Assembly (NCBI GenBank): GCA_977030845.1
Contig: OZ365112.1
Coordinates: forward strand, 20,026,001 to 20,090,000
Direction: 5' to 3'
From: Fimbriosthenelais zetlandica
Taxonomy: Eukaryota
DNA length: 64,000 nt
Under the pieces are notes generated by a model. The model was not told the origin of the DNA, made no database searches, and was given only the letters and a program-made list of their open reading frames with translations. This document shows, piece after piece, positions 1-64,000 of this stretch. Within the stretch, counting starts at the first letter, position 1. Each line of letters begins with the position of its first letter. A program made the translations under genes and the position numbers.

Positions 1-1837
1 TGAGGATGTAAATATATTCTATTTTCATGTGCTTTTTACTCCAATGGTGTGTAAATATTGGTAACTTCCAAGTTGAGGGTGATCCGTTGTGTGCCTATTA
101 TTATGATACAGATTTTGAGAAAAGTTATTAACAGTAAAGAGTTCCCTTCATGGAAAATATAAAAGTGGCTACACCTATAGATTAAAGAGGATATAACTCG
201 TCCCCCAATACTGTAGTTTCATATAAACATAGTGGCTATAGTGTCATATAAATAATATCCGTTCCTCAGGAATATCTATCAGATGCTCGCTCTGTGGGAT
301 GAAACATGTCAACAGAACTTGACAGCTGTGTTTTGTGATGCTGACGCTATTAATATACATGTAAAGGTCACCGGTGTGATCAAACCTTGCAGATTATCAC
401 TCACTTTCCTAAACCGCCCACCTATTCAGTTTCTTTTTGTTAGACAGATTTCCTATTTCCATCTCTAAATAGACAATATCCAGTGTTCTGTTCTTACAGG
501 TCCTTTCTCTCATCCAAGTTTCTGTTGGCTATATAGGCCTATTATATCAAGAAATGAGGTTGCCAAGCAATGTCATTGTTCCAAAATGTGTCTAAACCCT
601 TGTAACAAAGAATATCTTCAAATTAGTTTGCTTTATTTGTTCACATATCAATCCAAGAAAGTTAATAAGTGTCTTTGACAAGTCGACTCTGAACGCCTTT
701 TCACCATCTCTGCCTTTCCTCTGTGCCCGCCTCTATACATATACTTTCTGTCCCAATGTCCTATATATATTATACACATTGAAGGATTGTCATGCTCATT
801 TTTAATCTCAGAAGAAAGGGAGTATTTACCTTAGGTCAAAAGCTAGAGTTAATTGGTTGCAGTGAAATGAGAAAATTTCATCATAAGGCATTGTATTGGT
901 TAGATATCAAAAGTTGGGTCCAAGATACAGGTAGGGAAAGCAACAGCAATTAGTCCCTAGTCTAAACATGTTATCCATGCATACTAGGGTGAGGCGTATC
1001 ATCGAGGCAATCCAGTCACATGTTGAAGCGACTGCATCGCATGAATTAAGACACCCCATAAAAATACAATATGAATGCACAAATATTTAGGTTAAACATG
1101 AAGCTACGCAAAATAATCATCGAGAATCGGATAACGATTTTGACCGAAGAGAAAAGAGTACTATTTTTTTGTGAAAAAGCTTGTGGATGCGATAGGTTAA
1201 TAATAAAATTGCGCCACCATTAGCTGCTGTAATATTTATGAAAAGCCACGGTAATTAGTGAGAAAATATTGGAAATCTTCATATATAAAGGTGGCCGATT
1301 GTTTTTGTGTGTATACAGCATATGAAATTCACTGGGTTGGGATGGGGAAAACCAACTGGCACTAATAATATACCTATAGACCTTCCGATGTATTCCATTG
1401 TATTTGTGTGACATGAAGATTCTTTGTATATACCATACAAAGTATTTATCGTACATCCAAGTTATACATAATTATGATTATGTATCATTCAATTGACCCC
1501 TGTGATGTCAGTCCTCTATATTATAAGTTTTCTTACTACTGGTGGGTGTCAATTACCCACCTGACAACACTACTATACATGTACATGTACATGTATATGG
1601 CTTGTATACATACTCCAGACTCAGCACATCCTTTGTGTGAGACCATCATTGGAAATCTTTGATGCTTTCCAGGCCACACACAAACACATAGGCTATATAT
1701 AGAAGAGAGTCTGACAGGTTTTGATAATAAACTGTTAATAGAAATGTGTATCTGTCTCTGTCTATCTTGTCTATCATCAAGCTATATTATTCTTGTATGA
1801 AATTAGCTTTATTTGTAGCCCATGATAATGCACATTG

Positions 1838-1950
1838 ACAATTTTACATAATCCAAGGTAATTCTCGATGAATATTTTACATAACACAAGGTAATTCTAA
1901 ACTTTACATAACCCAAGATAATTCTCGATGACAATTTTACATAATCCATT
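1838..1950. repeat. Degenerate ~30-33 bp tandem minisatellite (about 3.5 copies)
   Basis: Unit TTTTACATAA(T/C)(C/A)CAAGGTAATTCT(CGATGA) recurs at about 1843, 1875, 1903 and 1936. Confidence 0.75.
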
Positions 1951-2083
1951 CATCCCTACTATTCCTGGTACTGTACAGATTCAATTAGAATACCACATGA
2001 ATCTATATCGGACTGACGTAATCTTTCTTTGGAGGTGAATAGATTATGTCTGAGGGACCAGGATTTAAATCCCATAGCTTTGA

Positions 2084-3033
2084 TCAGGCAGCCATAAGTT
2101 CACCAAGGGCAACACATTGTAAGCAGCATTGTGCCTGGGCTCCCAGAACCACATCATTGTTACAGCATGCACAAAGTCTTTCCTTCAGAGCCTGTAAACT
2201 ACGGTTCATCTTACGTGATTCCTGCTCTTCCTTTTCTATCTGTCTCTGACCCATGCACAGGCTGCAGCAGAAGAAGAGATGCTTGCTGCCACAACAAGCA
2301 CAGCTATCTATTCCTCTTTTTCTTGCCATCAGAAATGTCCCTCCAAAGTCCTTCTTGATTTCCGGTCCAGACATAAGGTTTTGTTGCAGTTTCTGTTCAC
2401 CTACCAAACAGAAAAAAATAAACAAATATATAACAAATAAATAACAAATATATTGTAGTCCCTTGGAGACAAATAGAAGATGCTATTCGCAAACTTATGG
2501 TTTGTCAAATGTTTAAAATAATAGTGATACTTCATTGCCTGATAGAGATTACATTTCAACAAATAATATTCATGCCGATTTACTTTCGATAATATATAAT
2601 ATACAGAAAAGATTTAAACATTGGTTTGCTGTCAGGGATAAAAATGACATATATATTGTGGATCAAGTCTGACAAAGCACATGAATATTGCACTGGATTT
2701 TAATCAATCCAGGCTTGGGGCTAATATGCTGTATTAGAAACAATTTAGTCGACCCACATACCTTGAGCCTTTCGTTGCATGGACAGTGCTGAAGCCATTA
2801 TTATAAGGACCATGACGGTCATACCCCTGAAAGTGGAAATACATTTTTACCATTGATATGTGCATGGAAATAAGATGGAGTTTGATTGTCACTGTAATGA
2901 TAATGATATCTAAAAGCAAGACGCGTTCATTTACCTATCCAGAAGCTGTTTTAAAGACCTGAACTAATAATATAAATAATTGATACTGAAAATAGTAGAT
3001 ATATACTTACTGAAGCATGGTGTTGAAATTCAT
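2084..3033 (-). CDS. Cysteine-rich secreted prepropeptide (neuropeptide/hormone-like), 134 aa, 3 coding exons
   Basis: join(complement 3033..3011, 2826..2762, 2400..2084), GT-AG introns, phases 2 and 1, 405 nt open. Protein MNFNTMLQGMTVMVLIIMASALSMQRKAQGEQK...ARKRGIDSCACCGSKHLFFCCSLC...SRKMNRSLQALKERLCACCNNDVVLGAQAQCCLQCVALGELMAA. It has a hydrophobic signal-like N-terminus, basic cleavage sites and two 6-Cys modules. An in-frame TGA lies just upstream of the ATG. Confidence 0.75.
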
Positions 3034-3950
3034 TGTCAATTCCAATTGTCAGTTCTGCATGGGCTAAATATTCAGGTTACCACTCTATAGTCTAAAGTAA
3101 CGAGGTGCGGATAGGCGTTTTTCAGTTGAGATGTTCAGCCTCTCCAGAGATTGTCGTCTGCTAACACTTGTTATAGATGGGCTATATTTCTGGCCCAGAA
3201 ACTGAGACAAGAAGCTACAGGTATATGCTTCTACTTGCCTCCGGTGTATTTTAAAATGGGTTAATGACAAGTCTGACAGATTCTATGCCTTTGCCACACC
3301 TGACTCCGTGTCGGGGGGTGGTCTCATTTGTATTACCTGCCTAGAACCACTGCCAGGCATATGTACCTGGTCCTCTGGTTTCATTGGTCAGCAGCCGGAT
3401 CCGTCATCACATGCGGTATGACTACAGTAACTCATCTCACCAGCAGCATACAAAGTGGGCGCTTCCAACAGCAATTTGTTCTTGGGCAGAGCTTTTAATT
3501 AAATATGCTCATGTCTGCTTATGGCATGAATCGGTCGCTAAAAAGAGGGACAGGCTTGGCCTGGAAGCAATGTACTGATTTGTTTCTGGGGCAATGATTC
3601 AATCTGGATAAACACAAGTTTCCAAGTTCAGTTTTCCAGCTCAAACTTCGGATTTATTTCTGTCCTTTTAGAGCACATTATGGACCACTTTGCCCCCAAT
3701 ATCAAATCAATTTCACCTTTTTTCCCCCAGGGATCAAATTACTTTCAACCGTTCTATATATTGTAATATAATGGGCATAAATCATCCTAAGATTTAGAGT
3801 TTATTTGTGAATCTGTCTATATAGAGCAAAATGAGAACATATACTGTTAATAATCTCGGCGGATACTACAATAACAGCTTTTCAAATGTTTTTTTACTGG
3901 ATCACATTGTTAAAAATTATTTACTTAGTGGATGACAGAGAAAACAATAC

Positions 3951-6061
3951 TTAATATGGTCTGAATTTCCTAGCAGTTTTCATGAGTGCTATTTTCTGCT
4001 TGTCCTCCTCGAAACGTTGACGTAACTCAGCTATTTCTGAAAATAGATAAGACAGATGATGAGAGGCAGACACTATCGTCATTCTATCCCTCAGCACCAG
4101 CAAATTCTAACCAGGATCATTTCTGGTCCTCCTATATACTTACTGTCCCTCTTTGATTCCCGGATTTGGAAGGTGTAAAAGTTGAGTAGTTCCTTTTGTT
4201 TCCTCTTTTTCTTTTCTCGTGTAGTGACTTTCTTCTCGGCCACCTCGGTTCTCGGTGCGCCTTTGTTTCGTCCGTGACGGGAGACTGTTACCCAGCCATC
4301 ACTATCAGGCTCCTCCTCTTCTTTTGCTCTCTTCGCCTCCTGAAGAAAAAATAGCTTGAATGAATAGTTGCGAAAAGAGACAGACAATCATTATATTCAG
4401 TGGTCGTATATTAACTCATAAATACTTTCTTAACGCTATAAATTATCAATTCAACAATTGTACTGAAGTTTACAATAATCAAGAGTTGCCCTTACAAGAA
4501 GGCAAACTTTACCGGTACTTAATGCACCAGACATTGCTTCGTGCCAGAAATGACATTTTCAAAGCTATTAATTACCTCTTCTACTTTTTTATCATGCGCT
4601 TCCAAGAATGTGTTGACCTCCTTTTGCATGTCATCCTTCGATATGAATCCGTCCGCATATTCTTGGCACCATTCTGAGAAAAGAACAGTATATAATTATC
4701 TTTTAAAAGAATTTCTATATTAAGGATAAACTATTAGTAGGTTTGCGACCTCTGAGCATTTCAGTAGGCCAATAAGAGACTTAGCGTTACGGTGTATTAA
4801 ATGGTGAAATACATGTATACTTACTCTGTATTCCCGTTGTGATAGGAACGTCTTTTGTGGACAGTATAAGTGGATGAGTGAATGACAATTCAGTAGCTTT
4901 GGTAACAGACGCCGGGCTCTTGAACACTACGTAGGCAACCTTGAATCCCTTTAAGAACAAAACCGGTTTAGAAATATACAACTGGATATTAAAAATATAA
5001 TTTCAAAGGAGGTAAGTATATTAAAAATATAATTTCAAAATTAATTACAAAATTAATTACGAAATATAATTCAAAATTAGAAACTTCTATTTTGATACCA
5101 ATATGAAAGTACTTACCTTGATTTGATCAAATACAGGGAAGAATTCCGATTGGTTTATTTGGGGTAAACTTGATGTCGGATTTTTGTGAATAAATACATT
5201 TGCTATTTTTCCACAGCGGGAGAAAACTTGAGTCAAACATGCCTGAAACAGAAATAAATGGGAATGATACAAATGATCCCGTGGTGGGCCGTACCAAATA
5301 ATCACCTACATTATTGTGATATCCCCTATATGCCTACAAAATCAATTATGGAACACTATTCTGATGAAAGGGGATTCAATGTCACCATTTATGTGGGAAG
5401 CATTGATTTTATCAGAGAGAATATGCCTACTTAATGTATTAATAGATCCAGTGGCAGTGCTCACCTCATTACAGTATGGTGGCACATTCAGAACGAATAT
5501 GGTTTTGTCCTTCGGTTTCTGCGGGTTTGTGTCGCGTACAGAGTGACGTTTTACATAGAAGTAATGACAAGCTGAAGACTTTTCACTGAATTTGATAGGA
5601 ACGACTGAAAAAAAGAAGAAATCCAATGATATAAATTATGTTGCCTATTGTTGCCTTATTAAAGTTATATTATTAGGGTCTAATTCTAAATTAAAACCTT
5701 GTTTTAACCTTTATTTTCACTGTATATATGGACCCCTATATGTATTGTGATATATACCGATGAGTCCGCAATAAAGTTCATTCATTCATTCTAATTTCTA
5801 TACTGTATCTTGGCACTTAACCCACTACTTCAGATTTAGCCTAGAGTCTATGGCCAATACCCCTATTATCGCGACACCCTATAATTGAGAGATTACATAC
5901 AAGCGATCACAGCTGATATAACCAAGCCGATTTATTTTTCTAATATTTTGCTTCATAAACAATAATTCAGTATTCCTCTGATAAAGAAATGGGCCAGATT
6001 CTAGAAGATTACCTGTAAAACCTCCAGCCACTACATGCTTTCCCATGTTGTTGTCAGCCAT
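3951..6061 (-). CDS. RRP7A: Ribosomal RNA-processing protein 7 homolog A, 272 aa, 7 exons
   Basis: join(complement 6061..6013, 5604..5465, 5242..5117, 4948..4825, 4673..4576, 4339..4144, 4036..3951), all GT-AG and in phase. Motifs TIFVLNVPPYC, GFKVAYVVF, PDSDGWVTV, LLNFYTFQIRE and C-terminal LRQRFEEDKQKIALMKTARKFRPY match the RRP7 family. Confidence 0.95.
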
Positions 6062-6200
6062 CTTGAATCGCAATGCTTTCTGGGATGCCCGCGCAGCTGC
6101 GCTCACAACATCCGGTTTGCTATTTTCCTCGTTTCTGACAGTGTTCAGCTTGAAATATCGTCAAATTGCAAACAAGTAAGTTGATTTACAACGTTCTCAG
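6050..6200. promoter_or_regulatory. Bidirectional promoter shared by RRP7A (-) and NAA60 (+)
   Basis: Local GC/CpG-rich patch (GCGCAGCTGCGC 6091-6102) and a YY1-like AAGATGGC over the RRP7A ATG. A probable NAA60 non-coding first exon ends at the donor CAA|GTAAGT at 6175. Confidence 0.6.
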
Positions 6201-6674
6201 TACGGACATTGACTGATTCATGAATGTAGATCACCTAGATCAATGATCTTTTAGTTTTAGTGTGATATTGACTAAGTAATTCAACCAGAATGACTCGTTC
6301 ACAGTCGACCGCAGTCTCAACTCAAGCTTACTATCTATGAGACAAATGAGTACGGTACGTATGACTATGTCTATGAGTATGACTGTATGAGTATGACTAT
6401 CCTCAGTCACTTTGGTCACAAGGCAAGTGCGTCGCCACTCTTTTTGTTTTTTTTCTTTCATCGCAAAAGATATATGACAAAGAAGCAATTAAAATATCGT
6501 CATAGTCATTACTTCCAGGGTTATTGACATTTTTGATAATATTGTCGTCATACATATTCCCTGTGTTTTTATTCCTGTCTTTAATCGTAGGCTGGCTTCT
6601 GACTTTGGTCTGTAATACCATGGATAATTTGTCATGATCTAGGATGCACAAGGAGTTCGACTACAGATGTCGGC

Positions 6675-8098
6675 ATGGGAGGAGATAGCTGTGGTGTCAA
6701 CATGCCAACTGCACCCAATGGCTTCAACGTGCAGCGAGAGATCCAGCTCCGCTTTCTCAACCCATCTGATATTCCTGAAGTCAAGCGACTCTGTGCAGAG
6801 TGGTTCCCTATCGAGTAAGTTTTCATTGCCCGTCAGAAAATTGGATTATTAAATCTCAAACAAGGACAATTGTGAGACTTTGATTCCTTAAGTGTATTCA
6901 TGTAATGTTTTGTGATCTCTTTACAGATACCCTGACAGTTGGTATCAAGACATAACATCAAATCCCAAGTTCTACTCTTTGGCAGCTACATACAAATCAG
7001 GTATCGTCGGTCTAATCGTATCAGAACTGAAGCCACGCAGTCGCTGTAATCGAGAAGTAAGTCAATTCTGCACGATTAACACAATAAAACCCGCCATCCC
7101 CCTCCTCCCTACCTACCCCACAAATCACAAAAAGGTCCACACCTCACTCTTAATTCTTTACTCTTAAGATCTTTAGTTTGGTAATTATATTAAATTGATA
7201 TTTATTTATGGCAGGATGCTGATCTTCTGGCCAGTCATTTTCCACCCAGTACCCAGCTGGCCTATATCCTCAGTCTTGGCGTTATATCTGACTTCAGGAG
7301 ACATGGTGTTGGTAGGTGGCAATGTCTTCATTCAGTCCTAAAATGTTGAACACAACACTCGTTTTTCCCCATAAAAATATCTCAGACCACCTCTGGTGTA
7401 ATTCCTAGAGGCCTCAATATTTTAGAATAATATTAATATTTCCGACAGGAGATTTCGCATTAAAACACTGGTGTGGTATTTGAAAAGATAATGTTATGAA
7501 AGTAGACCTGCCATTCTATTTTATCATTGTATTTTTCTTATTTCAGCATCGCTTCTGCTTGACTCCTTACTCTCATATTTAACGTCGGGTGACAGACACT
7601 GTTGTAAGGCGGTCTATCTCCATGTTCTCACCGCGAATGCCACGGCCATCCGCTTCTATGAGAGGAGACAGTTCCGCCTTCACAACTTCCTCCCATATTA
7701 CTACTCCATCAAGTCTACACCGCGAGATGGTTATTCCTATGTCCTCTACCTGAACGGGGGACAACCACCCATGACCTTCATATATCCTTTTCTCAAAGCC
7801 ACTATAACATCATTACTTGTTACCAGAGCTTACCAAAGATCCGCAACAACTATAAATGAACAATCAAGATATTACCTATAATAGAAACGATAATAGATGA
7901 TTATTGATATATTTTGTGGTTGATTTTAGTTAGTTTCCTTGACCGCTGTGTACTGACTATATTAAACAGATGGGATCAGCCATCCTCTGGATGCAGCCCT
8001 GTGCCATTCCTAAACGTCTCCTCCAGACCGCCTACAGTCTGTGGCGACGTCTGGTCTACAGCTCAAGTAACACATCCCACGAGACCCACATCAGCTGA
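6675..8098 (+). CDS. NAA60: N-alpha-acetyltransferase 60 (NatF), 248 aa, 5 coding exons
   Basis: join(6675..6814, 6927..7056, 7215..7311, 7547..7781, 7954..8098). Motifs WFPIEYPDSWY, AYILSLGV..FRRHGV, KAVYLHVL and LPYYYSI...YVLYLNGGQPP are present. The C-terminal IDYIKQMGSAI..QPCAIP aligns to the NAA60 membrane-anchor tail only if the last intron is AT-AC. Confidence 0.95.
7782..7953 (+). other. U12-type (minor spliceosome) AT-AC intron
   Basis: 5' splice site ATATCCTTT at 7782, branch point TTCCTTGAC at 7935-7943, terminal AC at 7952-7953. Removing it restores the NAA60 frame. Confidence 0.92.
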
Positions 8099-11000
8099 GG
8101 AGATTCATTCATACATTCATTGGTGATCAATTTATAGTTGACTTATTATATGCTCTCTCTCATACAGCAGGCAGGGCCGCCTGGTATAGAGCATACAGTT
8201 ACCTCATCACATCATCACCCTATTGTTATAGCTCCACCTTCATAATTATTACACCAGGCTCATTGTCTTGTGTGAGGTTTTTATATTGTCACTCCGTGTA
8301 GCATTTTGATTTTGATTCTTTTTAATTCATTGGATGTTATTTTAACCTTTGTGTAAAGATTGAAAATTGGACTGAACAAAATCTAAGATGTGTGACATAC
8401 CTTTAAGTTTTAAAACTACAAAACAAATTTGCTATATAGGAAGGGAATGCATGGTTGCATAAAGCGGTGATGTAAAATCTACAATGTCAAATATATTGTT
8501 GTTAACTTGTAGATGAAAATATTTAAAAATATATTGTTTTTTTTAAAATCAGGATTGCAAAGTAACAGTGTAAGAATTTACCATTGTGTGTGTGAGTTTA
8601 TAGAATATAACAAGAAGGCTTTCTACAATATGATCGAAATAATTGCAATATGCGTCATATTTAATCCAAATGCTTAATTCTCTTCATTTTGTGTGTTAAA
8701 ATTGGGTATAAAACCCACTTGATATGGTTAATAATACTTTAAAATTTTGTTATATATTTGGTATGAACCAGATCTCTAAACCAAGCATAATGTTTGGAGA
8801 CTTTTCCGTTTAAAATTTGTTCTCGATTTCATCCTGTTTGTATTTGATACTGTTATGTAATTGTTATTGTTGAGGATGGTTTGGAATATTAAGGCTAGCT
8901 TTACGTTTGAAATGTTACCATATTGTTGTTTTATTTTAGTCTTGTTTATAATGAAGTGAGGATATATATGCTGGTTCATCAGACATCAATGCGTGCATGT
9001 AGTCCTGTGATATAACTCGTTATTCTGCACATATGTACGCCATGTGAACATTATATTTTAGCTGGTAACTTTTGATTTTGAAATGGCAAGCTCACTCTAC
9101 TAAAGCAACATTGGGATTCTAAGATATCACAGACCCTATTATATTAGAGTAGGTGTAACATAAGATCTTGGGTTTAACAAATTGAAATATATTCGCAAAT
9201 TATTCTTTATTTGAAATCAAGATAATATTTTCTTGTGGAGAATGACCATCTGTGCTGTTTAGGCGCCTGATACAGTATATATGTTGATAAGAACAATCGA
9301 TGTATATTTTATGAGTGAATTATTATGTATAGAGAATAATGGATATAAAGGGAGGGACGTTGACTGTATATTTTTCAGGAAGTGGTGCTAGGAGGTTAAT
9401 TGGCGCCAGGAAAGGGTAATGATATAGGATAGATTAGGATGGGTGGGCGCCTATAAGCTCAACAAATGCATAGACTGTATATGGCTGATAATGGCGCTTG
9501 TGATTTATTGAAGGAACTAGTTATTTTTAAGTAATTCAATTTAAAATAATTTAGTTGATAGCCGTCAGATGTATTTGTATATCATGTGTCATTTAAGTGG
9601 TTATCTGTCAATGAAGTATGAATGGAAGGAGGAGAGATCCTTAGGTGTTTCTAACCCAATAAATTAATTTATATGGAGAGAAACTCCTTTTATATCAGCG
9701 GTACAGTCACTGACTATTGTACATACACAGTTATATCATTATAAGGCATGTTATACATGTAGTGTGATGTATCGTGTTGACACCAAAAAGCCTCAAGTAT
9801 TTATTACATGGTTCCACTTGCTGTCTGACAGTTTTCTGTCTTTATTTTCCGACTTGAAGTTCCTGTATTTAAATTCATCTAATTTGAACCTGGAACATGA
9901 ACGAAAGAACTAACGGAAATGGAAAAAAAAATTTAAGTCTATTATGTGTCTATCTCAAAGATTGAGACTGTGTTTTACAGATATGGGTGTTATAGTTGTA
10001 GAGATATATAATCTTATCTGTGGGTGGTACGGTGTGATGGTGGTAACACGTGTATCACGTGACCCCCTAAAATGAAAATTCTAAAAATGTTAACGTCTTT
10101 AAAATGTACATTAGTGGACGTACTTTTATTTGTGACACGATTAATATTTAAGTAGGAATGGTAGTCGACATTTATCTTAGGTTGTACACAACTGATTTTA
10201 TTTTCAGGGAAATATGCGATCAAAATACATGTGTAATATGGTTTATGGTATGGAAACAGATCAAGGCTTATGAAGATTTCTCTTCAGAATATTACTCAAA
10301 ATTACTACACATTTATTTTTCAGATGATTTCATACTTATAGCAAGATTGTACCTACTGTGTATTAGGTTTATTGTCTGGATAGACATTTTCTATTTATAA
10401 ATTCTATCAAAGAACTTCAACTTGGTAGTAGAGAACCAAAACTTATACTCAGAAATAATCGTGTCAATATTCTGTCAACACATTTACTATGAAAAGGGGT
10501 CAAAGAAGTTTACTCTGTTATAAATTATTTTCACGCAGAGGTATATTTGAAGTCGGATGTATACGAGCAGTTATTTCAGAAATTGGTGCTGAAAAAGAGT
10601 TGCTGGTTATTTATTTCGTAAGGTGTCCAAGAACTGGAAAGAACCACAACTTCTCAACTACTTGAACAATATTGGCATATGAAATTCCCCATGTTTCAGA
10701 TCAATGTCACTTTAATTGAAGCCTAATTATCTAACACAAAAACGGTTGTCTTGGAACTGTTCTGAAGTCTCTCTCCCTCTTGAGGTTTAAGACAGTCGGT
10801 TATCTTAGATGATATTTTGTCAACCGGGAATATCATTTCTTTAAAATATTTGTAACTTGATTCAAAGCCTTGAATAGGTAAACTTAGGGCTATATCCGTT
10901 TCAGGATAATCGAGATTTAAATTATTTGTGTTATATGGATTGTAAGATTCCAAGCTCTTCTACATGGATGTATAGGTTAAACGTGAACCCTCTCATTGGA

Positions 11001-11522
11001 AATATTTGTTATTTGACACTGCAGGTTACAAATCAGTATGTGGGTTCAGAAGAACTGATGTTTTATTTTGACCAATGGCAGTTTGTCAACAACAGTATAG
11101 TTGTATTAGATATATGTGACACAGTGTGTTGCTTCAACCTTTTGTGCCTGACTAGAATCAATAATTTAAAAAGAAAATAATTGAGACGTTTTAATGGCAT
11201 GAGGGATAATGGATTGCATTAATCCTGTCTTTTTATCATCCTGAGATCCGGAGAGAATCCTGTGATTTTTTCTGGTAGATGGATTGTTATGTTGGTTGGA
11301 ACAGTGAATAAAATATACACATAGACGTGTGACCTCCACCAATTGAAAAGCTATGTGATTTATGTTGCACAAAGGTTTTTCAAAATAGTTTCATAGTGTT
11401 TCGTTAAACTGAAAATTTTAAATGAGTGCGAATGAGAACATTAAACATTTCTGTGAAAAATAGCCTTTTAAATTTATTAGTGAGAATTATACAAATGAGA
11501 TAAGAAGATCTAGTAGGGAGGG

Positions 11523-14500
11523 CTAGATGTCGTGATTTACAAGGTGTACGAAGCCCATGGCGTTGAATCGATTGGAAGTGGAGCCATCTCCACTAAAAAT
11601 CACAGTGATGAGGGTTTTATCTGTAGTGGTTTTCACCATCTTGCCGATCCTTTGGTCCAACTTTCTACACATACGCTGTAAAAAAAAGAAATAGGAATTT
11701 GTCAAGTCTTTGAATTTTAAAAGGCTAATAGGTTTGAGCACAAGCCTTGAAAAGGAAATTCCCACGTAAAGTTGAAAGAACTAGGGTGGTAAAACTTATC
11801 ACCTTCTTTTCTTCATCGTCTGTCTCTTGACTAAGAGTTTTGTGGAGATGTACCACAGTAACGTCGTGTTGACTCATCTTTTCACATGCTGCTGCCACAC
11901 GTTTTTTCCCTGAGGCCACGCCAATAGTCTCACTCGCCAGATCCTTGTACCCTGCTGCTTGCTCCTCTGAACAAACCAACAAAACTGAAAAGATCGTTCA
12001 GAAAGAAATGATTACTCAATGTTTTGCAAGATAAACAGGGTAAAGATAATAGACGTGATAAAATAGGTTAATTATACAGTCAAAAAATAATATGTATTTA
12101 CCAGATTTGTTCACTTCTTTGATTACTTCGAACAAGTTCCATGTAATACTTGAACCAGGGTGTTTGAAGAATATTTCCCTTGTTGATAGGATTTTTTCCC
12201 TTTCCTCTACGCTCACCACATTAGATGGACCTCTATGTTCAGGTTCCGTTACTCTGCCTGAACCTGGGTTTGAATGTCTAGTTTCCTCTGATTTTGAAGC
12301 GGTAGATTTTGAAGATGTTCCTTCTCCGTCAAGATCTGCCGGTCTTTTTCTGCTCGGCGTAGTAGTATCTGGTACAAGTGGAGATTGGTATAGTATGACA
12401 TCTCCAAAGTCTATGCCTGAAAAACATGAGCTGATTTGAAAACCCAAGCTAGGACAGTACGAAATCAAATGTTTGAATTGTGTTCCTATCAATCGTGGAG
12501 AGGGAGAATGGAAGAATTACAAAGATTACAAAGAGCATATAATATATCTAAATATTTCCTTTCTGAATCCCATTCCCTATTCATATAATCATTTACCTTT
12601 TCGTAGTTTGAGTTGCACAAGTTTCATTGTAGTTACAGCATCTTCTACTGGGTTATGACCAAAGACTTCTGGTGACTGTATGGATATGCTAGAAGAACAA
12701 ATTTTATTTAAGAAATGCAGATATATTTCAGCTTCATGGGCATAGTAATTCTGTAGCATGTGAACAGAACTGTATACTTACCCCAGGAAATCAAGGCCCA
12801 GTTGGCGAAGGCTACATTTTCTAATCCGACTCCCAGACAAATTGAAGATGACACTTGTATCAATGACGTAGGGGTGAAACATCTGTATCAATATAGTATT
12901 ATTAATATATTAATTAAATAAGTTATAGGGTTTCAATAAGGCGACTGAGATTCAGTTCATTTGAAGTAGTTCTATTATCATTTAAGATTTAGGGGGAGAA
13001 CTTTCACTCATGGACTTACCTTCATAGCTTGTAAGTCAAGCTGGAAAGACTGACCACACAGAATGGCATCTGGAGGCAAAATTTCCCGAACTTTATCTTG
13101 AACGTCACGGATAGTTGAGGTCACGCCTTCTAAGGTCTCTTTGAATACACCGCTATATCTGAAATATTTATTTAAAAAAAAAGTAGAATGATGGTTTTGT
13201 ATTTAATTTTCAAAATTGACCAATAGTTCATTGGATATTTTGTTCACTCACCTGGTATTATAATCTAATACATCAGCTTCTGGGCGAACATGGCTTTCAT
13301 AGATCACTCTGTGATCTTCATCCACCACAGCTATCCACGCCAGGTCACTTCGACTCGCAGTTGTTTTAACCTAACAGAAAATAGACAGTAGTAATATTTA
13401 TGGTTAAAATTCTTGATACCCAGCAGGATATTGAATTATCATGTGGATAACTGTGTGCTGGCTCAGTTATAATGTATCATACTCACGAATTCACAATCTA
13501 TGGCAAACATGGGACTCTTTGACGTGACATTAGCATACTCATCCTTCGTAAAAACATAATCCTTATAATGATCTAAAAAAACAAAAGAATAATTGTCAAC
13601 ACTCTGTCAAGATGTCATCAGTTTGATTCTGATGTTTTTATCGTAGGATTGCTTACCATTTTCTACTGGGAATGGGTACTTCTCACACAACATTTGGTAC
13701 ACACTCAGGAGTAGATCAAGCCTGTTAACTACTTCCAAATCCGTCCTTGCCTCTCCTCTTTCATCCTGCTTTTCTTCTGTCTTATCCTCCTGTTTTTCCT
13801 CCTTTTTGTTCTTTTCACCCTCTATTTGTTCCGTATACAATTGATGTTGTATAATTTGTTTTTTCTTCCGACTAATGAGGCTAGTGCGGAGCCTGCCAAA
13901 CGCCTTTTCATCCATGTCCGCTGAGAAAGATAAAGGCAAAATTATAGTCTTTTTCTCTATTCCTAGCTTCAAGAACGCATTTTCATTCAGATATATCCAC
14001 AATAATAATCAATTGAAAAAGTAATATACACGAGACAGTGGAAAGGATTACATACGATATTTTCCCTTCATCATTGAATATAGCTGTTCTCTGCTCAGTG
14101 ATACCTCATACAACTCTTCCTCTATGGTACGTCCATAAAAAATTGGAGCAATTATCAGGCATTGCTGGAAGGCAGATTGAACATGTCATTATTCTCTTTT
14201 GTTTTTAGAAGATTAGAGGAACTAGCAGAGGAACATAAATAGACAAACTGCTCATCAGTTTCAAATAAGCCACTGGTGATACTTACAATATCAAACTGGT
14301 CATTTAGTTGAGGAAAACAGTCCCTATACCGCAAGAAGTCCTTGCTGGTCATGCCCTCGACACAAATAATCAGGTTTTTCTCTACTTTATTGTATCTCAA
14401 AAATGTACAAAACCTGCAAAATAATGGTCATTATAGTCAAATATGAGTAGACCCATATCCAGGTAAAACTGAGTGTATTGCTGCTAGGGTAGATAAATCT

Positions 14501-16889
14501 CATTCATAGCCTATGGATATATTTATTTTGTTATAATATACAGTGCTCCCCCCCGATACCGACCACCAAAGGGACCTAGCTGAAGTGGTCGGTTAAAGGA
14601 GGGGGTTGGTTTAAGGGGGGATGGGGGCGTGGTCGTCATCAATAATCAATGCCGACCAAAATAATTTATGGAAAGTTAAATCAGTCAAAAGAAATTAATA
14701 TATAGCCACAAAATATTCAAAATAATTTAAACAGATCTATTTGTTCAGAATTCCATGAAAACAAAATGAACAAAAATGAATAAAATTATTCAAATCTATA
14801 TAGTAAGGATTATTATACCCCTTTGAAGCCATTTCCCCGCCTGGCGCGACGGAGTAGACAATGGAGGGATTAGTGTGGCTATATGAAGGACTACCTGGTA
14901 CCCTACCCACCCCCCCCCCCCCCCCCCCCACCCCAACAATGGATGAGTTAGCCTATTGTCTTTGACCGCGACGCATTGTTTTCCATTGGTGTTTAAAATC
15001 ACAGTAGATATTTTTCTTCAAACAAAATTCATTCCGAATATTTCCAGGGCTAATTCATGTGACGTTATATACAAGACAATTCTCTCTTTTTTCTTTGAAG
15101 TAACCTCGTCATAATTATAGACAGAAAACTTAGCAGATATTAACACAAATTGAACCAAAATATTTTTCAGGGAGACTTGGCTTGTAGGACAATAAAATGG
15201 TACGATTATGTGGGATTGGAGGAGAGGGGGTTGTGGAAAGAGTTAGAACATGTTTGTGTATATCCCACATTATTTTTCTCCTGTCCCCACCTTGAGCACA
15301 GTAATTAAGTGCGTTGATCTACAGGGAGATTAACCACTGAACCAACATGCCACCGATGGTCATTCTGTCGGCCGACTACAGTTGAGCCGTCCTCTTTGAT
15401 GTCCAGGTCAGAATATGGTCGGTTAAAGGGGGAAAATTTCTAACGATTTTCCCATTTTGGACCGAAAAAAGTGGTCGGTAACCGGAATAGGGGGGTGGTC
15501 GGTTTAAGGGAGGATAGCTATATTGAAATATATAAGGAAAAAAACGGGACCGGGCAAAAATGGTCGGTTAGAGGAGGTGGTCGGCTGGAGGGGGTGGTCG
15601 GATGGGGAGGGAGCACTGTAATCTTAACAATTCACCTTGGTTTGAAACTGCTTTTATTTCCTTGGATGGGTTGCAGGAAGACATATTGTATATCCGCGAG
15701 GAAAAGTAGAGGTAGGTCTTTATCAGGTAACATACTTTTAGTCTCCTTCATGTTACATATCTGAAAATTCGGTTTCATAAAGATTTTTCCCCGTTGCTGA
15801 AAGGAAAGAGAATAGAACCACAGGGGTTAGTCTGTGGTAGGACTTAAAGATAACATGGACAAGGTCAAGGAATGAGGTTTCAAATGATCTGCGAACCTAA
15901 AATACTTACAATTACACTTACTTATTATTGGTTAGTCAATTTAATATATCACACCAGGAGGTAGGCTAGGCCTTATATGGTAGGCTATATTTAATTATAG
16001 CCTACTAATTAATAGGGCTTCTATAGGTCTATTTTTCATTTTCAGGAATAACATATAGCCTTTCTAATAAGCCTATAATAGTCATATTTAGGCCTACCAT
16101 ACTCCTTTTTTGTCGTTCTATCATTTTTCGCCTCATCTCTGCTAATTCTGGGTCTCTATTACTGTCTGCGGCAGGCTTATCTGTGCCTTCCTTTCCTTTC
16201 ACATCTAGAACTTCGGCTTCCCGAGTTCGTCCTTCGCTTGTTTCCTGGCTTGTTTTCTGAAATGGTGTGAACAGGTGTGTGAACAGGTAAGCAGAATCTA
16301 TAGGCCTACTGGTAGACAATGTGATCAGCTCCTTACCCCGGGCGGGTAAGGGACACACACAATTTAAAAGACCCCATAAAATTGATTTCGGGATTTTATT
16401 GGGTTTTTTGACAAAAACAACATTTTAAAGCCCTGACTGTAGGCTACTCTGAATAATTGAAGGTGAATCGGAACCAAAATAAAAAGTTTTTTGGCCTAAA
16501 TATTTATAAAACAATTTTAATTCGGCCGACCCATGGTTTTCCAGAATAAAATCGTAAAATAAAAAAAAATTAGTGCCGACCTACCGGCTGAAATTCTTTT
16601 ATTTTTCATGTTACCCCAAATAAATGCATTTTTTGTTTGGCCTTATATAGATCTATATAGGCTATTATAGCTGCTACACAAGAGATCTTTTTGCTGCGGC
16701 CTGCGCCCTGTCTCTGGCAAATTCTGTGACTAGACTAGAGAGAAATTAGGTTAAGTGTACCGTAACTGTTGGTAGGCCTACCTTTCGTTTTTTGCCGCGT
16801 CCTTCCTTGTCATTTTCTTCCGCCAGTCTCAGGTAAGTTTCAATCTTCCTCTTCTTTGATTCGAGTCTTTTCATCTGAGCTCGCCTCAT
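11523..16889 (-). CDS. REXO5: DEDDh 3'-5' RNA exonuclease, REXO5/REXO1-family (compact invertebrate type), about 14 exons
   Basis: Phase-consistent exons 16889..16782, 16256..16098, 15760..15636, 14413..14287, 14164..14056, 13920..13657, 13572..13487, 13370..13252, then exons near 13140, 12880, 12690, 12450, 11975 and 11666. ExoI MFAIDCEF, ExoII CGQSFQLDL, HPYVIDTSVIFN, ExoIII GHNPVEDA and GIDFGDVI are present. The N-terminal IICVEGMTSKDFLRY resembles REXO5. Orthology within the family is from memory. Confidence 0.82.
14541..15618. mobile_element. Non-autonomous Tc1/mariner-superfamily (pogo/Tigger-like) MITE in a REXO5 intron
   Basis: TA|CAGTGCTCCC...CGACCACC at 14541 is inverted to GGTGGTCGG...GGGAGCACTG|TA at 15618. 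TA target-site duplication, many subterminal GGTCGG repeats, no transposase ORF. Confidence 0.8.
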
Positions 16890-16966
16890 GGTGTTTCCCC
16901 TAGGCGATAATAGGGGATCTCGGATGATTCACGCGTGCTTCAAGCGGACAGGAGTGGTACTCTTCG

Positions 16967-17312
16967 CGGCGGCCATCTTGAAAAGCTTTAGTTCCCGAAT
17001 CTTCCGTCGATCAACAAGGCTTAAGTGAGAGAGGGCGCTACAGGGATCGATCTGAACCGGCGATAGGGTTAGTTTTTCGCCTCTATCTAGGAGTAGAATC
17101 AGCTTAATTTATTGTTTACTTTTTTAGTAGGAGGCCTTCAAGTGGATGGTAATGAAGCGACGCTACCGCCTTCCCAGTAGGCGGCGAAAAGCTGAACTGA
17201 GGTTTCTGCCATCCGGTAAACACGGCGGCCATCTTGAAAATCATTAGTTCCCGAATCTTCCGTCAATTAACAAGGCTTAAGTGGGAGAGGGCGCTACAGG
17301 ATCGATCTGAAC
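16967..17312. repeat. Direct duplication of a ~90-bp promoter segment upstream of REXO5
   Basis: 16967..17058 and 17223..17312 both read CGGCGGCCATCTTGAAAA..TTAGTTCCCGAATCTTCCGTC..AACAAGGCTTAAGTG.GAGAGGGCGCTACAGG.ATCGATCTGAAC. Each contains a YY1-type CAAGATGGCCGCC on the minus strand. Confidence 0.85.
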
Positions 17313-17917
17313 TGGAGGTCCGCTAACCGGAAGTTCTGTTAGGAAAACAGTTCTGACTTCCGCCATCACAAAGAGCTGTCAAAAACAAAGATTATCACGT
17401 CAGTTGACCCCAGAAAACCCATTGATCGTGTTTTTGTCATAAGGATCTGTAAGTATTTACTACATTCACATCGTTGGCGAAGCAATGTTCTTTCTATCTG
17501 CAATTCTGAGTATCTTTATTCAAAAGGATATTCGCAAAATTTAGAATATCTAATCTGATCATTGTCTGAACTTCAGTCTGACTCTGACAAGCAAGGCAAA
17601 GGCTACTGAATCAACCATCTGATTATTCCTCTAAATGTATTTATATTAGTTTAAGCTGATCCTAGAGGCCTATGTAAATAGGTCAAGTCAATAAACTGCA
17701 AAGTGTGTGTAAGGGTTGTGGGTTGAGAGGCGGGTATGACTATGCCTACGCGTATCTCCCTCTGCACTAGTAGGCTAGTAGTCTATATACTTAGTAGATA
17801 GTATACTATCCTTGGTAGTACGCACAGAAGTAGAGAGACTACTTCTATGGTAGTACGGTAGTAGATCTCCTGCAGTGCAGAGTATCCATCTCCTTGGGCT
17901 TGGTAGCCTATACCTAT

Positions 17918-19596
17918 TTATTATACCCCTCCTACTGACAGCCCATAGGAATAACATTGGTGATCTGTAGGCCACGACCCGTGGCCTAACAATATCTGTA
18001 GGCCACGGGTTCTGTAGGCCACGGGTTGTAAATAGTTCCGGTTTGTAAGGCGGTGCTCCACAGCCTTACAGCCTCGAAGCCACTGACTGAATTTTTGAAA
18101 TTCTGAAATACCAACCTTTAATTTAGGAAAATCCGTGTAAAACGGTGTTTATAAGTCTCTCAGAGCCATTATCGTGCACTCTTCCGCTTTTTGGGCCACG
18201 GCATGACAGGAAAACAACGTCACTTGCGCCATGACAACGTCGTAGGTCATGGCGTTGTCATGGCGCATGTGACGTTGTTTTCCTATCATACCGTGGCCCA
18301 AAAGTAATTTCAAGCTTCGATTACACAATATTTAATTAATAATTTTAATCTATTAAACTTTTATATAACCTATCTGTTTATAATTAAGACTAATTACCAA
18401 TAATAAAGCGAAATTGGGTAGAGATATCTGGAACTATTTTCCAACGATGCATGAGACATGATAAGTTGAAGAGAATTTAGCCCGGCCTCCAGAGAGTTTC
18501 GGGAGTGAAAGAAGCTAAAAAATTAGCTCAGATTATCAAAATAAAATATTTGTGTATGTTTTCATAAATCTTTTATGGACTTGTTAATTTATAAGGGGTA
18601 TAATAAATACAAAACATCCCGGGAAAACATAAGCGGGGCTGTAGGCACCCTCGGTCCCGTCGGACTGATTTCCCTCGACTTCGTCTCGGGAAATCAATCC
18701 GCCGGGACCTCGGGGCCTACCGCCCCGCTTATGTTTTCCCGGGATGTTTTGTGTTATTATTATACCCCTCCTACTGACAGCCCATAGGAATAACATTGAT
18801 GATCTGTATGCCACTACCCGTGGCCTAACAATATCTGTAGGCCACGGGTTCTGTAGGCCACGGGTTGTAAATAGTTCCGGTTAGTGAGGCGGTGCTCCAC
18901 AGCCTTACAGCCTCGAAGCCACTGACTGAATTTTTGAAATTGTGAAATACCAACCTTTAATTTAGGAAAAGCCGTGTTTATAAGTCTCTCTGAGCCATTC
19001 TCGTGCACTCTTCCGCTTAGTTTTATTACTTTTGTGCCACGGCATGACAGGAAAACAACGTCACTTGCGCCATGACAACGTCGTAGGTCATGGCGTTGTC
19101 ATGGCGCATGTGACGTTGTTTTCCTGTCATACCGTGGCCCAAAAGTAATTTGAAGCTTTGATTACACAATATTTAATTAATAATTTTAATCTATTAAACT
19201 TTTATATAACCTATCTGTTTATAATTAAGGCTAATTAAATATAATAAAGCGAAATAGGGTAGAAATATCTTGAACTATTTTCCAACGATGCATGAGACAT
19301 GCTGAGCGGAAGAGAATTTACCCCGGCCTCCAGAGAGTTTCGGGAGTGAAGGAAGCTAAAAAATTAGCTCAGATTATCAAAATAAAATATTTGTGTATGT
19401 TTTCATTAATATTTTATAGACTTGTTAATTTATAAGGGGTATAATAAATACAAAACATCCCGGGAAAACATAAGCGGGGTGGAAGGCACCCTCGGTCCCG
19501 TCGGACCGATTTCCCTCGACTTCGTCTCGGGAAATCAATCCGCCGGGACCTCGGGGCCTACCGCCCCGCTTATGTTTTCCCGGGATGTTTTGTGTT
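17918..19596. mobile_element. Head-to-tail tandem duplication (2 x ~839 bp) of a palindrome-rich non-autonomous element
   Basis: Units 17918..18756 and 18757..19596 are highly similar. Each has TTATTATACCCCT...AGGGGTATAATAA inverted motifs, an internal ~115-bp palindrome (18188..18304; 19032..19144) and a second large palindrome (18594..18769; 19435..19596). No coding capacity. Confidence 0.8.
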
Positions 19597-19643
19597 AATA
19601 GTTGGCTAGTACTCCAGTATAGTGCAGAGCCAGCGGGAGATAG

Positions 19644-19673
19644 CCCCCCCCCCCCCCCCCCCCCCCCCCCCCC
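19644..19673. repeat. Poly-C tract (30 nt; G30 on the minus strand)
   Basis: Direct observation. A second C20 run lies at 14910..14929. Confidence 0.9.
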
Positions 19674-19965
19674 ACCTCCTCGCTCTGCACTGCCACTGGC
19701 CAATGTCCTGAGACTGAACCTGTGTGTTGGGGATGATGTTGGTGTCTAGGCCCAAAGATACTAATAAATTATATTAGTATCTTTGCTAGGCCTATAGGCC
19801 TAATTTAATATAATTTAATATATTTAATTTAATATAGGCTAATATGGCATAGGGATAGGCCTAACTCCAGTTGGCATGATTGACGGGGTTTGGGGGGCGT
19901 GGTGCCCGATCACCATTGCATGTTAATTAAGCTCGAACCCTTGGTTTTCTTCTGTTGTTCAGAAC

Positions 19966-21294
19966 ATGGCTTATGTCAATGTGAAGGACGATACTGATGA
20001 CAAGCTTCATCTGGCGAGGGAACCCAGCAGCAGATCTTGGGGTGTTGCTATAGGTAGGAAAATAAAACTTAATGTGGCATTTTAAAATCAATTACGGTGG
20101 GATGTGAACTCCCAGAGCTCAGCAATGTTTAATTCCTTATTTTTTTTCATTTGAAGGTTTGGTTGCCCTCGGACTCGGTGCAGCATACTACAGCTCTGGT
20201 GAGTATTAACACAGACCTAACCTATATAAAATGGGCTAGGCCTATCCATTTCCTGGTATCAACAAATTCATCCATCACATTGATAGCACCCTTCTTAAGA
20301 CTGTGCTTGTTTTTTAACTGAAAGTTTCTCCATTTTTAGATGATATGATATGGAAGATAGCTTATGTATCTGGAGCCGTCTTCATTGGACTAACGTGCAT
20401 GGAAGATTGGGAGGTAAGCTGTTATGATCCCTGTAATATGCATCTTTAAGAGTTTATATGAATTATTTATATCTACGTTTTTATAAATTATAATTTTGAT
20501 AAATTGATGGATCCGATTTCCCCTTAGGATTGCATTCTGGATAAATCTAGTGGATTGGTGACCATCAAGAAGCAGAGTCTTATCCAGAAAGTTTTCCAGG
20601 CCACCCAGGGGCAGCGCATGGGTAAAGAGATTTCTTTACTTTAATTAGATACAAAAGAAGAAATCCGAAACATGACTTTCAGACCTGTCATGTCAAGAGA
20701 AATGCGCGTTGTATTTATTTTCGTGATTACTTAGTTTTGTTATTTTAAAATTATTAATTAAATGTACTACTTGCAGTGGTGGCCCAGCTGGAAGACCTGA
20801 ATAGAGTGAGTGTGCAGGAGGAGGAGATTTCTCGTGGTAACATGGGTTATGTAGTTGTACTTCATTTCTCTCAGGGATACGACCTTGGCGTCACCGAAAC
20901 CGTCACAGCAGGTGATAAAAGGTCGGTGTAAGCTTTATTGTTTCGTAATGTAAAAGGTGGACTTATCGTTTTTTTTTGGTCATGAATTTTCTGAATATTT
21001 CTTTTCCACTTCAGTGAGCATGAAAGAGTGGCTGCTAAGATAAGAAACTTCCTTAATCTCGTGGAAACCGATGCCACGACACCCATGTCAGAGGTCGGTC
21101 CCATTGACGACAATTGTTCCACAACTTCTGATGAGAGTTTTGAGAAAATAGACTCGGCAGAGCTTGCCGCTGCAGAGGAGGAACTGGCTAAATCTGAGTC
21201 TAAAAGTTTACCCACGGAGGAACAAAAGCAGCCACCCCCTCCTGAAGCAGAAGAGGAAAAAGTAGAAAGCGCTGAAGAAAGTGGTAAGGCATGA
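19966..21294 (+). CDS. CYBC1: Cytochrome b-245 chaperone 1 (EROS/C17orf62), 240 aa, 6 exons
   Basis: join(19966..20053, 20157..20198, 20340..20413, 20528..20621, 20777..20921, 21015..21294), in phase. MAYVNVK..KLHLAREPSSRSW, GLGAAYYS, MEDWEDCILDKSSG and VSVQEEE..GYVVVLHF match EROS. Extended acidic tail. Confidence 0.92.
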
Positions 21295-23539
21295 TATGTC
21301 AAAAGGAGTCTATATTAAATTATTCAAATAATTCATTATTTAGCTTTAAAAATGAGTAAAATATATTAACGTTCAAAAACGTATATCACTGGCACTATGG
21401 TAATTTCAAGCAGAAAATATTTTAAAATTGGCTAAAAATCACTTTGGTGGAGCCATAGAATCTAGGCATGTATGGGTAATGCTTGTAATATTCATCGGTG
21501 CAGATATTGGATATTGTCTGTTCATATTCCTAACGTTCCGGGGTTATTTGGGGAGAACAAGCCTGGTGTTCTATTAATATGTAGGCCTACTCAGTAGATG
21601 TAGTGAAAATAGAACTGGTTTCTATCCCTCTTTTGTGTTCATTTTAAAATGTTATAATTTAAGTCCTACTTTGTGATAATCTTTAAAATATTTATGTATA
21701 TCTTAAAATGCCTTGTACATGTTATGTACATGAATTATTATTTGATTTCATATCTTGAAATTATTCAAGGTTTAGGTACGGTAATTAATAATTATGTCTC
21801 TTAGTATAGCCGAATCTCAGGATTACCACCCTAGTGTGCCCTTCTGAGTACTTTATCCCTTTGAATAAATATGTTTATCAAAGTGTTTCTAGTAATCAGA
21901 AAAAAATCCTATGTAAAGTAATTAGATTTTAAATAGCACTTCTACATTGATACGCATCCGCTCTGTAGAAATGCTCAAAATTGCGTGGACCTTTAATACG
22001 CAGGCTCCCTGAAGTCTCTAATATTAAAATTGCCTGCAATTATATCGTTAATACTCTACATAATATGTTTTAACCCAGATTAAATTAGCTCAATGAATTG
22101 TAATACGTACATGTCATAGACATCTGCACGCCTTTGTGAGACAAGACGTTTTATTTACTTTTAACAGTTATTACATCTCATGAGTTTTTTGACCCAATGG
22201 AGATTTCTTGAAGTTCCTATAAAAGGAGGTCTTTATTGAGCAAAAGTGTGTTTCACATATGAAAATGTTAATACTTTAGGTCTAATGGATTAGATATTGT
22301 CTTTGAATGTCACCAAATACATTCCGGTCGTTCCCTGTTACATGTATACTAAAACAACGTGTTGGCTACCATGTCTATGCTAATGCACCCGTTCTGTTAT
22401 CGTTTCTTGTGAGTATACATGTATAATTATATGATATGCACGTTGAGAGAGTGAAATGTGGTAGATTTCTATTTATAATATGGTAGAATATTTCTACTGT
22501 AGAATTCTTAAACAGTAAGGACCGCGGGTGACTGCAAGTGTCTGGTGAAAAGCGTTTTTTTGCATTCCAGTCAATGCAATTCTTGTCCAATTTCAGCGAA
22601 AAATTCGTTTAGTATTGTGTTTTAGTAGAGCAGGCCTTCAAGTGTTTATAAACTGCAATTAAATGTATTGTAATGTACTGTGGTTTAACTAGTGAAAAAT
22701 TACATCATTCCAAAGATAGCTTGTTGATAATTGTAGAGTGGTGTGTCTTGAGATATCCATATTGTTCTTTTTGAAGATGGATTTTATTGAAGTAAATTTA
22801 CCATCTCATTTTCTTAATTCCTTTTGTTTTGGAGTTCCTTTTTGTCAAATAATATTACTGTCCCCGGGAAGAAAAATTTGTTCCTATTTGCAATAGATTG
22901 TGATCTCTCATAAGGCAGAAATAATAAGTGTAATATAGGCCCTCATGATTATAAGTCTTGTATCTAGTCCACTCAAATCAGTGCTGTTTAACAAAACATT
23001 GTGCTATGTAGGCTACTGCCGTGGTACTGACTTACATATAGCGAGATGTTGTTTATGATGTTTATTTGATACCAAAAGCTATGGAAATAATAACGCCCCA
23101 TTTTTGTGTTCATGACAAGACAATAAACATTCCTAAACACCGGTGATATTAATATTAGGAAAAGTGTTTCGAACATGTAAGGCTACATTTAGGTTTTCAT
23201 TTATCTGCCACATATTTATAGGCCCATTTATGGTCCATGTCACTTTTTTTGTTTTACTTTTGAGGTTTATAGGTGGAACGACAGGGGAATCTTATTGTGC
23301 TTAAACCTTTCCCTGACTGTTGTATATGATTCTATCAAGAACCAATAAATAAAGTGCTTATACAAATAATTGACCTTATTCTGTTTTATTTTCTTGATTA
23401 AATCTTCTATCCTGATCATCCACCAACTGATTTTTACGCTATTCTCAATACACAGGTACAGCTCTACACTAAACTATGGCGGGAAGACGCCCCTTGCCCC
23501 TCGCTCCTGCCACCTTGGAGCCACCACGGAAACCATCCG

Positions 23540-23611
23540 GTCACATGATGAATTTTAACCAATCAGAAGGCGCGTTACATTGTGTTCGGAAAAGGAAGTG
23601 AGTGCGCATGC
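23540..23611 (+). promoter_or_regulatory. WIPI2 proximal promoter motifs (CLEAR/E-box-like, CCAAT, ETS, NRF1-like)
   Basis: GTCACATGA 23540-23548, AACCAATCAG 23557-23566, GGAAGTG 23594-23600 and TGCGCATGC 23603-23611 are clustered 150-220 bp upstream of the ATG. Confidence 0.5.
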
Positions 23612-23756
23612 TTCCTGTGCCAGCAGCTGCTCCAGCCACAACAAACTCCAGAATGAGAACAAATTGTAGTGTTTATCTCTTGAAATCCATGGATTCCTAA
23701 CGTTTTTCACCACGGATTACGTTTATGATAGTGTGCAGTCTGGCTTCACTGCCATT

Positions 23757-26700
23757 ATGAATCTCGCAAGCCAAGGTGTAGACCCCAACTCCAATTTATT
23801 GTTTGTAAACTTCAACCAGGATTGCTCGTAAGTAAACCAGTTCATAATATTATTTTCCCCAGTCATTCACTCAGGAAATATTGCTTTGTAATGTTTACCA
23901 AGTGGAATTGTCATGGTCTTAAAGACAGGGATTGAATTCATTTGTTACAAGTTACTTTGCACGAAATGGGATGCTCCTGAAGTTACTATGTTTGCCTTGT
24001 TTGAGTCGTGGGTTTAAATGAGAGAAACGCCCTAAAATAACAACAATGTCACTGACCTGCCTCAGGTTCAGCTAGTCTGTACTAACTCAAGTAAACTGTA
24101 TAGGGTATAGGGTAGGCCTCTGTATTGTACGGTACAATGTCATAATGGTGTCCAGAATTTTCTAGATATCCATGGATCAGAAACTACAGATATGTCATGT
24201 GGTTGAAACCTTAAATATTGGTCTAAAATGAGGCAATTTTGTGTTTTTGATAGAACTTCTTATGCAATACTCAATAGTCTATAGAGGCCTACATGTATCA
24301 GATCGATTAATTATTAGATATTAGGCCTTGATCTATTATATAGACATGAACTATCAATTTGCATTCTTTCCTTTACAGGTCCATAGCAGTAGGAACGAAG
24401 ACGGGCTATCGATTGTTCTCTTTAAATTCAGTGGATAAAATAGATAACATTTATGACAATGCTAGTGGTAAGTTAAATTTTCACAGTCTGACTGACTATC
24501 ACTATACTCAGTATAGGCATACTGTAACTTCCCTTCTGTCTTTGTCCAAATATCTGTTGCAGTGGAAGCTATATTTGTCATATTTGAGTACAAGGGTTTG
24601 AGATATACATTGTAATTTTAATCTGTTAGGTAAATTTCTCCAGTTATCTCCTATAGAAATAAGTCAAATTGAGTGAGTAATAACCTAAATAAATTGAAAC
24701 ATTAGATTATAAATACGCTACATACAGAACATACTTGTATGTCTCCGAGTCCATATAACTTCTGTATAATTGTGGATCAGGTGGAGGGTTGTATGGTTGG
24801 CTGGGGCCACCATCTGGCTCATTGTCACCTTAGATTAAATGGGTGTTAGAGTAAAGTGTGGTGAACCTGAACGGATTTGCGTTCTCCACCCACCATTATG
24901 TCATCTCTGTTAATTTAAGAAATCATTTTATAAAATGTGCTGTTTTGGACAGGTAATTGTTCTTCCATAACAGGTAATATTTTTGAAATAATTTGCAGAC
25001 ATTTCCCCTTTAAATTATTTTATTATTTATTTTGGAAAATATATATGTTTGTGATCAGTCTCCTGGTGTTGAAAATGAGACATATTTTAATTTATTTATT
25101 GTATATTCTAACTGAGAAGCTTTATTTAAATGGGACAGATCATAGACTTAACAATCCCTTTTCCAGTATACTAGAAAGTTGCACCCATCTGTAACCTGGG
25201 AACCTGTCATTACCCCATATTCAGACAGCTTGGCAGCCTTCCAAACGTATTGCTATGAGTATGAAGCTATCAGGGTCTCTCACTTAAATTGTAGCCAAGG
25301 AGTCTGAAATGGTTTTGTGAATTAACAAGATAGACTGTTATTAACCTACTTGTCCATACATACACACAGCTGTCATTCAGCCCTGTTTACGGAAGGCTCA
25401 CCATTCAATGCTCATATTGCACAAGAATGAGTCATCACCCATCCACAAAATGCTTCCTCTTTAATTTTGTTTGGGATGGTCAATATAAAGATCTATTGCA
25501 TATTGGTGGCACAGCTGATATTCTCGGTGCCAGAGTGCAAATCCTGTTTACTGTACTAGATATTGTAAATGTCTAAATAACTTATATTGTATGCTTTAGT
25601 GAAGACCTAAAGTAAATAATGGTTTCAGTTGGTTGACTGAATATAATCATGGCCTTTTCTAATCAATTTTTCAAACCACCACAGCTGGACTCTTCCTTTG
25701 TAATAAAAACTAAACATTGTATACAAATCCCCTATTAATTTCACATGATATTCTTAGCACTGAGAATAATACAGACCACTGCCTTTGGCTTTGTATGTGT
25801 TTGGTTGCCCGCTTTGTGTGCATGATTGTTTAGTGCGCCCTTCTTTACCCTTTCCTAGTATAGGTTCTGCTTGGTATACTTGGTCATGTGCCAATTAGTA
25901 CATTCTCCATGATATATCAGGTCTATTTTCTCGTCGCAGAGTATTATAATGAAAATAAATCTAATTCCATAGAACCGATGTCTGGAGAATAAATAATCAA
26001 TCTCATTAATCAATCTCATTTTTCAAAGAATGTTTGAAAAAAAATACCCAGAAACTTATTTTTTTAGCGACAAAATTGTGTGGGGCTCCAGATTTGGAGA
26101 TACCGTTATTTATATATGGCGAATATTTGTTATTGCAGAGAATGAGGATATTAGTATTGTGGAGAGGCTCTTCTCCAGTAGCTTAGTGGCCATAGTGAGC
26201 TTGTCGTTTCCAAGGAAACTGAAAGTATGTCACTTCAAGAAAGGTACGGAGATCTGCAACTACAGCTATTCCAACACCATCTTAGCTGTACGCTTAAACC
26301 GACTGGTGAGCTCTCTCAATTATATTAAACACTTCAGGCTATCTCTTTATTCTTGGCTCATGAAGAAATATTTTGGTAATTAAAACCACTTTTTTGAAGA
26401 ACTAATCAGTTAACTATAATGTAAACCTACCTCACTAAATGTACCTCTGTTAAACATGTGTGTTTTCTCTTATAAAGCGTTTAATTGTTTGCCTGGAGGA
26501 GAGTTTGTATATTCACAATATCCGGGATATGAAGGTCCTTCACACAATACGTGACACACCCCCCAACCCGTCTGGACTGTGTGCCCTCTCTGTCAATAAT
26601 GACAACTGTTACCTGGCTTATCCTGGCTCCAACCAAATAGGCGAAGTTCAGATCTTTGACTGTGTTAATCTTGTGAGTATTTTTCTTAATTTAATCTCTT

Positions 26701-29700
26701 AATTGTGAAGTTATAAATAACTATTTTACATTGATTCTTCCTTAAACTCTGAGTCATACATCGCATAATAATTGTTATGAACAATAATGTGATTTGTTAA
26801 TTGTAAATATATTATACTTTATATCGTTACATCCAATATATGAATATTAAATATTGATATTTGTGTCGTTTTCAGAGGGCAGTAACAATGATTCCAGCTC
26901 ATGACAATCCCCTAGCAGCAATGACCTTTAACTCTACAGGTACCAAAATAGCCACCGCCTCAGAAAAGGTAATCACATACAATATTTGATAAGATGGATC
27001 TCACTTCTGATAATACCAGCTCGTGTATGACAAGGCCTCAATAACTCTTTGAATTTCTCTTAGTTTCATTTTTATTTTATTTATTTTTATTTTATTTGTC
27101 TCTTTCAGGGCACTGTTATCAGAGTTTTTTCCGTACCTGAAGGACAAAAACTCTTCGAATTTAGGCGCGGTGTGAAACGGTGAGTATTAAATACAATGTT
27201 AGCAAACAATTAATTAACAAAATTGATAAAAGTTTTAAAAAAATTGTCAAAATTAGTAAAATATCTCAATGGTCTGTTTATTTGAAAATATGCCTCTGTC
27301 ATTGTGTCAGTTCTGTTTGGTGACCCTTGGGGCATTGTCTCCACTAGCCATTGTTAAACCACTGGCCATTGCATATTGATGGACGACCTCCTGGCCTAGC
27401 ATAGGTTTAATCATATGAATGGTAACAAATGTTGACTATATTGTAACCCATGTAAATGTTGCCTTTCTAGGTGTGCTAATATCTACTCCCTAGCATTTAG
27501 TCCGGATTCGCTCTTCCTTGCTTCCTCGAGTAATACAGAGACCGTGCATATATTCAAGTTGGAGAGTCCCAAGGAGAAGTAAGTAACTCATTAAGGCATT
27601 ATATTTATTATCATATCCCTTGCCTTTTATGCTTTCTATCTTGACTTTGTGCCTAAATATATTAGTGAAGTGAATAATTGTTTATGGGATGACCTTGACA
27701 TGTCATTAAGGATGCATGTCTGGGGTTATATGTCAGCATCTAGCCTGAGGGGGTTGTTCACAGTGCACTGTGGTCAGTCCACTAGGACAATGGCTATCAG
27801 CCTAGACAATAGGTCACTTATTGACCCCTCGCTGGACATATGTTCTACTGGTCCACGGTTTTGTGTTGGCGTCTGTGCACGACCATCCGTCTTTTGAAAT
27901 GCAAACGTTGAAAAAAATATTTTTCCCATTTTGCCTATATGGCAAGAGATAAAATGACACTCATAAAATAATCTATAATAATAGAGAACCTTAGGTAAAT
28001 AAGAGTATGCCCCACTTCTTCGTTCTAGTGTACTTCCCTATCAAGGATCCTATGAAAGGTACTGCACAAATATTTCAAAGTTCCCGATTATGAGTTTTAG
28101 ATGTTGCCCTTTGTGTTGTCTGTTTCATTTATTGCCATGTAAATTTGTGATAGCTCTAAAAACTTTCCCCATATTTGAATTTATTACAAAAAAAAATCTT
28201 GTAATTTGGTGATTTAGATCTATGTGTTACATTGAATTTCATTAACTTCATTATGTTAACGGATTATCTCCACTTGAGATAATCACCTGCAGCGTGAAAG
28301 AAACCTTATAGAGGCGCTCATCCTTTATTCTTTTAATTAATGAGGATGCGGGGCTCCCCGTCGAGGCCTAATGAAGAACCACAGAGCTGGATGGGGTATG
28401 TTGGAGCTGCCATTAAGACCTCGGCCAGCTATTTACCCACCCAGGTGACTGAGATGTTCAACCAAGGTCGAGACCACGCCACCGCCCGCCTGCCCTTCTC
28501 AGGTCTGAGGAATGTGTGTGCCATGGCCAATATCCAGAAGATGCCGCGACTCTTAGTAGCCTCTCAAGATGGCTACCTTTACATTTATAACATTGATCCC
28601 AGCGAAGGGGGAGAGTGTACCCTCTTAAAACAACATAGGTGAGCAGGGCGCATTTATTAGGTCAAGATCTATGATTTCTGAAATAATAAAAATCATCTTT
28701 AATTCTTATTTCTGGAAACTGCCTATATATTTCATGGAATTGTTTGTCATACTTGCTGTATAATTATTATGTACTTCTGTTTCATGTTTGTCACTTTTAC
28801 AAATTTGTGTTAATATCTGTTAATTTATACATCCGTGTTAATATTTGTTAATTTATGTATCCTGTTGATAATTTTTAAATTATATACCTGTGTTAATATT
28901 TATTAATTTATATATCTGTATCATACATGTAATATATATTTTTTTGTAATATATGTACACGTTTTATTGCTCTGTCGATTTGTTGGCAGAGCTTAGGATC
29001 TGTGCTGGATTCAAAATACTAAAGAGTATATAATTGTTACAGGTTGGACGGCTCTAATGATACCACAGTATTACCCGACCCCGGCGGTGAGAAGCCTTTA
29101 ACGGCTGCTGGTGGGAGCTATGCGGCTTCGGTAAGGAAGATTGACGGGGGTTCGGGGACTCCCCCACCCCCACTAACAAGTCAAGGCACCCCACCAGGTA
29201 AGCACCCCAACCACCTGCCATCATCATCCACCTGGGGTACACAGAGCTATGCTAATGTCTTGCGCCCCAAGGACCCACACGGCCCTCCTCCACGGCCTCA
29301 AACGATCGATGATTATCTGAAGGAGGACCTAGGGTATAACTACGCAGGTAACGAAAAACATACACAGACCAACAGAAACACATACACACCCCACTTCTAT
29401 CCTTCTTTAATTCCACTAGTTTTCTTCCTTTGCTGCTTCTCTGGCATCTTTCTTTTTCTCTCTTCCTGAACTTACCATTGGTAATCTTGGGCATGTATTA
29501 TACCATCCTAGGGATTTGGCTCCTTCAAAATCCAAAATCTAATCTGTATTAATAATATGTAAATGTCTTGGGCATTTGGCGGTTTTTTCCCAAATTAGAC
29601 GAAACCTTGGGTTGATGAACTTTCGAGTGAGTTTAATCCCCCCCCCCCCCCCACCCCAAATATCTTTCTAAATAGCATCTTTCTCTTTCTTCTCTCTTTC

Positions 29701-31299
29701 TTTAACTACACACGGCATCTGGCAGTAAATACTGAGCACATCATTTGCATTACTACTCCAGCCTTCCCCTGGTATTAATGCATGATAAAAACTTATATAC
29801 CTAGCCTTCAGGCCAAACGATCCACACACGAGCTTAATATTTTTGAAATAATCAAATTAATTCCCTGGAATTCCTCCATATAATACGTCTTCTAACCTAC
29901 TTACCAATTTTGATTAATCAATTACGTGATAGTTATATGTACCGTATGCACTAAATTTGGTTATAGACGTGCATTGCTAATACTGTTGTGGGACTAGAAT
30001 AACTCTGTATAGAGTGGATGGAATATGTACAGTATAGTCACCTGTATAAAGTGTCTTGTGTGGATCACTACTGATTGTGGAGCTCGTTGTACCCCCGGTT
30101 CATATATTTTGGTTTTGAGTAACATTTCCTGGTTTCATGTATAATTTGCACCACTGGAATAATTTTGATTGTAGGAGACCTGACCTGTACATCAATTTAA
30201 GAAGCTGCTATTAGAGTTGAGCACTCAAAATAATAGTCTATACAATGTGTGTGCTTATGAATGATGCACAAAAGGTAGTCCGACTCTTCTCAATGGATTT
30301 TCCTTGAAATTGCTTCTAGTAATAATATTTTTAAGTGAAATTCAGGCATTAGACTAAAGAATTACTTTTGTTTTCGTGCCATTCAGATGACTTAATTTAA
30401 GTATGATTTCTATTGAATTTAGCATATTTTTAATCAAAGGAAAATGTTTGGTTCAGTTTATATTCACTGACAAGTGGTTCAGTCTAAATGCTTCTTGTTA
30501 CAATAATTGAGTGCTGTATGGCTGGAATGTGTCCAGGCAGTCTCAGAGAAGAGTTTACAGTGTTTTTTTAATTAACCTAAATTTTGCTATGCTCTGTCGA
30601 ATAACTTAAATTCCTCTTTTCAGTTATGCTTAAGGATATTTCTATTTTAATGAAAATATCTTTGGGAGAATAGTCACAGTTGATTTTTACAGACTCTTGG
30701 TATGAAATTAAGAATATTATGATGCATTTTCTTCAGAAAATGTAGTGCATTTATGCATGTATTATTTGAAACTCAAGATTTCTTTGCTTCATTTATAATA
30801 AATTTATGAAAGTTTCAGAAAAAAATAATTAAAATCATTTAGGTTTCACATCATTTCGACTTGGTCTAACAGTTTCGGTTGCTTTCTTTGTAATGTGATT
30901 TTGTTTTCGTAGTTTATCTTCTCTGTGATTAATTCATCCAAGAAACAAATAGAAAAATATGCTACAGACTACTGATATTATCATCCAACATCATCTTTGT
31001 AAGTCATTAGTGCTCATCGAAGGCTCATCATGTCAACTTGTATATTGATAATTATACAGAAGTAATACATACAGTTATAAGTTAGCTGGCCTTCAGTATA
31101 GTAAGATTAATAACGACGATTCTTTGGTTGAAAAATCCATTATTAATGAGTCATTTATCATTTCTTTACCACAGAATCACAGCCTTATCAGGACGTGGAT
31201 CAAGGTGCTGTGGGCGGTGATAACGCTGTAGCTGGGGTCGGTGCCCTTAGATTAGATGACGAAACAGAATTCCCCCCAATGACACAAAAGAACGACTGA
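23757..31299 (+). CDS. WIPI2: WD repeat phosphoinositide-interacting protein 2 (Atg18/PROPPIN)
   Basis: join(23757..23827, 24379..24467, 26139..26305, 26478..26672, 26876..26968, 27109..27179, 27471..27578, ~28345..28638, 29043..29197 or 29347, 31175..31299). [50 protein letters not shown] and C-terminal [12 protein letters not shown] are present. Confidence 0.95.
28807..28916. repeat. Degenerate ~28-bp AT-rich tandem repeat (4 copies), WIPI2 intron
   Basis: GTGTTAATAT(C/T)TGTTAATTTAT(A/G)(C/T)ATCC and variants. Confidence 0.75.
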
Positions 31300-34200
31300 A
31301 CGACCACATCATACGGTGATTTCTTTAGTAACATTTAAAACAAAAAACATTTTATTCATTCTAAAAGTACATAAAAAACTCAAACTCTTCTTCTCAAATG
31401 ACAAAAATTTAACAACAAAAAACAAGTGCAAGAAAGTACCATGAAGACATTTCAAGCTTGAAATATATGACACAATTTATTATATCCCCATTCCCCTGGA
31501 GTGTAAGGGTCTACTTAATTCTATTCCAGAAATGATCTAATTGTAATGTTCTGTTGATATATCCAGGAATGTTTGTCTTCAAAATGTCGCATCAAGGCAG
31601 CCCCAATCTATTTTGAATTATATGTATGTTATTTCTTTAGATTAAAAATTGTATTTTAATTTTCGTTGTACTCGCATGGCTTCCACAGAAGTCACTTGCC
31701 CCCACCCCCTCACAACCCAACCGTTCCCCATGGCATTTACTACGACCCTTCCCATAACCAAACCTGCCCCACTGCCCACCCCAAACATGTAGAGCGGTCG
31801 TGAAATGCGCGTCTGAGATTTGATTTTTTTAACGAGGGAATGATTAATATTGAGGGTCTACTTATAGAGCATTAACATACATTATCAACCATAGAATAAC
31901 AAGCACCGTGATGTCAGTTAGCTTTAGCTCGTAGAAACATTATGTTGGTGGATGTACTCGTTTGGTGGACTCTTCAATATCACTGGTCATTTCTGCCGTG
32001 AATTAGAGTCCACGACTAATATAAAAGTCACTCACTATTAGTCGCAGTGATTGAGTACTTTGACTTTTATAATATTAAGTTGGGTGATTTCTTTTTCGTA
32101 TAATCGCAAATCATTATGGGTGATATAAATGTGTAGGATATACGCTGTAATCAATGTATTTTTGTTTTTTGCCTGTTTAACGGTGGTGGATGGACAAAAA
32201 CACCACAGTGTTTTCATGGCAAAGCCACAGTTTTAGATGTTACATTTATGTATAATTATATAATATATTTCTTCAATTTAGCCTGGAAACTTGTCTCTAG
32301 GTATTAAATGTATGAAGTGGACTGGTTAATTGCCTTCGGTCACATAACATCCTTTTTTAAGTCTTTATCCAATTTTCACAGTGGTTGCTTCATTCCAATT
32401 GCTTTCATATCACTATGAATCTTTAGTTTCTTCAAATTAAATCCGCGTTACTTGAATAATATAGGCATTATATCACACAGACTTGCCAGATATTGTGTGT
32501 AATCCATTTAACTTAGGATTTAAAATACTCTCAACATTTGATACTCTAAAAGGTTTAACTTTTCTTGTAAAAATTGAATTGGTAATCGAATCGGAATCAT
32601 AGAAAGGCTAATTTGTACGGATTATTCGCGATATGAAATTATACTTTTTCTTAGCTAACTTTTTAAACTTAAATTATTCATGCAGGCATACATGTTCATG
32701 ATCTGTTTTGCAATACCCGTACATGAAATGTACTCAAGATTTTAACTGTACATTTATCATATACTTGTTTAACAATATAATATACGTTTATAAGTTTTCT
32801 TATGTTGGTCAATAAGCAATAACATATTCATTTTAAAGTCCATTTCGTGGCTAATTGAGTTAGCAATAATTAATTAATACATTGCGACTTAATTTTCTTT
32901 AATCTGTCGATATGCATCTACAAATCTCAACCCTGTATTGTATACTGAAGTCTGTTGAAGGATATATTTTGTGGATCTAAGATGTAATCTGAACTTCTGA
33001 TCGATATGTATGTCATGCATTATTTGTTGGCCCCTCGTTACATAGGGAATATCTTTTCCTAGCATTAGATTCGTATTTGTACAGAAAAAAGTACCCTACT
33101 TTTTAAAGTCTTAATGAACTTAAAGATGATAAAAGCATTAATGTAGCCACTTGATAAAGATACCAAAGCACTGCCCGACTACACTGATAATTGTAATAGG
33201 TTTAATGCCCACCCGTCTGGCCAGTTTTTGTTATCAACTACTATCCTTGGCTTTGGTATGAGTATATGTGAGAAATGGTTAGTCTGTTGCTCAATGTGCT
33301 TTCCAAATTACTTTTTGAAATTTGATTCCGTCTTGGGACATTGCAAATGATAATCAGTTATATTTTGTTTTTTGCTCTAGTAAATATGATCGTCGCTTGC
33401 CAGCTTTGTCTGGGTTTTTTGAGCCATTGGATACAATTATTAACAAATATAATTATATTGGGTTTCTAGAGAAATCCTATAAATATGTATTATTTGTTGT
33501 GAATAATGAATAATGCTGCTTAAAATGTTGTATATTAACTCATAATAAATTATAAGTGCAATTTGGCTCTGTATTACAAACACGTATGCTTTGTTATGTA
33601 TGTAGATTTTTTTGTCGGTTTCACAATATGATAGATCTTCTGTAAGATAAAAGTAGAACAATAAGATAGATGTTCTTAAATAGGATTTCTTTTTTATTTG
33701 TATCAAGAAGGTTGCAGATGAACTTAAGATGGCTACAGATCATGTCTCATTAAGAGACTTGTTGTATGGGATATTGTATGAACGTTTCTATGGTCGCTAT
33801 CATGGTAACCAAACATGCCTATATTTGGCTGATGGATATGTTTATATCTTAATAATATATACACATGTGACGTAGTTAATGTACATCATCCAGAGTGTCA
33901 GTATCATACATATCAACCAGTATTCTCTAATCTTGATACCAGATTTATTAATAGAGGAAGTAGTTACAACATAAATATCTATCAGTTCTAGTAATATATT
34001 AAAAAAAAGAAAAAAAGATTTGGTGCTAGATTGGGGGTTTTCCTTAGTTTCAGCAAGTAACACTTTCATTCGGTTTAAAGAAGGGAAGCTTTTGGGCTAT
34101 AATTGTAGGGAGCTGTAGAAGATGAAATAACCCCCATTCCTTACATGCATGGCCAGGCAGTCTACTATACGGTTACACGTGAAAAGGGAATAATATTAAT

Positions 34201-34678
34201 AATGGACACTATCAATCAAGCCATTGGCATAGCACTTATGGGTACTGCTATACAACTCCAATGAATGGAAAACTTGCGGGAAATTTCAACTTAGGTGGAA
34301 ATTGTATACAGGAAACCATAGAATTCATCATAAAGGATCATAATTATAGAATTCAATATTATTCTAAAATCTAATAATTTTCTTGATGCGGCTAAATTTA
34401 ATAACTGACTGCATCATAAAAATCAAATGCATTGCAATATAAGATTTAAAATAGCGAGCATCAAGATAGATCATAGATTATCATTTTTCTTATTTTTGCC
34501 AGTTTCATTCATAGATTAGTCAGTTTCTTTCATAGATATAGAATGTCTTTGCTATTTTTTTTTGCTTTTGCTTTCCATCTATGAGGTGCTTTTTGAACAA
34601 AATAAATGACACCACATGGAGACATATGGTAGTCTTTCTCTCCTCCTCCTGCCCGCCTGGCCTCAGCCGGGGTAGCAG

Positions 34679-37600
34679 CTACTTGGGAAGGTTACAGATT
34701 TCACAGCTTGTGTTTTGGTAAGAGTTGAGAAAGGTGCAGTGAGCACAGGTCCACATAGCAGATGCTCCTCCACTCCCTCCTCCGATAGGGGGAAGTGGGG
34801 ACGCGTTTGGTCCTACAAACGAGGTCTGTCGAGAAGTGGGGGGAGATGGGGCTGAAAATTAAATGGCAATGAAAAGTTTGAATTTTTAATGTTTAAATCC
34901 GGTATAGATAAGAGCAAAGACATTAACAAGTTTAGTTCTAAACTCTGATATCAAATTAAAAAGGGATCATGTGTACTTACAGTTGGCTGACATGAGTTGT
35001 TGCACTGTTCCCCATTCCTCAGTTTTGGACCAGTGGTGGGCCAGTTCTTCATCTTTGGCTTTCACTGCCGCCAGTAAACCACTCATATGATCCTGTCAAA
35101 TAGGAGCGGAACTCAGTAAATTAATGATGAATCCATCATACCTTTAACAATGCTTCCACAAATATATAGCCTGGATATAGCTTTATATTTTAGGTAATAT
35201 ATATTTCCATCCTCTAATATCTAAAATTATAGGAAAGAATATAGTGGTCTTACTCACCCTGAGTGGTAGCATATCACAGGTGTACATGTACAATAGGACA
35301 TGGAAATCAGACAAGGCTCGAAGGAAGTCTTTGGGCTCAAACTGTGCCATGTAGGATGTGAAGGCATTAAAGTCTGTGGCTTCTCCAATCTCAGCCCTGT
35401 TCTCCACTGAGAAGGGCTTGTGACCATTACCGGCAAAGAAGGTGAACTCAGGCTCAACAGGGAAAGCCGCTGGCAGGTCTACCAAAAGGTACTCCACCGG
35501 CAAGGGCCGAGATAATTGTGTCACCTCGTTACCATACTGGTCCTTCTCCTGTAAATGATAGGTATCCCATAATATAAAAGGCTGGTCATATTCATTATGT
35601 AGTTGGCAATCTGGGACATGATAATCATAGAGAACATTACCTTATGATAGACTGAGACTAGAATTCAAATGGCAGAATGTTTGTGATGGTTGTACCCACC
35701 TTGTAGAAGACATCAGGAACATATTGCTCTTCACTAGACTCTTTGATGTAGCCTAACTCAGGAGCATCCTTAGTAGGAATCAAGCAGTCATCACACACCA
35801 AAGCCATACACTGGTTAGACACTTGGTATCCTTCAAAGTGGATCTGGTTGTCCTTGTCACCTAGAAACAGTCATAAATTTATTTTATTAAAATTTTAGGC
35901 TTTGCTCTGACAAAAAATAAGGATGCAGAATGGCTAAAATATAGGTAAGCTTAGAAGAGAGTAATAAGTTGATCTCTTACCTGTGACTACCACGGTAACA
36001 AACTTGGATCCAAAATGTCTCTCTGGTGAAAGTTTACATGGGTTAGGATGTTGGTTTTGGAAATCAGCAGCCATGATACACTCTTCTGCACTGAGAAAAT
36101 GAGAATTCTGCAAAGAAAAATATTCAATATAAATATTCAACTTTGAAATGACAAATGATAATAGTTGAATGACCTCACTAAAGTTATAAAATATTCGCAT
36201 CTGCCCCACAAAGTGCTCTCCCTATCTGGTACTTACAATGTTGCCTCTAAAGTGTTTAACGGTTCCTTTTGATAGATCTTCAGCTATAAGGTCGGTGAAT
36301 ATCCATCCAACTATACTAAGACCTAACTCAGACGCTACACAGTTCACTGCTTCCTTCTTCTCATCCTCCACTAGCTCCACTGAGTTACGTGTACTGGCCT
36401 GAGAAATAAGAGATAATACACATTACTTCCAGTAATTTTAAACAAATTATTTTGATCAGCAAAATGAATATTTTAATAATTAAAATTACCTGTGTTGGCT
36501 CGTATATGGCAGTGACTACAGCCTTGATACCCAGTGGTGAGCCATCGTGAGGCTCATAGCGACCATAGAGTAAACCAATCCGCTGTAAGCCAGTGTTTCT
36601 CCAGTAGTTGAGGAATCTCTCCACTATAAAGGGATTCTCAAACTGGATATAATCTACGTGGCGGTATGTCTGTGTAAGAGACAAATATCATCACATTCAA
36701 TTATAATAGACAAAATCAAATGGCATATTTCAAATATAATATCACATAATAGGATTAGAAATGAAATCATGAACTCTAATCAAAAGACTAATCGTTCAGC
36801 TATCTGTCAAGGCTGAGGTTAGGAGGTAAGAGTCTATTACCTGTCTGTTGAGGGTGATGGCTGAAGGCTGACATTTAGTACAGATCCCCCCTGGCCAAGG
36901 TGGGTGCTCTGTACAGCCGGGTTTGATCTTACAACTCAGGTTCTCTAGGCTCACAAACTTACCCCTGTGGCAAGACATGGACAAAATTCATTTACAAATA
37001 CTTTAATCATTCAGCAGCTGTATTCTGATTATTAACCTTTGTTGCATCATTTTTAATTCTTTGATTGGTGGAAGTAATTAATTGAAACTATTCTATAAGA
37101 GCAGAAATACATAGGTCCAGGTCATCTGGCACTTACTTGTCGACACCGCTGTGTAGTTTTCGCAGATAAGAATGAAAGGAAAGGAATTTGATGGGTGGGT
37201 CCCTGCTTTTTAAATACTCTTCGTCATACGGCTGTAAGTATTGAAAGAAATACATTTTATTAATCAAAGACTCAACACATTACAGAGCTAGAAAATTCCT
37301 AAAATATCCAAAAATAAAATAATGGATCATAAACAAAAGAGGGTTTAAAATCTGACCTCCAGTGGGACGCAATTGAAGCATTTTCCTGAGGGACCATGAC
37401 GGCACCTAAGTAGAAAAATGTATGTTCATATTGTAATGAAATTATTCAGTCAATAAGTCAAATATATGCTGAGGTAAAAGTGTGTATGCTAGTTTTGAAA
37501 TTAAGTTTGGCAGCTTACATCAGTTCATTGCGACTCCTCTGTATGCGGCCATCCTGCTTCCAGAGGTACTGATCCACCTCATCCTCCCTGATTACCAGAC

Positions 37601-39004
37601 CGTTACTACTGATACTGAAGCTGCCCAGACTACTGCCTGACGGCGACGGTCCACTACTAGAAGGGGTACTATCAGACACCTCCATGTTGGTACCTTGATG
37701 GTGATCCAAGTACACCATATCTCCATGTCTGTAATTAAATTAAACAAAGTGCAAAATTCAATCTTTTTTGTCAAGTCTCAGTTTTCTCTGTATAAAAGAC
37801 AATTGATATTTTAAAAGGGGGACATTGGATTTATTTAGAAAATCTGACTTACCTGATTTTATACGAGGCCAGTGTTTTAACCCTGGATGTTATGAACTCT
37901 TCAGACTTATTGCGATTTTTGAACAGCTTCCATCCTAGATCCCCAAGGTCAAACTCCCTTTGAACCTTCAATGAAATGTAATGTTATTCAATAACCAAAG
38001 GTATCAAATGGACGCAAATGCAGGATTACACAGAATATTGTAGTATATTTTGAGACTAAAAATGCTTTGCTTACCTTGTCTAGGAATTCATTGATCCTCT
38101 CAGTCGCCTTTGTCTGAATCCTTTTTGTGCCATCTGGGGACTGAACCCGAACAATCTGTAAGAACAAAATTTAGGCTTTACAAATGTTTAGCTAGAATCT
38201 AGCCTTAAGTTTTCGTTAATATCCAACAGATCAAGACTTTTAGTCAATTTAGACTGGTGCCGTCATAATTTTGATGTTTATTTGAATAAGCTGTAATAGT
38301 ATTGTGGTTATCTATAATGTGGGTATATTCTACCACGATGATCAGATACCATTTATTACCACGGATTCATAAGTAACCTATCACCATTCAGTACCAAAAA
38401 TAATTTGTGAAATGGTTATAATCAATGATCAGGGCATTCAAGTAATAGGGTAGGCTAGTAGTAGATGGCCATGTCATACTATGTGTATTTGACCAATGGC
38501 CTTTCAACGGCAAGAAATCATAGGTTCATAGAATATAACAATTTTATTAGACATGTCCTTAAATAATTATTGTTAAATAGATACAATATTAGTTATTAGT
38601 AATATTACTCCTCGTGTCGCAATCATAACAAAACATGATTTGCAGAAGTTGCCAGAACTTCAAGCCTTCAAGGGACAGCCTGTAAAAGAAGGCTGAGATA
38701 GGAGTAAAAATTCTGTTAAATTTCAATCAAAGAATTCTATAATCATCCGATAATCAGGCTTTTTCCTGATTTGTCCAATCCATTCAGTAAAGTTGCATTA
38801 CAAATCGAGAGGCAGCCCCTGAAAACAGCTGATTCACGTTCTCCCTCCATCAGTCAATACACCACTAGCCATTTGTACTGCAGACCCGAGTCACACAGAT
38901 GTCAAAATGACTCCAATTCATTTGTGGGGGATTTCTTTACACCGATCTTAGGTTTGTGGGAAGAGAACAATGTGAGATTTACGTACCATGGTGTTAGACA
39001 TCAT
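34679..39004 (-). CDS. NPLOC4: Nuclear protein localization protein 4 homolog (p97/VCP-UFD1 cofactor)
   Basis: Starts MMSNTM|[13 protein letters not shown]. Contains [68 protein letters not shown] and RPLPVEYLL, and a C-terminal NZF finger [24 protein letters not shown] with TAG at 34679-34681. Confidence 0.96.
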
Positions 39005-39109
39005 CAGTCAATGTATATGGGTCTTTTTCATGAAAAAACCTCCAATATATCAAGCTCACTTTCTATCTGACGTCTACTTCCGATGCCGACTTGCCATCCA
39101 GATCTCGTT

Positions 39110-39300
39110 CTGACGAGAAAATAACAAATTTTACGTCTATAGATTTAATGTTCAAAAATAGGTTTGTCGCATTTATTTTGTGATATTCCATTAAAATAAA
39201 GAGAAAAACGTGTTCAAGACTAAATGTTAATTGCAATTTAAAATAATTATTTTGTTTTAATCCGACAGTATCACGTGATCAAACACATTTCCAAGATGGC
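39110..39300. promoter_or_regulatory. Bidirectional promoter between NPLOC4 (-) and the uncharacterised gene (+)
   Basis: Head-to-head arrangement, palindromic E-box ATCACGTGAT near 39270 and a YY1-type CAAGATGGCGG at 39292 over the ATG. Confidence 0.55.
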
Positions 39301-42300
39301 GGACATTGCTGTAAACATTGCGAGGGCGCTGCTACATGATCAAGGTTTTTATAGATTTCATTTATCCTTTGGATGATTTGTAATCGTAAACAGTAAGAAA
39401 ATTCGAATGTCAATTGTAATATCTCAAATTATAATTCTTTCTCTTGATGTATTGCACTTTGTTGGCCAAAATAATGGCCGGTGTCATGCGGCTCGACTCA
39501 CGCCAGCCACGTGCATGAACCGGCAGGTGGCGGTAGTGCCTATGGTACTACTCTCTGGGTGCTGCCACCTGCCAGATTATGCCCCTGGCTTCACTCGAGT
39601 CATGTGTAGTTGAGCCCCAGGCCGCTAGGCTCCAGTCGTTCCTCCATATGGAGGTATGGAGGAACGACTTGAGCGCTACTGTGCGGAGTGTGGTAGGCTG
39701 TATAACCGGCTTGTAACCTAGTACATGTAGATATATAAAGCCTATAAAGGGGCACAGAACTGAGTAAATTATCAAAAATAATTGTCTCGTCTACATTTTC
39801 TACATGAATTTGCATTATAATATACTCTTGCCTATAGCTATGCATTCCATTTTCCAACATATTAAAATAAAGTTTACAGTTTGAGTCAAATTACCCCTAC
39901 TAGTAGTAGTACATCCAAGGTACCTACCACCCAAGCGAAAAGGCTAACTTTTTTTTGTCTCCAAGAGGTAAAACAAATTTTGTAGATTTTAGGAGCTCTT
40001 CAAGTACCAAGTAATCTGGTTTAGTCTCATCAGAAATTAAAGATAATAAAGATAAAAGTTTTCTTGTTCCTATATATCCATCTCATAATAAATACTCTAG
40101 ACTGTAGATTTATGCCGTGTTTTATTTAGTTAAATTTCCCATTTGTTACTTGCAGTGATATTGACCAGGCCGCCGAGTGGGAAAACTGATCGCAATAGAA
40201 TCATCAACAACTACACCCGTCAGTTAACATCAGTCGCTGCTAAGAACATTGGGTCAAGCTCTGCTAAAAAGAGCAAGCCTCCTCCACCTACCAGTAATAT
40301 GAAACTTTTCATTAAATTGGATGAATCTAGCCGCGGGTCTCGCACAGATTTTCCCAACAATACGAAAAATACTTTAAATCATAGGCCTACATCTAACAGT
40401 CCAAATGCTGTTCCCCATAGACGGACTCAAAGTGCCAGAGAAAGGCTGCCCCCTAGGAATTCAAGTGCACATAAAAAACGCCCTGTGCAAAGCGCGAAAG
40501 TGACATGGGGAAAAAATCAAACCAAACACAGTTCAAATATTTATAGTTCAAATATAAATTATGATCGGCCTGGCGCTAGATCCCACTCATTGGAGAACTG
40601 TGCTTTGAAGTATAAGAATAAATTTGGCTCAAAATGGGTGAGTGAACCTGACTTGTCAATGACTGGAAAACCCTTGAAGTCGTGTCTCAAGAACAGTTCA
40701 AAACTCAGTGTAAATGACCTCACTGATGAAGCATTGGGAGTTGTTATAGATGATGAGGATTCTGACAGTGAACATTCAGACTCAGACTCGGAGGAATCTG
40801 CTTTGTGAGTATAACTATATTTTCTTTGATTCATTTTTCGGGGACAAGAAATATTCAAGCTCTTTGCTGATTCTGAAGCCATGCCAGTGTTTTAAAATTA
40901 ATTTCTTTGTTTCAGGCCTCTGCCTAAATCATTGCGTCCTCTCGCCAGCTACTGGACGCCTGATATTCCTCCACAGTACCTGGGCATCGACCATCTACAT
41001 TGTTGGGTTTTTCTTCCCTCTATGGTCATGGATTACCGTGAATTGCCTGTAGTCCCGTCAAAAGTAACCGATCCTACAGAGGACCTTCCTTACCAAGAGA
41101 AAATAGTGGAAACTCGTAAATTGGTAAGTGTCCTAGCCAAAAACGTGTCCTTGTATTCAGTTCTAGTTTAGTTTCTAATAATAACTATGTGTTTATTATC
41201 TAACATCTTAAATTATCAGAGGCTGGCCGATGTATTATGTACCGTACACATGTATTATTTAGGCAAATGCAAGAAAAAGATGTTGAAATGTATTAAGCTC
41301 ATTGTTTATTGATACAGAAAAAGAGGGTACTCGATAGCAGGTCTTGTCATCACGCCAGTGACTCCAGTAAAACTTCTGTTCCTCCGCTTCAAGTCTATAA
41401 TCCTGATGGGCGGTTAATTCATGAGTAAGTATTAAAAAAGATATTCATAACACTCATAATGTTTGGACAACAGAATTAAGTATGCAGAAATGTATCGTTG
41501 AGATAATGCCTATAGTATTAATGGACACAGTATAACATATTTTATTTCTATTTTTACAGAACCTCAAGGCAAGTTCGGACATTAGGGGTGATAAGAAGAG
41601 AAATAGAAGAATTGGAGTTACTGATGAAGGGTATAGGAACAGCAGGAGGGTGCTCTATAGTTGTACAATATCAGTATGAAATCAATAAACTACAAGATAT
41701 GGTCAACAACACATTGGGCAGAGTGGAGGAAATAGAAAGGTGAGGAGTCAGAAAACTAACAGTGGAATCGAAAGTAAATTAATGTGATAGCATATAAATG
41801 GATCTGATATTTGATTGTGCATGCGTTTGTTATAAATTAAAAGTTTTGAAAATTAAATAGTTTTAAAAAATTCAAATTTTATTTTCAGGAGGGAACGTGA
41901 ACGACTAAACGCTTTAGAAGCAAAGCAACAAGATTATGTAAGTTACCTCTCCATTGTTTTATCCTAAGTTAAGTTCTATATTTCTGTTCAAATAGCCTTA
42001 AGCAGCCTCGTAAAATAGCATTAAGCCGTAAAATAGTCTTAAGTTTTCATTTTCAGTGAATTGTACTTTAGTTTACGATACCAAAATGTGTACAAATATA
42101 TCGCTTACCGAAACGTTTCGTGACGACAGTTTATATTTTACATTGTTCTAGTGCGGTTTGCGGAAGTTCTACAGAGAACATGATGATGTTGTACGTCAAA
42201 TACGATTGCAACATTCCAAATGCGTTCGGGAATTAGCGTTGCTGGAGCGAGACCTCAAAATAGACTCTTCGCGAGCGCACTTCAGGAAAGTGGAGACCGA

Positions 42301-42304
42301 ATGA
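39296..42304 (+). CDS. Uncharacterised 464-aa protein (basic low-complexity N-half, acidic Ser tract, C-terminal coiled coil)
   Basis: join(39296..39344, 40156..40804, 40916..41123, 41318..41424, 41560..41739, 41889..41937, 42152..42304) = 1395 nt, all six GT-AG introns phase-consistent, no internal stop. The exon 1 donor (AAG|GTTTTT) is weak, so the start is less certain. No family recognised. Confidence 0.8.
39476..39728 (+). ncRNA. Candidate structured non-coding RNA of unknown class (intronic)
   Basis: About 59% GC island in an AT-rich intron, with five consecutive hairpins and complementary ends. G-U pairs favour the + strand. No match to RNA families I remember. Confidence 0.4.
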
Positions 42305-44269
42305 GTGATTTTTGTACACATCTATGAACTCTCCCAAAAATACCTGAAGTCTGAAGCCTACAACAAAGCTATATAACGCTATACTACTATGAGTTATTTT
42401 GCTCCAAATGTACATGTCATATACTACTTACTAATGTGCATCCTGGTGTGTGTTTAATTACTGGTACAACAGAAGCAGACTCACTTGAATCTCTTGCTTG
42501 AAGATTAACAAACAATGTTTTACAAAGTGTTTGCCCAATTCTAGCTCAATCTATACCTTTTACTGATTTTATAATCTGGCGAATTGACTTTTTTCCGCAT
42601 TAAAATATAAAAACGACTAATCGCTCCGATGTTCCTATAGTAGCCACTTGGCTGATTCAAACATAGTCATTAGCATTTATAGCAAACTTTCCTGCCCTCT
42701 TGTGGAGAGAAACAAAACCGTTGAAATTTACATTGCGTATCTCCTTGTATAGACAATAACAAACGCTAGAAACTCTAAGTTACCCATCCTATCTCTCATG
42801 ACATCCCACCGAATCGTCCCCAATCCCTGATCCTGTCTCAATTATATGTACGGTTCAACTGCAAGAAGAGATGTGGATGAGAAAACCGGTGACAGCTGGT
42901 ACATGTAGGCCTACTGATGGCAGGCATTCAGGCAGAGATGCAGCTTCTGCACCTGAGAACAGCTGTGATTCACCACCTGCTTGTAGGCAGACATCTGAGA
43001 GCTGAGGGCATCTGCTTAAGGCATTACATCATTGTTTAGGACCCTCCATCATATTTATGGTACCACCAATCAAGGGATGTCATAATAAGATGGAATTGAG
43101 TGATTTCTGTCTTCTTATTCCCATGCTTTATATATATTCCATGATTTATGAATGCAATGCCTACCAATGACTTGTAGAACAGCAAGACTATACCCAATTT
43201 GAAACAAGAGTCAGGGCTGTCTTTCCCTGAAAGAGTCCATTTTGCCTGTAGCTCTGCCAGCACACCTGCCTTATTTGCAGTTGGTTACACAGTCTATGGA
43301 AAGCCGGGCCAAAGCAACAGTTCTTGGTCAGATTACCCAGTTTACAGACAAAATCTGTTTGAACGTTATTTTGTTCTTTCATTGCCACTAAATGAATGGA
43401 TTGTATCCTTATTGTATCGTTCTGAAACAATTCTTTATTATGAGCTGAAGTAGCAACTGCTCATCCTGACTACTGTTTGTCTGGTTAAAGACGGGCTCCA
43501 TGTGAGGGGACAGTCCATGTCAAAGAGGCATATCAGGCATCTTAAACCATATGCATATTTACTCCCCACAAAGGCACGTTTTATTTAAGAATTAAGATTT
43601 TATTTAAGCCCATAGTAAATGGTTGATTCATTTGAATGAAACGCCTACAAGAAAAGCGCATCTAAGGGTGTTCGTGTCTTAAAAGCGAACCTTTTTTAGG
43701 TTCAACTTCAATTTTTGCTTTGAATTAATTGCAAAAGCAAAGATCCACTCCAGATGTGAGTGGCCATTCTGGGAAAGCTCTGCTGACGATGCTGCTGCTG
43801 TTGCTGCAGCTGCTAAAGTGGTGGATGTGGTGGCAGGTGTGGTTGGTGGTGGTGGAGGGGACCCATCAACATAAACATTGTAGGAGCTTTCCACAAGGTG
43901 CTCACCACAACCCACCACGACCAACCAACTCGCCAGTTCATCATTCCATATTTACAAGCCTGCTTGAAGACAAAACCAGAAGATTTAACAAATCGATCTC
44001 GGCATTCATACTGGATTGAAGACAAGCTGTTTTCTACTCGAAAAAGAGGGATTTGTCAACTCCCCTTCATCAGTGCCATTTATTTTCCAAGAGACATTAA
44101 TTCCTCACGCCTTTATTTCGCTGCCGTTGATCGAGCAATGGAGTTGTAGGCCACATATGGTTGTGGGATACTTGACCATCCTTGCTGGCACTCCAGCCAA
44201 CTTCATTGACAAGGCAAGACACCCAGCCATCTGGTGATTTTCCACTGTGACTTCGAGGAAGATCCAGCC

Positions 44270-47200
44270 ATGTTCGATAAGATAATTGATCCAGATTCAA
44301 AGGTAAGTTTTCCAGTCTATGTCAAACTTATTTTCTATATTTTAATCTTGACAGATCTATATATTAATTATATTGTCAACTAGAGTTATCAACATTAGGC
44401 TATGCATTGTCACCTTTATTGTTTCATGGGATATGCAATTGCAATATGAAGAATATAATTATGACATTTGATTTCCATTGTCTCCCCATTTAGAGTTCGT
44501 AAATATTCATAATTCTGTGATCTTAGCTATATTTTAGTGGATATGCTATCTTGCCCAAGATGTTAGGTCTGCCAATGCGGTATTGAACCCACTAAGGTTA
44601 TAACAATGACCAATTTTCCAGGGACTCTGCCAATTGTCACACGAACTCATGTTCCAAATTGGCCGTAATGTGATTGGCGTGTCGTCCCCAGGGAAACAAG
44701 ATGACACAATAGACTACCCTGTGTGCTCTGTGCTCTAAATGTTGGAGGATGAAGTGCTGTTTGTTACTTGAAGGGTGATCATTCTATTGTAGGTCTATTA
44801 TAATTGTTAGGGTCTACTGTCTAGAGCATACCATCTTGGGTCTATTTACCACTAAGTTGATTGCTTTCAGACTTCCACACTCGTTCATTTATTTTTCATC
44901 GCCCTCATTAGCACCGCATTAGCCTTTTTACTACAAACCTTTTTCATTCCACCTCCTCCACCTCCTTCTTTTCCATTCGCATCCCTCTTCCTCTGCACTT
45001 CCCTTTCCTACATTCCCTCCACCCTTTCCCTTCTCCCTCCCTCGTTTGCTCGCCTCTTATTTCTCTACTCTTGTGCCTGGATTTACACCCGCCTCGCCTT
45101 ATTAGCTGGTCGAGCAGAGCAAGGAGAATATTGCCTTTGTTTAAAAGAGTAATTAGAACCATGAGCCATGAAAGTCCGAGTGAGCCGGAAATTAGGAGCG
45201 ACATGTAAAAAGGCACTTGCAAGTTTTTAAAAAGACTTTTTCCTCTTGAAACGCTGCTAGATCATTCTGCATGAGTCCTCGCCTCGCCTTGACTTGTCTT
45301 TTTTATGGTCAGGCCTCATTAGGATAATGAAGAACAATTGCGAGGTCCTCAAATTACAATGTCCGCTTTAACTTGAGGTTTATACATGACATTTATCTGT
45401 CTTTTATATTTAATCACCATTAAATCTCTTGGTTAAACATTGGTAATTCTTGATGCGCAGTAGGCCTAAGACCTTACAGCACTAGTCTATGGTCATCCAA
45501 TGGGTATTTATGAAAAGTGTTTCACACTTGATTAATTTTCTGAAAGAAATAAGTATGCTTTTCAATAAGGTACTTAAATTAATGCTGTGTAAGCAGTATG
45601 ATCGAAAACCTGAATCAGGCGCTACTCCATTTAATTGAATAACGCAGTTGCCTTTTATATTGGTACAGAATTATATCTTACTTAATGAAGTTGTGACAGA
45701 ACAGGATTAGGCATTGCGGTTTGCCATCTGCCGCAACAACTCAAAGAGGAAAGGTTAACTCCCCATTATAACATGTGCCTGATCCACATTTTGAAAACGA
45801 CAGAAAACAAACATGAAAATGGCCTTTAATTTCAAGAGTCCTTTGTAGGAGGTCTGAATCTAGTGTGGTTAATAATTATTATTATTTTCTCTTTAAATTC
45901 AACCACATATATTCATTAAAACATCGGAATGGCATTTATTCAAGTGAACATGAAGTCATTTTGGTGAAAAAGAAATAAATATCCAGAGCTAAATAATGCA
46001 ACAATATGAAATCCTCCCAATATTGCGTAGTGCATGTGGGCAGAAGAATGCAGCTATAAAGAGGATCCAGGTCGAGCCCCACACCATCCAATCATGTATA
46101 ATGACACAGTGTCACGGAAGCCTCAGCCATGATGAATCAGTCCATATTAAGGCCAATGTCCCTGTCACTGAATCTTCTTCTCAGTCCTGTATGATGAACT
46201 TCATATATAATAATATTCATATGGCACGGTGTCCTCTGAATCATTGAATATAATGCTGACCCCCGAACCATGGAATCGAAGCAGGCATCCTACTAATCCT
46301 GCATCAATTTATTACGAACAAATCCTTATTACCAACAAATCCTTCCTATGGCAACTGACCTTTTTCCGGGTTCAAATGCCGGACATAAAGGCTTTGCAAG
46401 AGGCTCAAAGGATAGAGGAGAATCCCCTCCTTAACTAATCTCGATACGTAATGTTGAATGAGTTATAACTCTGGCAACAGTATCAAAAGCATTATTAAGT
46501 CCCGCCCCACCCTTGGCCATTAGCTGATGTTTGCACAATACCTCGGGATCATCTCATGCATAATATGTCGACACTTGGAGTCACTCACTCACCACTCCTT
46601 TATCTCAACTCTTATCCTCTCCATTGCCTCTTATCACTATTGCCATGACTGACACTCTAAACACTCGCCAGCATTGTCAATAAAGTAGGATGGCTTTTGC
46701 TAAGTAGGGTTTCCATTTATTTTGTCCAAAGCAGCTATGTATACTCAATGATGACTAGACGAAAAGAATCAGAGGGTGCAGCAAAATTGCTTATCATAAA
46801 TTATATAGTTTTGCCTAGAGCTATTTTATTACTGATTTTTAAACCAGTTGGACCAGAAGTTGGTATGGTAGAATTAGTTTGTAGAAAAAATAGTAATCTT
46901 TAATCCGATTAATATTCTTTGATAGATGGTTTAGGTACAACATTCCAGCCCAGACTTGACTGTGCCTGAGATAGCTGTATGGGGGGTGGGGAGAAGTCCG
47001 ACTATAGGATATAAAAGATTCACTGCCTACCTATTTCACATGCAGAACAGGAGCACACAGGGCCTAATTAATTGTGAGATTAAAACAAAACAGAATGTTA
47101 GCATTACCACTAAGGTTGCCTGAAGCTGACTAAATAAGATCTAATATATCTATAGTCCTGAGCTAGAATATCAGATGTATACGCCTTTACGGAGAAAACT

Positions 47201-49714
47201 ATATTCCCTGAAAGGGATTTTGAAATGCACAGCAGGAGGGTGGTGATTTTAACAGGACTAAGCATTTACAAGATGAAAAACCTTTTGACTAAACTGCTTA
47301 CAATTTGTGAATCAGCTGCCCCAGCTGAAAAAAATCAAACCTTTGCTTAAATCAAAATGTCCTCCTCGTCTGTCAAAAAAATCAGGACATTTTTTTCTTT
47401 ACATCTTTAGACAAGATCCATATTATCACAATATGTATGGAAAACAAATTACTGAACATTTCTAGGCTGCTACAGTTTGTCAGGAAAAGGTTAATGTGTG
47501 ATGGATCCAGAGGCTGCGTGGGCGTGCAAGACTCGCCAAGCGCATTGTGCTATGCATGCTAATGTACTATGGGAGGCCGGATCTATATAGCTCTATTGAG
47601 TGTCCGAATAACTATTGTTGAAATGAAAATCAAAGAATGCCATTACAATTGGATTCATGTATTTTTAGGTCTCTGGCATATAACACAATTTTGGGGAAAT
47701 GGAATGGGGAAAATCTGGCCGGTTTTATTCTGTTTTATAGCATGAAGGGTCATGGATAAGTCTTTGTCCGTGTAATGGGGCCATCCTCCCCGACGGAAAA
47801 TATGTTATATGATATCCATTACAGGTGTGTACAGGTGAACCTAGGCCTATATATTAAACCCCATGGTCATGTATATAATATAAAGTGGACGTAGTTCACC
47901 CAAAATGAATTCAGATTTCACATTAAGAGGTTTTCTTTTCTCTTTATTGTAGGCATTCTCATTTGCCAATAAAGTCTACGAATTCGTATGTTGTCAGAAA
48001 GGATGTCAGGACCTATGTGATTGTTGCTTGCCACCTAAAAAACCAAAGTTAAAGAAAACAGACATCAAACATCTTGTACATCAACCAGCCTCCTACATTG
48101 GCGATAATTTCCCGAGCCCCACGTTCTCAGGAGCTGAAACATGCAGTTCGTTCAGTGGAAGGGAACGTCTTGATTCAGATAGGAGTTCCACTGCTTCTAC
48201 GACATCTAGAAAGGAATCCTTCTCTTCAGGGGCTGACTTCCGGAAGTCTACTGCAACACCTATTATTGACATGAAGCCAATTGAATTCTGGGCAGCCACC
48301 AACCGCGAGACTGTACAGCCGCGGACACCAAAAAGAATCCGTCTTCAAAGTGAAACAGAACTGAGCTTAGACAATTTTAATATGGATCTTTATGAAGTTG
48401 AAGAGAAGTCCGATGAATCTTTAACGGATGAGGAAAAGTTGACACGGTATAAACTGGGACAAGTCCACTTCAGTTTACAGTATGAAATCCCCACCAAATG
48501 TCTCATTGTTCGCATTATCGAAGCCCGTGATTTGCCCAGACCTCTCGCCCAAGATTCACACAAGCAAGATATGGCACACTCAAATCCTTATGCCAAAATA
48601 AATCTTCTGCCTGATCAGAAAAATTCCAAGCAAACCACCGTTCAGAGAAAAACACAGAATCCCAATTGGTCGGAGATCTTCAGGTTTGAGATGCCATTCA
48701 AAGAGGTGCAGAAGCGGACACTGGAGGTAGAAGTGAAGGATTTTGATAAATACTCCCGTCATTGTGTCATCGGACATACTCAACTGAGGTTAGATAACAT
48801 CAATCTCATCAAGGGTGGTCACATGTGGAAACCCCTCATGCCAAGTACCAAGGTTGGTTCATACATCATTTTATTCCTCTACTTATTTCATGTGAATCTT
48901 ACCTCACAGAATTTTTGGGTCACGTAGTTGCGCACAAAGGGTCCACGTTTAGAAACCTGATGGTTTTCATATTGATTGATTATTTCTGGGATTAATAGGC
49001 ATGCCTTTATTATCTTTGTATTACAGGAGAAGCCTGAGCTGGGGGAACTAATGTTATCTTTGAATTACTTGCCCACTGCCGGCCGGATCAACATCGATAT
49101 CATCAAGGCCAAGCAGCTTATCCAGACTGATCTGGTGGGAGGATCTGGTAAGGAAAACTCTACAACATTCAATGTATGGTAACCAAAATTAATTACCACC
49201 CAGTTCTAAGGACAATAGTTTATGCATACATGTACTAGGCCTACTATTTAGTCGAGATGTATGTATTTTCGGACATCGTTGCTGAAATTATTCATTTTCT
49301 CTTGGAACAATTATTGAGGACAGGACTTGTAATAAAATTCATTTATTTCTATTGCTTGCAGATCCATTTGTCAAGGTAACAATGTGTCTTGACCAAAAAC
49401 AGATAAAGACAAAGAAAACGTCAGTCAAGAAGAACACCATTGACCCTGTCTTCAATGAATCGATGACATTTAATCTGAATGGGGAGCAATTGTCTCAGAC
49501 TTCCCTGGTTGTAACTGTTTGGGACTATAACTCAAAGAGTAGGGATGATTTTGTTGGTAGAATCGTGCTGGGCAAATACTCTACTGGTCATTTGGAAACC
49601 TCCCATTGGAACAGGATGTTGCAAAGTCAGCGTACGCCAGTGGCGCAGTGGCACACATTGCGTCTGCGCAAAGAATGTGACGAGTTGTCCTCAGTGTCAC
49701 CAGTTGTTTCGTGA
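44270..49714 (+). CDS. SYT17: Synaptotagmin-17 (B/K)-like tandem C2 protein
   Basis: join(44270..44302, 47953..48852, 49027..49147, 49362..49714), in phase. N-terminal Cys cluster (VCCQKGCQDLCDCC), no transmembrane helix, and PIIDMKPIEF, SLTDEE, QDMAHSNPY, LLPDQKNSKQT, DFDKYSRHCVIG, KGGHMWK and ELMLSLNYLPTAGR as in SYT17. The first exon is inferred from phase and Kozak context. Confidence 0.9.
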
Positions 49715-51587
49715 AAGGGAAAATAAGACTTGCCTATGGCAGTGTTGGATGTTGCTAAGAATCAGTTGATAAGAAACTGGTTTTTCTTGAGGTTGCTCTG
49801 AAGCAGAAAAAGTCAAAAGCTGAATATAGCCTAGAGCTGATGGAGAACGTAGGACTGTAGGACTGAAATTGCAGTACCGGTATTATGCTGTATTTGGCAA
49901 ATGCGTCAGAAACAGGGTCAGAACAGAGTATATTTTCTTATTAGTATTTTATTTATGTAGGCCTAGCATTTATGGTATACCTTAGTAGAGTTTGCCTTTA
50001 TCTGGCAGAAGGATATTCCAGGAGGATATTACTTTGCCCTTTGTCGACCCATGCACTTTGTGTAGCCTAAGCCATATCAATGAACTAATTAACAATTTCC
50101 CTATTATTATGACTAAGTCAATATTATCGGGTATCTGGAAATAAGTATTTATCAATGTTATTTTTAGGGATATAAAATGGGACATCAAATTCAGTGTATG
50201 TAGTGTATATAGCCTCTCTAGTCTCCAAGCAATTATTGAGATGTTCTTGTAGATGGTGAATGACATTATACTTGAACCTGCCATTTTCTCCATCTGTGCT
50301 TAGCTCTGTTTTTACTCTCAGCAGAATGGCCTCATTATTTCCTTGCCCAGGTACAACTTTGCCTTATATTGCCATATTGTGATTCCTCCCACCAGGATTG
50401 TGCATTTTACCTACCGCTATATATGTCAGGGGAATTCATAACATTCAATTTAATTAATGTCAACTCCACCTGTCTACTCTACTTCAAGTCGATTTCCGTT
50501 TTTTCATTTAGCAAGAATTTTTGATGTTACAACTTTTAGAAATCCCTCTAGTTTCGAAGTCTGCGAAGCTCCTAGTCATCAGGGTACTATAAAAGCTGAG
50601 GACCACACATATAATATAATAAGTGTGTATTTGACTAGGGCTACTATTCCATCTAGGATCTTTAGGAATACTGTGAGTAATTGGACCCTAGACCTAAAAG
50701 TAGCGATCTATAATGATCTTTATTAGGACATGTGGGAAATTAGCCAGTTGATGTGTTGCCCTGAGGGATGGATATACCCGTTACCTTTTTGAAGATCCAT
50801 TATGGATGTCCGGCATCAATTCATCAATTCCTGTGAAATAAACATATGGAAAGGTGCAGATAATCCTGTAGAATTGTCGTAACCTGTATATCTTGATGTG
50901 ATATCGGATATGCTATAGGCCCCCTAATTCATCGACATGGATATTGTGCTCAAAACTAGATGGATTTCCTCCCATAATATTTACCCGTATGTTACAACAG
51001 CTTTACCATAAATAAAATGTGAACTTTGCCTGTGAAACTGACAAACAACTTGATAGATAATTTTTAAAAAAACACTTCGCAAATGTACAAACTGTCCCTC
51101 CCCTAGCTGTCGAGATATGTGTTATATAATACTCTACTTCTTCATTCTGCGTGATTTAGGCAGGCCTCTGCGTTGTCCTACTACCTTTTCAGACCTCATG
51201 CAACAAAGTCTACGGTTTTAATCCTACTAAAATATCCGAAAATGTTGTCAGTCTGTAAAAGCCTGTTTGACTTATACGTAAGTTATAGGCCTGTTTAGTC
51301 ATAGTGGTCTACACATTATTGCAAATGGCTTTAAAGAGACTAACTCTGACTGGTGGGTCTCATAATGTGGAATTGTCTATCTATAAATCTTGGTGCTTCG
51401 TAGGTTAGTTTGTCGTCACAAATCAATTAATTGTGGTATCATTGTATGAAACGTGAGCTCTATAGGCATTCTGGGACAAGGAAGCCTTTTACGTTTTGAG
51501 GTGTTTTTGAATATCTTATTAGGACTATGTGTGGCTTAGAGGAGAGATGTGTCCATATAAATAACGTGCTGGATAGGGAGTGGAAAT

Positions 51588-51846
51588 AGGGGGCAACTAT
51601 TAGAATACCAGGTGGGAGCGCTGGAGTTTGTGTCCGGCCAATTTTATTAGTAGAAAATATTATTTATTTCATGGCAAGAAGGGCTCGAAATATTTCTTTC
51701 TTGCCAGGCATTTTATTTATTCCACCCTCCTATTAGGATAAAACTACATTTATTTACACCGTCCCTTGCGTCAATTTATTTATTTCATCCATATTCCCCA
51801 CTCCAGTCCCCCCCACGCCCACCTGGTATTCTAATGGTCACTCTCA
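51588..51846. mobile_element. Small non-autonomous TIR element (MITE)
   Basis: ATTAGAATACCAGGTGGG at 51599 is perfectly inverted to CCCACCTGGTATTCTAAT ending near 51835, with degenerate outer extension and AT-rich interior. Confidence 0.6.
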
Positions 51847-54333
51847 AGGGGGTGTGATATCCTGTACATGTATACATGTTCTAGAACACTTGGACACCAA
51901 TAATGTATGTTGCACTAAAGGGTATTATAATCGCAGAGTCTACACGCATGCAGACATGAGGCGCATTTAAATATTATTATATTCTGTATTAAATGAGTAT
52001 TTTTGTAAGGGTTGAGGTGAGATGCATGCCTATTATACATGTTAAGAGAATGTGTATTGAAAATGATGAGATAAAGTTTTATCCATGATCGAAGGGACTG
52101 TAACATGCATGGACACGAACCTGGAATAGTTATATTTTAATGAGTGAAAAATGAGATATTTTATGTACAGAGAGAATAGTTGCTTATACATGTAGTTAGG
52201 TACATGCCATCCGTTGTGATATTAACAGTCCACAACCAAGAAGTATACTCCAATTAATTATGATTCCATATGTCTTGATAGGCCTTTCTTCATAGACAAA
52301 TTAGTTACAAGAACAAGCTTTGACTTGTATTCATATCTGTGATTCGTGAAGCCCCCAAAACGTTCATATCATATTGCGCTGTATCGCTGAAATCCCATTG
52401 ATTCATAATGTATACTAGATAACAGGGTATACGATATGATGCATTTTGTCTTGTACAGTGCCCAGTAATATTGTATGACAATCTAATACCTCCCGTGTCA
52501 TCTCATGTAGATTGTATAGTGGGTTATTCCGTGTTGAAAAAAGCAAACATATATGTATGGAACTATATTATATAGATTGTCCCTGAAGATATAATTATGT
52601 AAGATGGCATTAGTATATATGTATTGTATCTTGCCATTATAAGTTGAAAATATAACATGTTCGTGCTGAATCATTAGTTAAATTATTATTTTATTTAAAG
52701 ACAAATATTATAACTTTTTGAAAGTTAATTCCTGATGTGGACGGGGAATAAGAAAACAAAATACGTCCATGTTGAAGAATTCCTTCTCATTTCCCCCACC
52801 CTCTACTGCTGCTTAGAAAAAGATTATCCTCACAGACCTATCCACCCAGCCAATCCCTCATTAAATATATCCTTTGGAATGCATACCACGAAACTACAGA
52901 ACTGCGAAAATTTGGGCATTTCAGAAATCATCATATCTTACAGGATTCACCAAATGTGTAAAAGTACAAGGCATAATATGAGCTAGTACTCTATCAATTT
53001 AGAGAGACAGAAGATTAGGCTACCCTAGCAAAGGGAAGCACATCTTGGCATGAGGAATAAAACTATATTCTACTATTATACTATTCTACTATATCCCTAA
53101 CTATTTGTGAGTACTGTACGCAAGCAGGTCGAACCTAAGAACCTGCAAATAACCCAGCAATTTACACAGGGTTTGCGGGGAGTTGGGGGCGGCGTTGGGG
53201 GGATAGAAAGGGTAAGACGGGAGCACTTCTTGGTCTCCGTTGGTCAATATGCTCTAGGCCAAGCCAATATGTTTTTGTGTTTAATTATGTTGGGATCTAT
53301 GTCGGAATTTGACCAAATGTATAGATTTCTAAAAGTAGTGATGTCAAAATCCAAGGGCGAAACATCCAATCTTCTTTTCACAAAACAGGTATTTTATTTC
53401 AGCATAGTTTATGGAAACAATGTTAACTTCTTTTCATGACTGATAGGCCATTCTTAATATAGCTTGAGATTTGAGGGTAGGCAATTTGTCCTGACCGAAA
53501 CATTACTTGGCCTTGTCCAAGTGCCTCACAATCCACAGTTAGTCAACAAACTTGGCTGGTAAGCAGAACGTCTGTTTATTCGTCTTTGTGCTCACCATAC
53601 CTCTAAAGAACTTCATACAGGACTTCCTCTACAATCTTACCTTGTATTACCTAGAGGGAATGGTCATATCTAAGGTAAGTTTTCATTAATTTAATTAATA
53701 TATTATATATAATTTTCTTAGCATTGAACCTCGATCTAGTAATGTGCAGCTTACTCGCCGTCCATTCTTCTGTTTTATGGATTTTCCAATTTGTATGGGA
53801 GTGATTGAGCTTCAGCTGGGGATATTTTCTTGTTGAGACAGATTTGGAAGTATTGTATCAATATCTTGATATACATTCTAGGCATTTTTTTATTACTGAA
53901 ATGTTATAAAACTATAACTACATTTTATACTTCATAGAGTTTACATTTTTGTATTTTGTTCTACAAGTTTTCTTTTCGGAAACCCTAATATTCTTAATAT
54001 GTTTTTAATTGTCCTCTATGGGCATGGGGCTTTTAACGTTAAAGGGAAGGACCTTTTTTCTAATGTTAGCGATTGGATCACAGCTTTTGAGAACTACGTT
54101 GTATACAATGGATGTACATCTCCCCCTGTACATTAATTATGGGATTATGGTTTTCTGTTACATTTTATAGCATCCAAAAGTCTAAATAATATATGTGCTG
54201 CATTCTACCGGCTTGTCGCTTTACCAAATAGCAGTACCTACAGGTGCAAATTATATAAAAGACTAGTGGTACTGTTGTTTGACTGCAATTGTCCCATTCA
54301 TAAAGACTAACTTTGTTTTTTTTTAAATTCAGG

Positions 54334-55529
54334 ATGGTGAGCCACAAGCCAGCATATATTGTACTGATCGCAATAACATGGCTGATTTTATTAGCTGTGT
54401 TCTTCTTCAACGCCATCTTGTCATTTGACCAAGGAGTTCTGAATTGGGGTGAGTCTAACTTTTGATCTAGTGCTGCTATCTGTTGCTACTTATCTTTTTG
54501 TCTCGCGTATCTTATTACATTAATAAACGAATAATAAGCTTTAAAATGCACTTAACTAATAAGACGTCAAATTATTCATCATTTCATCCTCCATTTCAGG
54601 AATTTTCTTGAATAACAGTAGAGACAGTTTTAATGCATACTCATTGGAGATAACGCCTGCAGGATGGACATTCAGTATCTGGGGCGCCATCTACGCTTGG
54701 CAGGTAAAGTATTATACGATAACCCAGCAATTTACTCATTATTCATCCATCGGTTGTTAAATGATACATCGAGTTAAGAAACATCTTTTATCAATAATAA
54801 AAAATGATTATATTTTTTCAGGCTCTGTTGATGGTTTATACCTTGACCACTATCTGTCGTAAATCTGACAAGGGCTACCTCTACTACAGTCCACCCTTCT
54901 TACATTGGTCATTCTACATCTTTTACTCGGTCAATCTAGCCGGTAACATTGCTTGGATCTTCCTCTGGGATCGAAACCTCATCCAAATCGCCTTCCCTGT
55001 CCTTGCCTGCATTGCTGCCAGCCTGTACGTGTGCATTGGGATCTCCGTGTATGGCATCTACAAGTATTACCCTGATCTCGTGCGGTGCGGTCATGCTAAA
55101 GAACCATGGCTTGTCATTGCTTTCGTTCACAATGGCCTTGGTGTATATGCTGCTTGGGCATCCTTCGCTACTTTGCTGAATATGGCCATATTCCTTACCT
55201 TCTCTCTTGGTGTGGATCAAACAGCGGCTTCCACCATTGCCTTGGGAGCTTTAACCTTCGTGATCTTCATGTATATGATGTTTGATCTGGTATTGTTTGA
55301 GAGGTACCTGAGATTCATGTTGACCCCTTACCTGGTGGTTATTGTAGCTCTCATTGGGTCGCTCGATAAGAACTGGAATCCAAATAAGAGTAGTCCTCTC
55401 TTCAGTGTCAGTCTCTTGGCTGTTGTAACAATGGCAATGGTCATCAAGATTTCTCTTGTTATATGGAAACAACGAGTTGAGCCTGTCTTTTGTGGAGTTG
55501 GAAGGAAGGGTGAAATTGTTGAAGAGTAA
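54334..55529 (+). CDS. Uncharacterised multipass membrane protein, TspO/MBR-related fold suspected, 308 aa
   Basis: join(54334..54448, 54600..54703, 54822..55529), in phase, with about 8 hydrophobic segments. Motifs ITPAGWTFSIWGAIYAWQ, NIAWIFLW and NGLGVYAAWASFATLLN resemble tryptophan-rich sensory protein-like families. A probable non-coding exon ends at 53674. Confidence 0.8.
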
Positions 55530-58500
55530 GACATAGGCTTACTTTTGTCTCTATGGTATAGCCCTGTAGTGTTCAGGCATGTCGATCTCTTTCAATTTAT
55601 GAATGCACAAATCAGGAAGGTACAAAATGCTTTATACATGTATACATATTTATCGGTATTTGTATTCCTATTGTTTTCATGAAGTAGACCATGGTTCATT
55701 AACTACAATAATACATTTGTGAATAATATGATTTAGCATTAAGTATCCAATTTATATTTTTGTTAGTAATATGAAGGATTAACAATTTAACATGAGAATT
55801 ATTTATATTGATTATTTATTAGTTGCGAAAAGAGAATACTGCCAACGTGTTAATGGTGGTAGTTCTGAAGTAGGTGGGTGGGGGTTTGTTTCTATCATTG
55901 TAATATTTACATAACTAAATGTGGGCTCTCTCTGATATATAATAATATACAGAACGTTGTGTAGGTGTTCTCCTGTTATTAATCCTTCGACATCAACGTA
56001 TGAACAGGGGTTTGTTACTGTTTTTCTCGTTCAATTTCATCATAATATTCCCATTAGCCTATAGGCCTTATTTGATATTTCATAATGTATTAATTTAGAG
56101 TTAACTAGTTGTAAATTTATTTTAGTTTGATCTATTTCACATTCTTTTCACGACAATTGGAAATATAATAGTTAATATTGATGAATCTGTTGTTGCTTAT
56201 TTTATTCCATCAAATCAGGTTGATTCATCTGGATTCAGTCACTGCATTGAGATTATATTAAGACGCTGTGATTATATTAGGATAATTCTTGAGGTAATTA
56301 GTCGTTATTCATTGCAGGGAGCAAGGAATACCTGATGGAAATCTGATTTTAAATAGTTTCCTGATTTATAGCTAGCTTCGATGAAAACATGAATATACAT
56401 TACAGAACTGCGATGCAAGTCTAAGGACTCAACAACACATACCAACACTGCTACACTACCAAGCATCAACTCATCTCTCCCTCAACAACACTACCCCGAA
56501 AATAGTGTCTGGGGGAAGAGGTGGAGGAGGGGAGATGGAGGTTGGGAAGGACTAGAGTTTAGAGCAAGGGGCCAGAATCATGCCATTTTGTTTTAGTGAA
56601 ATTTGGTTTATTCCAATTTGTCACTGATCACCAAAGTTAGGCTTTTTACATGCGCAATGGTTTCAGCTTTTTCTTGCCAAATTTGGATACCTTCATTGTT
56701 GTTATATGGCCATTTAAATGAGGAACTCTTCACTTCTTAACATTGGTAAGTTACCTAACAAATTTTATACCCTCGCATTTCCTCAGTAATTATTTGAGCC
56801 CTCCTATCGCAAGTTTATTCAAATATTGTTATTTATAGGTACCTCATGTTCCTATACATAAGGAGTGCTCCCTGCCTGCGAGTTGAGCAGCAGAAAGTAA
56901 AGATGGCTGGAAGGGGTGCAGCTCCAGGGTCCTACTCACCTGGAGGGACAGACTCAGGTAAATGTTATATATTATACCCTCAACAGGTGTCATTCTTAAC
57001 GCAGGCTTGACAGTTATCAAAACGTGCAATACTCTTACCTACACCCACCTGCAATGCGCGAGCATTAATTACATTAGCATTCTTCAGTCACTTGCTCCGG
57101 GGGGTGAGAGTTTAGTACAGGTGTATAGCTATAGCGAGTCCTATAGCAGCCTACATAGAGAGTATATACTTGTTCTTACGATATGGTGCGTTTGTATGTA
57201 TACATGCTATGACAGATGTGTTTACATAGTCACTTTACTTAGGCTTAGTCTTAACTTGAATGCACTGATTATTCTATTGTCGGAGTTCGTGTACAATAAT
57301 TTTCAAAGGTGGCAGTACGTGTTTCTAATTGATGGGCCTCGGTAGAATATTTGAAAATTCCATTGGAAAATCTCTGCAATATGAATATCACAAGTAAAAA
57401 CGTAGACATTTGTTTTCTTTATTAAATATAGATGAGTGAGAAACTTGGCCATAGAAACGACCAAACTGGGATGATTCTGTTCTCCATCCAGCGACCCCGT
57501 CATGCAATATCCAAGGACATCACACAATCCAAAATGCACTATGGACTTTGATATGAACCCTTGTTATCTGAGAGTTATCAGATCTGGTTAATGCATACGG
57601 TAGGTCTATATTCATTTTTCTCCATCCTTTACAATTTAAATGTTTTTAAATTTTGAAATCCATAGAGGATACATGGTTATCGCTATCGAATTTAATTTAG
57701 GTACAGCTATGTGAAAATGTTATTTAATTTTTGCCTAAAAGTGTAATTGGTCAGCACGGTGTTAGGTTTAATCTTTCGCTCAGATCACATGGACTAGTCA
57801 CATGAATGTTTACCAACATTGAACCATTGCATTTCCCTAAACATGGATGATCCTATATAGTGTTATTTCTGGTACTATATGGTTTTCATTTTTTCATTTT
57901 TCGTCACATTATTTGAGCTAGTGTTTTAGGCAGGAAAACTTGAAGATGGATATTCTGCTGTATCCATTTTCATTTGATCGAAAATATCACGATATAATAC
58001 AAGTAGTGACCCTGTCACAAGATCTAACTTGAGCAACATCGGATATGTTCCAGGGTACTGTCTGGTGATTTTAGAGATAAACTTTTCCATAATAGAGTAC
58101 GTTTATACATGCATATCATGAACCCGGGATTGTGAATCAAGGGGCTTCCCAGAGAACAACAGATACAATATGATCTGGCTTAAATCTGCAGTATGTTCCA
58201 CTTGAAATGGATATATAAAAATGTCTTGCTTAAAGCATCATATTTTCTTCCGTTCCCATGAGAAAGAGCCTTCCGGTTGTATTTTCTTTACATGTATATT
58301 ACTGTATATTAGCAGTTTCTAATGTTCCTCTTATTTGTCATTTTAATTGCTTCCTCCCCTTTTGTATGCAGCTTTGGGTATATACATTGGCATATTTGAC
58401 ACTGCAATACAGCAGCTATATTATTATAGAAAAAATCACATCGTTTCCTATCAGAAATATCAGTACTTATGCCCGTCACACAACAAATGATAAATCAGGA

Positions 58501-60025
58501 ATATATCATAGATATTTTTCGCACATTCTTTATGCTTCTTTGTTTATCCTATCCCTCGGTCGATTCTGCTCCCTACCCCCTCCCCTCCCCCCGGAACCAC
58601 CCTCCACAGATCCGTCCTATAGTGCTTCCATAGATAATTGTGGTTGTGTCCCCATGGCCTTCATATGTCAATTATTCGTTGCAAAATTACCCTCCAGAAC
58701 ACTGAACAAGCATCTTTCTAGGTCAGCTGTTGGAAACTTGCTTTTAATGTCAATGCTGATCGTACTAAAACTATTTGCACTATAGACTATAGTCTTTTTA
58801 AACAAAAAACAACATTAACATTGCCTGTGTATTACATATGTATTATGTAGTATATTTTTGCGGAAAATGAAATTGATAAGAGATTTCCTTCTGTTAAGTT
58901 GTAATCAGATGTTCTCACAATATAATTATTTACTTTTAATCTTCGCTATTTAACGGTCCTATCACCGGAATAGTTGTTCCAAAGATCTAAGGATGTAAAG
59001 GGGGTAATTTTGTCTGTCACTTGGATTAAAAAAATAAGTCTTCGGCAACCCCTTGTATTGATGAATCATGGAGCACAGAGGGAAATTCCCCTTGCATTCC
59101 TACAGGAAATGTCCCATGTGAAAATGAGGAACCAGTAATACAAGCCCATATGATATGTGAAAGGAAAGATAGGTTTTTTTTCTAGCATATGAATCATATT
59201 ATTACAGTGAACATATCATCAGAACTTTTTATTTCTTTGATATGCTCTTAAAGGAATCCTCAATTCCTTGAGATTTGTTTGCTATATGCAAACTCAGGTA
59301 CTCAGGTACAGTTATTGCCAACAATATGTGAGAAGGATTTGGCTTGCTCTGCACAGTCTTAATACTATTTGTGACCCATTTATAATTTTACCGCCGTACT
59401 ACATTCCTTCTCACTATATATATTCTGGTAGCAAACATATCATTACTTCAAAAAGAGTTATAATTGAGTCAAAATTTTACAAGCCAACATATCTCGTCCC
59501 TTTAGGACATAGGTTACATCTTGTTGGATTTCTATTTGGAAGTAATTTTATAAGAAATGGTAACAATATTGCCATATAAAACACGGTAGGCTGACTAATA
59601 TATTTTGCAGTAATATAATATGCATTTTCCTAGTCCGAGTGAAGACTTTCGCCCTTAATTTGAACATTTTACATGCCTTGATTTTGAAATAATGCTAAGG
59701 CTTTAAAAGTCATGCACGGCATGACATATTATACATGTATATATATTCTATTGTCTACTTATACAATCAGCTGAAAATCTCATACCGTGAGATTAAACTA
59801 TTAATTAATGGCAAACGTAGCCTTGAATGCGCTTATCCTACTGCACTCTAGTTACCAGTTAGGCTTTGCTCTCCTTTAATTCAGTCTATTAGCCTACTGT
59901 ACCCACTATTTTCAGCCTCGATATCGAGTTCGCAACATCTCTGACAGTGGTTAAATCATTTATGTTTCATAAACATTAAAAAACTAATTGTTTGTTTTCA
60001 TCTTATTCTGCAGATATACGCAGTG

Positions 60026-60994
60026 ATGGGTCAGTGCATTTCCCTTCTCCAGGAGAAGGACCAATGTCCACGTCTCAGACGTGCCATTAAGCAGGACGAT
60101 GTCAACTGCGTGCAAAAAATACTCAGCCAGGGTTTTGATGTCAACTACCCCTTAGATTCTCTAACGGGAAACACTGCTCTCATTTTAACCACCTGCTACG
60201 GGGCTGCTCGCTCGCTTCCTCTGCTACTCGATTATTCACCCAACCTGGATGTCTGTAACTATGACGGACGTACAGCCTTGGATAAAGCTATTCTCAGCTA
60301 TGCCTTAGCACATAATTTTTGTCTACATAAACTTGCAGAAGAACAAAGGCGTTACTTCGTTTTACGGGTGCTAGTCAGTTCGGGGTGCCAAAAACTCAGT
60401 ACCAAAGAATTGGAACTTTGTATACGTATGAATGAACACGACCGAGTTTTCCTTAGTAATTTCGTCCATGTTATGAAATCGAGTCCGAGTTTGAGTTTAA
60501 AAAGTGCCGCAGTGAAAGTCCTAATTAATGTGGACGTTCACCATTCCTATGTGAAAAATCTGCTCACAGGAGGTGCTTCATTGGACGACTTCCGGGACAC
60601 GTGGCGCTTGACGTCATGGCGGAGCAGGCGGCCACTGACAGTTGAACTGGTGAGCACTCTAATACGTGCCACCAGTGACGTCACAGTACTACAAATCATG
60701 AAGGAACATTATGACAGTGTAATGCGCTCACCATGTACACCTATGCCAACCTCGGTAGCTGTTCTTCTGTTCTTAGCTGGGTATAAAAATAACTCAAAGC
60801 TTAAAGTGCGAAAAATCAGAGACAGTTTTTATCAGAATCTCTTGGAGGACGTTGTTAGGAATGGCCCGCCGAGCTTGAAGCATTTCTGTAGGACATCGAT
60901 AAGAAAACACTGTGTTCCCAATGTTTACCATGCTGTTCACAGCCTGCGGCTACCGAAACAAATCAGAGACTACATTACCTTTGAATCTCCATGA
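60026..60994 (+). CDS. Ankyrin repeat and SOCS box-containing protein (ASB-like), 322 aa, single coding exon
   Basis: Ankyrin motifs GNTALILTTCYG and GRTALDKAI, C-terminal SOCS box PPSLKHFCRTSIRK...LRLPKQIRDYI. Acceptor CAG at 60011-60013; probable UTR exon 56840..56958. Confidence 0.85.
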   Translation: MGQCISLLQEKDQCPRLRRAIKQDDVNCVQKILSQGFDVNYPLDSLTGNTALILTTCYGAARSLPLLLDYSPNLDVCNYDGRTALDKAILSYALAHNFCLHKLAEEQRRYFVLRVLVSSGCQKLSTKELELCIRMNEHDRVFLSNFVHVMKSSPSLSLKSAAVKVLINVDVHHSYVKNLLTGGASLDDFRDTWRLTSWRSRRPLTVELVSTLIRATSDVTVLQIMKEHYDSVMRSPCTPMPTSVAVLLFLAGYKNNSKLKVRKIRDSFYQNLLEDVVRNGPPSLKHFCRTSIRKHCVPNVYHAVHSLRLPKQIRDYITFESP

Positions 60995-62299
60995 TTACGA
61001 AGGCAGCTGCGATTTCCTTTTTTTTTTTTTCAAGTCTGCCTAGCGAAGTATTATTAAATGTAACTTTATGAAACTATACATGTACTTAGTTTTATGCCTT
61101 CCATCGCAATGAAGTCATACATCCTAGTTTGTGGGTATATGTGAGCTCGATGCTTTCAGTTCATTCAGTTCTAGGCCTATACTCGTTGGTCCACATATTT
61201 AGCCACAGAAAGTTGAGCCTGGAGGCTATTTCTTGTGGAGGAATCGTCATGCCATGCGTTAGAAAGTTTTCAAATGACAATAATGTATATATGCGCGTAT
61301 TGGTCCATCCATCTTTTCATTATTTTTTGGTTGGAAATCCCAATAACTTTCCAATGGTAGTGCTTATACACATGTGAGCAGCTCAAAAATCCCAGACGTT
61401 TTTACTGTTCCGTGAGATCAGTTTCTGTCTTCCCCACTGACACGGATGGAGAGGCTTGTTTTTTGACCAGTTCTAGTAACTCTTTTTGACACGAATCAAG
61501 TACATAATCCATTGGTCTTGCATTTTGGACGACCTATCAAAAACAGATTTTTTTTGCTCAGTCTAGGCTACCTAAATTTCCAAGCACAGATAATCTTAAA
61601 TACATCTGTGTAGAATGTACCCGGGTCGTTACGATTATCATTCATTAGAATTATTGCAATCTGGGAAAATATTTGGGGGATGCTGGGGTTTCCCCCGAAG
61701 TATGGTACTATGTTATGGTGTTACTCTAGACTCATGGGATATGACCCATAATCACAATCCGCCACACGCCCTCCATGAATGGGGACAAGAAAGTTCCTGG
61801 GCTTCCTTCAACATGTTGTATGACATTGACGGAATATATGGATGTCTGGCTATCATATTTCCTGGTATATCCGTTCTTTTCAGCCTATTTTCACGGTGCA
61901 ATAATACCCAACGTCCGACTATATAGACAAGGCAAAGAATATTGCCGTTGTTGATATAATATGATTATCTTCTAGAATTACCATATTTTGAAAGTCCCTT
62001 GTTATAGATGCTTGACAGTTATAATATTCTCCTATAACGGGCATATAATTATTATACCATTTTCTTCTAAAGAAGAAGAAATATAGCATCTTGTTATAAT
62101 TAACTATCTGTAACGTCACTCACCAATGCCAATGCATCAATTTATATCATTTTAACATCAAAGATAGGAGGTTTTTTCCATCTATCCATTTCCCCTGTTC
62201 TTAGCCAGTATAACCAGCCCTCCATGGATACTCTACAATGTACTGTACCGGTCTACCCAATGTTACGTGCCAAACCACCATTGTTGATCTTGGAGTTGG

Positions 62300-62410
62300 T
62301 TTTGTGGTTAATGTACATAGCGTTTACCCCACGAACCACTCGCCAGTCACACTCTCACTGGATCTGGGGGGTTTCCCTTGGTTTCCATCCAGTACCCACC
62401 CCTTCTACAT
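62300..62410 (+). mobile_element. Possible degenerate SINE body fragment
   Basis: GGGGGTTTCCCTTGGTTTCCATCCAGTACCC loosely resembles the GGTTTTCTCCGGGTACTCCGGTTTCCTCC core of widespread invertebrate tRNA-SINEs; highly diverged. Confidence 0.25.
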
Positions 62411-64000
62411 ATGGGACCCTCTTCCGTTAATTTAGACTAGAGTAAAATGAGATTTAGATAAGGGTTGCCTCTTTCTTATCACTTGTTGCATCATTTTATA
62501 ACATAATATAAGTCAAGTTTGATGCCCCAAACAACAAAAACATCCAGGTACTTCTACCTTATCCCGTAATAAATTAGTAATTAAGTGATCACTGATAACA
62601 CCAGATAACTCTATTCCTTGATATTCTCTCTCCGTAATGTGAGACCAGGACTGAGATACTGTGTGATATGATAGAGGAGTGGCACCTGAAAATTGGGCAG
62701 TTTTATCTTCATTTTTTCTTACTTTGACCACAAGAACATCCCTTCCTACTTTGGCCCTATACGTGTATGCCAGGAAGCCTCTCCCATTTCCCCACTTGAT
62801 CTCGAAGTACTTCTCTGAAAGGAGCGGTCTTAGCTGGATTTCTACATTTAAACTATAATGTCATGATGCCTGCATGGTGCATATATGTATATATCATATC
62901 CTCTGCTGCCTCGACACACAATAATTATCATCTCATCATATTCGAAATATGTTGTCAGTAGTGTCCTGTAGAAGAAATGTAACAAGTATAAACTTACAAT
63001 TTAGAATTGTAATTCTTGTAGATACATTCATCACATTAATTCCCCTCTTTACCCCCTTTTCTTAACACGCTTGGATTTTCCTCGTCGTTTATTTAATATA
63101 ATTATCCCCACTCTTCCCAACGATGCCTGTCATCCTATCACATTTACCGGATGTTCCGTATGTGGGGAAAACCAGGATTTGGACCACAATGACAAATACC
63201 GTACTATGTACGGTATATAAGAAGTGTCCTGCAAGTTTCTCCCAGTTTTATACACCATTCACGCACGGTTGACAGCACTCTGAAATATATATATATATCA
63301 GCGACTATATAGGCCTAAACTGTAACAGAAACCACAGTTCTACAGATCACTACAACCAACTTAGTTGTGGAAGTCCTGTTCCATATATCATCTTTGTCTC
63401 AGCTGGAAGATCGGAAAGAAAAAGGCCACTTTAAAAGGTAAATATTCCCATTTCAGTTTTCACAACAACATTGGATTTTTGTTGCATAATTAGCTATTGT
63501 ATGCATAGAAGATTTAATAAAATTTTAGAATGTTCAACTGGGAATATTAAGAAATTATGGACCGATAGAATATTAAAGTTAACTTGAAAAAAAAGAAGTT
63601 TTACATTGTACCACTGAAACCTAGCTACTGTGAATTCCTGAATTTCTAATATATGTGGCATATTCACTTTATACGACCGATTTGTTGATCACATCACAAT
63701 TCTGAGTAACACATCATAATCCTGAGTAATGTTGCTCATGAAATTATATCATCTGATTTTAATAAGAACATCCAAATTTGATGTAAGACTGGTGTTTTAT
63801 AATACCACCCCACAAGAAAGATGATTACTGAGCCGTATTCCAATACGAAGACCTTTTTTTTCTTAACTATTTGGCATACATTTTCATAGCCTGGGGAACT
63901 TTTCCGTGTGAACTTTACCATCAGGACATCCTTTACTGTCATGCACTAATAACTACTAAGACCCATCCACACACTCATCAAAAGCCCTGGAGACAGCAAT

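Follow-up and report, generated by a model that had tools for sequence, protein, structure and literature searches.

Intron 1 of a plus-strand C2-domain gene holds a GC-rich island of 236 bases whose two ends are predicted to pair and close a three-way junction. At a probability of roughly 38%, our preferred reading is that the island encodes a small RNA of its own on the minus strand, with an external promoter of type 3 (U6/7SK/H1-like) used by Pol III; the candidate could equally be a hairpin-rich repeat. The GC content is 0.60 across 39476-39711 and 0.59 in 39500-39699, compared to 0.31-0.37 in the flanking DNA, which bears out the description in the earlier note of a GC-rich island in an AT-rich intron. 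The observed/expected CpG ratio is 0.67 in the island and 0.57 in the whole window, which is the 64-kb stretch of DNA that was analysed. The island is not CpG-enriched and is no CpG island, and a CpG-island promoter was rejected on this ratio. No coding signal was found in the island, the three ORFs that cross it contain no Pfam domains, and an exact look-up of these ORFs returned no record; no homologue was found for a neighbouring 221-aa ORF. The island begins 130 nt inside the intron, downstream of exon 1, whose counterpart in the relative L001 (MEGPAVNIARALLNDKG followed by gt) has a DNA identity of 77%. The C2-domain exons of the host gene lie further downstream, at 48028-49714. The bidirectional promoter of NPL4 and the C2 gene is 130-415 bp from the island, and the candidate minus-strand unit is antisense to its C2-domain host, just upstream of the NPL4 promoter and co-directional with NPL4. 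The positions of exon 1, the island and its stems are given below.

39298-39346, plus strand: exon 1 of the host gene (MADIAVNIARALLHDQG), with a GT donor after it, conserved in the relative L001

39476-39711, no strand assigned: GC-rich island with a closed three-way-junction fold (terminal stem and two long hairpins), from GC content, shuffle z-score and copy search

39477-39482, no strand assigned: first arm of the terminal stem P1, GCCGGT on the plus strand, partner 39705-39710, pair probability 0.88-1.0

39490-39616, no strand assigned: hairpin B, long and irregular, ~30 pairs

39622-39686, no strand assigned: hairpin A, 26 Watson-Crick pairs (4+3+4+15) interrupted by one-base bulges, loop of 6 nt

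39705-39710, no strand assigned: second arm of P1, ACCGGC on the plus strand, from pair probability

The structure of the island is discrete and lies well beyond chance. On the plus strand it folds at -127.5 kcal/mol, compared to -96.3 +/- 5.1 kcal/mol for 200 dinucleotide shuffles (z -6.1), and on the minus strand it folds at -115.9 kcal/mol, compared to -84.6 +/- 4.8 kcal/mol for dinucleotide shuffles (z -6.6). No shuffle was as low as the native energy on either strand, and the exact 243-nt minus-strand transcript has a z of -7.4 against mononucleotide shuffles. All of the stems named in the earlier note are present, among them a perfect one of 15 bp (39634-39648/39655-39669) and one of 12 bp (39520-39531/39564-39575). 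Their proposed arrangement as a row of five hairpins (H1-H5) is not preferred, as imposing the local H1 raises the free energy by 14.3 kcal/mol on the plus strand and by 9.5 kcal/mol on the minus strand. What had been offered as an alternative, the pairing of the 5′ and 3′ ends (39477-39482 with 39705-39710), dominates on both strands with a pair probability of 0.88-1.0, and the competing local pairing of 39477-39482 with 39519-39524 has a probability of 0. In our folding models, the favoured fold is a closed three-way junction, in which a 6-7-bp terminal stem surrounds two long hairpins with almost purely Watson-Crick pairing. The perfect 15-bp stem forms the core of hairpin A, and a tandem 8-mer (TATGGAGG twice, 39647-39662) occupies its loop and 3′ arm. 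Hairpin B is composed of the stems GGCTC/GAGCC, GACTC/GAGTC, AGCCA/TGGCT and GCAT/ATGC together with the 12-bp stem, and has an apical mini-hairpin at 39533-39551.

The minus strand carries strings resembling Pol III type-3 signals on both sides of this structure, and a minus-strand type-3 unit appears to be the better-supported of the RNA readings in the earlier note. These features, numbered from the candidate start at G39710, are as follows.

39808-39815, minus strand: perfect octamer ATGCAAAT, candidate distal element, -105 to -98

39749-39767, minus strand: position expected for the proximal sequence element (PSE), reading TTACTCAGTTCTGTGCCCC, putative and taken from sequence alone, -57 to -39

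39732-39739, minus strand: candidate Pol III type-3 TATA box, TTTATATA, -29 to -22 from G39710

39468-39471, minus strand: T4 run, candidate Pol III terminator, 6 nt past the last P1 base

The TATA (39739 to 39732) and the T4 (39471 to 39468) are where they had been reported on the minus strand, and the likeness to a Pol III type-3 unit seen there holds, with the TATA ending at -22, the T4 lying 6 nt past the stem and the octamer now added. G39710, placed relative to the TATA, is the candidate first transcribed base on the minus strand, and the TATA ends 22 nt ahead of the first base of the terminal stem. The predicted RNA from 39710 to 39468 is 243 nt long, its first terminator T is position 240 (239 nt from G39710), and no T4 interrupts it ahead of 39471. 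A type-3 unit has its TATA 21-30 nt upstream of the start and at least four T at its 3′ end with none internal; here the TATA spans -29 to -22, and the only such T run closes the 3′ end. Across the window, TATAWAW falls in the -36 to -24 slot at 1.7% of positions, a T4 falls in its slot at 9.3%, and an octamer falls within -300 to -60 at 1.1%, with only three octamers in 64 kb in either orientation. The joint occurrence of TATA, T4 and octamer is found at ~1e-4 of window positions (~1 in 10,000), a frequency that applies to promoter features sought post hoc. The promoter and terminator strings lie outside the palindromic part, at canonical distances from the stem ends. A generic scan (TATA, 26-35 nt, a GC-rich T4-free stretch, T4) also catches the hairpin repeats at 18614-18737 and 19455-19578, indicating that such strings are not rare beside hairpins in this window.

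If the island is a Pol III gene, the octamer at -105 and the proximal element (~ -57 to -39) would recruit an initiation complex of the snRNA type, with TTTATATA (-29 to -22) providing Pol III specificity. Transcription would start at or near G39710 and stop in the T4 at 39471-39468, yielding an RNA of ~243 nt. In the predicted 243-nt RNA, the first and last six paired bases close the three-way junction, which leaves a short single-stranded tail with a U4 end. The 3′ U-tract beside the terminal stem may be bound by La or a La-related protein, and the two rigid, nearly perfect helices may be the protein-binding arms of a stable RNP or, alternatively, substrates of double-strand-specific nucleases.

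This organisation is like that of the U6, 7SK, RNase P (H1), RNase MRP, Y and vault genes in having a TATA ~22-29 nt upstream, an octamer and a T4, and it is like type-3 Pol III genes in its predicted transcript of a few hundred nt with paired 5′ and 3′ ends, a 3′ U-tail and no internal T4. However, the predicted RNA has no sequence or structure match to the RNAs of these genes, and the PSE is a putative one read from the DNA letters only. A type-3 gene would share its PSE with the U6/7SK genes of its genome; the window and the related loci contain no U6, 7SK, RNase P or MRP gene. The human H1 promoter is compact, with an octamer-to-TATA spacing of ~100 bp, and the spacing of ~100 bp at the island resembles it. 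Adenovirus VA and EBV EBER RNAs are GC-rich and highly paired, with a 5′/3′ terminal stem, a 3′ oligo-U and helices for dsRNA-binding proteins; they are viral, ~160-170 nt long and expressed from internal A/B-box promoters. The predicted RNA shares their GC-richness, terminal stem, oligo-U tail and long helices, but the candidate promoter here is external, no viral genes are nearby, and a 20-mer from the island has no exact match in IMG/VR. For animal RNase P RNA genes a TATA box 21-27 nt upstream is a typical signal, and those of molluscs and annelids carry the typical Pol III signals PSE, TATA and 3′ T4-5 (PMC4287351). The spacing of the signals at the island agrees with that in the mollusc and annelid genes, the PSE here being putative. 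In insects and crustaceans, RNase P RNA is intron-embedded, sense to its host and without Pol III signals (PMC4287351). The island is likewise a structure closed by a terminal stem inside the intron of a Pol II gene, but differs in having candidate Pol III signals on the antisense strand and in lacking the conserved regions of RNase P.

No Rfam family matched at the gathering score in the whole window, and at E<=10 the island (601- and 256-base queries) returned only hairpin-shaped junk, miRNA models, RT-6 and THF-II; the Infernal comparison with Rfam proposed in the earlier note yielded no family. No tRNA was found in the window with ARAGORN. In a motif scan of both strands, RNase P/MRP, 7SK, snoRNA boxes, hammerhead, Sm site and telomere template were absent or meaningless, in agreement with the earlier report that hallmarks of 7SK, RNase P, RNase MRP, telomerase RNA and hammerhead are missing. 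An H/ACA RNA consists of a hairpin, a single-stranded ANANNA hinge, a second hairpin and an ACA placed exactly 3 nt before the 3′ end. The H/ACA sno/scaRNA hinted at in the earlier note was rejected, because AGAUUA (39574-39579) falls within hairpin B with three of its six bases paired with 39513-39518 (39577-39582 pair with 39513-39518 in the plus-strand fold) instead of forming a single-stranded hinge. The remaining ANANNA matches are confined to the A-rich 5′ flank before the island, the terminal stem ends 12 nt before the single ACA (39723), a closed junction stands in place of two tandem hairpins, and no sno/scaRNA model appeared at E<=10. A C/D snoRNA was rejected as RUGAUGA and CUGA are absent from both strands and no sno model appeared at E<=10. 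The regions CR-I (GNAANNUCNGNG) and CR-V (ACNNNANNNNGNNUA) of RNase P RNA, described by Piccinelli et al. in 2005, reportedly form P4. RNase P RNA was rejected, with CR-I absent even at one mismatch, CR-V matched solely by a string that carries one mismatch and sits at the wrong end of the minus strand, and no RNaseP_nuc match.

The template of telomerase RNA spans ~1.5 telomere repeats. Telomerase RNA was rejected as neither strand contains a permutation of CCCUAA, a test limited to a CCCUAA-type repeat; the only telomere-repeat-like string, UAACCUA (39714-39720, plus strand), lies outside the folded unit. A hammerhead or other self-cleaving ribozyme (retrozyme circRNA) was rejected in the same way, with CUGANGA absent from both strands and no ribozyme family at E<=10. 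All 7SK RNAs, those of lophotrochozoans included, have two base-paired GAUC motifs in the 5′ hairpin (PMC2995076); GAUC is absent from both strands of the island, and the 7SK and arthropod 7SK models gave no match at E<=10. RNase MRP RNA is recognised by mCR-I, mCR-V and GARAR in loop 8 (PMC4287351); the minus strand does contain GAGAG, but a GAAAGUCC-type CR-I, a CR-V and an RNase_MRP match at E<=10 are all missing. An SRP/Alu-like or 5S-like origin shows resemblance at the word level only and no Rfam signal, a parvovirus-type Y-shaped terminal hairpin would have different arm proportions and viral genes are absent, and a structured alternative 5′ leader of NPL4 has no usable splice donor. 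By these comparisons the RNA, if made, is outside every described family.

It is quite possible, though short of probable, that the island is a lone copy, or a remnant, of a non-coding hairpin-rich repeat of the MITE/foldback type inserted in the intron. The terminal stem would then be a short TIR, the hairpins would be DNA palindromes, and the TATA, T4 and octamer would be chance strings in AT-rich DNA. Consistently, over-folding in the 64 kb peaks not at the island but at a tandem repeat (17900-19700) made of long GC-rich near-perfect palindromes. The core helices of the island are nearly all Watson-Crick and therefore strand-symmetric, and in the minus-strand fold G-U accounts for only 3 of the 82 pairs and the stems of 15 bp and 12 bp contain no mismatch, which resembles a recently formed DNA palindrome more than a long-established RNA gene. 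In addition, the tandem 8-mer duplication in hairpin A looks fresh, a length of 236 bp is typical of MITEs, and the non-coding palindromic GC-rich core in AT-rich surroundings is shared with MITE and foldback repeats, as is absence from the corresponding site in L001. Related contigs L001-L005 were reached through an NPL4 exon, and only L001 (exons ~80% identical) extends into the orthologous intron; L002 (Logan run ERR14368249), the nearest of the relatives at 83-87% exon identity, ends 2.5 kb short of the site, and the NPL4 UBL exon as an orthologue probe gave no candidates. The comparison of orthologous introns proposed in the earlier note came out negative, as the first 1.6 kb of the L001 intron, the sole readable one, is without the island. 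Unrelated repeats are found there, among them a different palindromic repeat (poly-G/poly-C), and L001 keeps the promoter blocks of the bidirectional promoter but not the island. In L005, nothing comparable was found up to 6 kb upstream of NPL4.

Several observations argue against such a repeat. No second copy was found in the 64-kb window (19-22-mers with 3 mismatches; blastn-short and nhmmer on the masked window), no look-alike was found in 91 kb of the five related loci (blastn-short, nhmmer), and the island has no similarity to the other repeats of the window. Exact searches with a single 20- or 21-mer each gave 0 matches in IMG/VR and in prokaryote genomes. In JGI metagenomes one 21-mer gave 0 matches and one 20-mer matched inside a protein-coding region with flanks unlike the island, a coding context and dissimilarity that mark the match as chance. 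The flanks, ...AAATAAT and TGTAACC..., show no target-site duplication, and the terminal complementarity is just 6-7 bp (GCCGGT/ACCGGC). The structure is branched, with a three-way junction that a simple foldback does not have, and the three type-3 promoter and terminator strings stand at the right distances (~1e-4).

A plus-strand RNA derived from intron 1 of the C2 gene, made by Pol II and either trimmed to a protein-protected terminal stem in the manner of insect RNase P RNA and snoRNAs or diced from the long hairpins like a miRNA, is improbable. The island does lie in an intron in sense orientation, 130 nt past the conserved exon 1, and structured RNAs embedded in introns without Pol III signals have a precedent in insect RNase P RNA (PMC4287351). 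The plus strand is also richer in G and U and its free energy is lower by 11.6 kcal/mol, and the G-U asymmetry toward this strand claimed in the earlier note is present (16 G-U pairs in the plus fold against 3 in the minus fold). However, once composition is controlled the z-scores show no preference for the plus strand (-6.1 versus -6.6). The portion of hairpin B at 39505-39590, with ~30 pairs, has the size of a pre-miRNA, and the only Rfam near-matches are miRNA hairpin models at E 0.7-8, which score 13-18 bits compared to cut-offs of 77-168. In a canonical miRNA precursor, a stem of ~33-35 bp is flanked at its base by single strands and capped by a loop of 10 nt or more. The hairpins of the island are closed into the junction, without the single-stranded flanks needed by Drosha, and the loop of hairpin A is 6 nt. 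The C/D and H/ACA boxes are not in usable positions, AGAUUA being partly paired in hairpin B, and the orthologous intron of L001 is without the island in its first 1.6 kb.

A role at the level of DNA, or none at all, is quite improbable; the stretch would be a cluster of palindromic binding sites (CACGTG, CAGGTG/CACCTG, CATATG) or cruciform-prone DNA immediately past a bidirectional promoter, or else a neutral product of local template switching. The bidirectional promoter of NPL4 and the C2 gene is 130-415 bp away and the stems contain E-box palindromes, with CATATG at the apex of hairpin A and CAGGTG/CACCTG in the arms of the 12-bp stem. However, the nested perfect inverted repeats of 15 bp and 12 bp inside a terminal stem are unlike site clusters, there is no CpG enrichment, and L001 lacks the stretch although its promoter blocks are conserved.

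If the island is a lone hairpin repeat, a TATA plus a T4 around GC-rich hairpins would arise easily in an AT-rich, palindrome-rich genome, which would be a warning against calling such contexts genes without RNA evidence. Under the Pol III reading, a further step, which we regard as doubtful, is that the island represents the founding member of an undescribed family of ~240-nt three-way-junction Pol III type-3 RNAs in a lophotrochozoan-like animal, acting as an RNP scaffold or a small-RNA precursor. To our knowledge, animal type-3 Pol III RNAs number only a handful, all of them central to important particles, and discoveries beyond vertebrates and insects are rare. If true, the finding would add a new abundant RNP scaffold beside the 7SK, Y and vault RNAs, or else a precursor made by Pol III whose two near-perfect helices are cut into small RNAs, and a 243-nt RNA present once, outside any family and equipped with the full set of external Pol III signals, would be a cheap and well-defined target.

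The GC-rich island proposed in the earlier note occupies 39476-39711, with sharp edges and a GC content of 0.59-0.60 against 0.31-0.37 in either flank (0.375 window-wide). Its CpG observed/expected ratio, 0.67 compared with 0.57 for the window, marks it as GC-rich but not as a CpG island. Both strands fold more stably than their shuffled counterparts, at -127.5 kcal/mol against -96.3 +/- 5.1 for the plus strand (z -6.1) and -115.9 against -84.6 +/- 4.8 for the minus strand (z -6.6), with 0 of 200 shuffles as low in either case. Each of the stems described previously is found in the sequence, but their arrangement as a chain of five hairpins (H1-H5) is not preferred, as forcing the local H1 costs 14.3 kcal/mol on the plus strand and 9.5 on the minus strand. 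Instead, 39477-39482 is predicted on either strand to form a 6-bp helix with 39705-39710 (pair probability 0.88-1.0). Because this distal pairing, the terminal stem P1, is favoured over H1, the predicted fold is a closed three-way junction. The element is real, discrete and strongly structured, and its family is unassigned. Its arms and the minus-strand signals around it, numbered from G39710 (the first base of P1 on that strand and candidate transcription start), are listed below.

Features of the element and its minus-strand flanks
39622-39686, hairpin A, 26 Watson-Crick pairs, 15 of them in one perfect stem
39647-39662, tandem 8-mer TATGGAGG x2, which makes up the hairpin A loop and a portion of its 3' arm
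39490-39616, hairpin B, with a perfect 12-bp stem
-29 to -22, minus strand, TTTATATA (TATA)
39471-39468, minus strand, T4 (U4 in the RNA), separated by CAUUA from 39477, the last P1 base
-105 to -98, minus strand, perfect octamer ATGCAAAT in sense orientation (the window has just two other octamers)

Across the entire 64 kb, no Rfam family reached its gathering score, and searches of 601 or 256 bases at E<=10 returned only hairpin-shaped chance matches (13-18 bits against cut-offs of 41-168). No tRNA was found, and Pfam gave no signal on ORFs crossing the element. On both strands, RNase P RNA is rejected for its missing CR-I (the sole CR-V string, on the minus strand, carries one mismatch and is at the wrong end), RNase MRP RNA for its missing MRP CR-I, C/D snoRNA for its missing boxes, and the hammerhead for its missing core; a telomerase RNA template of CCCUAA type is absent too. 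The paired GAUC motifs that are a constant mark of 7SK, lophotrochozoans included (PMC2995076), are likewise missing from both strands. The H/ACA-type RNA suggested earlier fails on architecture, with AGAUUA largely paired within hairpin B and the ACA 12 nt past the terminal stem.

The minus-strand TATA and T4 that the earlier note had seen are present and spaced as in Pol III type-3 (external-promoter) genes. As there is no internal T4, the predicted transcript is 243 nt. In Y, vault, RNase P and MRP RNAs the two ends pair and a short U-tail is left over, and the predicted transcript likewise has paired ends and a short U-tail. Over every window position on both strands, the slots are filled by a TATA in 1.7%, a T4 in 9.3% and an octamer in 1.1% of cases, and by all three jointly at ~1e-4 of positions. 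RNase P RNA genes of molluscs, annelids and other non-insect animals typically carry a proximal sequence element, a TATA 21-27 nt upstream and a T4-5 (PMC4287351), and the spacings of the candidate signals here equal theirs. A second TATA-like string at 39740-39750, 2 nt from TTTATATA, overlaps on both strands (TATAAAG on the plus strand, CTTTATAG on the minus strand).

That the element is instead a lone hairpin repeat is a serious, if tentative, alternative. Its helices are nearly all Watson-Crick (3 of 82 pairs are G-U in the minus-strand fold), which counts against a gene, and hairpin repeats are frequent here. At 17900-19700, a non-coding unit built from long near-perfect GC-rich palindromes (e.g. 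19444-19599 and 19025-19149) occurs twice in tandem with a period of about 840 bp, its copies being 92-97% identical, and about 38 nt of poly-C come next (19646-19684). No other part of the window is as over-folded (residual z as low as -8.7), and a generic scan for a TATA, a GC-rich T4-free stretch and a T4 flags this repeat as well. However, no second copy of the element occurs in about 155 kb (window and related loci), target-site duplication is absent, terminal complementarity is only 6-7 bp, there is no similarity to repeats seen in the window, and none of the three promoter/terminator strings, all canonically spaced, falls within the palindromic part.

Related species were compared through contigs found via an NPL4 exon. 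One of these, L001, with an exon identity of about 80%, extends through the orthologous exon 1 and 1.6 kb into intron 1; the element has no counterpart there, and other repeats are found instead, among them a poly-G/poly-C palindrome. Nothing comparable lies upstream of NPL4 in L005, and the contig of the closest relative ends before the orthologous region. Pol III genes move, so this absence is weak evidence against a gene. The L001 palindromic repeat (600-1300, in intron 1 of the plus-strand orthologue) is GC-rich, contains long poly-G/poly-C runs as well as inverted ATGACGTCAT motifs, reaches -112 kcal/mol per 250 nt when folded, and has no sequence relationship with the element. Within an NPL4 intron, L003 2088-7063 and L005 12018-16993 share a block of four long same-strand ORFs (194, 479, 437 and 483 aa; no Pfam match on record), which is probably an inserted mobile element.

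A plus-strand first exon at 39298-39346 (17 codons, M..AVNIARALL.., then a GT donor) is conserved in L001 in its protein sequence and, with 77% identity, in its DNA; a CACGTG box and CCAAGATGG directly upstream are conserved as well. Another block, 39067-39130, is conserved too, and an apparent bidirectional promoter (39130-39346; L001 1626-1916) lies between NPL4 on the minus strand and a C2-domain gene on the plus strand. We infer that the 17-codon exon is exon 1 of this gene, whose C2-domain exons lie downstream (48028-49714), which would place the element 130 nt inside intron 1. With respect to NPL4, whose exons at 35183-38167 match Pfam NPL4 and zf-NPL4, the element lies upstream, a few hundred bases from the promoter. 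Just downstream of the element, a low-complexity, Ser/Lys/Pro-rich ORF (40143-40808, plus strand, 221 aa) matched no homologue at E<=0.001 among 5.8 billion proteins and contains no Pfam domain; it may be exon 2 of the C2-domain gene.

Processing of a plus-strand RNA from this intron is unlikely. The plus-strand fold is 11.6 kcal/mol more stable and has more G-U pairs (16 of 90 against 3 of 82), which also weighs against the minus-strand gene, but after correction for composition the z-scores favour neither strand. A role at the DNA level, or neutrality, is improbable too.

We consider the element a candidate minus-strand Pol III type-3 small-RNA gene, with a probability of 0.38, an estimate held to about 0.4 by its absence from the stretches of related genomes compared, its near-pure Watson-Crick helices and the abundance of hairpin repeats here. 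Transcription of such a gene would start at or near G39710, or a few bases further upstream if the second TATA-like string is used.
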